From contig CDMY01000887.1 in the NCBI GenBank assembly GCA_001179505.1, forward strand, positions 62,001 to 126,000: DNA of 64,000 nucleotides, written 5' to 3'. The notes under the pieces are model-generated. The model made no database searches and was not told the DNA's origin. It saw only the letters and a list, made by a program, of their open reading frames with translations. The stretch comes from Vitrella brassicaformis CCMP3155. Its lineage: Eukaryota > Protista > Chromerida. Made by a program: the position numbers and the translations under genes. Shown piece by piece: positions 1 to 64,000 of this stretch (position 1 is the first letter of the stretch; each line of letters starts with the position of its first letter).

Positions 1-1624
1 ATGACTCACTCCATTTGTGTCAATCAAGTGACGCCACTGACCAAACACAGCATCGGAAAAAAGCCATAGTACACGCCTGTCGTGCATTCAACCGCTTTGC
101 TCACCTTTCTGTCTGTAAAGTGGCTTGCAGGATGGCAGAACACCTCATATTCCGATGTCCATGTATGGAAGGGCTCCTGTGTCTGCTCTCTCAACACGAA
201 GACACTCACTGCCGTTGGCGGAGGCACCGATATTTCGCTCTGCTGCTGAAATGGGGTATCTTCTATCTCTTCTTTCCTCGTCTCTCGCCTTAAATGCCGT
301 CTTGGCTGCCGTTGGGTTTTTCTCTTCTTGTTGTCGGCCTTTTGCGTGTGCTCGATGTGGCTCTGCATGAGGAGAACATCAAGCTGCTCCAGGCGCTGCT
401 CCTCCCTCCTTTGCTTGTTCGACAGCCTCTGGTGTCTCTTGGTCCCCACAGTGGCTCGAGACAGGCGCTTGGCCGTCTTGCTGTGCCTTTGCTGCTCAAT
501 CTCGTTCAGGAACGCCTGAGTGAAAGCGTCTGCTTTCTCATGTCCGCCTCTCCTTCGTGACTCTCGGATGACCACCAGAGCATGTTTGATCGCTGATGGA
601 TGGTCTCCTGCGTCCGAGTGCTTCTTTCGTGCGGCTCTTGTTGGGCAGAGAGCGTTGTACAGAAGGAAGAGCGGCAGCAACGGCAGGAGGACGAGTCGCG
701 ATGTTGTCAAGTAAACAGGGCTGATAGTGAAGCAACCCTGAAGGAGACGCGAAAAGTGTCATTTTGCTTGTGTTCTGTGCCTACTACTTCAGTGGACGTC
801 CAAAGAATGTACTCACAAGGAATCTGATTTCGGGCATGAGGACACAAAGACCACTTGCGAAGCCTTCCCTCCTCTCCAGGGTGTCACGAAAAAAATATGG
901 CAGGCGATCCTCAATCGGCAGCCAATCCTTGCGATCCTACATGGGCATACAAGACGACACATGTATGTGCACGTACGTATTCTTCGCCAGACACGTCCAA
1001 AAAAATTACTCACTCGCAGCGACAGCGCCATCACGGGGACGATGAGAAAGGCGCACGAAAGGGCGACGAACAAGAGGCCGATGTCGCCTGTGGACATAAG
1101 CGGTCGATGCATACAAGTAACAGGTGTACATACATTCTTGGCCCAGCATACGTACCCGCCTTCAGCATAGTCAGCAGAACTTCCGGGTCGAAGATCAGAA
1201 GTGGGTTGCCAGCCTTTTGCTCGTGGGCGGGATACAATGCAGCCGCGAAGGTCGAAAGATGATTACACGTACACTGGCAGAACCAGGACGCAAAGATGTT
1301 CGCACTCATTTGTCGATGCACGTGCAAAACGGACCTGAATTGATTCATTGTTCGCCGACGCGTCGCAATGAGCATCGATGTACTGCTCGGCTTGTTCATC
1401 CCACTGCATGCAGAATGGTTGTCCCCTCCTAACTTGAGCAGTCGCGTTTCCGCAAGGAAATGTCAACACCACCGAGGCGTTGCCTAAGTCGTGTAGTTTG
1501 GTCTTGTCTCTCCACAAGTCGACAGTGATGGCTGTGTCGAGAATCAAGGCGTCTGCGGGGGTGTGTTTCGCCGAATACGGGTTTGTGGGGAGCTCCATTA
1601 TTATGGCCTGGGTAGCATAAGTCA
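1..1624. repeat. Paralogous segment, copy 1 (matches 62402-64000 in direct orientation)
   Basis: Position 1 atgactcactccatttgtgtcaatcaagtgacgccactga equals 62402. The two are colinear to the window end, with exons highly similar and introns more diverged. Confidence 0.97.
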
Positions 1625-4600
1625 AGCTTTGAGGAGACAGGAAGACGCGTCTCTACAGACAAAAACCCATATCGCAGAGACATTGTGTGGATGTGTTTCA
1701 GTCTGTGCCTTACTCATTCCATGCCTCACCCTCTTGATGCCGTTCGTCTTGTTGTCGTCTTTCAAAACCATGCATTTGATCGAAAAGTTGCCGTCTGCAT
1801 GCTCGTATTCTAATGAGTAATCCCTAGACACACACACACACGCGTTCCAGTGTGAACGTGTGTCGTACCCCTTACCTGGCGAGTGTACTGATGTCTTCGT
1901 ACACCGTGTTCTGCAGCGGATCCGAAATACACCGTATAGAGGAATGATTGACAGGCCACATTCTTCCTTTACCATGAGGGACAATGCGTTAGTGGCATCA
2001 GTTCCATTGCCATTTCTGGCATCAGTAGCATTGTTAAAGACGTTTTCCACCACGGCTTTCACCACACGAGCCGAAATTTTCAGCTGAAGCTTGGCGCTGG
2101 TGTGGTCAGTCGGCAAAACTACAGTTGTCAGCTTGCCAAGGAAGTCCATCAGCTCATCCTGTTCAAAGTCGCTGTTGGCAGCCTTATCGGCGAGGTCCTC
2201 CAACGCTTGGACGACAACAATTTGATCCTCTGGGCTGCTGTGGGGATTGGCCGAATCAAGAAGCTCGTCCAGGTCTTTCTCAAGCTCTTGGCCGCTTTCC
2301 TCTTCCGTCTTGTTTTCTCTCATAGTATTATTGGCACTCAAGTCCAAAGAGACTATTACTGTGGTGTTCGGACAGATCGGCTGTGCCTCGGTCGCCGCAC
2401 AACGTCCCAATATCGCCGGAACGTCGTCATGTGTAGCGCACGAGAGATAGCACGTGCTGTTCAGCGCATCGATGACCATTGCCAGAATCAAATACTCCCC
2501 GTCTTCGAGAAACACCCGCAAAGATGGCTCGCGGCGCCTGTAGGACAGCAGCTTGATTGGCTTTGTCCTCTTTGGGTCTGTCACGAAAACGCTGTAGGTC
2601 TCTCTGCCGATTGACCTTGCGCAAGGGTCAATCTCCCAGCCATGTTGCTCGATCTGGACTTCCCCGTCGCGCATAAAAGCCCGCACCTCTCCAGCTACCG
2701 GGGATAGAGTTGCTCGTATGTTAGTGGTCCAGTCATTAGTCTGCACATGATAGACCCAGCCGGGCTGCAGCTGCCCCGCAGGGATGGTTCCATTAGGAAA
2801 AGAGATCTGCTCTGTGAAGACCTGCACTGCTTGTTGACGCTTGTAGGATACGAGAGGGGTCAGAGTGATGTTAGAGTCCCTATTGAGACGCACCGTCGCA
2901 TGAGACGATACCGGCAGCTCGATGGAGCGGTCGATCTTGCGAAAGGATAGTTGTGAGCCGTCCGTAATTGTGACTGCGCCACCAATAACGCTCCCTCTGC
3001 TCAGCTCTTGAAAAGCTTCCACCGCAATGGCGTAGATGCCCTCTTTTGTACCATTAAGCCTGTAAGTATCCCGTCTCTCAGTGAAGGAGGCAACATGAGT
3101 TGCAACGGTGGCAAGAGGTGCACTTGCTTCAATCAACGAGTTGCTCAAGCAATCGTACAGCGGCACATCGGCAACCAGCGCGCGACGCAGAAGCTGAGGG
3201 GCCGATAGATAAGGCATCGTGCGAGTTGCCGATACTGCAAAGACCTCGACGTCCGAGTCAGTGATGAGGGGCATCCACACACAGTACCAATCTATGTAGA
3301 TTGGTCGCACCGCGTCCTGCGGCTCGATGTCCAGAACAAGCATGAGATCGTGCGACAATGACAGCGAGAGGGCCGGTGCGTCGTACTTATCGATCTTGAC
3401 AAAGAATGATGACTGTCTGTTGCAAGTTGGTGACGAGACATTCGCAGTGACGTTGAACACGCGCCCAATGTCTTGGTCTGTAATGTTTCTCAGCAGGGTA
3501 GATCCATTGCGGCCATCTGGCAGCCACATAACTGATCCGCCTTGTGGAGTCCCCACATCTAAGCGTATCTGTCGCATACGAGATGCACAGAGACATCAAT
3601 GTATGCGCTCCGGAAACCCCTTGTACCTGCTCTGTTGGTTTGAACGTATGCATTCTGTGATCGACTGCGGCAGCCGGCTCCTCGCAGCACGTGCCATTGA
3701 GCAAGGTGATTTGCACACGCTTTATTGTGGATACACCTATATAATTCTTAGCCTCCACAGATAAGAGCAGTGGCTCCATGCTAATCCGATAGACTTCAGC
3801 CAGCAATGAGCGGCTGATCACGAGAGTTGTAGCTGACACGTTCAACCCTGCAACACAAGATCGGCGAGTCGTTGTTTCGTCTGTTGCCTTTTCTGAGCTG
3901 TCTCACTACCTGAGGCGTCAGTCAGTATGTCGGTGAGCGATTCACACGCCCCTTTCGGCTCTTCGCAGTCAAAGTGATAGTCAATCTGCCGACCACCACC
4001 ACCGCTCACATACACGTCAACGTGCAAACTTCCCCTCCCGCAGAGTGCAAATGATTGTGGCGCGATGACTCGGATGGATGGGAGGATGCTGTCCGCCGTT
4101 GGCCCCACAGAATGCTTGATTTCGTCAGTCCTATTGAGCCCGCTCTTGAGCCACTCCTTGGCAATCCCCGCTTGACGTCCCGCAATGACCAGGATACACC
4201 TTCTGTCAGCTGTTGCCCACATGCAACGAGCGCCCTCACCAGAAACGTCCATGTTTGCAATAGCTGAGCAGGGATCGCTGACGTTGGCCGAGAGAGGCGC
4301 CTCGAAACAGACGTGAGACACGGCGGGGGAAAATGACGTCTCAGCCACCGTAAGGCGAGGCACAGGATAATGCGTGGTATGAGTGTCGTTTCTGCAGTGG
4401 CCGGAGCAGCCGTCTTGAGACCACAAGTTGCCGTCATCGCATTGCTCGTCTTCATCGATGACCCCGTTCCCGCATTTGGCACTCTGCGACAGTCAGCGAG
4501 GGTATGACAATGAAGTGGGACAAAGGGACGCCTTCATCTCTCGATGTCCTTACGCTGGCTGGATACACCTGGATCAGAGAGGTCGTCGCCGGCTCGATGG

Positions 4601-7600
4601 CGAAGTCACTTGGATCTGTACACGTCCCGCTGCCCACCCCACGACACAGGCACGCCTTGAAGCTTCCCGCATGTGGCAATGTCACATTCTCCCACACCAG
4701 CTGCTCGCTTGTAGATCCTTGGGGCACCGAGCAATTGACCGCCGGTAGAAAGGAGCCACACACCGTGCTTGCATCGCCGGCAATGAGGATCAATTTGTGC
4801 TTGTCTGCGTCCAAGAGGTTTTCCCTCACGAATAGCGTCATGCTTTCGCCTGCCGGAAGGGGCTCTGTCGAAGCAAGATACTCGACAGCGCTGACAATGC
4901 TATTATCTGACACAAAAACGACAAACGACAAATGAGACAAACACCGGTAGAAAGGAGCCACACACCGTGCTTGCATCGCCGGCAATGAGGATCAATTTGT
5001 GCTTGTCTGCGTCCAAGAGGTTTTCCCTCACGAATAGCGTCATGCTTTCGCCTGCCGGAAGGGGCTCTGTCGAAGCAAGATACTCGACAGCGCTGACAAT
5101 GCTATTATCTGACACAAAAACGACAAACGACAAATGAGACAAACACAGGAAAAAGTGCTCCTGCGCTGGCTCATCCATGCTCATTATCCGCTCGTCGACC
5201 ATATCTTCGCCATCGATAGTCAGTGACGCCTTATCGCACTTGCACAGACAGAGCTCGGGGGGAGTCGTGCTGATCACCGCTGTGCAGACGAGCGCGTCAT
5301 CGCAGGCAAGCGAGAATCCCTTCGGTCGGGCAGACTGGCCGCCGCACGTTGTAAGACGTAGTCGGTCCCTTCGTATATCGAAGTCCTCAGCGACGGTGAT
5401 CACTTGTACCTTTGCATTGCTCAGGGCCTTCGACGTGAAGGCAGGGGAGGACATGGAGCTCAAGCCGCAGAGACACACCAATGACAATTGTAATGAGCGA
5501 CACACCACTTCGCCATCTGACTCCGGTCCGGAAGTGGTGCTGAGTAGAGGGAAAAGGGTGGTTGCATAGGATGTCGCCTCGAAAGACGGGTGAGCGCCAG
5601 CAGCTTCTGGGACAACCGTAGTTGAGGCCTCAGTAGAAGTGGGTATAGTTCTTGTTCTCCAGGGGGTCTCCGTGCTGGGAAAAGTTGTCGTGCTGAACGA
5701 GCGAGACATGTAAGAAAATAGGCATTTCCGAGCACCTCACCTTATTATACTGACTTCAGACGCGACAGTGGAGAGAATGGGAGGCGTGAGTGTTGTGACC
5801 TACGTGAGACACAAACAGACGTGCAAAGCATGTATTTGGGCTACTCTCTCTCACTAGCATAGTGTACCACTGGTGCGGCTGTCGTGGAAAAAACGGTGCG
5901 GACGAGGGATTCGGTGTATGCATTCGTTTGTTGTGGCTCACTGTAGTTGATCTGGATTGAAGCTGGCGAGTTGCCCCTGTGTGGGGCAACGGCATCGGCC
6001 ACATGCCCGCTGCCGATCGTCACATTCACTTTGCCCTCGACTGTGGGACTCAGGTTCAGTGTTACTTGTGCTGTTCCGCACACACACAGAGGTCCATCAA
6101 GACGCGTGCCATTTACATAAGACTTAGACTTTGGCTTACATGGCTGGACGACCACATTGGAGTGCACAACTGCCGCCGTTGCCTGCTGTGCGGGATACAG
6201 CGCCTCGATGGACAGTGTGAGGTCTTCACTGATGTTGAAAGTAGTGACGTCGATGGGCACTTCAAAAGTGACATTCAGCTGCATGGGCAGCGAATCCCAC
6301 GTTGATAGGGGAGAGGAGAGGGTGACCATAGAGGGCGCCGCCGCAGAGTCTGGAAGGGATGCACAGCAGGTGTACACACAGAGGGACTGGGTCTACGTGT
6401 ACCGTAAGCCATTGTCAAGTTGGTGTTGGGATTTGGGTTTCCATACGCGTCCTGCGTAGTAATGATGTGCAAAAACATCCATATTTGTAAGTGCACAGAT
6501 GGTTGTGGATGTCCACTGTACCTTCACAATGCCCTGCATGACGGTCAGCTGCAGGTGGGTCATCCTCTCGCCGCCATTCGGCGGGTCGGGCATTATCTCC
6601 GCCTCATAGAGTGTGTTGTCGCCTTCCACCGGCCTGCACACGTGAGCACTGGTCACACTGATGTGGGGATGCATGCGTGTACCTCATGTCAATGAGATTG
6701 CCGTTGGTCACGAAAGACTGCTGGTCGTCCGTCGCGAAGCCAGCTGACACAGGCTCCCCAAAATCGATTGTTAGAAGGATCGGCGTGTCCCAATAGACGG
6801 GGAGGGGGTTCACGATCGATGGGACGGGGAGTCCCGACTTGTAGTAGCATTGACGGGTGGTGTCTCCATCAGCCGAGTTGATGAGCGAATAGTAAAGGCG
6901 ACACTCCGGCTCTTACCAACGTCTGGTATGTTCGATAGCAGTACAACGCTTGTACACACATCTCTCATCTATTGCATCACCGTGTGTGTGTCCATCAGCA
7001 AAGGTACCTGTCTTTAATGCACTCAACTGAGCATGACTCCCGCCTCTGCCAGTCAAAAGTAGCGTCAGTCCAGGAGCTTACATTTGCAAGAGCGTAAGGC
7101 TCTTCCTGGCCATTGTGGCGACACGTGCCATTAAGCTTGTTCGCTGCATATTCGCATCTGTAAGCGTCTTCAATCACGGATTTTCCTGTAAGACATACCG
7201 CCAGTCTGTGCGGTGCCGTCCTTTCTCCTCTGGATGCACATTGCGTTGGGCGAGGTGACGTTGTCTGGCTTGGCCACGCTATGGTGAATCTCACATGTCC
7301 TCTCGCTATCTGTCTGCACACAGGCACACACACATGTACGCTTCTCGATAACTGCCACAGGTGCGCCTCACCGAGAGCTGAAATCCTGAGCACACGACGC
7401 TCGACAGACAAAGGACAGCACATTCATGCTTTCTCGCTGTGTCATCCTCAGGGATGGTCGAATTCAGCGTGTAGCCATGAAGGAATGAACTGTTCGTGTA
7501 CCTGCACAGAGGCCGGAGACCATGCATGTCTCTATCGATCGGTCTGTGAGCCTGTGAGTCTTACAAGAACACCCTTGCTGGTTGTGGTGACCCATCTTCT

Positions 7601-7856
7601 CTTGTTGCGTTGTTGATGCACTCAGTGTCTGGGTTGTCCTCTGCAGACACATGCGGTCATACACAGTAGTCAGACATGGTAGTGAGGGCTTTCTTACTGA
7701 ATTCATCCTCCCACTTCGAGCCTGTGGCGTTGCCTGCAGTGCAAACATGACCAAACGATGCAGCGTCACCACATGCTACATAGACCTTGCGTCCCGTGTG
7801 GACTGCTGACATGGCGTCCACAGCAAGAGAATGAGAACCGCAAGAACGGACGGCAT
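1..7856 (-). CDS. Polycystin-1/PKDREJ-like multidomain receptor, copy A (multi-exon, 3' end outside the window)
   Basis: ATG at 7856 gives a signal peptide (MPSVLAVLILLLWTPCQQS). It is followed by a PAN-like Cys pattern (CSVEC...CRLYYS...CYYK, ~6840-7040), Ig-like segments (LLTIDFGEPVSAGF; VTLNLSPTVEGKVNVTI) and a Thr-rich linker (~5560-5700). Next come a myxococcal Cys-rich/DUF4215 repeat (CGNGVIDEDEQCDDGNLWSQDGCSGHC, 4394-4474), a REJ-like region (SGGGGRQIDYHF; LSVEAKNYIGVS; 651-aa ORF 1622-3577), a GPS motif (CMQWD...HCDAS...CTCNHLSTFA, 1246-1415) and a TM helix (IGLLFVALSCAFLIVPVMAL). Confidence 0.8.
4742..5146. repeat. Exact 202-bp tandem duplication (acceptor site plus exon part)
   Basis: 4742-4943 is repeated at 4944-5145 (ccggtagaaaggagccaca...aatgagacaaaca). 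I saw no mismatch. Confidence 0.95.
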
Positions 7857-8353
7857 CTTTTAGGAGACCTCGACTGCGGTCAAGAGGGCCAACTTGAAGT
7901 GTGTTGAGGTTGAGATGGCTCGTCGTGACCGCTTCTCATGGTGGGGAGAGTGTGGGCCTCAAACAGGGATAATCTCGCACGACGAGTGCCCCCCACCTTT
8001 TTTTCCCCCCTCTCCGCCTCACAAGGACACACCCACCGCATAGACCACATAGAGAGTGGGCCAACCACGCAAGTTCATGTACATGTAGGAATGCGCCCCT
8101 TCCCTTTTTACGTCGACAATGAGTTCGATCCCATGGTGAATCGCTCCCCGACCTCCTCCTTCTCCTTGGGCCTTTCTCCTTTCCCCTTCTCCCCTCTCCT
8201 TGCACCTCAGAAGCCACCTCCTCACAAACGGTGGGCCAACACACACAAGGGGGGCCCGCACATCTGCCATTTTATCGTGTTTGCTCAAACAGCCTTCCCG
8301 CCGAGGCCGGCTGCCCTTCTCTCTTCAGCTCATCTCTCCAGCAAGCACACAGA

Positions 8354-10588
8354 ATGAGCCCCGTGAGCTTTGCCGACAAAGAAAGGGCGCTGGGTCGTCT
8401 GTGTGTATTGGCTTCGTGCCTTTTGTTTGTTGTCAGCCGCCGCCCGAAGGCGAGAAGGAGGTAGAGTCGATTCCTGGCGCCGACGTGCCCATCGAGGTCA
8501 CCAAGGCAAGCAGATAACGAACGCCCACACGCGCTGCCAGGGCCATTTTCACTTGTGTCTCTTAATTGTGTCCGCTTGTCGGTTTGTCTGTCAGGATTTC
8601 GACATTTTGGGTCAGGTGTCGTCCAAGGAGCTGCTGCACTGGGTGGAGAACGGCAAGTACAGATCCGTCATCAACCTGTGCGGGTCAGTGTCGGCCGGAG
8701 GGACATACGGATGGCTCCTTTCCTGCTCGCTGTTGTGCTGGTATGTGTGCATCGGTGTGTGTTGCGTCTATCTGCAGGCCCGAGGAGGAGTGTTCGCTGC
8801 CGTGCTCCTTCCCGGCCAAATGCAAGGTTCCCTGCGTCCGAGCCCAGGGTGAGGACGTGGCATCGTCGATAGGAGTTCGACGCATTATCGCGTGTGTGTG
8901 ATGCCTGGCTGCAGTGGATCATCAGAAGCTGTCATTTGTACGCCGAGCCGCCCCACCGGGACACCACTGACACAGACAGACAGACAGACAGCGCGTCCCC
9001 TCACCCTGTCGTGTGTGCAGGGTTTGGCTATGCGTCTGCTGGCGACGCTGGAGAGCGCCCCTCTGCCAGCCCTCATCCAGTGCCACTCCAACTACCGCGC
9101 CAGTGCCGTTGCCATGCTCTACATCGCCACTCACCCTCCTGCTGACAGCGACATCTCCGGCCCCGGGAGCTTGAAGGGCTGGATGTCCATGGACGACGCC
9201 ATGAAGTGGGCCAAGGAGCACAAGCTGCCCTTCCTGGAGCCTGACAAGGAGCACCTCGTGCAGTGGGTCAAGGTCAGTCTGCTGATTATGGGTGGAAAGA
9301 AAAGTGGTCATGTATGGGGACTGTGTGTGCGTGTGTGTGTGTGTGTGTGTGTTTGTCAGAACTTCCTGGCTGCCCGCTCGGTGGATCTGAAGCGCGAGGG
9401 TGACCTGTTTTTCCGTCAGGAAAGTAGCACCATCAAGGGGTCTGTCTGTGTGGGCGAGAGAGAATGGACGCGCGCCTTTCCTTCTTCCTTCGTGTGCAGT
9501 TGTTTGACCGCGAGTCGTGCACGTACAGCTACGTGCTGGCCGACCCCACGACGCGCGAGGCCATCATCATCGATCCCGTGCTGGAGATGCTCGACAGAGA
9601 TCTGGAGCTCCTCAACGAGCACGGACTGATACTCAAATACGCCCTCAACACACACGTGGTGAGTAGGCCCGTACGTTGGTGTGTATGGCAGACAGACAGA
9701 CAGACCGAACAACACATAGACTCTCATTCATGGGATGGATGTGCTGTGTTCCTGCCTTCCTTCTCTCCCCTTTCGTTTGTCCTTTTGCTTGTTTGTCGTC
9801 AGCACGCCGACCATGTGACGAGCACCGGCAAGATGAAGACCCGCCTGGATGGCTTCAAGAGTGTGCTCTCCGGCACCTACAAGACCGCCATTTCCGACGT
9901 CAAAGTGCAGCACGGCGACTCCCTCTACTTCGGGGATCGGTTCGTGGAGTGCCGCGCCACCCCTGGACACACCGACGGGTGCCTGACATACGTCCTCGAC
10001 GACCACTCCATGGCCTTCACGGGCGACGCTCTGCTCATCCGGGGCTGCGGCAGAACTGACTTCCAGGTGTGCAAGTGTCGGTGAGTGTGAGGTGTGGATG
10101 CCATCCATGTCTGTGGGTGTCCGCAGAGTGGCGACGCTGCCCTGCTGTACAAGAGCGTGTGGGAGCAGATCTTCTCTCTCCCACAATGCTGCAAGTTGTA
10201 CCCGGGACACGACTACAAGGTCAGACAGACAGACAGACAGACAGTCTCTGAACGCCATCTGCTCGATTGCCAAAAGAGTGTGTGTGTGTGTGTGATGGTG
10301 TGCCTTCCTTACAGGGCCGTCAGGTGAGCAGTGTGTGGGAGGAGATCCGGTTCAACACGCGGCTGACCAAGACCAAGGACGAGTTCATCCACCTCATGAA
10401 CACCCTCGGCCTGCCCAAACCAGCCAAGATCGACATTGTGAGGGAGGGAGGATGGCCCGGCCCGCAACGAAGAAAGACAACACATCTCACCAAGCACTCA
10501 TGTGGGCGTGACCGTTGTGAATGTGCTTTGTGTCTGATGTCTGCAGGCCGTCCCCGCCAACCTCAAGTGCGGCATACAGGACGAGTGA
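8354..10588 (+). CDS. ETHE1: Persulfide dioxygenase (ETHE1-type) with N-terminal DUF442-like sulfurtransferase domain, multi-exon
   Basis: Spliced reading: LFFRQ|LFDRESCTYSYVLAD...IIDPV...YALNTHV|HADHVT...TPGHTDGC...FTGDALLIRGCGRTDFQ|SGDA...LYPGHDYK|GRQVSSVWEEIRFNTRL...PAKIDI|AVPANLKCGIQDE*. This is the metallo-beta-lactamase ETHE1 signature. The N-terminal exons give MSP|PPPEGEK...EVTK|DFDILGQVSSKEL...YRSVINLC...PALIQCHSNYRA, using a GC-AG intron after EVTK. Confidence 0.92.
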
Positions 10589-11306
10589 GCGAAACCTTTT
10601 TGTGTGGCTGGCTGCTTCCCACAAGGAAGGGGGCGCCGACACAGACAGACAGACAGACAGATGCCGCAGCCAGCCGTAGAGAGTTTTTCCGTCGAGCATA
10701 CACACGCACACTCACGGACTCCGCCCGCATTTGATCTTTCCTGTGAGGGTGTTTATTTTTTGTATGTGTTGCCAAATGGTGGGGTGGCTGCTGATTGAGT
10801 GAGTGGTCTGCAAATGAAGCAAGCGGTCGGTGACGGTATAACATTTGGTGAAACGAAAGGGGACATGCTGTGCTGTGTGTGCCGGGTGGGCCGCGCAGTG
10901 GTACTGGAAATTCAATGTAGATTGAGAGGCTTGTGGCTGAATGTCGGCGCCTGCATGGATGATCACCGCTCGCGAGCACGTGAGGCGCCACTAACGCCAG
11001 CGAGATGCATGTTAACAGTGTTAAGCATGCACTGCATGTGTCCATCTTTGCGGAGTCGCCATTTCGTCATGTCCACTCGTCGACGTTTGAAAGCGATAGA
11101 TACTTGGTGGCCAGACATGTATACGTATGCACACATAGCTCCCCCTTCGCAGCTTAGCTTTCTTTGGTTGCAACAAGCTATCCACACAAACACACGCATT
11201 GCATTGCAAGGCACGCCGGAGCAAAGCATCCAAAACAGCAAGCCACAAAACTCATCGATGGCACATCTCTCTGCCCGTCTGTCTGTCTGCCTGCCTGCCT
11301 GTCCAT

Positions 11307-14300
11307 CTACCCTCCGCCCCTCCCCCGGCCACGCCCATAGCCCCTCCCACGGCCGCCACCTCCACCGAATGACCCCCTCCCGCCACCGAAAGACGACCCG
11401 CCTCCCCTGCCTCTCTTTGCAGCCGGCCCACCATCCCTCTGGCCATCATAAGTGCGTCGCTTCATCCCGCCCCGATAGCCACTATGGCGCCCCGATGAGG
11501 CGTCCGACGCGTTGTCCCCGCCATTGTTCCCATCACGCAGGGCTGCCGGCTGGTCGTCGTCGAGGTCGGGTAGCTGGCTGGCGGAGGTGACGGGCTCGAG
11601 GGTCATGCTGCTGGTGAAGCGGGAGGGGATCTGCTTGTAGGCCTCCTCGAAGGCGGGGCACACGTCGTCGGCCACGTCGAAGGCTGCACCGGAGGCATCG
11701 GCCAGCTTGATGACTGCGCTTATCTGCAGATAGATGAGATGATGAAGGCAGGAGGGTGGGGGAGAATACTGGGCAATGCAATGCAATGCGATGCGACGCT
11801 CCCGTGCGCACCTTTGCTGTGACGTCTTCGCCGAAGTTGCGGTTCAGGAACCCCCAGATGTAGCCCTTGGTGCGGATCTGGGTGGCCTGCACACACACAC
11901 ACACACACACAACCGCACGAAACGCGTCACACATGCTCAGACACCCCCNNNNNNNNNNNNNNNNNNNNNNNNNNNNNNNNNNNNNNNNNNNNNNNNNNNN
12001 NNNNNNNNNNNNNNNNNNNNNNNNNNNNNNNNNNNNNNNNNNNNNNNNNNNNNNNNNNNNNNNNNNNNNNNNNNNNNNNNNNNNNNNNNNNNNNNNNNNN
12101 NNNNNNNNNNNNNNNNNNNNNNNNNNNNNNNNNNNNNNNNNNNNNNNNNNNNNNNNNNNNNNNNNNNNNNNNNNNNNNNNNNNNNNNNNNNNNNNNNNNN
12201 NNNNNNNNNNNNNNNNNNNNNNNNNNNNNNNNNNNNNNNNNNNNNNNNCCCCCCTCCCACCAATACGCCCGCCCACCTGATATCTGAGGACATAGGTCCT
12301 GAACCCCTCTCTGCCCGTCAGAGGTGACCGCACTTTGAACCCCTCATTGAACCCTGACAGCTCGCAGAAGCAGCGGCACACGGCGTCCACCGCCCCATGC
12401 GACTGGATGAGCTGCTCGGCGGCGTCTTGGAAGGCGTTGAGGATGTTTGGTGGGATGTCGTCGGCCATGACGTCCTCGAGCACAGCACTGGCCGTGGCGC
12501 GGAGGAGCTCCTCTGGCTGGGGCACTCCCACTCGCTGGAACTTGCACCCTGATGGATCATTGCGAGGCAGATTGACAGGGTGGATGAGTGCGTTTGTTAC
12601 CTGTCTTCTTCTCGATGGCTGAGAGGTACGGGGCGTCGTTGCGGTTGCAAAACACTGACAGGGGGAGGGGACACCAGCCAATGTGTGTGTGCGTGTGCGC
12701 GTGTCGGAGCGTTTGTGTGGCTGTCATGGTGGCTTGCTTACTGAGTGCGATGCCTTTCTTGTTTGCCCTGCCGGTGCGGCCAACCCGATGGACGTAGGTG
12801 TCGATGTCGCGGGGGGGAGACAGCTGAACCACCTGCACATAACAAACGACACAAGCAAGGAGATAGATGCATTGAGAGTCGTAGCTGGAGGCTGGCTGTC
12901 TGTCATATTGCTGCTCACGAGTTCCACATCGTCGATGTGCAGGCCGCGAGCAGCCACATCCGTTGCCACCAAACACCGGAACCGACCATCCCTACTCGAA
13001 AGCACACACACACAGAGAGAGAGAGAGAGAGCGACAGCGAGAAAGAGCAGTGGTCGCATGGACGTACAATGCCCCTGTCTCTGTCCCCCTCCCCCTCCCT
13101 GTGTGCCTCTCACGGACTTGAATGCCTTGAGCGTGACTTCCCTCTGCGACTGCGGTATGTCCCCATGCAGCGCCTGGCAGTTGTCTTTGATCGAGGAGCT
13201 CAGGGCGATCTCGTTGGCCTGCGCCTTGGTCTCGGTGAAGACGATGCACCGCCCGTGCAGCCCCGCGTAGATGGTCAGGACGTCTCCCAGGGTAGGCGCA
13301 CGGGCGTGGTAGCCGCACACCATCGCCAGGTGCTGCACACTGTGGGAGGTCTTGACCTTCTCGCTCTTTGTCACGTCCACTGTTTCACGCTGCATCCATC
13401 ATACATACGTTCACACATCGGAACATCCAGTGAGTGGTTGGTGTCTCATCGACTGGTTGATTGCGGGGGTACGTCGGGTTTCATGAAGCGCTGGGCGATG
13501 GAGTGCACCCACGAGGGCAGCGTGGCGCTGAATAGCGCCATCTGGAGGTTCTTGATCGGACCACTGATCGACAAACACAAACACATCAACATACACACAC
13601 ACACACACACGTGGTCCTCCCGCAGCCCTCCCTGAGTGGCTCACGTACGTGACATCTGTCGTGGCAGCGGTGTCGGCCTCGTCCCCCCCTATAGGGGTGG
13701 CACGCTCGCGGGCGATGTGAGCTGGCACAAGGGAGGGAAGAAACATCGATAGCTCACAGTCGATTCATGATTTGCTTTTCGGCGTTGGTCACCGAATATC
13801 TTCTCCACATCTTCCTGAAAGTTGTTCTGCAGCATCTGGTCGGCCTGCAACACGCGAGCACCCGGCATGGCGAGCAAAACAAGAGGCCAGATGGTTGTCC
13901 TCTGGCTCCGCATTCGTTGTGTGTCTGTCTGTCTGTCTCACCTCATCCAGAATGAAGGCCCGCAGCTTCTCAACCTGACGAGAAGACCACACGCACCGCA
14001 TATGACGCAGTCTATGCTGTGGCTGCCCGGATGTCTGTCTGTGAACGTGTCGGTCACCTTCAGAGCTTTTCTTTCCAACATGTCGATGATCCTGCCTGGC
14101 GTGCCCACCACCACATCCACACCCTTCTGCAGGGCCTGCACCTGACCATAAATGCCATTCCACACACACACCGACAGGTCAGTTGCCGTCCATCGATCCC
14201 TCCCTCCCTCCCTCCCTCTCTCCTTACTTGTGGTAACTCCGGCGCGCCGCCATACACACACAGCGTCGCATACCTAGAGAGAGAAACGGACAGACACTCA

Positions 14301-15134
14301 GACAGGTCTTCGTGTGTGTGTATTGCCCACGTTTAGCGCAGCGCACCTGTCGTGTGCGAGGGCTTCGAACTCCTTGGCCACCTGGATGCTCAGCTCACGC
14401 GTCGGCAGCAACACCAGCACCAACGGAACTCGCCTTCAACACACATACACCACATGACACACACGCACACAAATCAGTCGACGCCTACGCGCGTCGATTG
14501 GGTCACTCGACTCACTTCTTGGCGTGTGGCTTAATGAGGCCTTTGGCAAGGAGCCGCTCGATGATGGGCAGCGAAAAGGCCAATGTCTGACAGACAGACA
14601 GACAGACAGACAGGCAGACAGACAGACAGATAGACAGACAGAAAGACAGAGAGATGCGTGGATGCCCCTCCCCTCCCCTCCCCTGTGCACATGATGTGTG
14701 TCGGAGGCGCACCTTGCCTTGTCCCGTCCGCGCCCGGCCGATGAGGTCGTGCTTGTCGTACAAAAGGTCAAAACTCATCCACTGGATGGGGAAGAACTCA
14801 CTGATGCCCCGCTCGGCCAAAGAAGACAGACTCTCCGCACTCACCTGACACCCGGCAGGAACAACCATACCATGCATACCCAATCCCTATTCACACACCG
14901 CACCGCATGCGTGTGTGTGTTTGCCAACTCGCCCGCTCTCACCCGATAGTCAGCGATGATCTTTGATAGACCACCACCACCACCTTCACCAGCCGCAGCA
15001 GAGCTCGGCGCGGCCGCAGCAGAGTCCTCCTCCAGGCCATTCGTCAAGATGATCTCCCCAGCTTCTTCCTCGTGCTTCCTCCGTTTCTTCTTGCCGTCCA
15101 CCCCCTCCCTGTCACCGCGCTTCGCCTTGCTCAT
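11307..15134 (-). CDS. DDX21: DEAD-box RNA helicase, DDX21/RH7 type, with GUCT-like region and RGG tail (multi-exon, spans an N gap)
   Basis: Motifs FPIQ...[54 protein letters not shown] and [11 protein letters not shown] are present, with a C-terminal RGRGGG/RGG tail ending at 11307. Confidence 0.93.
11949..12248. other. Assembly gap (300 N)
   Basis: N run flanked by C runs, inside a helicase intron. Confidence 1.
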
Positions 15135-15216
15135 CTTTGCGTCAGATCTCCCTCAAATTTGAGCTCGCACGATCGGTGCGAGCTGTCAAGTTTTTTGAAA
15201 GAAACGAGGCGAAAGG
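15135..15216. promoter_or_regulatory. 82-bp divergent intergenic region with central dyad
   Basis: Lies between ATGs at 15134(-) and 15217(+). AGCTCGCAC-gatcg-GTGCGAGCT at 15162-15184. Confidence 0.55.
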
Positions 15217-15867
15217 ATGATGTCAGGCTGCAGCGGTGGTGAAGGGCACCAAGCGTTGCCCATCGGCAGCAGCTCTTCCAGCTCTTCCTCCTCCGAACCA
15301 GTGCCGCCTCCACGGTTCTCGCCCCTGCACAGCCCCGCCCTGCCGCACAGTCTGAGCAGAGAGCCGTCCGCACCAGCGCCAAGGGCCAAGGAGCCCAAGC
15401 AGCCAAATGAGGCCGACCACGCACAGCCCGCCCTCTCGCCACCCTCAGCAAACCACCCTCTCCCCTCCAGTGAGCCCTCCCCGTGCGCTTCGGCGGCCTC
15501 TGCTGCATTCGCCACGCCGTCCGACGGCAGCACGCCCCAGTCAGCTCGGTTGCCGGCCGAGGAGATGGAGTTCGGCGATACGGACTCCCGTGACCTGATA
15601 TTGATGGCCGGTGGGGACAACGGCGTGCGGGAGTGCCATTTCCACGTGCATCTGGCGGTGCTGACGTCGAATGTGCCTTGGTTCCGGGATGCGTTCAACG
15701 CGGGGATGCGCGAGATGGCGACCTCCAAGTTCCACTTCCCGGAGGACCACCCGGAGAGCTGGAAGATACTGCTGAGGCGGTTCTACCCCCCACACCTGAA
15801 ACTCGCCGTAAGCAAGCAGCTCACTGGCCCGCTTCATGCCTTCATGATGTATGTGTGTGTGTGCATA

Positions 15868-15903
<36 letters not shown>

Positions 15904-16915
15904 ATGTGTGGGAGTAGGAGTCGATAACGGAGGAGACGGACCCTGAGCACATCCGTGGTCTGCTGGTGCTGGTCGACAAGTACGACATTCAGTGGATCAG
16001 GTCGGAGCTACTCGACATACTCAGGACAGAGTGGTCCGTCAGGACTTTCGGCGTCGCGGACGACCTCGCCAGGTCAGTCAGTGAGCAGACAAACGACTGA
16101 CACCGGAGAATCGCTGCATCCATGTGTGTGTTGTGTGATTGTGGGATTGTGGATGGGAGCTGCAGGCGTCAGCACCTGGACATAGTTCGTGAGTGGTTTC
16201 AGGGCGACCTGCGGTGGATCACCGCAGCCACCCTGCAGGACTTCCTCAACAAGTCCACAGAGCTCGAAGTAAACAGTCCCAAGCAAGAGCCCCGCACCTC
16301 AACACACACACTGTGGGAATCCTTCCCTCTCCCCCTCCCTCTCCCTCTCTCTCTCCCTCTGTGTGTCTGTGTGGCCATCGCTGTGTGCAGGTGGTCCGAC
16401 TAGCGGGTCTGGCGTCGTTTCGGCTGCTGTCATCTGCGATGCCGGCGGCGAGGATCGCCGATGTGGGGGCCATCTACCAGTCCATCAACACCACCGACAG
16501 GCTGGTCTTCCCAAGTGTCTTTGCCGACAGCACTGAAGCCGTCAAGCAAAAGGCCGGATGCAGCGGATGGGTCAGGTGGTAAGCCGAGCACAGACACACC
16601 ACAGCCGCATCACATCAGAGAGGAGGTGGTGCAGCCGTCCATCCATCCATCCATCTGTGTGTGTGTGTGTGTGTGTGTTAGGTATCCCCGCAAGGGCGAC
16701 GTGGGCATCATTGTGCACCAGTTCGACGAGCCCCCGGCTTACCTGATGAAGGTGAGGACACAAACAGACACAGACACACCAGGCAGACAAACCGAACACG
16801 CTGACACTGCCGTGTGTGGATGTATGTGTGTGTGAAGGTTGGCGACAACTACGTGGTGATCGGCAAGAACGGCGTGACGATGGAGGGCCGCAACCTAAAC
16901 ACCATCCTGCAGTGA
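15217..16915 (+). CDS. BTB/POZ domain protein with Pecanex-tail-like C-terminal domain (multi-exon)
   Basis: Low-complexity S/P N-terminus, then a BTB signature (DLILMAG...FHVHLAVLTSNVPWFRDAFNAGMREMATSKFHFPEDHPESWKILL...LLVLVDKYDI). The last exons give IYQSINTTDRLVFP...KQKAGCSGWVRW|YPRKGDVGIIVH...YLMK|VGDNYVVIGKNGV, with the stop at 16913-16915. Confidence 0.85.
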
Positions 16916-18194
16916 TGGGTGGAGGGATGGATGGATGGATGGCTGCTGACGAGTGCTGGTTGGTCTTTTTCACACACGGCCCTCCTGTGCATACTGCAGG
17001 ATGTGATGATGTTTTTCCTTCCCATTCACCTATCGCTCTGTCATCGCTCGATTGCCCACACTGTCTGTCTGTGTGGCTGGCTGTCAACCTATCGCTCAGT
17101 GAGTGCGTGTGTGTGATGTGGTGTGTTGTGTGAGGGTGTGGCGGGCCTCGAGCCAGCATTGGTTTGCCTGGCTGTGTGTGCTTTCGACAATGCGACGGCT
17201 GCTGCTGACCTCTCCCGGGCCATGCCCGGTGAGACAGCGATCTCTGTCAGCCGAGACTGCGCCAATTGTGGTGTATCTGCCCATCGAGTGGATGGATGGA
17301 TGGATGGAGAGCGGGGGCGCTTGTCAGTTGGAGTATCTCGTGTGTCGCTCAGAGACATATGAGAGAATGTCTGTGTCTCTGCCCGGCACCGCAGAGGGCC
17401 GAAACTGACAGTGCTGCACCGCACCTTCAGGCAGGCAGAGGAAACTCGATGTGGTCAACCGGTGTACATCAGATCTGATAATACAGCTTGCTCGCAACAG
17501 GGGGTTTTTGGTTTGTCAGCCACTGTGCCTGTGCCTGTGCCTGTCCGACGGACGATGCTGTGAGGTGCGAACGGGCGAGCGAGTGAGTGCATGACATGCT
17601 GTCAGCGAGTGTCTTGAAACGATGGATCATGTGTCTGTGTGTCCGTGACATGACAGTGACAATGACAGCGCATGATCATACGACTGACTGCACGCAGACT
17701 GAATGAAATGAACGAATGGACAAGAGCGAGCAATGGAGTGAGCGAGGGCATGTCCCGATGGGGCGAGGCGACAGATAGTGTGCGTGTCGACGCCGGTGGC
17801 TCTCTGTGTTGATGAATGACACACACAAAAGGCTCACTCGTGTACACTAGCTGGAATTAACTCATATATATGACATGGGGATACGGGCACACAACAATCA
17901 TTCACCCCCTCCCCCCGTCTGGTCTGTCCACTGCTACGCTACACAAACTCTTCGCACCCTCCCCCCGACCCAACCCACTCCCTCCCTCCCCTCAACGTGC
18001 GCACGCTTAAACACACTCTCACAACCATACACTCATTCATCATGTCCCGGACGGACGATAAATATGCCCTCACACACACACACACACACACGTGATACTC
18101 GACCCTCTACACGACACGACAGGCCGGCAGACAAACACGTCCACCCCCCATCAGTCGATCGGACCCCATCCCCCGCCCCCCATCATCCCGACCA

Positions 18195-20462
18195 TCACCG
18201 CCACGGCGGCGTGGTCCCCCTCCCAGCCATCCTCTGCCCCCCAACGCCGCCCCCTCCTCCAAACCCGCTCGTCACACTCGCCGCATCATGCGCAGCGGCC
18301 GCCAGCTGGGCCGCCTGCACCTGGGCCTGCTGCACCTGCTGCGCCTGGCCAAAATCCATCATGTAGCCCCCGTGCATCGCGTGTGGTGTCCCCGCACCGG
18401 CACCACCGGCGCCAGCACCAGCAACAGCAGCACCGGGCTGGCTCGCCATGGGCGTGTTGGACGACGGGGGGTAGTGGGCGGCGCGGGGGAAAGCCGCGGC
18501 CGCTGCTGCTGCTGCCGCTTGTGGCGGCCCCCTGGCGAATTGGCCCAGGTATGGGGGCGGGGCTGCCGGGGCCGCCTGGGGGGAGTAGCCCATGGCGGCG
18601 GCTGCGTGCATCTCGGCTGCCGAGTATGCCGCTGCTGCTGCTGCTGCGGATTGCATGTCGGTTGCTCCGTGGAGGGGCGGCATGCCTCCCGACTCGGGGC
18701 CGCCGTGGTGCAGGCGGTTGAGTATGAGCACGTGGGCGCTGTGGACGGACCGGAGAGGGCCTGATCGATGTAAAGAGAGACAGGGAGACAGGGAGATAGA
18801 GACATAGAGAGATGCGGAAAGGTGTGTGTAGTGGTTGTGGTTGTGGTTGTGCTGTTGTGCGCACCCGAGATGGTGACTCTTCGGTCGGTGCCGTTGACGA
18901 GATCATTCTTCTGCGATATCTGGACCTTGGCGCCGCTTGTCTGCGCACACCAGACGGGAGCTCACCAAATGAAAGGGTACAAACAGACGGCTTGTGCGTG
19001 GACAGGTACCGTGATGATGTCGTTGAGGACGGCGCCGCTCTTGCCGATGACGGAGCCCACGTTCGCATTTGGCACGGTCGTCGTGATCTCACAATGCTGC
19101 TGATACAAATCTGGGACGACCAACACACACGACGCAACGCACATACAAGCATCACGACCCACACCACACCACACCACACCACACACGCATAGTTTTCTCT
19201 CTGTCTGCTTGCCTGGAGGTATCATCCCGAACTGTGGCGGCAGCGCGGCCGCCCCGCTGAGCCCATGATAGGTCATCATCTGCTGATACTGATGCGGCGG
19301 CGAGTGTGGGCCCCCGTACCCACCCATCATATCGTGGCCGTGGCCGTGACCATGGCCGTGCCCATGGTGCCGGTCCGGCCCGCCCCACCTGTCCCCGCCC
19401 CTCTCGCCCCCCCTCTCGCCCCTGTCAGGCGGCCCATAGGTGACGTGCAGGTTCTCCTTGAGGTTGGCGTCTGACTGTATCTCGCGCAGCACCATCTCGG
19501 CCGCAGCCTGGATGCACCCGAAGGACCCGCTGATGTGACACACGCGCTCCGTCAACGACTCGTTCTCCAACCTGCACACAGGGATAACGTGGGCAGGCTG
19601 TGGTGAGGCTGGTTTGTGTGCCTTTGACCGACCTGTTGGAGACTTGTATTTTGGCGCCGCTGTCGTCCTGCATGCGTTTGATCTCGGCGCCGCCCTTGCC
19701 GATGATGCAGCTGACGGCGCTGTTGGGGACCACGACCTTGACCGTCAGCTTCGACTCGTCCGACGCTGAAGGGTCCTGACCCTGCGCAACGTCACGCACC
19801 TTGCTCTGATGATCACCATCACACATCACACACAACAGGCAGACGATAGGTGGATCACATCACTGAATGGATGAGCGGATGGTTGAGAGTGTACCAGTAT
19901 GATGTTCATGGCTTTGATGATTTGTTCGATTTTGCCGCCCATGACGACCACTCGGTCCATGGTGTGTGGGAAGTAGTGGCTGCTCGGGCTCAGCTTCATG
20001 ATCACACCCGTCGTCTCCTCGATCTCGGCTATCACAGCACCTGCATCACACACACAGACACAGACACACACACACACACACACACACAACAACAGCACAG
20101 CTCATGTGTGTGTATGCGCCCTTTGGTTCTCTGCCCTCCTCCCTCCGTCTGTCTGCCTGTCCCTCCCTCGCTCCCACCCTCCCTGCCCCCTCAGTGCCTC
20201 CTATACCACTCTTGCCGATGATAGATCCCGCCACGAGGTTGTTGACGAGCATCTTGAGGTAGCACGGCCCGTCGCTGAGTCCCTGCTTGCCAAACCTGTC
20301 CCTCCCATGCCCCAGCGAGGCCGACGAGGCCGACCCGCCGCCATCGACAGAGATCCTCCGCCGCTTGGCGGCGCTCTCCTCGCCGTTCTCGCCGTTGACT
20401 TCTGCTGCCTGCTGTGCGTGGGTGCCGTCCATCTCCTTGAATGTTGGCGGCTCCGATGACAT
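18195..20462 (-). CDS. NOVA/BTR1-like RNA-binding protein with three KH domains (multi-exon)
   Basis: KH1 YLKMLVNNLVAGSIIGKSG|AVIAEIEETTGVIMKLSPSSHYFPHTMDRVV, KH2 VVVPNSAVSCIIGKGGAEIKRMQDDSGAKIQ and KH3 VPNANVGSVIGKSG...SGAKVQIS...DRRVTISG, then an Ala/Gln/Gly-rich tail. Confidence 0.88.
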
Positions 20463-20818
20463 GATCACGCCATGCACTCACTGACAGACGCACGAGCCAC
20501 TCCTGATAGTCGCCGTGCCGTCTTGGCAGCTCGAGGGGAAGCAGAGACGCTAAGCCAGGAGAACACCGTTCGCCGCGAGTTAGTGCCCGACGGTCGTGAA
20601 AACGAACCCGGACGCCAGCGGCACTTCCACCGAATCGGGAGCAAACGAAAACGTGGTGTGGTAGAGCGTGGAGCAGGATCATTTTGACGTCGTACAGTCC
20701 AACTTCCCGTCTCGGCCCACTGTCTCGGCCGCGTCTCATTGCCCCCAGGAGTGCCTGCCCCACCCGTCAGTCCTTTCGCATTTGTCGACGGTTCACGGTC
20801 ACTCTTTCTACTCTAACT

Positions 20819-22842
20819 ATGAAGGTGGTATTCCTCTGCTTGTGGCTCCTCGGAGTCCTACTCCAGTGCAATGCCATCATTGCTCTCCAGCGTGCAGGCG
20901 CTCAAACTGGCAAGTTCTCCACGGCTGCCGTGCCCTTTCGCAACGCGTGCCTCTGTTCGCTTTGTTGCAGATACAGAGGAGGCCCTGCTGGCAGTCAACG
21001 GGTCGGACTCGAAGAAGACTGTGGTCGTCGTTGGCGGAGGTAATATGCGTGTCTCGCCAGCCCACCCCAGAGTGTATCGTTATTGATGGCCTTTCTGTCC
21101 AATCATAGGCAATGGCGGACACATGTTCGCGGGTTTGGCCGCCTCCAAAGGCCATGACGTGTACCTCCTGACCTCAACGCCCAGGAGTGCGGCTGAATGG
21201 CAAGAGGCCATAGCAAGCGGCGACCCTCTCGTCATCGAGTACGTCAATGAGCCTGGGAAGCAGGTCACAGGACGTCTCAAAGGAGCCACCCACGACGCTG
21301 CGATCATCAAGAAGGCAGATGTCATCATCTTTGGGGGGATGGAGGCAGCGTATCACCGGCAGAACCTGAAGAAAATGAAAGACTACTTCAAGCCGGGACA
21401 GATTGTTTTGATGGTGTCGGGAGGTTGGTTGGGCCGCTCGGAGGAGTATCTCGGCAAACACTATATGGGTGAGCAAACGCATCATGCACAAACGTACGAA
21501 GCCGATGCATTTCCCGCTCGCCTGCGTGAAATCAATGCAGAGGTCCTCTTCGGCGTGATGCAGTCACTTCCCTGGGCCGCACGTTTCGTGGGGCCCAGGG
21601 GAAAGCGTGTTGAGAACTACGGGGCTAAATCCGTTATGCCCTTGGGTCTGACTGGCCACGGAAAGCACTCCAGTGTCATCCAGCTGATGAGGAGCCTCAC
21701 GGACATTGACTTCGTGTTGAGTCCCTCTCTGCTCGGTGGGCAGGTGGTGGGGAAATGGATGGATGGATGGATGGCTGCCCGCCTGCCCGCCCGCCGACTT
21801 CTGTCTGACTGCCTGCCTGAGTGACTGCCAAACAAGTGTCTGTCTGTCTGTCTGTTGCTAACCCCCCAGCGGTAACCCTCGAAGACCCCGCGCCGCGAAT
21901 TCACCCAACATTGATGGTACTAGAGAAAAGCAGTGGCGGCGGCTCTTCTAAATTCGGCTGCCCCGGATGTTTGCATGTATGTTGTGCGTTGTCTGTTGTC
22001 TGTTGTATGTTGTCTCTTAGTGGGGACATTATCGACCCTTGAAGGAAAAGCTGATTGCAGCCAGTAAAGTCCTGGTAAGGCATAAGCACACGCACCCCTT
22101 TGGCTGAATGCACGCACTCGTGCAGCTGTTCTATCAAGGAGCTCGACCAGAGGCCGTGAAGGTCCAAGAAGGGATGGATGCGGAATGTATTAGATCAGCC
22201 ACCCACACAAAACTGCAAACACAAGCTGGGGATAGCATGCAGACACGGAAAAGCTTGACACGTGTGTGTACAGGTTGCCCTTGCGCAGGCCATCACCCTT
22301 CGCTGTGAGGGTCATGTCGACCTCTCCAGCATCAAGTCCACACAGGACACTCTCTTGAAATGGTACGGCCATTCCCAGGTTAGTGATCCTTCGACCCTCC
22401 TCACTGTCTACCAAACCAATGAGCCCTACAATGGCTTGAGAACTCCCCACACCATCGTCAAAGAGGGGCCGAATAAAGGGAAGGCCAAGCTGGATTGGAC
22501 TAGTCGATACGTCACCAGCGACGTCCCTCTCGGCGCCGTCGTGGCCAAAGGTACACCACATGTGTGCTCTCTCTGAAATGTGCTGTCTCACCCCTCTGTG
22601 TGTTTGTGTGTGAAGGTATTGGTGATCTCTTTGAGCAGCCCATGCCCGTGACCACCTTCCAGATCCTCTACTGGCAGCAGGTCATGGACAAGCAGTACGT
22701 GACTTCGAAACTCGGGACGCCAGACCTTGAGAGGGTGAAGAGCATTGATGACGTTCGTAACCTCTACCGCACTCTCATGACCTTCCGCGCCGATGGAAAA
22801 GACATAAAGGAAACCATGGTACTCGCAGCAAAGCACGTATGA
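20819..22842 (+). CDS. NAD-dependent opine (octopine/tauropine family) dehydrogenase with N-terminal signal peptide (multi-exon)
   Basis: Rossmann VVVVGGG|NGGHMFAG, QSLPWAARF, RIHPTLM, LFYQG, YNGLRTPH and SRYVTSDVPLGAVVAKG are present. The N-terminus MKVVFLCLWLLGVLLQCNA is a hydrophobic leader. Confidence 0.85.
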
Positions 22843-23541
22843 AGGGGAAAGGAGGCAGGCAGACAGTGCCTCTCGGGGCGGGATCGGACTTTGTAGGCTC
22901 CACAAGCCATGAACATTCACTCGGTGAAGGAGTTTTTCGGCTTGACCAACTTCGCGTGCACCTACCTACTTCCCGTGCCTCCTCCTAAAGCTCCTCAATG
23001 AATGAATGAACGGCAACGAATGAAAGAGAAAGGCGAGTCCGTTACGTGATGCAACAGGCTGACGTCTGGCTGCCTGTCCGTCCGTCCGTCTGTCTGTCTG
23101 TCTGTCTGTGTGGGTGGGTGGCTCGCCAGTCAGTGGTGTGCTGCCAAGAGGCGTGTCAGATCGCCGCAGCGCGTGTTGGCGGATTTTGCCTGCATCCCGA
23201 GAACTCTGTCTTTCTCAAGGCTCTCTCCTCACTGACTGACTGACCTCTGCCTGGCCGTCTAGATCTATCTGTGCGCGTGTCTGCACGTACAGTGTATGGG
23301 TGCATGGATGGGCCGCCAGATGCGAAGAACAAATACGTCCACACCCCGAGACACACAGACAAAGAACGAACACCGCGGAATCAATTGGCAGATCGATCAC
23401 GGACCGGATGGTTGGTTGGTTGGTTGGTTACGATAACGGGCCCTGGGAATGCCCCGGATGGATGCACAATTGCAAGGCAGGAGGACAGCTTCCGCGAGAC
23501 CGGACGAAATAAAGACACTGAAAACCTATATAATCCGCACA

Positions 23542-24506
23542 ATGAAGCTCTCTTTCTCCCCGCCGAGTCTCTTTTTCTTGCTGACCGTCCGGCATGGACT
23601 CCCTCAGCCGACGCCCAAGAGCACCTTCCTCTCCTTCATGAAGGACACGAACCTCACATGGTCCGACTTCGCCCCGGCAGAATACGCCTCGCATCTCTCT
23701 TCAGCCCCACAGCACGACGACAGGCACCGCAACTCTTTCGACTTGCTCCCCCCCGCCCCACTTCTACGAGCGCCCCGGACAGGCCATGCTGCCATGATGC
23801 CGCCTACGCCGGACGATGAGGAGCTCATACGCATCCGGCGCCGTGTGTCGGGTTCGCTGAGGTCGCCCATCCTCTCTCCGAGGCAGCAAGCTGAGGCGGG
23901 CTCCGGAGGCGCGGTGATCAAGGTGGACGACTACGGCGGCGACCCCGATGGCGTGGCTGACTCGACGGACGCCTTCGAGAAGGCCATTGCTGCGGCGCTG
24001 GAGCACTGGGACGGCACCTACTTGGCCGAGTGAGTTAGTGGGCGTCATAGTGTTTGGAGTGATTCGGGTGTCTGTGTGCGTATATATGCAGGGGCATCAA
24101 GAACCTGGGCGGCGTGGTGATCTCGCTTGACGGCGGCCGGTACATCGTGTCAAAATCGGTGGTCATCCCCCGGGGCTATGGCAACCTCCACATGCGCGAC
24201 GGCACCATCAAGGCAACAGACACGTTCCCAGCCGAGTGCTATCTCGTTGCCACCGGCTCCGACGGATGCAGCGATGAGGAGGAGAGCTCCGCCGACTTCA
24301 ACGAGCACCTGTCCTTCTCGAATTTGATGCTCGACGGCAGCAACGTCGCGTATGGCGTGCTGTGGCTCCACCACCTGATAGGTGGGGTGGTCGGGCCGAG
24401 CAACCTGCTGCTGGGGTTCCAGGAGAGAGGCGTCTACATACGGCTGGGCCACGAGGTGACTGGCAACAGCTTGGTGGCACATGTGGATATCACATCGACG
24501 CCTAGT

Positions 24507-24538
<32 letters not shown>

Positions 24539-25749
24539 TAGGTGATAGTTGAGTCGACGTGGATGGGGCAGTATCTGTTCTCCGACAAGCGGAAGGCCGA
24601 GAACCAGACGGCCACGGCGATACGCATCTCGGCCAACGACCATGTCGTGTCAAACGTGGTAATATTCTCCGCCAAGGTCGCAGTGGTGGACAGGTACGGA
24701 ACGCACGCCGAACGAAGTGTACGCCATGGACGGATGGATGGATGGATGTGACTGATGGGTGTGCGGTGTGTCGACCATCTGTTGGTTGCCAGGGGTGCGG
24801 GGAACACCTTTGTGGGTCTGCACAGCTGGAACGGATCTGGGACCTGCCTCAGTGAGTGCAGCTAGCTCATCATGCTGTGATGCGATTGAGACAGTCAGTA
24901 CCATGCAGGTGAGGTATCATTCATGTGTGTTGGTTGTGTCGTTGTGTCCCTCCAGTTTCACAAGGATACAACACGCGCATCCTGGGGAGGTAGGTCCATC
25001 CATCGATGGATGGCTCAGTCACCTCACCACCACCACCACTCACACACATGTCTGCCTGTGTGTCTGTGTGTCTGTGTGTCTGTGTGTGTGTGTTTGGTTT
25101 GGTGCAGCTACCCTGACTTCAACGACCTCATACTCATGAATCCCTACCACGTCACGGTGACCAACAGCTTCTTTCTCGGCGGGGCGCAGATCATTCTAAA
25201 GGCCGACAGAGCCGGGGAGGACGGCGACACGAGGAGAGCCCCCACCATCGAGGTGAGTAAATGAACAATGAATGAGGTCTGCCGCTTCCCTCGTCCATGC
25301 CATGATGCTCACCTCACCCCTGTGTGTGTGTGTGTGTGTGTGTGTGTGGTGACTGACAGGGGTTGGTCGTGAGGGCCAACACCTTCGACTTCAGCGACGA
25401 GAGCATCATGCTGGTGGAGGGCAACTTCGACAGCGTCGAGGACACCTATATCGGCGCCAATGTGGTCTCCAAAAACATGACGGCCGTCAGCACCTCGTCC
25501 GTGCGGCAGCTGCACCTCACCAATGCCACCAAATGGGACTTCGACTTCTCCGACGAGCTCTTGTTTCCGAGCATCCAGCGGGTGCAGTATTCGCTGGAGC
25601 TTGACGACGCGCAGCCGCTGGTGCGGCATGCGTCGCGGCCGGCCAAGGGCACACACGTGGTTGTCGAGACAGATGTGCCGGTGAGCGGCACCGTGACGGT
25701 GTGGGTGGACCAGAGCAAAATGTCACAGATGGGGGGGCTCTCGGCATGA
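23542..25749 (+). CDS. Secreted pectin-lyase-fold (beta-helix) protein, QRT3-like polygalacturonase family (multi-exon)
   Basis: VIKVDDYGGDPDGVADSTDAFEKAI, GIKNLGGVVISLDGGRYIVSK, GTIKATDTFP, GHE|VIVESTWMGQY, NDHVVSNVVIFSA, NTFVGLHSWN and SFFLGGAQIILK are colinear with plant QRT3-like proteins as I remember them. The leader is MKLSFSPPSLFFLLTVRHG. Confidence 0.78.
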
Positions 25750-26440
25750 CGGGCTGACAGACTCGATGACGAGGGAGCGACGGAAGGGGCATTTGTCAAA
25801 GCAATCATGCGGTGTGTGGGTGTGCTCTGTGCGTGTGTGGGAGAGGGAATTCATATATCGACTAGAGAGCGGCTTTATTCAGGACTCCATTCACCCACGA
25901 GTGGCGCTGACGTGTTGATTGGGTCAGAGACAGACAGACAGACAGACAGTGACAGTGACAGTGACAGTGAGGTGTATGAGAATGTGAGACTCTTTATTAG
26001 GTCACGAACGCGCACAGGGCCATGCACATCACATCAATGCACACATGGATGGACGGAGGGACCGACGGGTGGACGCAAGGATGTTCTGATTAGCGACATG
26101 ACACACACACAACATGACATGACACGACTGACTAAACAGCACAGCCAGGGCGGATATATTTGCCGGCCGGCTGACCACTGTCACGCACGCAACACGATGG
26201 ATCGGATCGCATTGTGGTGGGATGCAGCTGGACTGTGTGTATGCGTATGCACGCTCCCACACACACACACACTCGCACGCCATGGCGTTACTAGCAGGAA
26301 GTGTGTGTGTCTGTCTGGGTGTGTGTGTCTGCTCATGGCCCTTCTCTCTCCGCCCCTCTGTCTGTCTGCCTGTAAAAAAGGGACATAGGCAAAAATCCCA
26401 CACGAGGAATTCACATCGCTCGGTGGACGGATGGATGCGA

Positions 26441-26472
<32 letters not shown>

Positions 26473-27206
26473 CACAGCTGCGGTGATGCCACACAATGAC
26501 GTGAGTGCCAAGAAGGTGACAAAAAGGCACTAAACCAATCGTCGAGGGATCGAGCAATCGATCCATCCATCCATGTGTGTTTGTGTATGTATGTGTATGT
26601 ATGTGTTACTGTGTGTGTGTATCGGACTGGCTGACGCATGGAGACACGTACCCACGGCCATATGCACCTACTGACCTACTGACCTACCCGCCCGACTATT
26701 CTCCTCTGCTAGCGCCTCTCTCTGCCCTTCCCCGCACGCACGCAGCACCCTTGGAGCACGAACACCTTGGGGTCAGTCATCATTCCTCACCACCTGTCTG
26801 CCATATATGCCTATACCACGGTGATATACGTGACCCCAGCCCAATCTCCCAATCCCATGTCATGTGTGCCATAATCATATCCCCTCCGTATACACAGGAT
26901 GGATGGCTAGACTAGACAGGTAGATAGCTAGACGTCATTCATCGCCACATCGACACATCGACATAGACAGACAGACAGACAGACAGACAGAGAGGGAGGG
27001 AGGGAGCAAGGGATACAGCTGGATGGACGGATGGCGGGGATGTCGGCCGAACTGCACGCGCAATAGTCAGTCGCATCACAGATGCGATGCGTGCCACATG
27101 AAGGGTAAAGACTTCACAAAAGCAGCGGGCCCACGGGCCCGCCCCCACGGTGCGCGCGTGTGCATAGGTATGCATGTGCATGTCGCCCGCCCCGCCCCGC
27201 CCCGCC

Positions 27207-27506
27207 NNNNNNNNNNNNNNNNNNNNNNNNNNNNNNNNNNNNNNNNNNNNNNNNNNNNNNNNNNNNNNNNNNNNNNNNNNNNNNNNNNNNNNNNNNNNNN
27301 NNNNNNNNNNNNNNNNNNNNNNNNNNNNNNNNNNNNNNNNNNNNNNNNNNNNNNNNNNNNNNNNNNNNNNNNNNNNNNNNNNNNNNNNNNNNNNNNNNNN
27401 NNNNNNNNNNNNNNNNNNNNNNNNNNNNNNNNNNNNNNNNNNNNNNNNNNNNNNNNNNNNNNNNNNNNNNNNNNNNNNNNNNNNNNNNNNNNNNNNNNNN
27501 NNNNNN
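27207..27506. other. Assembly gap (300 N)
   Basis: N run flanked on both sides by (CCCCG)n. Confidence 1.
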
Positions 27507-27706
27507 CCCGCCCCGCCCCAAAAGCTCAAGAAAAATGATGAAGCAAATACCTGCTGCAGCCATCATGGACTGATTCGTGCGATACACACCACACATACGG
27601 CCATACGCCATACACACATACACACACACACACATACTGACCCACCCACCCACCCACCCACCCAAAAGAAAGAAGGGAACGAAATCGATCGCTGCTCGAC
27701 ACGACA

Positions 27707-30700
27707 TCAGAAAGGCATCCGCAGGTTGGTCAGCAGCGGGCCGTCCGCATCGGCGAGGAACCTCGCGTCAGCAACTGTGGTGGTCAAGTTGGCCTTGGGG
27801 AGGGGGAGGGGGAGGGAGGCGGGCTCGTTCTCGTTCTGCTCGTTCTCAGTCTCGTCATGCTCATGCAGCTCTCGCCTTTGCCGCCTTCTTCGCCTGGCCT
27901 CATGGTCGTAGAACTCATAGAAATCCACCCAGCTACACACACAGACAGACAGACAGACAGACACATCGCTTCAGTGTGCCCGTCGTCTCTCTCCTCCCAC
28001 CGTCCCACCGTCCCACCGTCCCACGCACACACGCCGCCGACTGACTCACCCGTGTCCATAGTGAGCCCATGCGCTCGGCTGGGTGAAGCGGTCCTCTTTG
28101 CTGAGCTTGCAAGCCGTCCGCGTGACCTCATAGTCGAACGACAGACACCACGCTTGCTCCACACACCTGTCCGCGCACGCCTCGACCGTCAAGTCGTTGA
28201 TCGTCTCCTCGTTGAAACCCCGCAGGGCGAACCCCGGATACCGCACAAAGTACCACAGGTTGGAATCCGCCGGAACAACGGGCTTCAATGGGTCGGGCCG
28301 ACTGCCTGGCGGTGGGCTGCCCGGGGGGTCTCCTTCGCCTGGTGGGGGCTCTCCGGGTGTGGGGGTGGGTGTGGGGGTGGTGCTGCTGCCGCCGCCGTCC
28401 TGCTGTGGCGTGACGGTGACCTGCACGGCCATGTCGGCGAAGGCCACGTCGTTGCCGTGCATGCTGAAGAAGATCAGGCCCGTAAGCACGACGTCGTCCT
28501 TCATCTCGGGGGTGGGATTGATCTCATATGCGACCTGGGCCGAGTGCCCGGGCGGGATCTCGCCCGAGGCTATGCTCTGACTGTCGCCTGTGACCGTGAC
28601 GGTATCGTCGCTGTCGCTGGTGGAGCTGAACTTGAACCAGGTGTCGACTTCGCTGGATTGGGGGTGGAAGGTGACGGCTGAGCGGGAGGTGGGGAAGCTC
28701 CCGGATGGCTCGAAGTCGACCTTCATGGTGCCGTCGAGGCTTGCCAGACCAACCTGACATCCAACAGCCATCCATCCATCCATCAGCGGCAACCCCTGTG
28801 TGTGTGTGTGTGTGTGTGCGTGCATTGAAGGGTGGGTGGTGGGGGAAGGGTATGTGTCAGTCAGTCAGTCACCTGCGCCCAGGTGCCCCCGACGCCCCCT
28901 GACCCCTCCATCTCGTTGTAGAAGAAATGGATGGCCCCCGTCTTCTCCAACACCACCTGGAAGGTAAAATGCGACGCCGGGTCGCCTGAACACACACACG
29001 CGCACACACACACACACACACATACAGATGTGCAGACTCCTGTGGGGCTGTCTGTCCTTGTGTCAGCTGTCCGTCGGCTGATTGACTGACTAGAACTAAC
29101 CGAAGTGCCTGAGGTCTTGCCACTGGACGACCACCTCGCTCTCCGTGTGGTAGACCCATACATCGGCGTCCGCCTTGCCGACCAGCGTCAGGTCACACCA
29201 GTACGGAGCTATCACCTACACACACACACCCACACGCACACACACACACACACACTTGTGTCCGTGTCAGACTCTCCTTGTGCCATTATTCATGGGCTCA
29301 GTCGGTGTCAGTGGCTGGGATTGTCCCGACCGCCTTGAGTCCATCGGCTTTGCCGAGGCCTGGTTCGTTTGCCCGGTCGGCTTCGAAGTCCCATGCCTTG
29401 AATGTGATGAAGCCGTTGGTGCAGATGTACATGACCTCATGGTCCTCGCCCCAAAAGTGAAAGGGGAAGGGCAGCATCACCTCAGCCACGGCGTCGTCCT
29501 CATCTGTCCAGTCCACACACACAACACACACACACCGACAGACAGGTCGCTCCATTCTCCTCCTTGTTGTTTTGTTTGCCGGGGAGGGAGGGCGTTCTCA
29601 CTTGAGAGCATGAGCCTCCGCTGCTCGGCCATTTTCCCGGTGGAAGCGTCGTTCCATGCGAAGGCGGGCATGGCCTCCTTCCTGTCGTTGCGGGCGATGA
29701 AGTAGCCGTCGACGGTGGCGTTCATCTGCCGGTAGAGGGCCCTGTTGGTGGGCACGAACATCATTTCGTAAGTCATCGCGGTGCCCCCGCCGTTGGTGAT
29801 CTGACCATGGGCGACACACACACACACACACACACAGGCACACGCCACGCACAATGAATGTGTGTGTGTTGGGTGAGAGGTGAGAGGTGAGAGGCCCACC
29901 TCGATATGTGTGTCGTCGGAGGCACTCATAGAGCCGGTCTCGTGGACGACTGCGGGCGGGCTGAGGGTCGTGTTGGTGGTCACGGCGTGCAGCTCGATCT
30001 GGTAGGCCTTGCCGCCCTCCTCGTTGGTCTCAATTTCCAACGTCGTCGTGATCTCGGCAGCCTGCATCCGGAAGAATCCCATCTGACACACACACACACA
30101 CACACATACATGCACCTCGGTCAACCCACCCATCCCATCTAATGAATGCGTGTGTCGCGTGTCCCGTAGCACCCATAGCACCTGAACGCCGTCGACTTCG
30201 TTGCCGGGCTCAACCATGATCGTTGTCGCTGGCATCGAGGGGTTGGAGATAAAGTCCATGTAGTTGCCACCCGTGAATCGCAGGACCTTCACCTCGAGCG
30301 TCTCACCCCCGTCGTTGGCAAACGAGATGTACTTGACGAACATTGGCACACCAGTGGCGCCACTCCCCAGATCCATATACGCGGGCAGGTCACGCAACTG
30401 CGGGCCGGTGTTGCCGTCAGGGGGCTGAGAGGGCGAGGGCGTTTCTGTGGGGGGCGCTCCTGTCCTGGGAGTGCCTGTCGTTGCTGGTGGCTCTGTCGAC
30501 GGCAGTGGCACCTCGGGGGGCTGCTGTGTGGGGGCTACGGGGGGGTCAGTGGGCGGCGCCATGCTTGGCGCGGCTGTGGGCGGCGCCATGCTTGGCGCGG
30601 CTGTGGGCGGCGCCATGCTTGGCGCGGCTGTGGGCGGTTGTGTTGGGGCCGTTGTGGGTGGGGCGCCCGTCTGCTGGATGTCCGCTCGCACTGTGACGTT

Positions 30701-33700
30701 GACCGCGGCTTGGTCGACCTCACTGCCCGCGGCGTTCTCGGCCGATACCACGATCTGCGCGCTGATCGAGGGAGAAGCGTACACACACACACACACACAC
30801 ACGCGGGCATAGACCTGGGTGGGTGAGAATGGGTGGGCAAAAATGAGACTCACACGTATGTGCCGTCCATTTTGGGGCTGAGTATGACGGGGATGTTGAT
30901 CTGCCCGCCCGCGGGAAGGTCTGAGGGCACGTTGAAGGTGTCCAAGATAGAGATCCACCCGCCGCTGCTGTAGCTGTCGGCCACCGAGGCCGCCGCGTCG
31001 AGCAGGCCCTCCGACACGCACTTGCCCTCCAGCTGATCGAGCTTTTGCACCGTATCCATGATCAGCTTCTTCACCTGATCAGACAGGACCCATAAGTGGG
31101 GGATGGGGCTGTGTTGTGTTGTCGCATTCATTCTTTCTTACGTCTGGGTAGTTGAGTGAGGGGTTGACCTCCCAGACAAGTGCCACGGCGCCCGCGACGT
31201 GTGGGGCGGCCATGCTGGTGCCGCTGAGGTCGGTGTACTGATTTCCAGGCTGGCAGCTGGCGATGTTCACACCTGCATCGGTAGGTAGAGCGAGGGACGA
31301 TGCGATGCGCGGGTTTTAGCCTGTCTCTCTCTCTCTCTCTCTCTCTCGATGTGTGGCTACCAGGCGCGCAGATGTCGACTTTGGTCGCCCCATAGTTGGT
31401 GAACTGTGGCGTCACGCCACTCTCTGCTAAGGCCATCACCTGACCCACACACACGCGTCATCGAGACGGACTTGCCAGCCAATAGGCGCGTGTGTGTGGC
31501 CATGTATTGTATTGTATGCGCCCATACCGAGATGACGCACTCGCCGTCATAGTTGGCAGGGTAGAATGCCGTTGCGTCGTTGTCCGTGCCCTCGTTGCCC
31601 GCCGCCGCCACAAACATGATGTCGCTGTTGCAGCACTCCTGCACAGCAGTTTCCATCGCCTGAAGACACATCACATCCGTCCCATTGCACATGTGGCAGG
31701 GCGGCTGGTTGGTTGCTCACGGCCGAGGATCCGCCGCCTCCCCAGCTGTTGTTGAGAATCTTGGCCTTCTTCGTAATGGCATACTCGACCGCCTTCACGG
31801 CGTTGCTCACCGACCCCTGCACACGCACAGCCAAGGCACCACACCCACATACAGGGAGAGTGACCTATTCGGTTATGGTGTTCACGGCAAGCTCAGTGGC
31901 GTACCGATCCCGATGCTTCCAGGAACTTGAGGGCCATTATCTTGGTGCTCGAGCCGTACGCCACACCCACAATTCCCTTGGCGTTGCCGCCCTCAGCCTG
32001 AGATACACACACACACACATATATATACACACCCACACATTCAAACAGAGAGAGAGAGAGAGAGAACGAGATGGATGGATGGGTGGGTGGATGGGTGGGT
32101 GCAGACGGTGTCAGTGCGCATGGAATGCTTTGCAAGTCACCATGATGGTGCCAGCGCAGTGGGTTCCGTGTCCCTCGTCGTCGGCAGGGTCGTTATCGTC
32201 GTTGGCAAAGTCCCAGCCGTACACGTCATCCACGAAACCGTTACCTGTGCCACAGACGAAGAAGAAACAAGGCTAGGTCGATGTCCCATTCCCTCCTCGT
32301 CCGTCTGGCATACCATCATCATCCTCGCCGTTGTCCGGGATCTCATCCGGGTTGACCCACATCACGTTCTGGAGGTCCTCATGGTTGTAGTCCACACCCG
32401 TGTCTATAACACCCACAATGTGCCCCGTCCCCTGCGCCCTCTCTCCCGACAGCGTCCCGCCCAGAGTGCTGTCCACTATGCTCCACGCTTCCGTCGCCTG
32501 GATGTCAATCCCGGTGTTGGCCTGGTTCTGTAGGCCCCACAGCGACCCGTCCGCGAACAGGGGATCGTTCGGCTCTTTCCCAGTGTACTGGTCTGCATCA
32601 GCAACAGGAGCCAGCTGGCCCCCCACCCCGCCGCACGAGAGATTGCCGCTGATGCAGTCGTCGAGAAGGGGCACCTGGTGGTCGACCTGGTAGAGCTGGA
32701 TGTAGCTGTCGGCTGTGGGGGGCGGGCCTAACGAGAGGCTCGACGCGTTCTGCTCTGACGAGGGGATGCTCGTGGACTGCTTCTTGAGCCGGGGAGGCGT
32801 GCTCTTGGGGGGCGTCTTGGGCGACGCGGCGCCCACGTGTCGGTACTGCAGGGCCTGCAAATCGCGGTCGGGCTGCCGAAGGTTCTCCTTTACCCAGGGA
32901 GAAAACGCATAAGTAGGCCTGCAGCACAACACGAATCCATCCGTCCACAGTCATCAAAATCCATGACCTCTTCCTTCCTCTGGTGCGCATGGCATGGCAT
33001 GGCATGGATGGATGTCTGTGGAGTGAGTGGACTTGTCACTCCTCTCCTCACGTAGTATCGACGGGTTCCAGTCCGCCGCGGCCATGTGAGGCGATGCGCA
33101 CGGTCTGGTCGAATTCGCAGAAGACGACGTCTTCGCTGCTGCAGGCGGCCTTGACGAAGGCCTTAACGTCCCCATCCGTGGCGAAATCCATGATGTCCAT
33201 GTTGAGCCGCTTCAGGTACTTGTAGTTCTGCACCGTCGACGCGTAGCTCGGCGCGTTAAGGCCGCCCGCCAGATCTGTTTGCTGCCTCAACGCCTGCACA
33301 CACAGAGAGGGAGGGTTGCTCCTGATTGAATGCTCTGGTCTTGATGACCTACGTCATCGATGCTGGTGCGCCCGGCGGTGGGGTCGTCCCTCCACTTGAC
33401 CATGAACCGCTCGCCCTTCTTCTGGTCCACCAATGCCACCATGTCATCCGGGCTCAGCTGGCTCCTCATGTCGGGCGCCCCGCTGCCCTTGGGCTGGTAC
33501 GCCGCATTCGCCACCGACGCGTAGATGTTGAGCGCCTCGGCCTCGTTGTTGACCACACTCACTTCGACCGTCTTCTCCTCGCCCGATATGATGTCCTCAT
33601 CGAACCCTTCCGGGGTGACTGCGATTCCTCCCGCTTGACCAGCCGTGAGGACCGAAGACTGCAGAAGGAGGGTGGCGAGCAGTAGAAAGGCGGCAGGGAG

Positions 33701-33715
33701 CCAGCGTGGCCTCAT
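27707..33715 (-). CDS. Secreted modular subtilisin (S8): Ig-like, prodomain, S8, Pro/Thr linker, Ig/ASH-like, NIDO-like, PAN/apple (multi-exon)
   Basis: Signal peptide MRPRWLPAAFLLLATLLLQSSVLTA, with an in-frame upstream ATG at 33823 as an alternative start. The triad is intact (VIDTG, GHGTHCAG, GTSMAAPHVAG) with oxyanion AAGN. Also present: LPFPFHFWGEDHEVMYICTNGFITF (NIDO-like) and EACADRCVEQAWCLSFDY...CKLS (PAN). Confidence 0.92.
30549..30637 (-). repeat. 27-bp coding tandem repeat x3 (TAAPSMAPP)
   Basis: gtgggcggcgccatgcttggcgcggct three times plus a partial unit, within the subtilase linker. Confidence 0.95.
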
Positions 33716-33947
33716 GGCTTGTGTGTTTGGGGTGTTTGGGGTGTTTGGGGTGTCTGGGGCTGCCTTTGCTTCTGCTGTTTCTGCAGTGTCCGGCGCGCGT
33801 GTGGGTGCTGGGGAGGTCGCCATGCTTTGTAGCGTCCGCGAGCGCCTCGCCCGCAGGTTCCTTCCCCTTTTTCACCCTCCCCAGTTTGTTGGTGTACTAT
33901 TATTTCGTCCGCCGCCGTTGATTGAGTCGCAGGCGCAAGAAAGAAAC

Positions 33948-34602
33948 ATGAATGCGCTGGACGCCACTTCCCCAGCCACGCTCTCCGTGGACAAGAGGGC
34001 AATCACAAAAGTGTCCCTCGTCATCCTTCCTCTCGACATTACCGGGAAGAAGCTGTGTCTGTACTTCCACAAGGAAGGGCCTCACCAGGGCAAGTATCTC
34101 GGGGTGTGGGGCAGCGCAACCAAGGGCGAGACTGTCCTGCAGGCCGCACACCGCATCCTGAAGGACGAGGCTTCGCTTGAGTCTGACGCAATCGTGGTGG
34201 TTGGGATGAACAGCTTCATCCAGCCTGTGGATGATGAAGGGTCAGTGGAGGAGTGGCTGGAGTACTCAGTGGTCGCCAGGGGCGTCAGGGGCACACCAAA
34301 GTCGACGTCTGCACTGGAGCCATCCTGGGTCGACGTCGAGGTGGGTGAGGCGACACATCCCCAGTGGCCATGGAGGAGGTACATACGTGCGTGTGTCTCG
34401 TGGCAATCAGGCCATTCCCTACGACAAGATGTGGGCTGACGACTTCCACTGGTTCCCGCCGGCTCTGCAGGGCACCCCGTTTGTCGCCGTGTGGCAGTTC
34501 GTCAACTCACAAGACAACAAGATGGAGCAATACGACATCCGACACGTGGCACAAGAGGAGCTGCAGCGCCGGACTGCAGCAGCTGAGCAGCTCTTCCTGT
34601 AA
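33948..34602 (+). CDS. MTH1/NUDT1-like Nudix protein with degenerate Nudix box (2 exons)
   Basis: GKYLGVWGSATKGETVLQAAHRILKDEASL, then the MTH1-type C-terminal EPSWVDVE|AIPYDKMWADDFHWFP. Confidence 0.8.
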
Positions 34603-34916
34603 GGGAGTGCGTTCGTGCGTGCATGTGTGTGTGCGTCATGGACCGTTCGCTGAGTGAGGCAAAAATTCAACCCGTCATTTGTCGTCGCGCATCGTGTCTG
34701 TCTCTCTGTCTGTCATTGGTGCCTGCCTGCCTGCCGGTCTCTCTGTCCGTCCGTGAGGGCATGCAGCCGTCCGTCCATCTACTTGACAGATAAAATACAG
34801 AGGCATGGATGCCATCCATGCCATGCGACTGATATCTACGAGTAGTGAGTGAGTGACCGGAAAAACAGTCAATCCATCTCTTCCTCCTCCTCCCCCTCCA
34901 TCTTCATTCACTTCAC

Positions 34917-36957
34917 CTATGCCGTTGTGGCCGCGGCCTCTGCACCCAAAGCACCCACACACACATACACGAGGGAGGGACAGTCAGACAGACACTACAC
35001 ATCCCTGCCCTGTGTGGGTGGTGTGTGTTGGGTACGGTACCTTCTTTCTTGGGCATCGCTGCCTCGAGGTTTGCATTGGCGAAATCCCAGTTGACGAGGT
35101 TCCAGAAAGCTGCACACACCGCCCCGCAACCAGAAAGGACACAGGGTGAGGCTGTGTCTGTTTGATTGTGCTGTGGGTAGTGTGTCACCCCCCACCCACC
35201 GTCAAGGAAGGCTGGCCGTGCGTTCCTGTAGTCGATGTAGTAGGCATGCTCCCACACAGAGACGCACAGAATGGGTGTGCCAAGGTTCTCCCTGCCAACC
35301 AACCAACACGACAAAGCATATATTATCTTGTTCGTTGCCCATCCCATCCCGCCCTGTCTGTCTGTCTCTCTCTCTCACTTGACGGGGTTTGACGCGTCGT
35401 GTGTGCCGACCACATCCAGCTTGCCGTCCTTCAGCACTACCCACGCCCAGCCGGAGCCGAAGTGGTCTGAGCAAGGAGGGAGGCAAGAACCAAACACAAG
35501 AACCAAACACACACACACACACACATCAGAAACCGCTGCCCTCCCTCCCTCCTTTCGGTGTGCCTGTCTTACTGGCGGCGACTTCGTTGAACTTGGTCTT
35601 GAGTGCGTCGAAGCCGCCGAAGTCCTCCTGGATCTTCTCGGCTATCGCGCCGCGGGGCAGGCCGCCACCGTTGTAGATCTGAGTGGGTGGACACACAGCG
35701 GCGTGGGTCTGCGCTGTGCTGTGCTGTGTGTGGTGTGGTGTGGTGTGGCTGTCTGTACCTTTGATGTGATGGATTTCCAGTAGAAGTTGTGGTTCCAGAC
35801 TTGGGCTGAAGGAAGGCACACATGATATATTGTGTGCGCGCGCCTCTGTGTGTGTATGTGTGTGTGTGTGTGTGTGTCTGTGGCGGACCAGCATTGTTGA
35901 AGACGGCACCGTCGGCAGTCTTGACCAGCTCTGCAGAGAGGAAGTATAACACAGGCAAAACGACAGATGAGGCGTGCCTTCTCCTTGTCATCAATCTGAC
36001 CCTCGAGGGATTTGCTGGCGATCGCTGGGGTCTCCTTGGCAAGTTCTGCACCACCGACAACACACCCACACACAATGAATGCACTATTCTCGTCGTTCGC
36101 TGCTTCACATCGCAAGCCCTGACTGACCGTTGAGCGTCCGCACGTAATTGGCGTGGTGTTTGGAGTACTGGTACTCGACGTTGTCCTTGCTAAGATATGG
36201 GGCGAGCGTGTCCACACCCTGTCCGTAGATGCAGCCACTCACTCATGCGTACGCCCATCGCCGAGCGGTTGTGTAAGCGTCTGTCTGTCTGACTGACTGT
36301 TTCTGCTTCTTACGAAGTCCAGCTGTGGGAGTGAGAACGGCTTTGCATCGATGAGGTCATCGACGCCCCACTCGGCATAGATCTCTTCGGTGCCCTTCCT
36401 CGCGATGCGCTTGCTCGCCACCTCCTGCAGCTCATCGTAGCTCAACGGAATGCCCTGAAACCCAGCCTGAACACACACACACACAAACAGAGATGCAATG
36501 CTCCCAGCGCTCCCCTCCCTGAACCGTGCCGGGTAGGTCTGCATCATCACATGTATCACCTGGTCGGCGTCCCATGGCGACCAGAGCAGGTAGACCTTCT
36601 CACCGGCCTTCTCCTTCTCCGCAGCGATCTTCTTGTTCTCCTCATCGATCGCCGGGGTGGACCAGGCGAACCCGCCTGCGCCCATCTGAGGGGTCAGACG
36701 TGACCGTGATGCGACAGAGGAGGTGGAAGAGGCCCTCAGCCGGGCGGGCGAGACGAAGGCATCCAGCCGAGCGCCAAGCGCTAAAGCAGATCAAATCAGA
36801 CACACAGACAAGCAGAGAGGTACACATGAGTGTGCGCGTGAATCATCAGCAGTGTGAGGCCTTACAGGCAGGCAGGCAGGAAGGCAATGTGTTATGTGTT
36901 TGTTCACTCACCGTTTGAGAGGAGCGCGAAAGCGCACACAGCGATGATGGACTTCAT
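34917..36957 (-). CDS. Plastid-targeted Fe-superoxide dismutase homolog lacking two metal ligands (multi-exon)
   Basis: Presequence [15 protein letters not shown]|[36 protein letters not shown] domain: PFSLPQLDF|[25 protein letters not shown]...FNNA|[10 protein letters not shown]...HFGSGWAW...THDASNP...[18 protein letters not shown]...[13 protein letters not shown]. Confidence 0.93.
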
Positions 36958-37127
36958 TGCCAAGCAACCACACTGCCGGGCCACCCACTAACCCCTCAAA
37001 GCCTCTGCTGCCTCTGCCTTGCAGATCTCCACGTCAGCTCCGTTTACACCTCATTGGTAAGCTCGCAGATTGGCTGCTCCGAGAGGCCCTGCTTCCTGCT
37101 TCCCTACCAGCTCTGTAAGGCTCCAGG
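36958..37127. promoter_or_regulatory. 170-bp divergent promoter region between the SOD homolog and LHC
   Basis: Lies between two opposed ATGs. Contains CCACGTCAG (37029-37037) and two ATTGG/CCAAT boxes (37053, 37069). Function is inferred. Confidence 0.5.
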
Positions 37128-38249
37128 ATGAAGGTGTTCGCCGCCGTCACCCTTGCCCTTCTTGCGGTGGTCGCCGCGGAAGACGCATCAGGTCACTCAG
37201 ATCAACGCTGAGGACGGGATGAAGAAGGAAGGAGGGCAATGCAGCAAGGCCAGATGCACAAAAGACGGCAACGAATTCAGTGCAAGAATGTTTTCTTTGT
37301 TTGGTGTCTGGTGTTGTGGTGTGCAGCCTTTGTTCCCAATGCTAGCCCTCTCCTGAAGAGTCCCAAGAGATCTCTCAGGGTGAGCGAGGCCGTCACACAT
37401 ACGCTTCATCACTTTCCCGTGCACGGCCGTCCGTGTGTCTGGCAATGTCCATGCAACATGCAGACAACCCCCTCGATGAAGCTGGGCACCAACGCGCAGG
37501 GCTTGATCGGCAGCGACCTGGAGTGGCCCGAGTTCGACCCTTTGGGTTTCACCAACAACATCTCCGACGAGACCCTCGAGTGGTACCGGGCAGCCGAACT
37601 CAAACACGGCCGGGTCTGCATGCTCGCCGCTCTCGGACAGCTCGTCCAGTCCTTCTGGCACCTGCCAGGTCAGCTCGGCGAGCGAAGGATCAGAAGGGTC
37701 GACTGCGATTGCTCTCATGTGTCCGTGCTGCGTTCATCAGATCCGTCAGGTGTGTTTGACTCGACTGACTCGTCGTTCGGAGCCTTCAACAAGGTGGTGT
37801 CGGAGCGCCCCTGGGCGGCCATCCAGATCCTGCTGGCCATCTTTGCCGTGGAGGTGCTGGGGGCCAAGACGCAGGCCAAGCCCGGCCAGGCACCGGGCGA
37901 CCTCGACTTCGACCCATTCAAAGTCAGATCGGACGACCCTGAGGTGAGTGAGTGGAGCCGAAGATGCACGACACACGCAGAACTTGGTGCACGTGCTGTA
38001 TTGTGTGTCGTGTGTGGTCGGACAGATCTGGGAGGCCACTCAGCTGCGTGAGCTGAAGAACGGCAGGCTGGCGATGATCGGCATCACCGCCATGCTCGTC
38101 CAGGAAGCGGTGAGTCGATGGGCAGACGGACGATTGGATGGATTGCACACGACACACACACACACACTGGCTGGGCCGTTTGCTTTTGTCTCTATCAGAT
38201 CAGCGGCAAGGGCGTGATTGCGCAGTGGCAGGGCTTGGGGCAGTCGTGA
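37128..38249 (+). CDS. Light-harvesting chlorophyll-carotenoid antenna protein (LHC family, multi-exon)
   Basis: Bipartite leader [21 protein letters not shown]|[38 protein letters not shown] and [12 protein letters not shown] are present, ending [16 protein letters not shown]. Confidence 0.97.
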
Positions 38250-38525
38250 GCCTGACTGTCCTTATTGCATGGATCCGAGGTGTGTTTTTGGTTGCAACAA
38301 TCAATGGCCGACGGGACGGACGGATGCGCAATTTTTACGCGTCAGCAAGACAGATAGATGATCACAGAGCTGTCTGTTCTGTAGTGAGAGATCGGATAAT
38401 GACGATGTGAATAAGCGTGACTGACGTGTAATTGAAAACTCTGGCAGTGAAGATCAGGCCGTCCTCCGTGTGACAGAGGCGATCGGAATCTCGCTGCTCG
38501 CTAAGCTTGCATTCATCTCGAGAAA

Positions 38526-39698
38526 ATGCCTCCAAAAGAAGCGAATAAGGCGGCCAAGGATGCCCCCGCTGCTGCTTCCCTTGCCCCACCAGCAGAGAAT
38601 GCCGCCGCCCCTCCACCAGCAGACCCGGCCTTCCCCCTACATCTCACACACCTCACCCACCAACACACAGACGCCCTCCAGCAGGCCATGCAACTACTCG
38701 GCGACCACTCCAACATCTCACCCGCTGCAGCCAAACTCATCGCTACGACGTTTCGCGGTTACCTGGACACAGCTTTCCGTTCTCTCGGCTCGTTGGCCGA
38801 CCTGTCAAGTGGGGCTTCGGCATCGTCGCTGGCAAGAGGGATTTGCGAGGGTGTGTGGCTGACGGAGGTGCGTCATGGCATCGAGACGGAGGTCATGGGC
38901 CGCGTTATGCGGCTGAGGGACAGGGTAAGGTGGGAGACTATGCCAGCCCTCGGTAAGAAGCTGGAGAGCCTCTCGGCGGCTGCAGAAGCGCCCTCGTCTC
39001 CCCCTGCAGCAAAGAAGGGCCAGGCTGCCCAGCCGCCGGTGCCTGAAGTGAGTGCGGAAGACAGAGAGAAGGAGAAGCGGCGGGTTGTCGAGTGCCAGGT
39101 TGCGCTGCTCCTTGCCGTGGCTGACGTATATTGCGCAATGGTGAGACACAGCCTTGCTGGGGCTGCCAGCGCTGAGCAGCTGGCAATGACGAGCCCGCTG
39201 CATTGGGGGAGGGAGGCTTACGCTGCCATCACTCATGCGGAGCACCTCCTGTCGACACAGCTGCCGCAGAAGGTCTGCCCGTCTTATCACCCTCTCCTCT
39301 TCCGCGCCGCTCTGGGAATGAAGACCCTCGACGACACGCTCATCGACAGCTATCAGATGGAGAGCTATTCTATGGACCCTTTCCATCAATTCGTATCTTC
39401 TGCCGTCGACAGCATTCTGATTGATTTCGCCGAAGAGCCCGAGGACGACATAGAAGACGAAGTAGAGGAGGAGGAGGAAGGGGAAAGCCCACCCTCTCCC
39501 CCAGCAATCCCACACGAAGAAGGGACGGAGACAGAGACGCACGAGGAGGGTGGGCTGGTGGGGCGGCTGGACGAGGCCGTGAGGCTGATGGGAGCAAGTG
39601 AGCAAACGGGAGACATGATTGAGGAGGTGCTTGAGGTGCTGGGTGAGTGCAGGGGACTCCTACTTCAGAAGTGTCCTGCCTTGGATGCATGTGCGTGA
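38526..39698 (+). CDS. Hypothetical helical protein (~390 aa, true 3' end may be spliced)
   Basis: Long open frame with GC-rich codon usage, MPPKE start and an acidic tract. A possible donor GTGAGT lies near 39643. Confidence 0.7.
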   Translation: MPPKEANKAAKDAPAAASLAPPAENAAAPPPADPAFPLHLTHLTHQHTDALQQAMQLLGDHSNISPAAAKLIATTFRGYLDTAFRSLGSLADLSSGASASSLARGICEGVWLTEVRHGIETEVMGRVMRLRDRVRWETMPALGKKLESLSAAAEAPSSPPAAKKGQAAQPPVPEVSAEDREKEKRRVVECQVALLLAVADVYCAMVRHSLAGAASAEQLAMTSPLHWGREAYAAITHAEHLLSTQLPQKVCPSYHPLLFRAALGMKTLDDTLIDSYQMESYSMDPFHQFVSSAVDSILIDFAEEPEDDIEDEVEEEEEGESPPSPPAIPHEEGTETETHEEGGLVGRLDEAVRLMGASEQTGDMIEEVLEVLGECRGLLLQKCPALDACA

Positions 39699-39982
39699 CC
39701 CCACCCATGCATTCAATATGCTTATTGATCCCTTGTGAGTACTCATTTTCAGACATAGTCCCGCATTCACTCACACTCACTCACACTCACTCACTCTGCC
39801 CTCTGTCGGTGCCAGCAAAAAGAAGGTTGAAAGAAGAGAAATGTCCATTCACTTAACAGCCTTTCCATCTGCTGTTTGACACGGTTCACTCAGATATAAA
39901 ATGTAGGCAGCCATTCTACAGACCAAAGCAAAGCCCACGCATTGTGTGTCTGCCTCTTTGCTGTCTCTCCTCTCTCCATCTG

Positions 39983-42861
39983 TCACCTATATCGAGTTAC
40001 TTGATAGTTTGTCGCGGATGTGAGGTGACTATCGATCCGTCTCTGCCTGCCTGCATCTGTCCATTTATCTGCAGAGCCGTTCCCATATCGACTCTGGTGT
40101 CCTGTTGGCCACCAGCTTCCCAGTACCGGGCGAGAGAGACGGCACAAATATGCAGCCCTCAAGCTCTCTGCCCACCGCATCATCTCCTTTTTCCTGCTTG
40201 TCTGCCGTCGCTCGGCGTCTGCATAAAGTCGGTCGATTGCGGACGCATCTCGGTGATCTGCGGGCTGAATGTGCATCTCGCGAGGTCTGCTGAGCTGCCG
40301 AAGCCGGAGGACGCCAGCACAATGTGGCTTCTTGCTCATCACTGCCGGCTGTGCAGTATCGCAATGATCTCGCCTCTGCAGCTGTTTCTTGTTCGACAGC
40401 AGTTTCTTTTCAACCTGATAATCAACCGTCCACTCAATCAATACACACCCATACATCAGATTTGTGTCTGTCTGTCTGTCTGTCTGCTTCTACGTACCTC
40501 GTCTCTTCTGCACGCAAAAGTCTTGGAACAAACACTTGCGAGGCGCGAGGGCATGGAATGAGGAATCGTGAGAGCTTCTCCTTCCAGAATCCGCCGTGTG
40601 TATATTCAACACAATGCCCGTGTGGAGGAGAGCCGTAGTCAGGCATGTCTCCACAGAGAGTAGTGGAGAAGGACGGCCGTCTCTTCTCGTCCCTGGAATG
40701 AGCCACAAGGGGCGGCCTGGTCATAAATTTTTGTCACGTCACCGAAGACGACCTGAACGATGTGAAGGACAGCAGACGAAATATGTGGAGAATACCGATG
40801 GACATAGATGCTTGTTTGGCTTTTTGTGCTGTACATGCAGACCTCGAGGTCCATGACGATCGTGTCGTGGTCTCTCTTGACGGGTGCGAATGCCTGGGCG
40901 TCAGGAAAAATGACCCGATTGCCGTCAGCCTGAGCAGAAAGGAGGGAGGGACGGAGGGAGGGAACACACACACACACACACACACACAAACAAAGGGATG
41001 CAACGAGTGAGTGCATGTGTGTTTGACAGGTGGTGCGTCAGCCTGAGCAGAAAGGAGGGAGGGACGGAGGGAGGGTGACCGGCTTCGAATTTTTTTTTTA
41101 ACAAAGGGATGCAACGAGTGAGTGCATGTGTGTTTGACAGGTGGTGCACGCTTACATTCTCAACCCTCGCGACCAATTCGCTGGCGATCATGAGTTCGTG
41201 TGGCTGCCGGCGCTCCTTGATGCTGTCACAGTCGGCCCAAAGCCGGTCAGCCTGGGGCTTGATGGCCACAAAGTGGTCCATCGCCTGCTGACNNNNNNNN
41301 NNNNNNNNNNNNNNNNNNNNNNNNNNNNNNNNNNNNNNNNNNNNNNNNNNNNNNNNNNNNNNNNNNNNNNNNNNNNNNNNNNNNNNNNNNNNNNNNNNNN
41401 NNNNNNNNNNNNNNNNNNNNNNNNNNNNNNNNNNNNNNNNNNNNNNNNNNNNNNNNNNNNNNNNNNNNNNNNNNNNNNNNNNNNNNNNNNNNNNNNNNNN
41501 NNNNNNNNNNNNNNNNNNNNNNNNNNNNNNNNNNNNNNNNNNNNNNNNNNNNNNNNNNNNNNNNNNNNNNNNNNNNNNNNNNNNNNNNNNNNGCTGACCG
41601 GCTTCGAACACCGCCCTCTCCCGCAGCAACATGGCCACCACCGCCCCCCGCTCCCGCTCCCAGTGTGCCGTTAGAAGTTCGATCTTCTCGGCCACCGACT
41701 TCCCCTTAATCTACACGCACAGACCATGGCACATACACAGAGAAACAGACAAGAAGATAACGTCACTGGTCGCACTCCTTCCCCTCGTGTGTCTGCTTAC
41801 TTACCCCTCCCAACTCGGTGCACGGCTTCTTCAGCTTCTCAAAGTGCTGCGTGCGCGATGTCGGCCATGTCGAGCCACTCGTAGTCCTCAGTGGCCTTCC
41901 GCTTGGCCCTCTCGACCCTCTCGAAGCCATCGCCCTCAACTCGACGACCTGGTACCCCATGGCGATGTTTGTGGCGTGTTTGCCACAGTCCGCCTTGTAC
42001 CATGGGACGGCCGCCCCTGGCTGCGGGGGCTGATGGCCGGAATACGTCGAGCCGAGGGACACCACATGCCCACGTACACGCATATGTCCATTGCATGTAT
42101 GTTGTGTTGTGTGAGCACCAACCCGTCTGCTCGACCAGAAGTCATGCGAAAGAGGTGTTTGGGCAGCGTGAGGCTCCCCATGGCCATGTTGGTGGCCTTG
42201 AAGCCGCACGACAGGTCGTAGCAGCCACCCTTCTTGCGCTGCTCCTGGGACCAGAACCGCACCTCCCGCTCGCCGACGGTGAGGACGATGTGGTCGCCCT
42301 CCCGCCGGTGGTCGCGGACGTTGGGGTTGGCCTCGCACACGGCGTCGATGGCCTTCAACGTGTTGATCTCGCCTGCATGCAATGCAATCGAACACACACA
42401 AAGTGAAACTCATCTCAGTCACGTGTGCATCCTTTCGTGTGTGGGTGTGGGTGTGTGTTTGTGTACCTGTGGTGAGTACGGCTGGGGCGTACACACGAGC
42501 GTTGGGCGGCCCAGAGGTCCGGCTGGGGACTGCCCATACCCTCTTCCTCCCCCCTCCCGCCCAGACCCTCAGAGGCCGTCCCCTCTCCGCCCTCTCCCAT
42601 GGCTGGGCTGACTGCAGACACACAGAAATCCACACACAGGTCACGCATGCGCCTCTCTTCATTGGTGGAGAGATGCAGAGCACAGCGTCCATCCCATCCC
42701 GCTCCCTCCTGCTGACTTCACTTACGTGTTGGCACCTTGACGGGCGTCCGACGTACCGCGGCGTTGTCGGGAGTGCGGAACATCTCCTCAGGCCATCCGT
42801 CGCCGATTCGCCCGGACACTGCAGCCGGGCGCTGCGGTGTGCCGACAGCCCCGCCCTCCAT
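39983..42861 (-). CDS. Hypothetical multi-exon protein (spans a probably spurious gap)
   Basis: Exon-like frames bounded by GT/AG: GEINTLKAIDAVCEANPNV...GCYDLSCGF, WYKADCGKHATNIAMGY, AEKIELLTAHWERE...FEAGQ/QAMDHF. Both ends are uncertain and I recognise no domain. Confidence 0.55.
40924..41147. repeat. ~112-bp imperfect tandem duplication with a swapped middle
   Basis: Block A (gtcagcctgagcagaaaggagggagggacggagg) at ~40924 and 41037. Block B (acaaagggatgcaacgagtgagtgcatgtgtgtttgacaggtggtgc) at ~40990 and 41101. Confidence 0.85.
41293..41592. other. Assembly gap (300 N), probably a 6-bp overlap rather than missing sequence
   Basis: The left flank ends gctgac and the right flank begins gctgac. 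Confidence 0.9.
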
Positions 42862-43024
42862 GAGGCTCTCCGAAGGTGACTCGAGTTACACGCTCTGCAA
42901 TATCTATGGTGCAATGGGAAAGCCGCTGCTGTGGTCTGTGTGTTGACTCCTGTCGATTGGCCTCATTTTGAAATATCCCTTCTAAAAAAATATTCTGAGG
43001 CGCACGATGCGTCTCCTGACGAGA

Positions 43025-43527
43025 ACGTCGAGAATTGAGATTCTCTTGACAAATTGGGAAATTGGTTGCATGTGAGTGTACGGTTATCGACTAGCCGATT
43101 GCCTGCAGAAGGTTCATTTATCTGTCTGTCAACTTATCAGTTCTCCCACACACACGCACACAGACACGCACACACACACGCGCACACAGCCAGGCCATTC
43201 AGCCATCATCATCCCATCCGTGCGTCCGCCCGCTAAGTACTTACAGGCAGGCAGGCAGGCAATAGGCAGATACTCCTCCTTTCTTGCTTCCTTGATATCT
43301 TCCCTTCCTTCTATCGATGTGTGTGTGGTCGGGTGCTCTTGTGCTCACTCACTCAGGTTAGAGATGGCATAGCCAGGATGGTCTGCATGCTTCACGGACG
43401 ACGGCAAAGGAAGGGCACTCACACCCACTCGCATCCATCCATTCATCCATCCATCCATCCATTCACTCACTAAGGAGAGAGAGAGAGAGACAGACAGCCC
43501 GGGTGAGTGACATTACACTTACGATAG

Positions 43528-43560
<33 letters not shown>

Positions 43561-43983
43561 AGGCAGGCAGACAGACGGGCAGAACCATCCCTCCCCTTGC
43601 CCTCCCTCCCTCCCCCAACCACACACACACACTTGCTGGACGAGTCGACGGATGGATTCATTCGTTCACTCACTCATTCGCTGCTCACACTGCTGGTTCT
43701 CTCCCTCAGAAATGCATTCAATTCACACCATCGGCCACCCGCATGTGATGCGTGTGAGAAGAGATGCGGCTGCACAAGAAGCTAACTAACCACACATACT
43801 CTCCGTCTGTCTGTGTGTGTGTGTGTGTTGGTCTGTCTTGGTCGGCGTGGGGTGTCTGTCTGCACATTACATTCCGCCCGGCAGGCAGGCAGGCAGGCAG
43901 GCAGGTAGGCAGCGGTGTGCGGGCGTTAAAACCATCCATCTCCATCCATCGATTCAGACATACCCACCCTCACAGCACACCAC
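43025..43983. repeat. Left arm of ~960-bp inverted repeat
   Basis: acgtcgagaattgagattctcttgacaaattgggaaattgg...ccctcacagcacacca is the reverse complement, with substitutions and microsatellite length changes, of 49920-50878. Confidence 0.93.
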
Positions 43984-44221
43984 ACCACAGCACACCCACT
44001 GCCATGCGGCAAAGACCACACGACAGACACACAGCCAGCCACTCGCACAAACAAAGCACAACAAACCTGACAGACACACACACACACACACACCGCACAG
44101 AAAGAAAGACAACCTATTTGTGTGGGTGTAGGCTTGTTTCGTTGGTGCATTGAGTGTGGCTGACTGGGTGGCTTACGTGGATGGGTTTACCATGTGATGT
44201 GTTGTGTATGTGTGATGGTGT

Positions 44222-46259
44222 CTATTCAGCGGGGGACTCGCCCAGGGCCATGGCGGCCTCCTTCAACTCCTGAACGAACACGACCCACACACACGGAATG
44301 CACTTATCCATCCATCAGTATTGACAATCATCGCCAACCTCGCACCTCTGCCGATTTCTTGGCCTGTTCGGCGGTCTGCTTGATCACCTCGGGCAGCTTC
44401 GTGAGGGACTTGGAGTTCGTGCCCGTGTGCTTCGCCTGCACACCCAAACCCACAGATACACACACACACATACACATACACATACAGGTGCATTTACAGG
44501 AGTGCCCATCCCTCCCTCCAACTCCCTCCCTCCCTTCCCCCCCTCCCCTCCCTCCCTCTCTGTGTGTGTGCGGCGTACGGCGGCCATCATATCGCCGGGT
44601 GCGAGTCCTGCGTTCTTGGCCGCGTCGATGACCTTGCTCGGGAACTCCTTGGCGGCCTCAGCCAACTCCTGCACCTGAGTAACCAACCTGATGGATGGAA
44701 GCATGACAGCAACACACACACACTCCCATGGAGAGGGGTGGGCAGCTCTGATGGGTTGGTGAGTGTTGGCCGGGTGGTGGTGGTGGTGTGGGTGTGGGTG
44801 TGGGTGTGGGTGTGTTGAGTGCGTCCGTACGCCGGGCACTCTTTGATGACATTGGCGCAGCAGTTGGCGAACGTCTTGATGGCCTCGATGGCATTGGCTA
44901 TCGGACCTGCACACACAGACACACAGACACATGGATGGATGGATGAATGGACGTGTGTGTGGAGTGTCCTGGCTCCCCTGGCTTACCGTCGGCCTCGGGT
45001 GCGTCGATGTCCAGGGTCATGTCTGGGTTGGCTTTGACATTGAACTTGACATTCTTCGCCTCCTCTACACACACGCGCACACACACACGTGCACCCACCT
45101 CATCTCACCCCGCCCCCCCCCCCCCCCCNNNNNNNNNNNNNNNNNNNNNNNNNNNNNNNNNNNNNNNNNNNNNNNNNNNNNNNNNNNNNNNNNNNNNNNN
45201 NNNNNNNNNNNNNNNNNNNNNNNNNNNNNNNNNNNNNNNNNNNNNNNNNNNNNNNNNNNNNNNNNNNNNNNNNNNNNNNNNNNNNNNNNNNNNNNNNNNN
45301 NNNNNNNNNNNNNNNNNNNNNNNNNNNNNNNNNNNNNNNNNNNNNNNNNNNNNNNNNNNNNNNNNNNNNNNNNNNNNNNNNNNNNNNNNNNNNNNNNNNN
45401 NNNNNNNNNNNNNNNNNNNNNNNNNNNNCCACCCCGCCCCGCCCTACGGACCTTTGAGGTTTTTGATGGCGTCTTTGATGGTCTTGCACTCCTTGCCGCC
45501 GAACTCACAGGCCTCCTTGAGGGCCTCCGACCCCTCGTCCAGGTTGCTCCGCAGCGATATGCAGGTGTTCATCGGATCGGACGCCTTGCCAAACAACTCG
45601 TCAAACTCTGCTCAATAACACAACACATCACATCACATCACAACACATCACAGAACAAAACAGCCAGAGAGAGAGAGGGACAGGGGGGGAGGGAGAGAAA
45701 GGATCCCATCACCACACGAACATTGATGGACTAATGGATGGATGGATGGCGTGGTGTGGTGTGCTGTGGTTGTGTGTGCCTACCGGGTATCTTGGTGACC
45801 TTCATGTCGAGTTCGGCCACATCGTCGGGCAGTACCTTGTCCACCAGCTTCACGCCGTCCTCGCCCCAGCCCTCGCGACGAACCACTTTCTGCACACACA
45901 AACCAAACGACACCAGCCCCCCCCCCACACAACAACAACAACAACAACAACAACACACCAAGCCACACCACACACCCATTCCACCACGCCGGATCCATCC
46001 GCCCACACCCTTCCATCCATCCCAACCCATCCTTATTTCCCACCAGTGCCCATTTGCGGAGCTCCATGCGCTCCCTCTTCATGGTCCAGTCGGCGTCATC
46101 GTCCTTGGCCTTGTATTTGCCGGTGAGTTCGTCGACCTCCTTGGCGGCCTTGTCCTTGTCCACCTTGCCGTCGGCGTCCTCGGCGCGCCGGTCGCACAGG
46201 CACGCCACCACCTCCTTGTAGTTGGCCAGCTTCGGCACCTTGCTGCCGCCGCAACCCAT
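44222..46259 (-). CDS. Hypothetical helical protein with N-terminal myristoylation/palmitoylation motif (multi-exon, spans a gap)
   Basis: Starts MGCGGSKVPKL. Eight or more GT-AG exons read in frame (EFDELFGKASDP; GPIANAIEAIKTFANCC; ...ELKEAAMALGESPAE*). Confidence 0.8.
45129..45428. other. Assembly gap (300 N)
   Basis: N run flanked by poly-C and CCCCG. Confidence 1.
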
Positions 46260-46693
46260 GCTTACAGCTGGTAGATGGTGGTGCTGGGTACGATAGCTAT
46301 CTATCTAAGTGGTCTAGGTATCCGACAAGAAAGGCCTGCGTGGCCAGATCCACCACCCTGACGGTCACACAGACAGATACAGAAGGAGAGGCGAGAGAAT
46401 GATGGCAGGCAGCGGTGGTGGTGGGCAGATCTGGTATTATCCCTTTCTCCCCTCCCCGATTGCTCGTCGCTCTCACCTGTGCGCGGAGGATGGATCAGGG
46501 GAAAAACGTAACTGAAAACCGAAATTTACATCACTCGTGAAACTCAACTGGAACTGGGGGCTGCATGCGGGGGCGTCTTTCTTCGGTTCCTTTCTCCTCT
46601 CCCCCTGCCCGACGCAGGTTTGCACAGCCATGCATGTTGTGACATCCCCCTAGCTGTGTGCATATGTGTGTCAGGTTCTCTCTGCTGGCCATC

Positions 46694-49635
46694 ATGTGGC
46701 CTCTAGCTCTGCTGGTCGTTGGCTGCACGCCCCTCGGCCTCGCCAAGTCGCTGCCCATGATCCCAACGGGAGGCGACGTGCCGATGTTGCCTATGCCTGT
46801 CAGTGAGTGCAGTCTGCCCCGCATCGAGTGCAGTGCCGCGGCGCTCGCTCAATTGGCTGCCGTGGTGGCGCCCATGTTCTCGCCCATGCTGCAGTGGCAG
46901 CGACAGCTCATCTCCTCCTCTCACAGTGGCGGTCACCATGGCCTGACAATGATCTGGGTAAACCTGTCAGTCCCTGAAGGCCGCCATCAGGCCGCTCTGG
47001 TCTTTCCCCTCTCCGGTGCAGATCGACCTGTGCCGAGATCTCATCACAGACCCATCGCTGGCGGGCGTCATGGTCTGTGTGCAGCTGCCAGTCCGGCACT
47101 ATCCAAGGCCGTTTCATTCTGCATTCGTCTCTGTGTGTGTATGTGTGGTGTGCAGCTCACGTTGTTGGGCAGCCTGGGTGGAGACGGGCTTGGCGTGAGC
47201 TGGCAGGCTTACACTTACCTGAGGATGATATGTGAGTTCACCCCTGTCATCATGCGAGGCATTTCCGCGGCAATCAACAAGAGCCTCAACAAGGTGAAGC
47301 CTGCCACGGAGTTCAAAACTCGGCATCCGGCGACGGCGAAGGCGCTAGATGAGGTCAAGTCGAAGGTCAAAGTTCTGGCGCTGGCCGTGTTGAAGACAGA
47401 CAGAATGGCGGACCCCCAGGTAAGCCGCGCCACGAATCCTTGTATCCATTCGGTTGCTTCCCTCTGCAGCATGAGCGAATCTGTCTGCGAGACTGGAATC
47501 GCAAAGGCGCCGAGGCGTGTCCTGAGAAATACCCTTACAAATGCTCGCTGGGCTACGAATGCGCAGTGTCCGGCTTCGCTTGTAGAGAGTACCAGCTGCT
47601 CAAGTTCCTCGAGAAGGCGCAGGAAAGGCATACATACACACATCTATCCACGAGAGACACACAATCTCTCTCTGCCTGTTGCCTCTCCTCTTTCCGACAC
47701 GGCAGGCGCACTGTACCTTGTCGGCTACCTGACTGCCTTCCCCCCGACAGCAGGGGCCGCCTTCGCTGTCAGCGCATTGCAGAGGGTCATCCGGAATCGC
47801 AATTTGTTTCTGAAGCGGACCCACATCCACACGACCGTGATCGAGCTGCTGACCAAGAGGTGGCACGATCTGTCCCTCGCGAAGGCCAGCCGGTACGCCA
47901 CAGTGGCATGGATCATCACCGTCCTGAAGAAGAGCCTCCCACTTGCTGGAAACCTGGCACTTGCACCGAGCATCACTCTCTCTAATCCCTGGGGAGCCGT
48001 AAGCACACCACACACAAGCACACACACAGGATCTTGTGTGTGCTTGTGCAGATGGCAATTCACAGGTAGGGGAAATACATCAACCCATAGCGCAACGCCA
48101 GGTAATCTCTTATGTGTGCGATACGTGAAGCGTGAGCCGTTGTGTCGTGTTGTGACAGGAATGAGGTCCCTCCTCGGCTGAGTCCTATCCGCCTCCGGGA
48201 GACGCCGCCGGTGACCACTCACATTCTCAGGCTGCTCGTTTGACTTTCACACCCCTGTCTGATTGTCTGTCTGTCTGTCTGTCTGTCTGTGAGTGCAGTC
48301 TGCCCCGCGTCTGTGTCTGATTCAGGTGGGCGAGCAAGTATGTGCCGTTCCTCTTGAGGAAGCTTCGAGCGGGGATTCCCAAGCTCGGGCGAAAGATCAA
48401 GAGGGCCTGCATGAAGCTGCGGGACAAAACAGTCCGGCTCTTCTTCCAGATCCTCGGTAAGGAAACGAAAGCCTCCGAGGGGATCAACATGCCAAGCGAC
48501 AAGGAGATGAAAAAGAAAGTCGATCTTGTTGGCGCAACTGAGGCGGAAAAGGAGACGTCAGATACATTTTTCAAGACGTAAGGTAGCAGGCATCTGCCAG
48601 TGTGGGTGGTGGACGATGGCTCAACAGAAAACATCGAGGTGTTTGCAGCCTGTTTGGCGGAAAGGAGTGCGTCTATACCACCGACGAGGACGAAGAGGAG
48701 GATGAGGAAGAGATCTGCCCTGAGGATCGTGAGCTGATTGAGCTCGTCGATGGACTCAAACACCACGACTCCATCCACGAGGCAATCGAGGCGGACCGAC
48801 TGTTTCTACAACAGCAATGGAAAAAGGGCATCATCAACTGGCAAACGTAAGGGAGTCTCCTTCTATCAAAAGCTGGCTCTGTGGCGGCTGTATGAGGTGT
48901 CTCGGCGTGCCTTTGATTGACGATGTCTCTCAGTCTCGGCGTGTTTTGGGATGAAAAGTACTATCAGACAGTGGCGCGAGAAGAAGAAGAGTTTATGGGC
49001 TACTTTCCCCAGCATGCTTCGGTCAGTCTCCTTAGAGAGGAGGCTTGAAAGACCGATCGGACCGCTTGCAGTTTTCTGGATCTGTCCAATTCTAGGTCAA
49101 GGAGGAGGGGCTCATCAAGGCCGAACATGATCAGCTCTGCCGTCAGCAAACTACACTTATATCAATCACAGACACTGACCTGTTGTCTCTCGGTGACAAG
49201 TTGATATATGTGTGTAGGCACGATTCAGGACATGGGTTTGGACCAGGTCGGAAAGAAGGCCGAGCAGATTGCGGAGACAATACTTGAGGTCTGTCTCTCT
49301 ATGAGGCGCAAGGCGCACGCGCATAAAGTAAAACTCACCTTTGACTGTATTATTGCTACTAGGAGGACGAAGTGCTGGAGACAATTGACGAGACACGTGG
49401 CGACCGGCGTTTCGAATTCGAGAGGCTCAAAACGCTGAAGAAGCTGGAGCAGCGAGAGGCACTGCTGAAGGACAAAGAGAGCCGGCTTGAGGAGCAGTTC
49501 AGGAATGATGATTTTACTGTCGACGTCATTGTCTACCCGAAGCACAGCAAAACAGAGAAGCTCAGGCGTGCTCCAAAAATAAGTAGAGTCGAAGGTCAGG
49601 CCCCGCTGGCCAGACTGTCTGAATTTGAGCTTTGA
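46694..49635 (+). CDS. Hypothetical signal-peptide protein with a small Cys-rich module, hydrophobic segments and a charged tail (multi-exon)
   Basis: MWPLALLVVGCTPLGLA leader, ICLRDW...EACPEKYPYKCSLGYECAVSGFAC, ALYLVGYLTAFPPTAGAAFAVSAL, and a last exon ...RVEGQAPLARLSEFEL*. The internal exon chain is only partly resolved. Confidence 0.6.
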
Positions 49636-49919
49636 ACAAAGCTGATTGATTGATTGACTGACACTCACACATCGAACGAGCCGTTTATGTATGAGGGACG
49701 GAAAGCCTCCACCTTTTGGCCCTTTTCATGTGCTTTGTGCCGATGGATGACCTCGTTGTTTGAGTACAGACGCGATCGTTTCTTTGTTCTCTCCCGCGCG
49801 TCAAGCACACTTGAATACAGCGCTCACAGAGACACCAGATATCCATTGTGTGTACCATGTTATCATGAGGCGACACACACACACACACACACGTCCATGT
49901 CCGCGAACGAGAAGAACAG

Positions 49920-50878
49920 TGGTGTGCTGTGAGGGTGAGTGTGTGCATCTGAATTGATGAGTGGATGGATGGATGGCTTTAAGGCCCGCACACCGCTGCC
50001 TGCCTGCCTGCCTGCCTGCCGGGCGGAATGTAATGTGCAGACAGACACCCCACGCCGACCAACACACACCAACACACGCATACACACAGACAGACGGAGA
50101 GTATGTGTGGCTAGTTAGCTTCTTGTGCAGCCGCATCTCTTCTCACACGCATCACGTGCGGGTGGCCGATGGTGTGAATTGAATGCACTTCTGAGGGAGA
50201 GAACCAGCAGTCTGTGAGCAGCGAATGAGTGAGTGAACGAATGAATCCATCCGTCGACTCGTCCAGCAAGTGTGTGTGTGTGGTTGGGGGAGGGATGGAG
50301 GGAGGGCAAGGGGAGGGATGGTTCTGCCCGTCTGTCTGCCTGCCTCCCTGCCTGCCTGCCTGCCTGCTATCGTAAGTGTAATGTCACTCACCCGGGCTCT
50401 CTGTCTGTCTGTCTCTCTCTCTCTCTCCTTAGTGAGTGAATGGATGGATGGATGGATGAATGGATGGATGCGAGTGGGTGTGAGTGCCCTTCTTTTGCCG
50501 TCGTCCGTCCGTGAAGCATGCAGGCCATCCTGGCTATGCCATCTGAGGCCTGAGTGAGTGAGCACAAGAGCACCCGACCACACACACATCGATAGAAGGA
50601 AGGGAAGATATCAAGGAAGCAAGAAAAGAGGAGTATCTGCCTATTGCCTGCCTGCCTGCCTGCCTGTAAGTACTTAGCGGACCGACGCACGGATGGGATG
50701 GCTGAGTAATTAAACTGACTGTCTGTCGTGTGCGCGTGTGTGTGCATCATGATGTGTGTGTGGGAGGACTGATAAGCTGACAGATGAATGACCTTCTGCA
50801 GGCAATCGATAAGTCGACAACCGTGCACTCACATGCACCAATTTCCCAATTTATCAAGAGAATCTCAGTTCTCGACGT
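49920..50878. repeat. Right arm of ~960-bp inverted repeat
   Basis: tggtgtgctgtgaggg...aatctcagttctcgacgt is the reverse complement of 43025-43983. Confidence 0.93.
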
Positions 50879-51047
50879 GAGTGAGAAGAACAGATGGATT
50901 GGCCATAGCACATATGGAGAGGTGTCGTTGACCATCGAAGGTTCATGCAGTCCATCCATCCATCCCCCCGAAACTCTCCCTCTCTCCCCCTACTCTACAT
51001 CCTTTCTGTGCACGCTATTTATCGTGTGTGTGCCGCTGGTTCGTTGG

Positions 51048-52371
51048 CTAATCGGAGGGGTCCCAGGCCGGTCCCACAGCCAGGTTGCTGCGGATCTCTG
51101 CAGTCCGGTCGGAACCTGCAAAAGCACAAGAACCACACACACACACACACACAGACACGAGCGTCTCCCTCCCTCCCTCCCTGCCTCTTCCTCTCACTCC
51201 CTTATCCCTTCACTGACCGGAGGCGATATCGCATAGCAAGGTGCCGCACGAGCAGTATCTGGCGTCGCCGATGCACCGTTCCGTCTGCAGATGCCGGCCC
51301 TTGTTGCTGCTGGTGGTGATGGTGTGTGGGTGTGGCTTGGACACTAACACCGCAGCAGAAGGGTCCGACAACACCGACACATCTGCACACATGGATCCAT
51401 CCATCCATCCAGTAGATATGGGGGTGGGTTGGTCAAACAGAGGGAGAAGGGAAACGGACATCCGTCGGCCGCAGCGCACCTTTATCGATTTTGAGGGTGT
51501 ATCCTCCGGCGAGGTGCAGCGTCATGGGGCCTTTTCCGCGCTTCTTCTGCTCCACACGCTCCACCCGGAACAACGTGTCCGTCTCCTCGTCAACCTGACA
51601 CACCACACCACACCACACCACACCACACCACACACCACGCACACATGCTGCCACCTGTCTGTCCGTGTCATGATGGATGTGCCTGTGTGCCTGTCTGCCT
51701 GCCAGCTCACCTCTACAGCCACGGTGGTGATGTGTTCGAACGCCCTCAGTGGCAGCCGCTTCGTGACGATGTCCGACAGCAGCACAGTCTGCCCGTAGGT
51801 CTGCGTGCCTGAACACATGTATAGGGGAGGGAGAATGGACCAGAAGTGTTGTGTGACAGTCCATACGGATGGGGCGGGCCCCGTTGGCTGTGAGCAGGAC
51901 GCCGGCAGGCGACACGTGGCTCTCCTTGCTCACTGACATGACCAACAGAGCCAGCCAACCAACCCACAACGGGTTCACCACACACAGAAAGGTCACAGTG
52001 GACGGATGGATGGATGGGTCAATGTGTTCCCCCTACCATAGATGCAGGCCATGACGAGCCCGAAGACGATGGCGAGGGTCACGACATACCCGGCCGACAG
52101 CCCCAACACCATCCTACGCAGCCGCCGCATGCCAGATCTCTCCTTGGCCACCTGCCGGGCGGCGGCGGCCACATCAGCCAACTCGAAACGCCCCTTGCCA
52201 TCCGTATCCCAACCCTGCCAAGCCACAGAACCCATCAATCAGATCGCGCTTGTGTGAGGCATCGCTGAGGACCTTGAGGACATTCACGATCTCCTCAGCG
52301 AGTTTGCCTGAACCCGCCAGCTCTCGGAAGGTCTCGGTGCGGCCCTTCGGAGGTAGCGGACCAGACGCCAT
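51048..52371 (-). CDS. Hypothetical protein with a degenerate EF-hand and one TM helix (multi-exon)
   Basis: MASGPLPPKG..., WDTDGKGRFELAD, TM VLGLSAGYVVTLAIVFGLVMACIY, then C-terminal RCIGDARYCSCGTLLCDIAS|GSDRT...WDPSD*. Confidence 0.65.
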
Positions 52372-52536
52372 TGAAAACCTCGCCGGCTGCGGCGCCTCAA
52401 TATTCTATCCCTCCAAACGAAGTTCGATGAAAACGAATGCCAGGGGCAGTCTTCGAGAACGAAAAGAACGCGCACGAGACCGCGGAAGTTAAGAATTTAC
52501 CTCACCGCGACGTTTCACGATGTACTAGCCGTCAGG

Positions 52537-55500
52537 ATGCAGAATTGCCCAAAGCTTGTGAGTTCAAACGCCGCAGCCGATTCCTCTGATAAGGTGAGGA
52601 AGCCGACCTGCATCCACTCAGGGCGCAGAATTCCAGCATCTGTCCTCCATCCCTCTCACGTGTGTTATGTGTCCTGCAGTCGGCGGCATGATGGAGCCGA
52701 CGTGACAGATCTGACCAGCAAGAAACGCAAGAACGGCCGAGCGCGGGGGTCCAATGGCATCTCCGTCAACTGCTGTCGAATCGGACAAGGTGAGAACAAA
52801 CATCAGAAGAGATCATCCGTCCGGTCCATCCACTCAGTCCTCCGTGCTGATTGGTGTATCCTGCTATCAGATAGCAACCGGCTGGTTGCAGCTGTTCAGT
52901 GGCATTCTAAGTCTGAACGATGCGGTTTCTGCGGTGCAGGCCCTCGAAACCAAGGTCAGGGCAGACAGACAGGCCTCGCACGCAGAGAGAGGGATGAGAT
53001 AGAGATGGACACACTGCACACGTCGATGGGGGTCTGCTTGGCGTCATTCGCGCTCATGAACGGTCGGTGCAGGCGAGGAATGTGTTTGCGTTGTTGGACC
53101 GCTGGACAGCGGGGATAGGCGCTCAGAAGGCATGCCCACACGTGCGCAAGGTGAGAGAAGATGACAGATCCCATCTCCCCAGCTTAGACACGCTGTCCTC
53201 ATGCACTCGCATACTTGTGTGTGCCCCTCCCCCTTGTGTCAGCGCGTGACGGTGCACTGCAAGTTGTGCGTAGATCTGCTAGCGAAGATGGGTATTAGTG
53301 ATGGCGGTCGAGTAGACTTGAACATACGGCTGAGCGTCAACGACATCCTTCTCGCGCATCGCCGCCTAGACACTATCGCAGAGACTCTCACACGCGAGGT
53401 CTGTTCTACTGAGGCCACAACACAACACAACACAACACAGCACAACACACCATGGAAACCGGTGAATCTCGTTCCCCTCTCTCTCCGTGTGGTTTGTTTC
53501 TGTCAGTCGTTGTCGCCGCATCCCCTGCTGGGACTGCCGGACGTGGTCACCTGCGGCCACATCATGCCCCTCCTCGACACCATCACACTCGTCGGATCCC
53601 TCAGCCGTACACACCCGGCCGTCAACACATCCCCCGCCATCATGGCGCCCGACCAGCTGCGCATCACCAGCAAGCGGCCCATCCACATGACCCACCAGCA
53701 GATGGAGGCCTGGCGACCGCGGCTCCGCCAGGCCAAGCGGGCCGTGCTGCGCTGCCCTCTAACTACGTCGATGGCGAGACTGGTGGAGGGTGCGCGAGCG
53801 AGTCTGATGAGCCTGGAGGCGCACACAGCGGAGAAGGAGATGGACAGGGCGGTGGAGAGGGAAGGTCCTGACCTGACGTTCTGCGATCGGCCGTTCATCT
53901 TCCCACTGCTCGAGAGTGTGGTGGTGACGGGCGCGTGGGGCGACGTCGCAGACATGCGGTCGTGGCGGCCGAGGTGCGCTGGAATGAGGCGAATACACAA
54001 GAAGAGATGACAACCGTGGTGTGTTGTGTTGCATTGTTCAGCAATCTCCGGTCGCTCGAGATGCACCCCGCCCCCCGTCTGCCTGGCGAGGCGGAGGTGC
54101 CCTCGCCCGTCTATTCTGGTGCCGAAGCCTGGATGCGGTGGTGTGGGTCGGCCAAGGCGGGCGTGCACACCGCGACACTCGGTGGGTGGGACCTGGCGAA
54201 TGCCGTCGCGAAGCTGGGACCCTACCTTGGGCACGTCAAGCGACTCGAGGGGATGGTCGTCGGCAGGCCGCGCTATGTCATCTACTACGACGTCATGCAG
54301 CCATCGACGGCCCTCGATGCGCTGCAAGCGACCATCAAGCCGCCGGGAGGGAAGCTCGATCTGGCCACTATTCGGGTGAGACCAGAAGCAGGAGGACAGG
54401 TTTGTGCTCATGCCCACGACACACATGCATCTGTGTTGCCTGGTTTCTGTCATACCTGTCTGCTGCAGGAGCTCCATGGCTTCCGTGAGAGCTGCCTGGC
54501 GCCCCGCGCCAAGGAGGACTACAGCCAGAGCGACTTCACCTTTCCAGTCAGCCTGCTGATCGCCATGACCGACGACGACCTGCGCACCTACAAGCCGACA
54601 CTGATCCTCCTGGCCCCCCTCGCCACACGAGTGAGCTTCCCAACCGGCCTGCAGCCAGGCCTGCAGGTGCCCATGGAGATATACCGGCTGCTGCCTTTGC
54701 TCACCTTCTCTCGCGCACACACACTGGCACTCGACGAGGCATCTGAGGCGCTCGAGCCTCTCCCGCAGGGCCTGCTGTCGTGGTTTGAGCGGCCTTTTCC
54801 CGCCGTCTGCACGCTGGACTTGGCTGAGGGGAGGGGGGAGAGGGGGGAGGCAGTGGTGCATCAAGCAGTCAGGAGCATCAAGCAGCTGCAGACCATCAGG
54901 TTCTGGCCTGATGGCTCGGCTGATGACGATAGTGATAGTGACGAGGCCAAGTTTGGCTACTCGCTGCCTCTGTGTCTGCGCAACTACTCTGGCAAGGGCC
55001 CCTTGTTCCACCTGCAGGGCCATTTCGCCGACAAAGAGAGGCCGTGGACACTCACTGTAGTCAGCACCGGGCAGACAGGCGAGCCAGCAGACCACATAGA
55101 GGAAAGGCCCATCAGCCAGCGGGTACAGCGCATCACGGCACAGGTCACCACAGTGCAGGCCAGGGCTTCTGATGTCTTCTGCTCCACCTATTCACCGCAC
55201 GAGCCAGGTTTTGTCGCGGCCCTGGCCGCTGCGTGTCTGTCTGCCGTCACACAGCTGCCCAGTGTCGATGTGATAGTGTTGGAGTGCACTGAGGGGCCTG
55301 TAGACGAGGAGGACTATGAGTGGCACCGGTGGGATGACGGCATTGAGTGGGATGAGGTGTCGCTGGCGTCATGGAGCGAGGCAGAGAGGCAGGTCAGAAT
55401 AGATGACGTGTGGGCGGAGGAGCCGCCGGCCGACCCACCCACACTGCTCGACGCAGTGGAGCTGGCGCGGGTCATTGTGAGGGACTCTGTGCCGGAGCGC

Positions 55501-55662
55501 ACGGTGCTCTTCCGCTCTGACATGGCCGCTCGTGGGTTTGAGTGTGTGGCGCTGCCTCAGCTAGCCGTAGATTGCCGCATAGAGATCCGCCGGCGAGGCC
55601 TCTCAATGCCTGCGGCCGGCCAGAAGAGAATCACTGACTACTTCACGCCTCTCACTCACTGA
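52537..55662 (+). CDS. Hypothetical F-box-like/LRR-like protein with C-terminal PCNA-interaction (PIP) motif (multi-exon)
   Basis: Long exons 53201-54010 and 53935-55662 are joined by a GT-AG intron (WRPS|NLRSLE). F-box-like LLGLPDVVTCGHIMPLL, basic SKKRKNGR, and terminal QKRITDYF are present. Confidence 0.72.
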
Positions 55663-57110
55663 TGCGTGTGTGTGTGTGTGTATGTGTTTTGTGCATAGTT
55701 GCGTCTGCGGATGTCTCCCTTTGGCTGTGCGTGTCTAGTGTCTCGTTGCATGCTGCATGGCGACATCTACCGAGAGCAGCATGGACCTCTGTGTGTGTGT
55801 GTCTCACTGAAAGTCACTTGAACGTGCCGCTGATTCGTTCATCTCATCATTATGCCGGCCATCAGTCTTGCTGCTTGATGCATGCACCAGGCTCAAACAC
55901 TTCCTAGCTCTCGGCAGCTCTACAGGTCTCTGTCTGTCCTCCGCCCGCCCGTGCTTATCGGTTGGTCGGTCCCTCGATCAGACAGACAAGCGTTAAGGCT
56001 GATGCTCACTCCACTCACTCCAGTCCCTCGCGCACACACACGCACACACACACACACGTGGTTGGCCTGAACTCCTCTGCAGCACACTGCTCTGCTATCG
56101 TGTGGGGGTGAAACAGGGCTTGGTGACCTCTGTCTTTCCCCCCCTCACGAAGTGCTCCCACACGCTCCCATCCACGGCATGAAACAAAATCCATTCATTC
56201 TCATCAGTCCGTGTAGGTAGAGCATATGGATGATGGGTATGGGTCGGTAGGGATGTGTCAATCAGTCAAGGCAGGCAAGGGCAAAATAGGAAAGCGTGCA
56301 GGCAGTGCCGGCACATCCATGCTGCGTAGGGTGCGAGGCTACCAGCTCTGGAAACCATCACACCACACACCACACGGACACACGGGAGCCGCCATTCACT
56401 CTTTCCTTCAAAAAGATCGGGTGAAGCAGACAGACAGACAGACCGACACGCAGGGCAGCAGTGGGGTCGGTCCGCCATGGCGTAACCAGGGGGACCTCCC
56501 CTCCCCCGCAGGCACTAACCACCCATGCCGTCAGTAGTATGAATGACCATCGCTACGAAAGGAACCGCATTCTTCGTCCGTGCCGCACCTGGCGCCAGAG
56601 CGTTCTTGTGTCCTGTCGGCCCGACCACGTATCACCCCCACCAGCGGACGAAAGCTGATGAGGGCGGTCGGCCATCAGGTCGACAGGAGACAAGACCACT
56701 GTGAGCAACACGCGGCATACCGACCACCCAACAGGATGACTTCCACACATCTCATCTCATCACAGCACAACACCCAGCGCACACACAAGACGGCCGAAAC
56801 AGAGAGAGAGAGAGAGAGAGAGACAGCCAGCCAGCAAGCCAGGAAGAAGCATCCAATCACACGCGCACACCGACCGACAGACAGACATCCCTCACCGACG
56901 CACACGGATGGGTGGCAAAAACGTCCGCGTGGCCGGTGAGAGTGCCCGCGCATCCGTCCCATGCAGCTGGTCGCGGTCGAGCCGTCCGCAGCGCTCTTTA
57001 TCTACCCCGCCCGCCCGCTCAAACACTCACACGCACCCATCCCTCCACGCAGGCTATGGTGTGTGGTGTGTGGTGTGGTGTGTGTAGTGGTTGTGTGTTG
57101 TGTTGGTTGT

Positions 57111-58042
57111 TCATGCGAGTCCGCCGTTCTGGCACTGCTTGAGGGCGTCGAAGTAGTACTGGCACTGGCTGATGTCACCCGAACGCTGCAGGCACTGCAA
57201 CACACACACACACACATCGGTACAGAGGCATCATGGTGCAGTCCCCGTCTCGCCTCCCCCTCGCCCCTCTCTCCCTCCCCTCTCTGTGTCAGTGTGTCTT
57301 ACGTCGTTGAGCTGCTGCTGCTGGTTGAGGCAAACGTTCTGCTGCTGCTGCTGCTGCTGGGGCGCCATCTGCTGCTGCGGGGCCATCTGCTCGCCGCCCT
57401 CGTGCTTGTGCACCACCTCCGTCTGGCGGGGACCCATCACGGCGTCAACCGCACGGTTCGCCACCGAGAAACCAACACCGCTGGCCATGCCTGAGTGGAA
57501 GGACAGTGGACACAGGGAGAGAGACAAGTTGACCAAGGCGTCTGAGGTTGTGAGTGTGTGTGGGTGTTGCTCACCTCCGACGATGGACGAGCCGATGTTG
57601 CCGAGCATACCGCCGCCCATGCCGCCGCCCATAGCGGGGGGAGCAGCCTGCTGCTGGGGAGCTGGCATCTGCTGCTGCATCGGACCTGCAGAATCAAAGC
57701 ACACGACGAGAGGAGGGACACACGACGATGACGTCACGTCACACACGCGAGGTCGGTCTTCATGTCAGAGGTGTGGTTTCCTACGCTGAGGCGTGGGCGA
57801 CGAGTGCTTGGGAGGGGCTGACGGGCGACCTCCACCGACTGCAGCACACACAACACCACACACAACACAACCACATGCCGTCATGACATCGTGCAGACGT
57901 CTCAGCACCCCCCAGTGATCTGATCAGACTGTGTGTGCGCTCCCCTCTCCCCCAGGTCGTGTGTGTGTGCCTTACAGAATCCGCCACCCCCGCCGCCCGA
58001 GCGGCTTGGACCAGAGGTACGAGCACCGCTACGACGAGGCAT
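57111..58042 (-). CDS. CHCHD2: CHCHD2/CHCHD10 (Mix17)-like mitochondrial twin CX9C protein (multi-exon)
   Basis: MPRRSGARTSG presequence-like start, central GGGMLGNIGSSIV|GMASGVGFSVANRAVDAVMG, then CLNQQQQLND|C and CQYYFDALKQC (two CX9C). Confidence 0.93.
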
Positions 58043-58250
58043 CTTCAGCAACAGGAACGTCAAGAAGCGATACACAGGGCACGGAGGAGCTGCCGAAAGC
58101 CGCACGAACGTGCTGAGACACCGAAGTGCTTTGCGAGCTTACAATTCCGTTTTTGTATACCCTAAAGACACTTTGCCTGCGCTGCGGACTCTGTTTCCGC
58201 TTCTAGGCCTCAAAGGACAAAGGAGGCCAATGGCCATGTGAACATTCGAA

Positions 58251-59387
58251 ATGCACGATTCGTTTATCGGCACTGCGGACGCCAGCCCGTTCGACGAGAC
58301 TCTTGCCCTCCGTGCCCTCAACCGTGACGTAGCATCGCTCCTCAGCTCTGCCTACTACAGACACCGCCTCCACCGCTCGAACAGACTCTCAGCCCCCATC
58401 GCATTCAGTGTCAAAAACAGCCCCAGCCACATGAAGGCGTGTTGCCTTGCAGAGAAGGGCGGCCCGTGGGCGAGATGGAGGCAGCTGGTGCAGCTCGTCG
58501 GCGAAGAGGTCATCTGGGTAACCGATGACGACGATATAGCACGGTTCGGCAGCTTCCGTGAGTATCGGGCCCTTCCGGAGGCCCTTGCTCAGCTGCGTCT
58601 GTTCGGCCCTCACGTGACGGAGCGTGACTTAGTGCATTTCGGCGTTGATGTGACCCCCTCGTCCCCCCCTCTCAGCCCAAGCCCTTCGTCGTTCCGCTTC
58701 GCACATGCGGCTGCCCACGAGCTCGACAGGCTGCTGTTTGAGGTGGTCAGACCATCGTCCACGAGTGCCCCATCTGGCCCTGTGCAGTGGTCGCTCGATG
58801 CCACAAGGAAGACCGTCAATATGGTACGGTGACAATGACACTGTGCTACCAGGAGTGCATCGCTTTGGTATCTCACTCTTTGGCTTCTGGTGTGTTTGTG
58901 TGTGCAGGATGGTCGCCGTTCGGTGCAGTTTAGTGTGGAGGCCGACCCGCCGGTGTCCTGCCAGCACGGCCGCTTCAGAGCCACATTTGGGAGCCTCTCG
59001 CGCATGGTGTGTGTGGCCTACGTGGCCTCACGGATGCGCAGAGGGGGCGGCACTCGGATGAGAGGACACCTCAACGGCGCGTCGCCGACCGACTTCGCCC
59101 GTGCGCTCGCGCATACGGATTCCGAGGACAAACTGGCGTCGATCGAGACGGCCACCCTCCCGCCACTCTACATGCCCCTGCCCTCTCGCGTGTGCTGGCT
59201 GCTGTCCAACGACCACGGCCAGGGGGGCGAGAGGGCGCTGGTGGTGTTCACGGCGAGTGACAGGGTGCTGCCGCTGTGTGAGGTGTATGTGGGGGCCGGG
59301 GATGACGGCGGCTGGGTGAGAGGGGCGCTGGAGAGGCGCATGGGCAGTCTGCTGGGCTGTGAAGGGGTAACAGCGGTCCTTGCATAG
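58251..59387 (+). CDS. Hypothetical protein (2 exons)
   Basis: ORF 58251-58832 is spliced (GTACGG donor near 58824, ...gtgcag acceptor near 58908) to ORF 58890-59387. I recognise no domain. Confidence 0.65.
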
Positions 59388-60049
59388 GCGAAGTGTCTAC
59401 ACGTGTCAGATGCCTTGTGTGTGTCTGTCATGACTTGGAGGGGACGTTTTGAGTGTACAGCTTTGCCGTCCGATTGTGCTGCTTTTCCATGCGGCATGGA
59501 ACCCAACGGCATCATCCATTGAGCCTGGGAATGCCGTGCTGTGTTCATGATCAGCCAGAACAGCAGGGAGCAGCACGGTGGCAGGAGTGGGAAGGAATGG
59601 ATGCGTGACTGCAGACATTTGTCAACTTCTCTCAATTTCTCTGAATGGCACTGACATTCAAGTTGAGGAAGAACACACAAGCGATTTGCCTGTGCCCACA
59701 CGTTCGCACCGCACAAACACGCGGTCCGACTCGACGAAAAAATACATGAAGCAAAATCAAAGGAAAGTCGACACACGCGGGTGTGTCTCGTGTGATAAAG
59801 AACACCGGCGACGGGGACACGACCGCTACGACAATTCTCTAGCCATCCACCCCTGCGTCCCTCAATATACTCGGCAACACACAGGCATACACACAGGCAC
59901 ACATACACACACACACACAATTGGCTACGAGACACAGCACCTTCTACTCTACGCTTGTGAAGGAACACTCGGACTACACACAACTATAGTGCCTCGACTC
60001 AGGCCGCCAGATAAATGGCATGCATCAAGCGCACTAGTAGGTCTACATA

Positions 60050-63000
60050 TCAGATCTCCCCTACAGAGCCGAAAGAGAGCCGCTGCAGCTGGCTGATGGA
60101 CGCCCTCCTCCCCCGATTGGTCGCATTGTCGTCCTCCGAACTCAATTCGCTCGACGACTGCTCGACCTCCTCTGCCGCATACGAGTCCTTCTTCTTGGCG
60201 CCGCTGATCTTGTCGCTGACCAGGGATTTCCTCTGGACCGTCTTATTCTGCTGTTGCTGCTGCTGCGGGGGGATGTAAGGGAAATTGGCGATAGAGGGCA
60301 TATGAATGATCACGCCGTCGAAAAGGGGGGTGTATTTGGAGGCGATGAGGACGAAGGAGATCGACAAAATGTTCAATGTTGGGAAGAAGAGCAATCTGCA
60401 TGCAGCCAATAAAGGGTTAACAATACTATGCAGACCCATGCAACGCGTGGCTGCTGACTGACAACTGACCGGTAAGCGCTGCCAAGAAACGACGCCCACA
60501 TCCACTGACCGATCAGCACGTCATGCCGGTTCTGCAACACAGGGCACTTCGCATAGATAGCGCCTTATCGGTCACCGAAATAAATAATAAACAATAAACA
60601 AATAAATAATAAACAGGACATTCCACCCGACACACGCGACATTCCAGGATGTCCAGAGCGTCCAGCCAACGAGGTCCATCACCTTCCAGCAGTGGATCTG
60701 CATCTCTCGTTCTGCAGCAGACATCTCCTCCTGACATGAGGCATATACGAGCACACACGTGTCTCTCTCACTCTGCCCCATGTCTCCGGTACCTCGATCA
60801 CAAATCTTCTGAAGAGGGCATAGATGACGAAGCCGACAGTCACGGCAATGAGAAATGACACCGCCGACACAGCCATCGTCCCAAGAGATGGCAGGTAGTG
60901 TACTGTGGGACGGTCGTTTGACAAGTACAGGGCGGTCGAGTTGACGTACGGGTCCACAAAGTCGTGTCCGACTCGGTGAACGATGGCGGAGTTGGACCAG
61001 AATATCAATGAAGAGATGGTGATCATGCCTATCAAAGATGCTTCCAGCGCACCGAAGCGTTGAGCACGGGTCGAGAAGGGGTTGTGTGTAAGCCTGCAGA
61101 ATGCAGGAACGTGAGAACACATTGTTGACGCGTTTGTTGTCATCCGCTCACGAGGATAGCAGAGGATGGTCCCTCTTCGCAACCCGAGCGAGAATCTTGC
61201 AATTTGTCCACCGCTGGTACCGTAATCGGTCAGCAGCTGTTCTTGCCTGAAGGAAGGAGCAAAGCATTGCCTCTTGGTCTCCCCTTTTCTGCCTGCCGTG
61301 CTTCATCACACCAGTGGGATGCCGGTCTTGACAGCGTCCGCCACAGAGGGCCGGTGGTAGGTTGAGGCCACAGAGGGCCGATGAGACTCGGTGCCCGTGT
61401 AGAAGCTCGTGATGGTCTCACGCCTCTGCCTCTGCCTCTGCAGCTCCTCGTCCTGGCCAGTCTCTTGGCTTCCAGCAGTGGAGAGGCTTAATGTCGAGGC
61501 CTTCAGTTGTGTGATGATGCGGGTGAACGATTCGGCAGGCAAGGGGTCGGTGAACATCAGCTGGTGACGCAGACAAGGCGACAGACAAGGCGACACGAAT
61601 GTGCATTCGGCACTCACAACCAGCTTCCGCTTACTCTCATGTTGCCGAGGGAGACGGCGGTCTCCTCCAGTATCGGCTCTGACATGTCCTCCACGAAGTA
61701 TCCGTGGGTCACTTGTGAATCGTCCGAGGCCACATTCAGCACCTGAGGAAAAGAACATGGTCTCTTTTCCTGAAGGGACCACTTGCGCTCACCAGTCCGT
61801 CGTGAGTCCACCAGATGTGTGCGGGCTGGCCATTGACCAGCGCGAAACACCCGGAATAGGCCACTGGTCCCTCGAAAGTGAAGGCACCCGCTGGTGTTCC
61901 CTCAATTTCTCCCCCATGGCTCTCTAACAGAATTCTCCTCGCCTCCTTCGCCGCACGGATGACTTGGGCCACCGCTGCTACGCCGCTGGGAACCAATGTC
62001 ACGTGCTGGTCCTGGTGTGCTTCCGTCATCTCATGGATCGAGGGCCGCGCCGCAGAGGACACCGGTGGCTTCGGCTGCTCCGGCTGCTCCTCGTCCCCAG
62101 GCGAGCACAGTGGGACAAGAAGACTGTCCTCCTTGGAAGGCTTCTGCTGGATCGTCTCTGTCGTCGACGTCTCAAATGTCTGTTGCTCGATGGCTTGGCC
62201 GACGAGCAGGTCTCTGTCCGTGTTGGTCGGCTGCATGGACAGCAGCAGGGTGTGGTCTCGGTCGTACAGCGACACGGCGTGTTGATCCTGCTCGATGGTG
62301 TGAATGTCATCCAGCTCAATGGCTTTGAGCGGCTGCAAAACCAAGCGAGCACAATGAATGGACGACAAGATGAACGGCTACTGATTTATTGAGTGCTGGA
62401 TATGACTCACTCCATTTGTGTCAATCAAGTGACGCCACTGATTGAACACAACATTGGGGGACAAGCCATAGTACACGCCTGTCGTGCATTCAACCGCCTT
62501 GTTCACCTTCCTGTCTGTGAAGTGGCTCGCAGGGTGCAGGAACACCTCATATTCCGACGTCCATGTGTAAAAGGGCTCCTGTGTCTGCTCTCTCAACACG
62601 AAGACACTCACTGCCGCCGGCGGAGGCACCGATATTTCGCTCTGCTGCTGAAATGGGGTATCTTCTATCTCCTCTTTCCTCGTTTCTCGCCTCAAATGCC
62701 GTCTTGGCTGCCGTTGGGCTTTTCTCTTCTTGTTGTCGGCCTTTTGTGTGTGCTCGATGTGGCTTTGCATGAGGAGAACATCAAGCTGCTCCAGGCGCTG
62801 CTCCTCCCTCCTTTGCTTGTTGGACAGCCTCTGGTGTCTTCTGGTCCCCACAGCTGCCCGAGACAGGCGCTTGGCCGTCTTACTGTGCCTTTGCTGCTCA
62901 ATCTCCTCCAGGACCGCCTGAGTGAAAGCGTCTGCTTTCTCATGTCCGCCTCTCCTTCGCGACTCTCGGATGGCCACCAGAGCATCTTTGATCGCCGATG

Positions 63001-64000
63001 GATGGTCTCCTGCGCTTGCCTCCTTCCTCTTTGCGGCTCTCGCTGGGCAGAGAGCGTTGTACAGAAGGAAGAGCGGCAGCAACGGCAGGAGGACGAGTCG
63101 CGATGTTATCAAGTAAACAGGGCCGATAGTGAAGCAACCCTGACAGACATGGCAATTACCTTGCTTGTGTTTTTCTGTCTCTTTATCGAGCGCACACGTA
63201 CACGTACTCACCAGAAATCTGATTCCGGGCATGAGAACACAGAGACTCCCGATTCCAAAGCCTTCTCTTCTCTCGAAAGTGTCTCGGAAAAAATATGGCA
63301 GGCGATCCTCAATCGGCATCCAATCTTTGCGATCCTACATAGGCATACAAGACGATGGATATATGTGGATCCTCACAGACGCGTCCAAATAAGTCACTCA
63401 CCCGCAGCGACAGCGCGATTACAGGAACGATGAGAAAGGCGCAGGAAAAGGCGACGAATAAGAGGCCGATGTCGCCTGTGCACACAAATGGCGGAGATGC
63501 ACACGCATATAAGCGTACGTTCTCTTTTCAGTCTACGTACCCGCCTTGAGCATAGCCAGCAGGGCTGCCGTGTCAAAGATAATTGGTGGACTACCCGGCT
63601 TGGGCTCATCAATGGGAAATATTGCAGCGGCGAAGGTCGAAAGGTGTGTACACGCACACTGCATAAAACAAAATGAGCTGCTCCCTATGTGTATCTGTGT
63701 GAGAGAAACGGACCTCAATCGATTCGTCAGTCACTGACACGTTGCAATGAGCGTCGATATACTGTTCGGCCCATTCATCCCACTGCATGCAGAAGGGAAC
63801 TCCTCCAAAAGGGGCAGTCGAGTTGTCAAAAGGGAACGTCAACAGCACCGAAGCGTTGCCCAAGTCGTGTAGCTTGGTTTTGTCTCGCCACAAGTCCACA
63901 GTGATGGCTGTGTCGAGGACCTTAGCGTCTGTGGGAGTGTGCTTTGCCGAATACGGGTTTGTTGGCAGCGTGACGATGAGTGCTTGTGTAGCATTTATCA
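60050..64000 (-). CDS. Polycystin-1/PKDREJ-like receptor, copy B (3' part: GPS, TM1, long cytosolic loop, further TM helices)
   Basis: GPS CMQWD...HCNVS...CACTHLSTFA (63628-63790), TM1, then HNPFSTRAQRFGALEASLIGMITISSLIF, which resembles the PKD1 S-x-FTRxQR motif before TM2. Further hydrophobic segments follow (AVSAVSFLIAVTVGFVIYALF; LLFFPTLNILSISFVLIA), with the stop at 60050-60052. Confidence 0.8.
62402..64000. repeat. Paralogous segment, copy 2 (matches 1-1624)
   Basis: Direct, colinear match to the start of the window. Confidence 0.97.

What the first reader, a model, noticed from the sequence alone, without database searches (positions are those of the whole stretch)
34917..36957. Plastid-targeted pseudo-Fe-SOD: two of four metal ligands replaced, plus a ~70-aa N-terminal extension
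Seen: aligned to E. coli FeSOD numbering, ligand His26 is Gln (EY-Q-YSKHH, codon CAG at 36168-36170) and ligand Asp156 is Ser (CV-S-VWEHAY, codon TCT at 35258-35260). His73, His160, Tyr34, Gln69 and the dimer-bridging Glu159/Tyr163 are kept, the frame is intact across ~10 exons, and the rest closely follows apicomplexan SODs ([13 protein letters not shown]). A unique mature extension ([18 protein letters not shown]...[11 protein letters not shown]) precedes the SOD fold. Established: H26/H73/D156/H160 are the invariant Fe/Mn ligands, and from memory chromerid photosystem I has been reported to carry Fe-SODs as stable subunits. Inference: this is a metal-free or low-activity structural SOD that docks, probably via the extension, on the thylakoid or PSI, or partners an active SOD in a heterodimer.
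Basis: partly seen in the sequence, partly recalled or inferred. Interest (0 to 1): 0.82.

Follow-up and report, generated by a model that had tools for sequence, protein, structure and literature searches.

The report
Iron-less SOD anchor of photosystem I
This gene of the coral-associated alga Vitrella brassicaformis encodes a superoxide dismutase look-alike that has lost two of its four metal-binding residues and carries the same N-terminal tether that, in its relative Chromera velia, fastens a dismutase pair onto photosystem I; the kind of protein was published in 2025, and the different ligand losses seen here were not mentioned in the papers I could read.

Summary
A 12-exon, all GT-AG gene on the minus strand (34917-36957) encodes a 340-aa protein. 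It has a signal peptide, a Ser/Arg-rich transit peptide, an 84-aa extension and a complete Fe/Mn-SOD fold. Ligand His26 is Gln (CAG 36168-36170) and ligand Asp156 is Ser (TCT 35258-35260). His73, His160, His30, Tyr34, Gln69, Glu159 and Tyr163 are kept. All 119 other FeSODs compared have H/H/D/H. Spliced transcript contigs carry both codons unchanged.

The protein is very probably Vbra_10461 (its monoisotopic mass, 37353.8 Da, matches the published 37353 Da). That SOD co-migrated with Vitrella PSI in 2017. Its extension is not unique. An exhaustive search of 1.84 billion proteins found one credible relative, Chromera velia PsaSOD1. The 2025 cryo-EM structure (PDB 9HYU) shows PsaSOD1 as an Fe-less subunit whose N-terminal linker anchors the active PsaSOD2 to PSI.

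Two points are absent from the papers' main texts. First, the two species lost different ligands (Vitrella H26Q and D156S; Chromera H73T), so the losses were independent and came after recruitment to PSI. Second, the 2017 proposal of an FeSOD homodimer on Vitrella PSI would then mean a dead dimer. An active partner, possibly Vbra_13639, should be sought.

The parts
34917..36957 (-). Complete CDS of the PsaSOD1-type gene (very probably Vbra_10461 / CEM36361.1). Twelve exons: 36957-36912, 36780-36560, 36466-36314, 36218-36128, 36045-36001, 35930-35889, 35805-35759, 35678-35573, 35466-35379, 35291-35200, 35109-35041, 34939-34917.
   Evidence: All introns are GT..AG. Transcript contigs L001 and L002 are identical to the spliced CDS. 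Junctions are seen in runs X1, X2 and X9.
34651..37032 (-). Transcribed span: 5'UTR of at least 75 nt (36958-37032) and 3'UTR of about 266 nt (34916-34651).
   Evidence: blastn of L001 and L002 on the window.
36773..36957 (-). Signal peptide, residues 1-18 ([18 protein letters not shown]), spanning intron 1.
   Evidence: Hydrophobic N-terminus read from the sequence. SignalP gave 18 aa for Vbra_10461 in the supplement of PMC5643376. An alternative cleavage after ..ARLDA would place Phe at +1.
36686..36772 (-). Ser/Arg-rich transit-peptide-like stretch, residues 19-47.
   Evidence: Composition read from the sequence. A bipartite presequence is reported in the supplement of PMC5643376. The cleavage site is not determined.
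36341..36685 (-). N-terminal linker, residues 48-131 (exon 2 and exon 3), homologous to the PSI-anchoring linker of C. velia PsaSOD1.
   Evidence: PDB 9hyu_1 matches at E 3.3e-19 for the fragment. The exhaustive HMMER search gave one credible hit, P0121, at E 7.2e-9. Identity is 38.6% over 83 aligned positions. The AF2 model predicts helices in the linker at pLDDT 50-78.
35768..36337 (-). Sod_Fe_N alpha-hairpin domain, residues 133-212.
   Evidence: Pfam PF00081, 81 bits.
35072..35657 (-). Sod_Fe_C domain, residues 223-323.
   Evidence: Pfam PF02777, 126 bits.
36168..36170 (-). Codon CAG = Gln157, at the position of metal ligand His26.
   Evidence: Unchanged in RNA contigs.
35258..35260 (-). 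Codon TCT = Ser291, at the position of metal ligand Asp156. It is at least two base changes from GAY.
   Evidence: Unchanged in RNA contigs.
35789..35791 (-). Codon CAC = His205, the retained ligand His73. This is the position that is Thr in C. velia PsaSOD1.
35246..35248 (-). Codon CAT = His295, the retained ligand His160.
35658..35764 (-). Residues 214-222 (SKIYNGGGL, across intron 7). They contain a 3-4 residue insertion shared with C. velia PsaSOD1 and absent from the canonical FeSODs aligned.
   Evidence: Alignment A1. A 3-residue gap appears in the apicomplexan FeSODs at the same place.

Best explanation
The gene encodes the Vitrella brassicaformis orthologue of the photosystem I subunit PsaSOD1. 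It is made in the cytosol and imported into the complex plastid by a signal peptide plus transit peptide. Its FeSOD fold can no longer hold iron properly, because the axial ligand His26 is Gln and the anionic ligand Asp156 is Ser. The fold and the dimer-interface motif ([11 protein letters not shown]) are intact, so it should still pair with a second FeSOD chain. The 84-residue N-terminal linker lies on the stromal face of PSI (PsaD, PsaL, PsaB and PsaM in Chromera) and tethers the dimer there. Superoxide made by PSI would be dismutated by the active partner, most likely a second plastid-targeted FeSOD. Vbra_13639 is the candidate, taken from the literature only. Shown here: the gene model, its expression, the two ligand replacements, the linker homology, and a likely identity with the protein found on Vitrella PSI by mass spectrometry (mass match only). 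Inferred: loss of iron, docking through the linker, and the identity of the partner. The ligands lost in Vitrella (H26, D156) and in Chromera (H73) do not overlap. The common ancestor therefore most parsimoniously had all four, so tethering to PSI came first and catalytic decay followed independently in each lineage.
For: Searches give an intact, spliced, expressed gene. Searches show a canonical FeSOD fold (SOD domain mostly pLDDT above 90; TM 0.95, normalised to the target, against Plasmodium FeSOD). Searches give Q and S at two ligand columns that are invariant in 119 of 119 other FeSODs. Searches show the linker is shared with C. velia PsaSOD1 (P0121 = PDB 9hyu_1): BLASTP gives 37% identity over 285 residues at E 2e-60, and it is the one credible hit among 1.84 billion representatives. 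One search shows that P0121's only two N-X-S/T sequons are at N76 and N202, the glycosylated residues named in PMC12830998, so P0121 is the published PsaSOD1. One search gives a mass of 37353.84 Da against 37353 Da for the PSI-associated Vbra_10461. PMC12830998 aligned V. brassicaformis CEM36361.1:51-331 and reported a 34% identical linker. In one search the tree that holds the two proteins together scores 2.2 log-likelihood units higher than the free tree and is not rejected (p-AU 0.67). Searches show a shared small insertion. In one search, 15 of 87 columns that are invariant in the six canonical FeSODs of alignment A1 are changed, and 11 of those lie at residues 139-159 or 289-291, next to the two lost ligands.
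Against: No metal content, activity or structure exists for the Vitrella protein. Only one SOD spot was identified on Vitrella PSI in 2017, so a heterodimer partner is unproven there. The SOD-domain tree cannot place C. velia PsaSOD1 because its branch is 7.84 changes per site. A published tree groups Vbra_10461 with Cvel_3019 (PsaSOD2) and apicomplexans, not with Cvel_7136. The second-sphere residues His30, Tyr34 and Gln69 are all conserved, unlike in Chromera PsaSOD1; this could mean a recent loss or a residual function of the site. The identity with Vbra_10461 rests on the mass match and the residue range, because I could not read the database entry.
Confidence: 0.85

Rival explanations
1. 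Dead homodimer. The protein binds PSI as a homodimer, as proposed for Vitrella in 2017, with no active partner. The PSI-bound SOD module in Vitrella would then have no dismutase activity and would serve a purely structural or other non-enzymatic role.
For: Only one SOD (Vbra_10461) was identified among the Vitrella PSI spots, and the authors proposed a homodimer. The dimer-interface motif is intact.
Against: The Vitrella gels smeared and few peptides were recovered, so a roughly 24-kDa partner among the FCP bands could have been missed. Vitrella encodes a second FeSOD with a bipartite presequence, Vbra_13639 (SP 16 aa, TargetP 25), similar to Cvel_3019 (17 and 24). In Chromera the homologous subunit pairs with an active PsaSOD2.
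Confidence: 0.2
2. Still an enzyme. Gln157 and Ser291 take over metal coordination, or the site binds another metal, and the protein keeps useful SOD or another redox activity.
For: His73, His160, His30, Tyr34 and Gln69 are all conserved. The SOD domain is far less diverged than Chromera PsaSOD1: branch 0.83 against 7.84, and 58% against 37% mean identity to canonical FeSODs.
Against: The four ligands are invariant in 119 of 119 FeSODs compared. From general knowledge of Fe/Mn-SOD chemistry, loss of the only anionic ligand should weaken metal binding and shift the redox tuning. The Asp to Ser codon change needs at least two base changes, which argues for long release from the ligand constraint. 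Other substitutions cluster around the two lost ligands.
Confidence: 0.05
3. Not an orthologue of PsaSOD1. The linker was joined independently to different SOD paralogues, or Vitrella keeps the single ancestral linker-bearing SOD that duplicated into PsaSOD1 and PsaSOD2 only in the Chromera lineage.
For: A published tree groups Vbra_10461 with Cvel_3019 rather than Cvel_7136. The last 15 residues of the window's linker also resemble the pre-domain segment of C. velia PsaSOD2 (9hyu_2).
Against: The linker and the first SOD residues lie in one exon, so no shuffling boundary is visible. The two proteins share a small insertion. The constrained clade is not rejected and scores slightly better. This rival changes the history but not the function, and independent ligand loss holds under it too.
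Confidence: 0.2

Closest known systems
Chromera velia PsaSOD1 (Cvel_7136; PDB 9HYU chain 1; Yuan et al., Nat Commun 2025, PMC12830998; also bioRxiv 10.1101/2025.07.05.663305)
   Same: FeSOD fold with an incomplete metal site. Homologous N-terminal linker (about 38% identity). Bipartite plastid presequence. Association with PSI. A small insertion shared in the loop between the two SOD domains.
   Different: Different ligands are lost: Vitrella H26Q and D156S, Chromera H73T (with H30Y and Q69M as well). The Vitrella SOD domain is much less diverged. It has no N-X-S/T sequon at all, whereas Chromera is glycosylated at N76 and N202. The mature linker is shorter (about 84 against about 100 residues). 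No C-terminal Pro/Lys-rich tail.
Chromera velia PsaSOD2 (Cvel_3019; PDB 9HYU chain 2)
   Same: Plastid FeSOD bound to PSI. It is closer to the window protein than PsaSOD1 is: Foldseek gives 41% identity over 218 aligned columns for PsaSOD2, against 37% over 284 columns (linker included) for PsaSOD1. It shares a short pre-domain segment with the window protein.
   Different: PsaSOD2 keeps all four ligands and binds Fe. It lacks the long linker.
Plant PEP-associated FeSODs PAP9/FSD2 and PAP4/FSD3 (PDB 8QMA, 9EPC, 8XZV)
   Same: A pair of plastid FeSOD paralogues that form a heterocomplex and are built into a large plastid machine as stable subunits.
   Different: The host complex is the plastid RNA polymerase, not PSI. 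They have no homologous linker and match more weakly (about 145-158 bits). I did not examine their ligand status here.
Canonical dimeric FeSODs of apicomplexans and bacteria (PDB 2AWP, 4YET, 2BPI, 1ISA)
   Same: Best sequence and fold matches: 52-55% identity by Foldseek, TM 0.91-0.95 normalised to the target.
   Different: They are soluble and active, have the full H/H/D/H site, and have no N-terminal linker.

Membership tests
Fe/Mn superoxide dismutase superfamily (Pfam Sod_Fe_N + Sod_Fe_C) | Both Pfam domains score above the gathering threshold. | tested here: met
   PF00081 scores 81.1 bits against a cut-off of 27. PF02777 scores 126 bits against a cut-off of 20.9.
Fe/Mn superoxide dismutase superfamily (Pfam Sod_Fe_N + Sod_Fe_C) | Two-domain alpha-hairpin plus alpha/beta fold. 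| tested here: met
   The AF2 model has pLDDT mostly above 90 in the SOD domain. Foldseek gives TM 0.95 (normalised to the target) and rmsd 1.6 A against P. knowlesi FeSOD.
Catalytically competent Fe-SOD (enzyme) | Four metal ligands: His26, His73, Asp156 and His160. | tested here: not met
   The window has Gln, His, Ser, His. All 119 other FeSODs compared have H/H/D/H.
Catalytically competent Fe-SOD (enzyme) | Second-sphere and dimer-bridge residues His30, Tyr34, Gln69, Glu159 and Tyr163. | tested here: met
   All are retained.
Catalytically competent Fe-SOD (enzyme) | Bound Fe and superoxide dismutation. | not testable with these tools
   This needs ICP-MS and an activity assay.
PsaSOD1 (non-catalytic SOD anchor subunit of chromerid PSI) | N-terminal linker homologous to that of C. 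velia PsaSOD1. | tested here: met
   9hyu_1 matches at E 3.3e-19 for the fragment. P0121 is the one credible hit among 1.84 billion representatives, at E 7.2e-9. BLASTP is collinear over 285 residues.
PsaSOD1 (non-catalytic SOD anchor subunit of chromerid PSI) | Defective metal site. | tested here: met
   Two ligands are replaced, at positions different from the H73T of Chromera.
PsaSOD1 (non-catalytic SOD anchor subunit of chromerid PSI) | Bipartite plastid-targeting presequence. | tested here: inconclusive
   The sequence shows a hydrophobic N-terminus followed by a Ser/Arg-rich stretch. No predictor was run here. The supplement of PMC5643376 reports SignalP 18 aa and TargetP 14 for Vbra_10461.
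PsaSOD1 (non-catalytic SOD anchor subunit of chromerid PSI) | Stable physical association with PSI. | not testable with these tools
   From the literature: Vbra_10461 co-migrates with Vitrella PSI and stays bound after SDS (PMC5643376). The link to the window is the mass match of 37353.84 against 37353 Da.
PsaSOD1 (non-catalytic SOD anchor subunit of chromerid PSI) | Heterodimer with an active PsaSOD2. | not tested
   The sequences of Cvel_3019 and Vbra_13639 could not be fetched, and no multimer prediction tool was available.
PsaSOD1 (non-catalytic SOD anchor subunit of chromerid PSI) | N-glycosylation at the two sites seen in Chromera. This is an accessory feature and probably not defining. 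| tested here: not met
   The window protein has no N-X-S/T sequon anywhere. P0121 has exactly N76 and N202.

The most novel reading that the evidence does not exclude
Vitrella PSI carries this iron-less SOD as a homodimer with no active partner. A catalytically dead SOD module would then be kept on photosystem I for a non-enzymatic role. Together with the independent H73T loss in Chromera, the tether to PSI, and not dismutation by this chain, would be what selection has maintained.
Probability: 0.15. Interest if true: 0.6.

Novelty: new member of a known kind. Interest (0 to 1): 0.38.

Why it matters
The PSI-SOD supercomplex of chromerids is a recent structural finding. It is proposed to turn PSI into a 'Mehler machine' that sends electrons back to oxygen. 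This report shows that the second known chromerid has the same tethered pseudo-SOD, but inactivated at different ligands. That dates the tether before the loss of catalysis. It gives a natural pair for studying how an enzyme becomes a scaffold. It also corrects the working assumption that Vitrella PSI carries an active FeSOD homodimer. The practical consequence is a concrete search for the active partner in Vitrella PSI preparations.

Tried and rejected
1. The word-index search with the linker alone found only the query's own cluster. I therefore ran the exhaustive search. Its two other hits, P0122 (1600 aa, EF-hand-like repeats) and P0123 (908 aa, tandem repeats), have six short stretches each. 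I take them for repeat-inflated chance matches.

2. I tried to fetch C. velia PsaSOD2 through the 56 residues shown. No relative was found in metagenome contigs.

3. I tried to find Vitrella FeSOD paralogues through the SOD domain. It returned 80 environmental FeSOD loci (46-56% identity), none from the samples that hold the Vitrella transcripts. None was used further. One of them (L043) comes from an assembly labelled 'human gut metagenome'; it is an FeSOD match on a 10-kb contig and I did not take it for human DNA.

4. The SOD-domain tree could not test orthology, because the Chromera PsaSOD1 branch is 7.84 changes per site. Only the AU test was informative.

5. I checked whether the divergent neighbour LHC gene matches a PSI antenna chain of 9HYU. 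No 9hyu chain is among its best 60 PDB matches, so I claim no functional link.

6. The supplement of PMC12830998 is not held as text. I could not see whether its Supplementary Fig. 8a displays the Vitrella ligand changes.

7. A pseudogene or assembly-error reading is rejected. The frame is intact, the DNA and RNA contigs agree, and expression is clear.

Full report
**Anatomy.** The minus strand between 36957 and 34917 holds a 12-exon gene whose introns (70-131 nt) all begin GT and end AG. The joined CDS is 1023 nt and 340 codons. The protein has these parts:
- a hydrophobic signal peptide (residues 1-18);
- a Ser/Arg-rich stretch typical of a transit peptide (19-47);
- an 84-residue extension (48-131);
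- the two Pfam domains of Fe/Mn superoxide dismutases, Sod_Fe_N (133-212) and Sod_Fe_C (223-323), both far above their cut-offs.

**The two odd residues.** The best solved relatives are apicomplexan FeSODs (Babesia 4YET, Plasmodium 2AWP, 2BPI and 2A03; E 1e-70 to 1e-73). In their alignments the window has 'EYQYSKHH' where they have 'xxHYxKHH', and 'CVSVWEH' where they have 'xCDxWEH'. The E. coli FeSOD chain (1ISA/2BKB, positions 2-39 shown) fixes the first of these as His26. The second sits in the D-V-W-E-H motif, Asp156 to His160 in the E. coli numbering, which I take from established knowledge. In an alignment with 51 FeSODs, and again with 119, the four ligand columns are H/H/D/H in every other sequence, and the window has Q/H/S/H. 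His30, Tyr34, Gln69, Glu159 and Tyr163 are kept. TCT is at least two base changes from an Asp codon.

**Expression and sequence accuracy.**
- Two transcript contigs from two JGI samples (L001, L002) contain the whole spliced CDS without a single mismatch, plus 75 nt of 5'UTR and about 266 nt of 3'UTR.
- Contigs of three further runs (X1, X2, X9) carry the spliced form with the same junctions and no differing letters. DNA run X4 carries the unspliced form.
- These runs may overlap with the JGI samples, so I count at least two studies, not five independent confirmations.

**Identity of the protein.**
- The monoisotopic mass of the 340-aa product is 37353.84 Da. Sobotka et al. 2017 list 'SOD, Vbra_10461, 37353 Da' among the proteins that co-migrate with Vitrella brassicaformis PSI, an association that survived SDS (PMC5643376 Table 2).
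- Their supplement gives Vbra_10461 a signal peptide of 18 aa.
- Yuan et al. 2025 aligned V. brassicaformis CEM36361.1 residues 51-331, a range that fits this protein.

**The extension is not unique.** A fragment holding the extension and the first part of the SOD fold hit PDB 9hyu chain 1 best, at E 3.3e-19, with the match starting at the very beginning of the extension. Entry 9HYU is the 1.84 A cryo-EM structure of C. velia PSI. The word-index search found nothing but the query itself. I therefore ran the exhaustive HMMER search of 1.84 billion representatives with the 84 residues alone. It returned one credible hit, P0121 (370 aa, E 7.2e-9), and two repeat proteins that I discount. P0121's only N-X-S/T sequons are at N76 and N202, the two glycosylated residues reported for PsaSOD1, so P0121 is that protein. 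The two proteins align collinearly over 285 residues (37% identity, E 2e-60; linker 38.6%, SOD domain 36%). They also share a 3-4 residue insertion between the two SOD domains that canonical FeSODs lack.

**What the Chromera homologue does.**
- Cryo-EM shows a PsaSOD1/PsaSOD2 heterodimer on the stromal PsaC/D/E side of PSI.
- PsaSOD2 binds Fe through three His and one Asp.
- PsaSOD1 has one His replaced by Thr and holds water instead of Fe.
[quoted passage not shown] - The paper notes that the linker is 34% identical in Vitrella. In the main text I could read, it says nothing about the Vitrella metal site. Its supplement is not held.

**What this window adds.** In my alignment Chromera PsaSOD1 has H/T/D/H (with H30Y and Q69M as well), and Vitrella has Q/H/S/H. 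[quoted passage not shown] By parsimony against an invariant outgroup, their common ancestor had the full site. The linker is shared. So tethering to PSI preceded loss of the metal site, and the site decayed independently in the two lineages. This holds whether the two are strict orthologues or Vitrella keeps a pre-duplication gene.

The Vitrella copy is far less diverged:
- its branch is 0.83 against 7.84 changes per site (median 0.15);
- its mean identity to six canonical FeSODs is 58% against 37%;
- 72 of 87 columns invariant in those six canonical FeSODs are kept, against 48 in Chromera.

Of its 15 changes at invariant columns, 11 lie at residues 139-159 or 289-291, next to the two lost ligands in the sequence. 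This fits relaxation of the active site with the fold and interface maintained.

**Orthology.** The domain tree cannot place the Chromera protein, because of its long branch. Forcing the two together gives a slightly higher likelihood and is not rejected (p-AU 0.67). A published tree instead puts Vbra_10461 with Cvel_3019 and apicomplexans. I regard this as unresolved and list it as a rival history.

**Structure.** An AF2 model built from a 53-sequence alignment has mean pLDDT 81.5. The SOD domain is mostly above 90, and the linker is at 50-78 with several helices. Foldseek ranks apicomplexan FeSODs first (TM 0.95, normalised to the target). Among the matches listed, 9hyu_1 is the only one whose alignment covers the linker (284 columns). 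Its rmsd is poor, as expected for a segment that is extended on PSI in the complex but free in the model.

**The open point: the partner.**
- The 2017 paper found one SOD on Vitrella PSI and proposed an FeSOD homodimer. With two ligands gone, such a dimer would be inactive.
- The same paper's supplement lists a second Vitrella FeSOD with a bipartite presequence, Vbra_13639 (SP 16 aa, TargetP 25), close to the values for Chromera PsaSOD2 (17 and 24). I propose it as the candidate active partner.
- This is inference from the literature. I could not fetch its sequence.
- The 2017 Vitrella gels smeared, so a missed 24-kDa subunit is plausible.

**Comparison with other systems.** Plant FSD2/PAP9 and FSD3/PAP4 are FeSOD paralogues built into the plastid RNA polymerase (PDB 8QMA, 9EPC, 8XZV). 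They are an analogous recruitment but not the same family branch.

**Verdict.** The kind of system has been published since 2025, and this protein was already known to sit on Vitrella PSI. What is new is modest: the Vitrella subunit is a pseudo-enzyme through different ligand losses, and this bears on the order of events and on the homodimer proposal.

Noticed in passing
window 37128-38250 (+): A light-harvesting (chlorophyll a/b-binding family) gene lies head-to-head with the SOD gene. Its ATG is at 37128, behind a signal-peptide-like start ([17 protein letters not shown]). Pfam Chloroa_b-bind matches at E 1.5e-21. The SOD mRNA 5' end (at or beyond 37032) is less than 100 bp from this ATG, so the two plastid-protein genes probably share a bidirectional promoter. 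Its best PDB matches are PSI antenna proteins of other algae (LHCI, VCPI-1, ACPI). No 9HYU chain is among the best 60.
   Followed up: partly
window 29480-33823 (-): Fragments of a subtilisin-like (Peptidase_S8) gene are split over exons. The D-T-G region lies around 32300-32430 and the 'AAAGNEG' region around 31560-31650. The Pfam hits are weak (E 2e-4 and 4e-3), each below the cut-off on its own. Downstream is a Pro/Thr/Ala-rich repeat (PPTAAPSMA x3) near 30450-30700.
   Followed up: partly
window 35714-35755, 36864-36887, 34717-34744: Short simple-sequence stretches inside introns and the 3'UTR (CCACA-type and CCTG-type) attract many loose ends and false joints from unrelated contigs, and they give depth spikes in the DNA run. 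They are low-complexity repeats dispersed in the genome. Many introns of the gene are AC/GT-microsatellite rich, in line with another note on this window (s1-242844).
   Followed up: no
L001 1099-2004 = window 34916-33941: Transcript contig L001 runs on from the SOD 3'UTR into the convergent neighbour gene on the + strand, with an intron at 34342-34408. The 3' ends of the two genes abut or overlap, or the assembler merged two transcripts.
   Followed up: no
window about 41000-41500: A run of N (an assembly gap) interrupts ORFs on both strands.
   Followed up: no
PDB 9hyu_2 residues 53-69 against window protein residues 117-131: The last part of the Vitrella linker ([15 protein letters not shown]) resembles the short pre-domain segment of Chromera PsaSOD2 (NVYEKMGVSTLVSGEEG). 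This hints that PsaSOD2 also descends from a linker-bearing ancestor.
   Followed up: no
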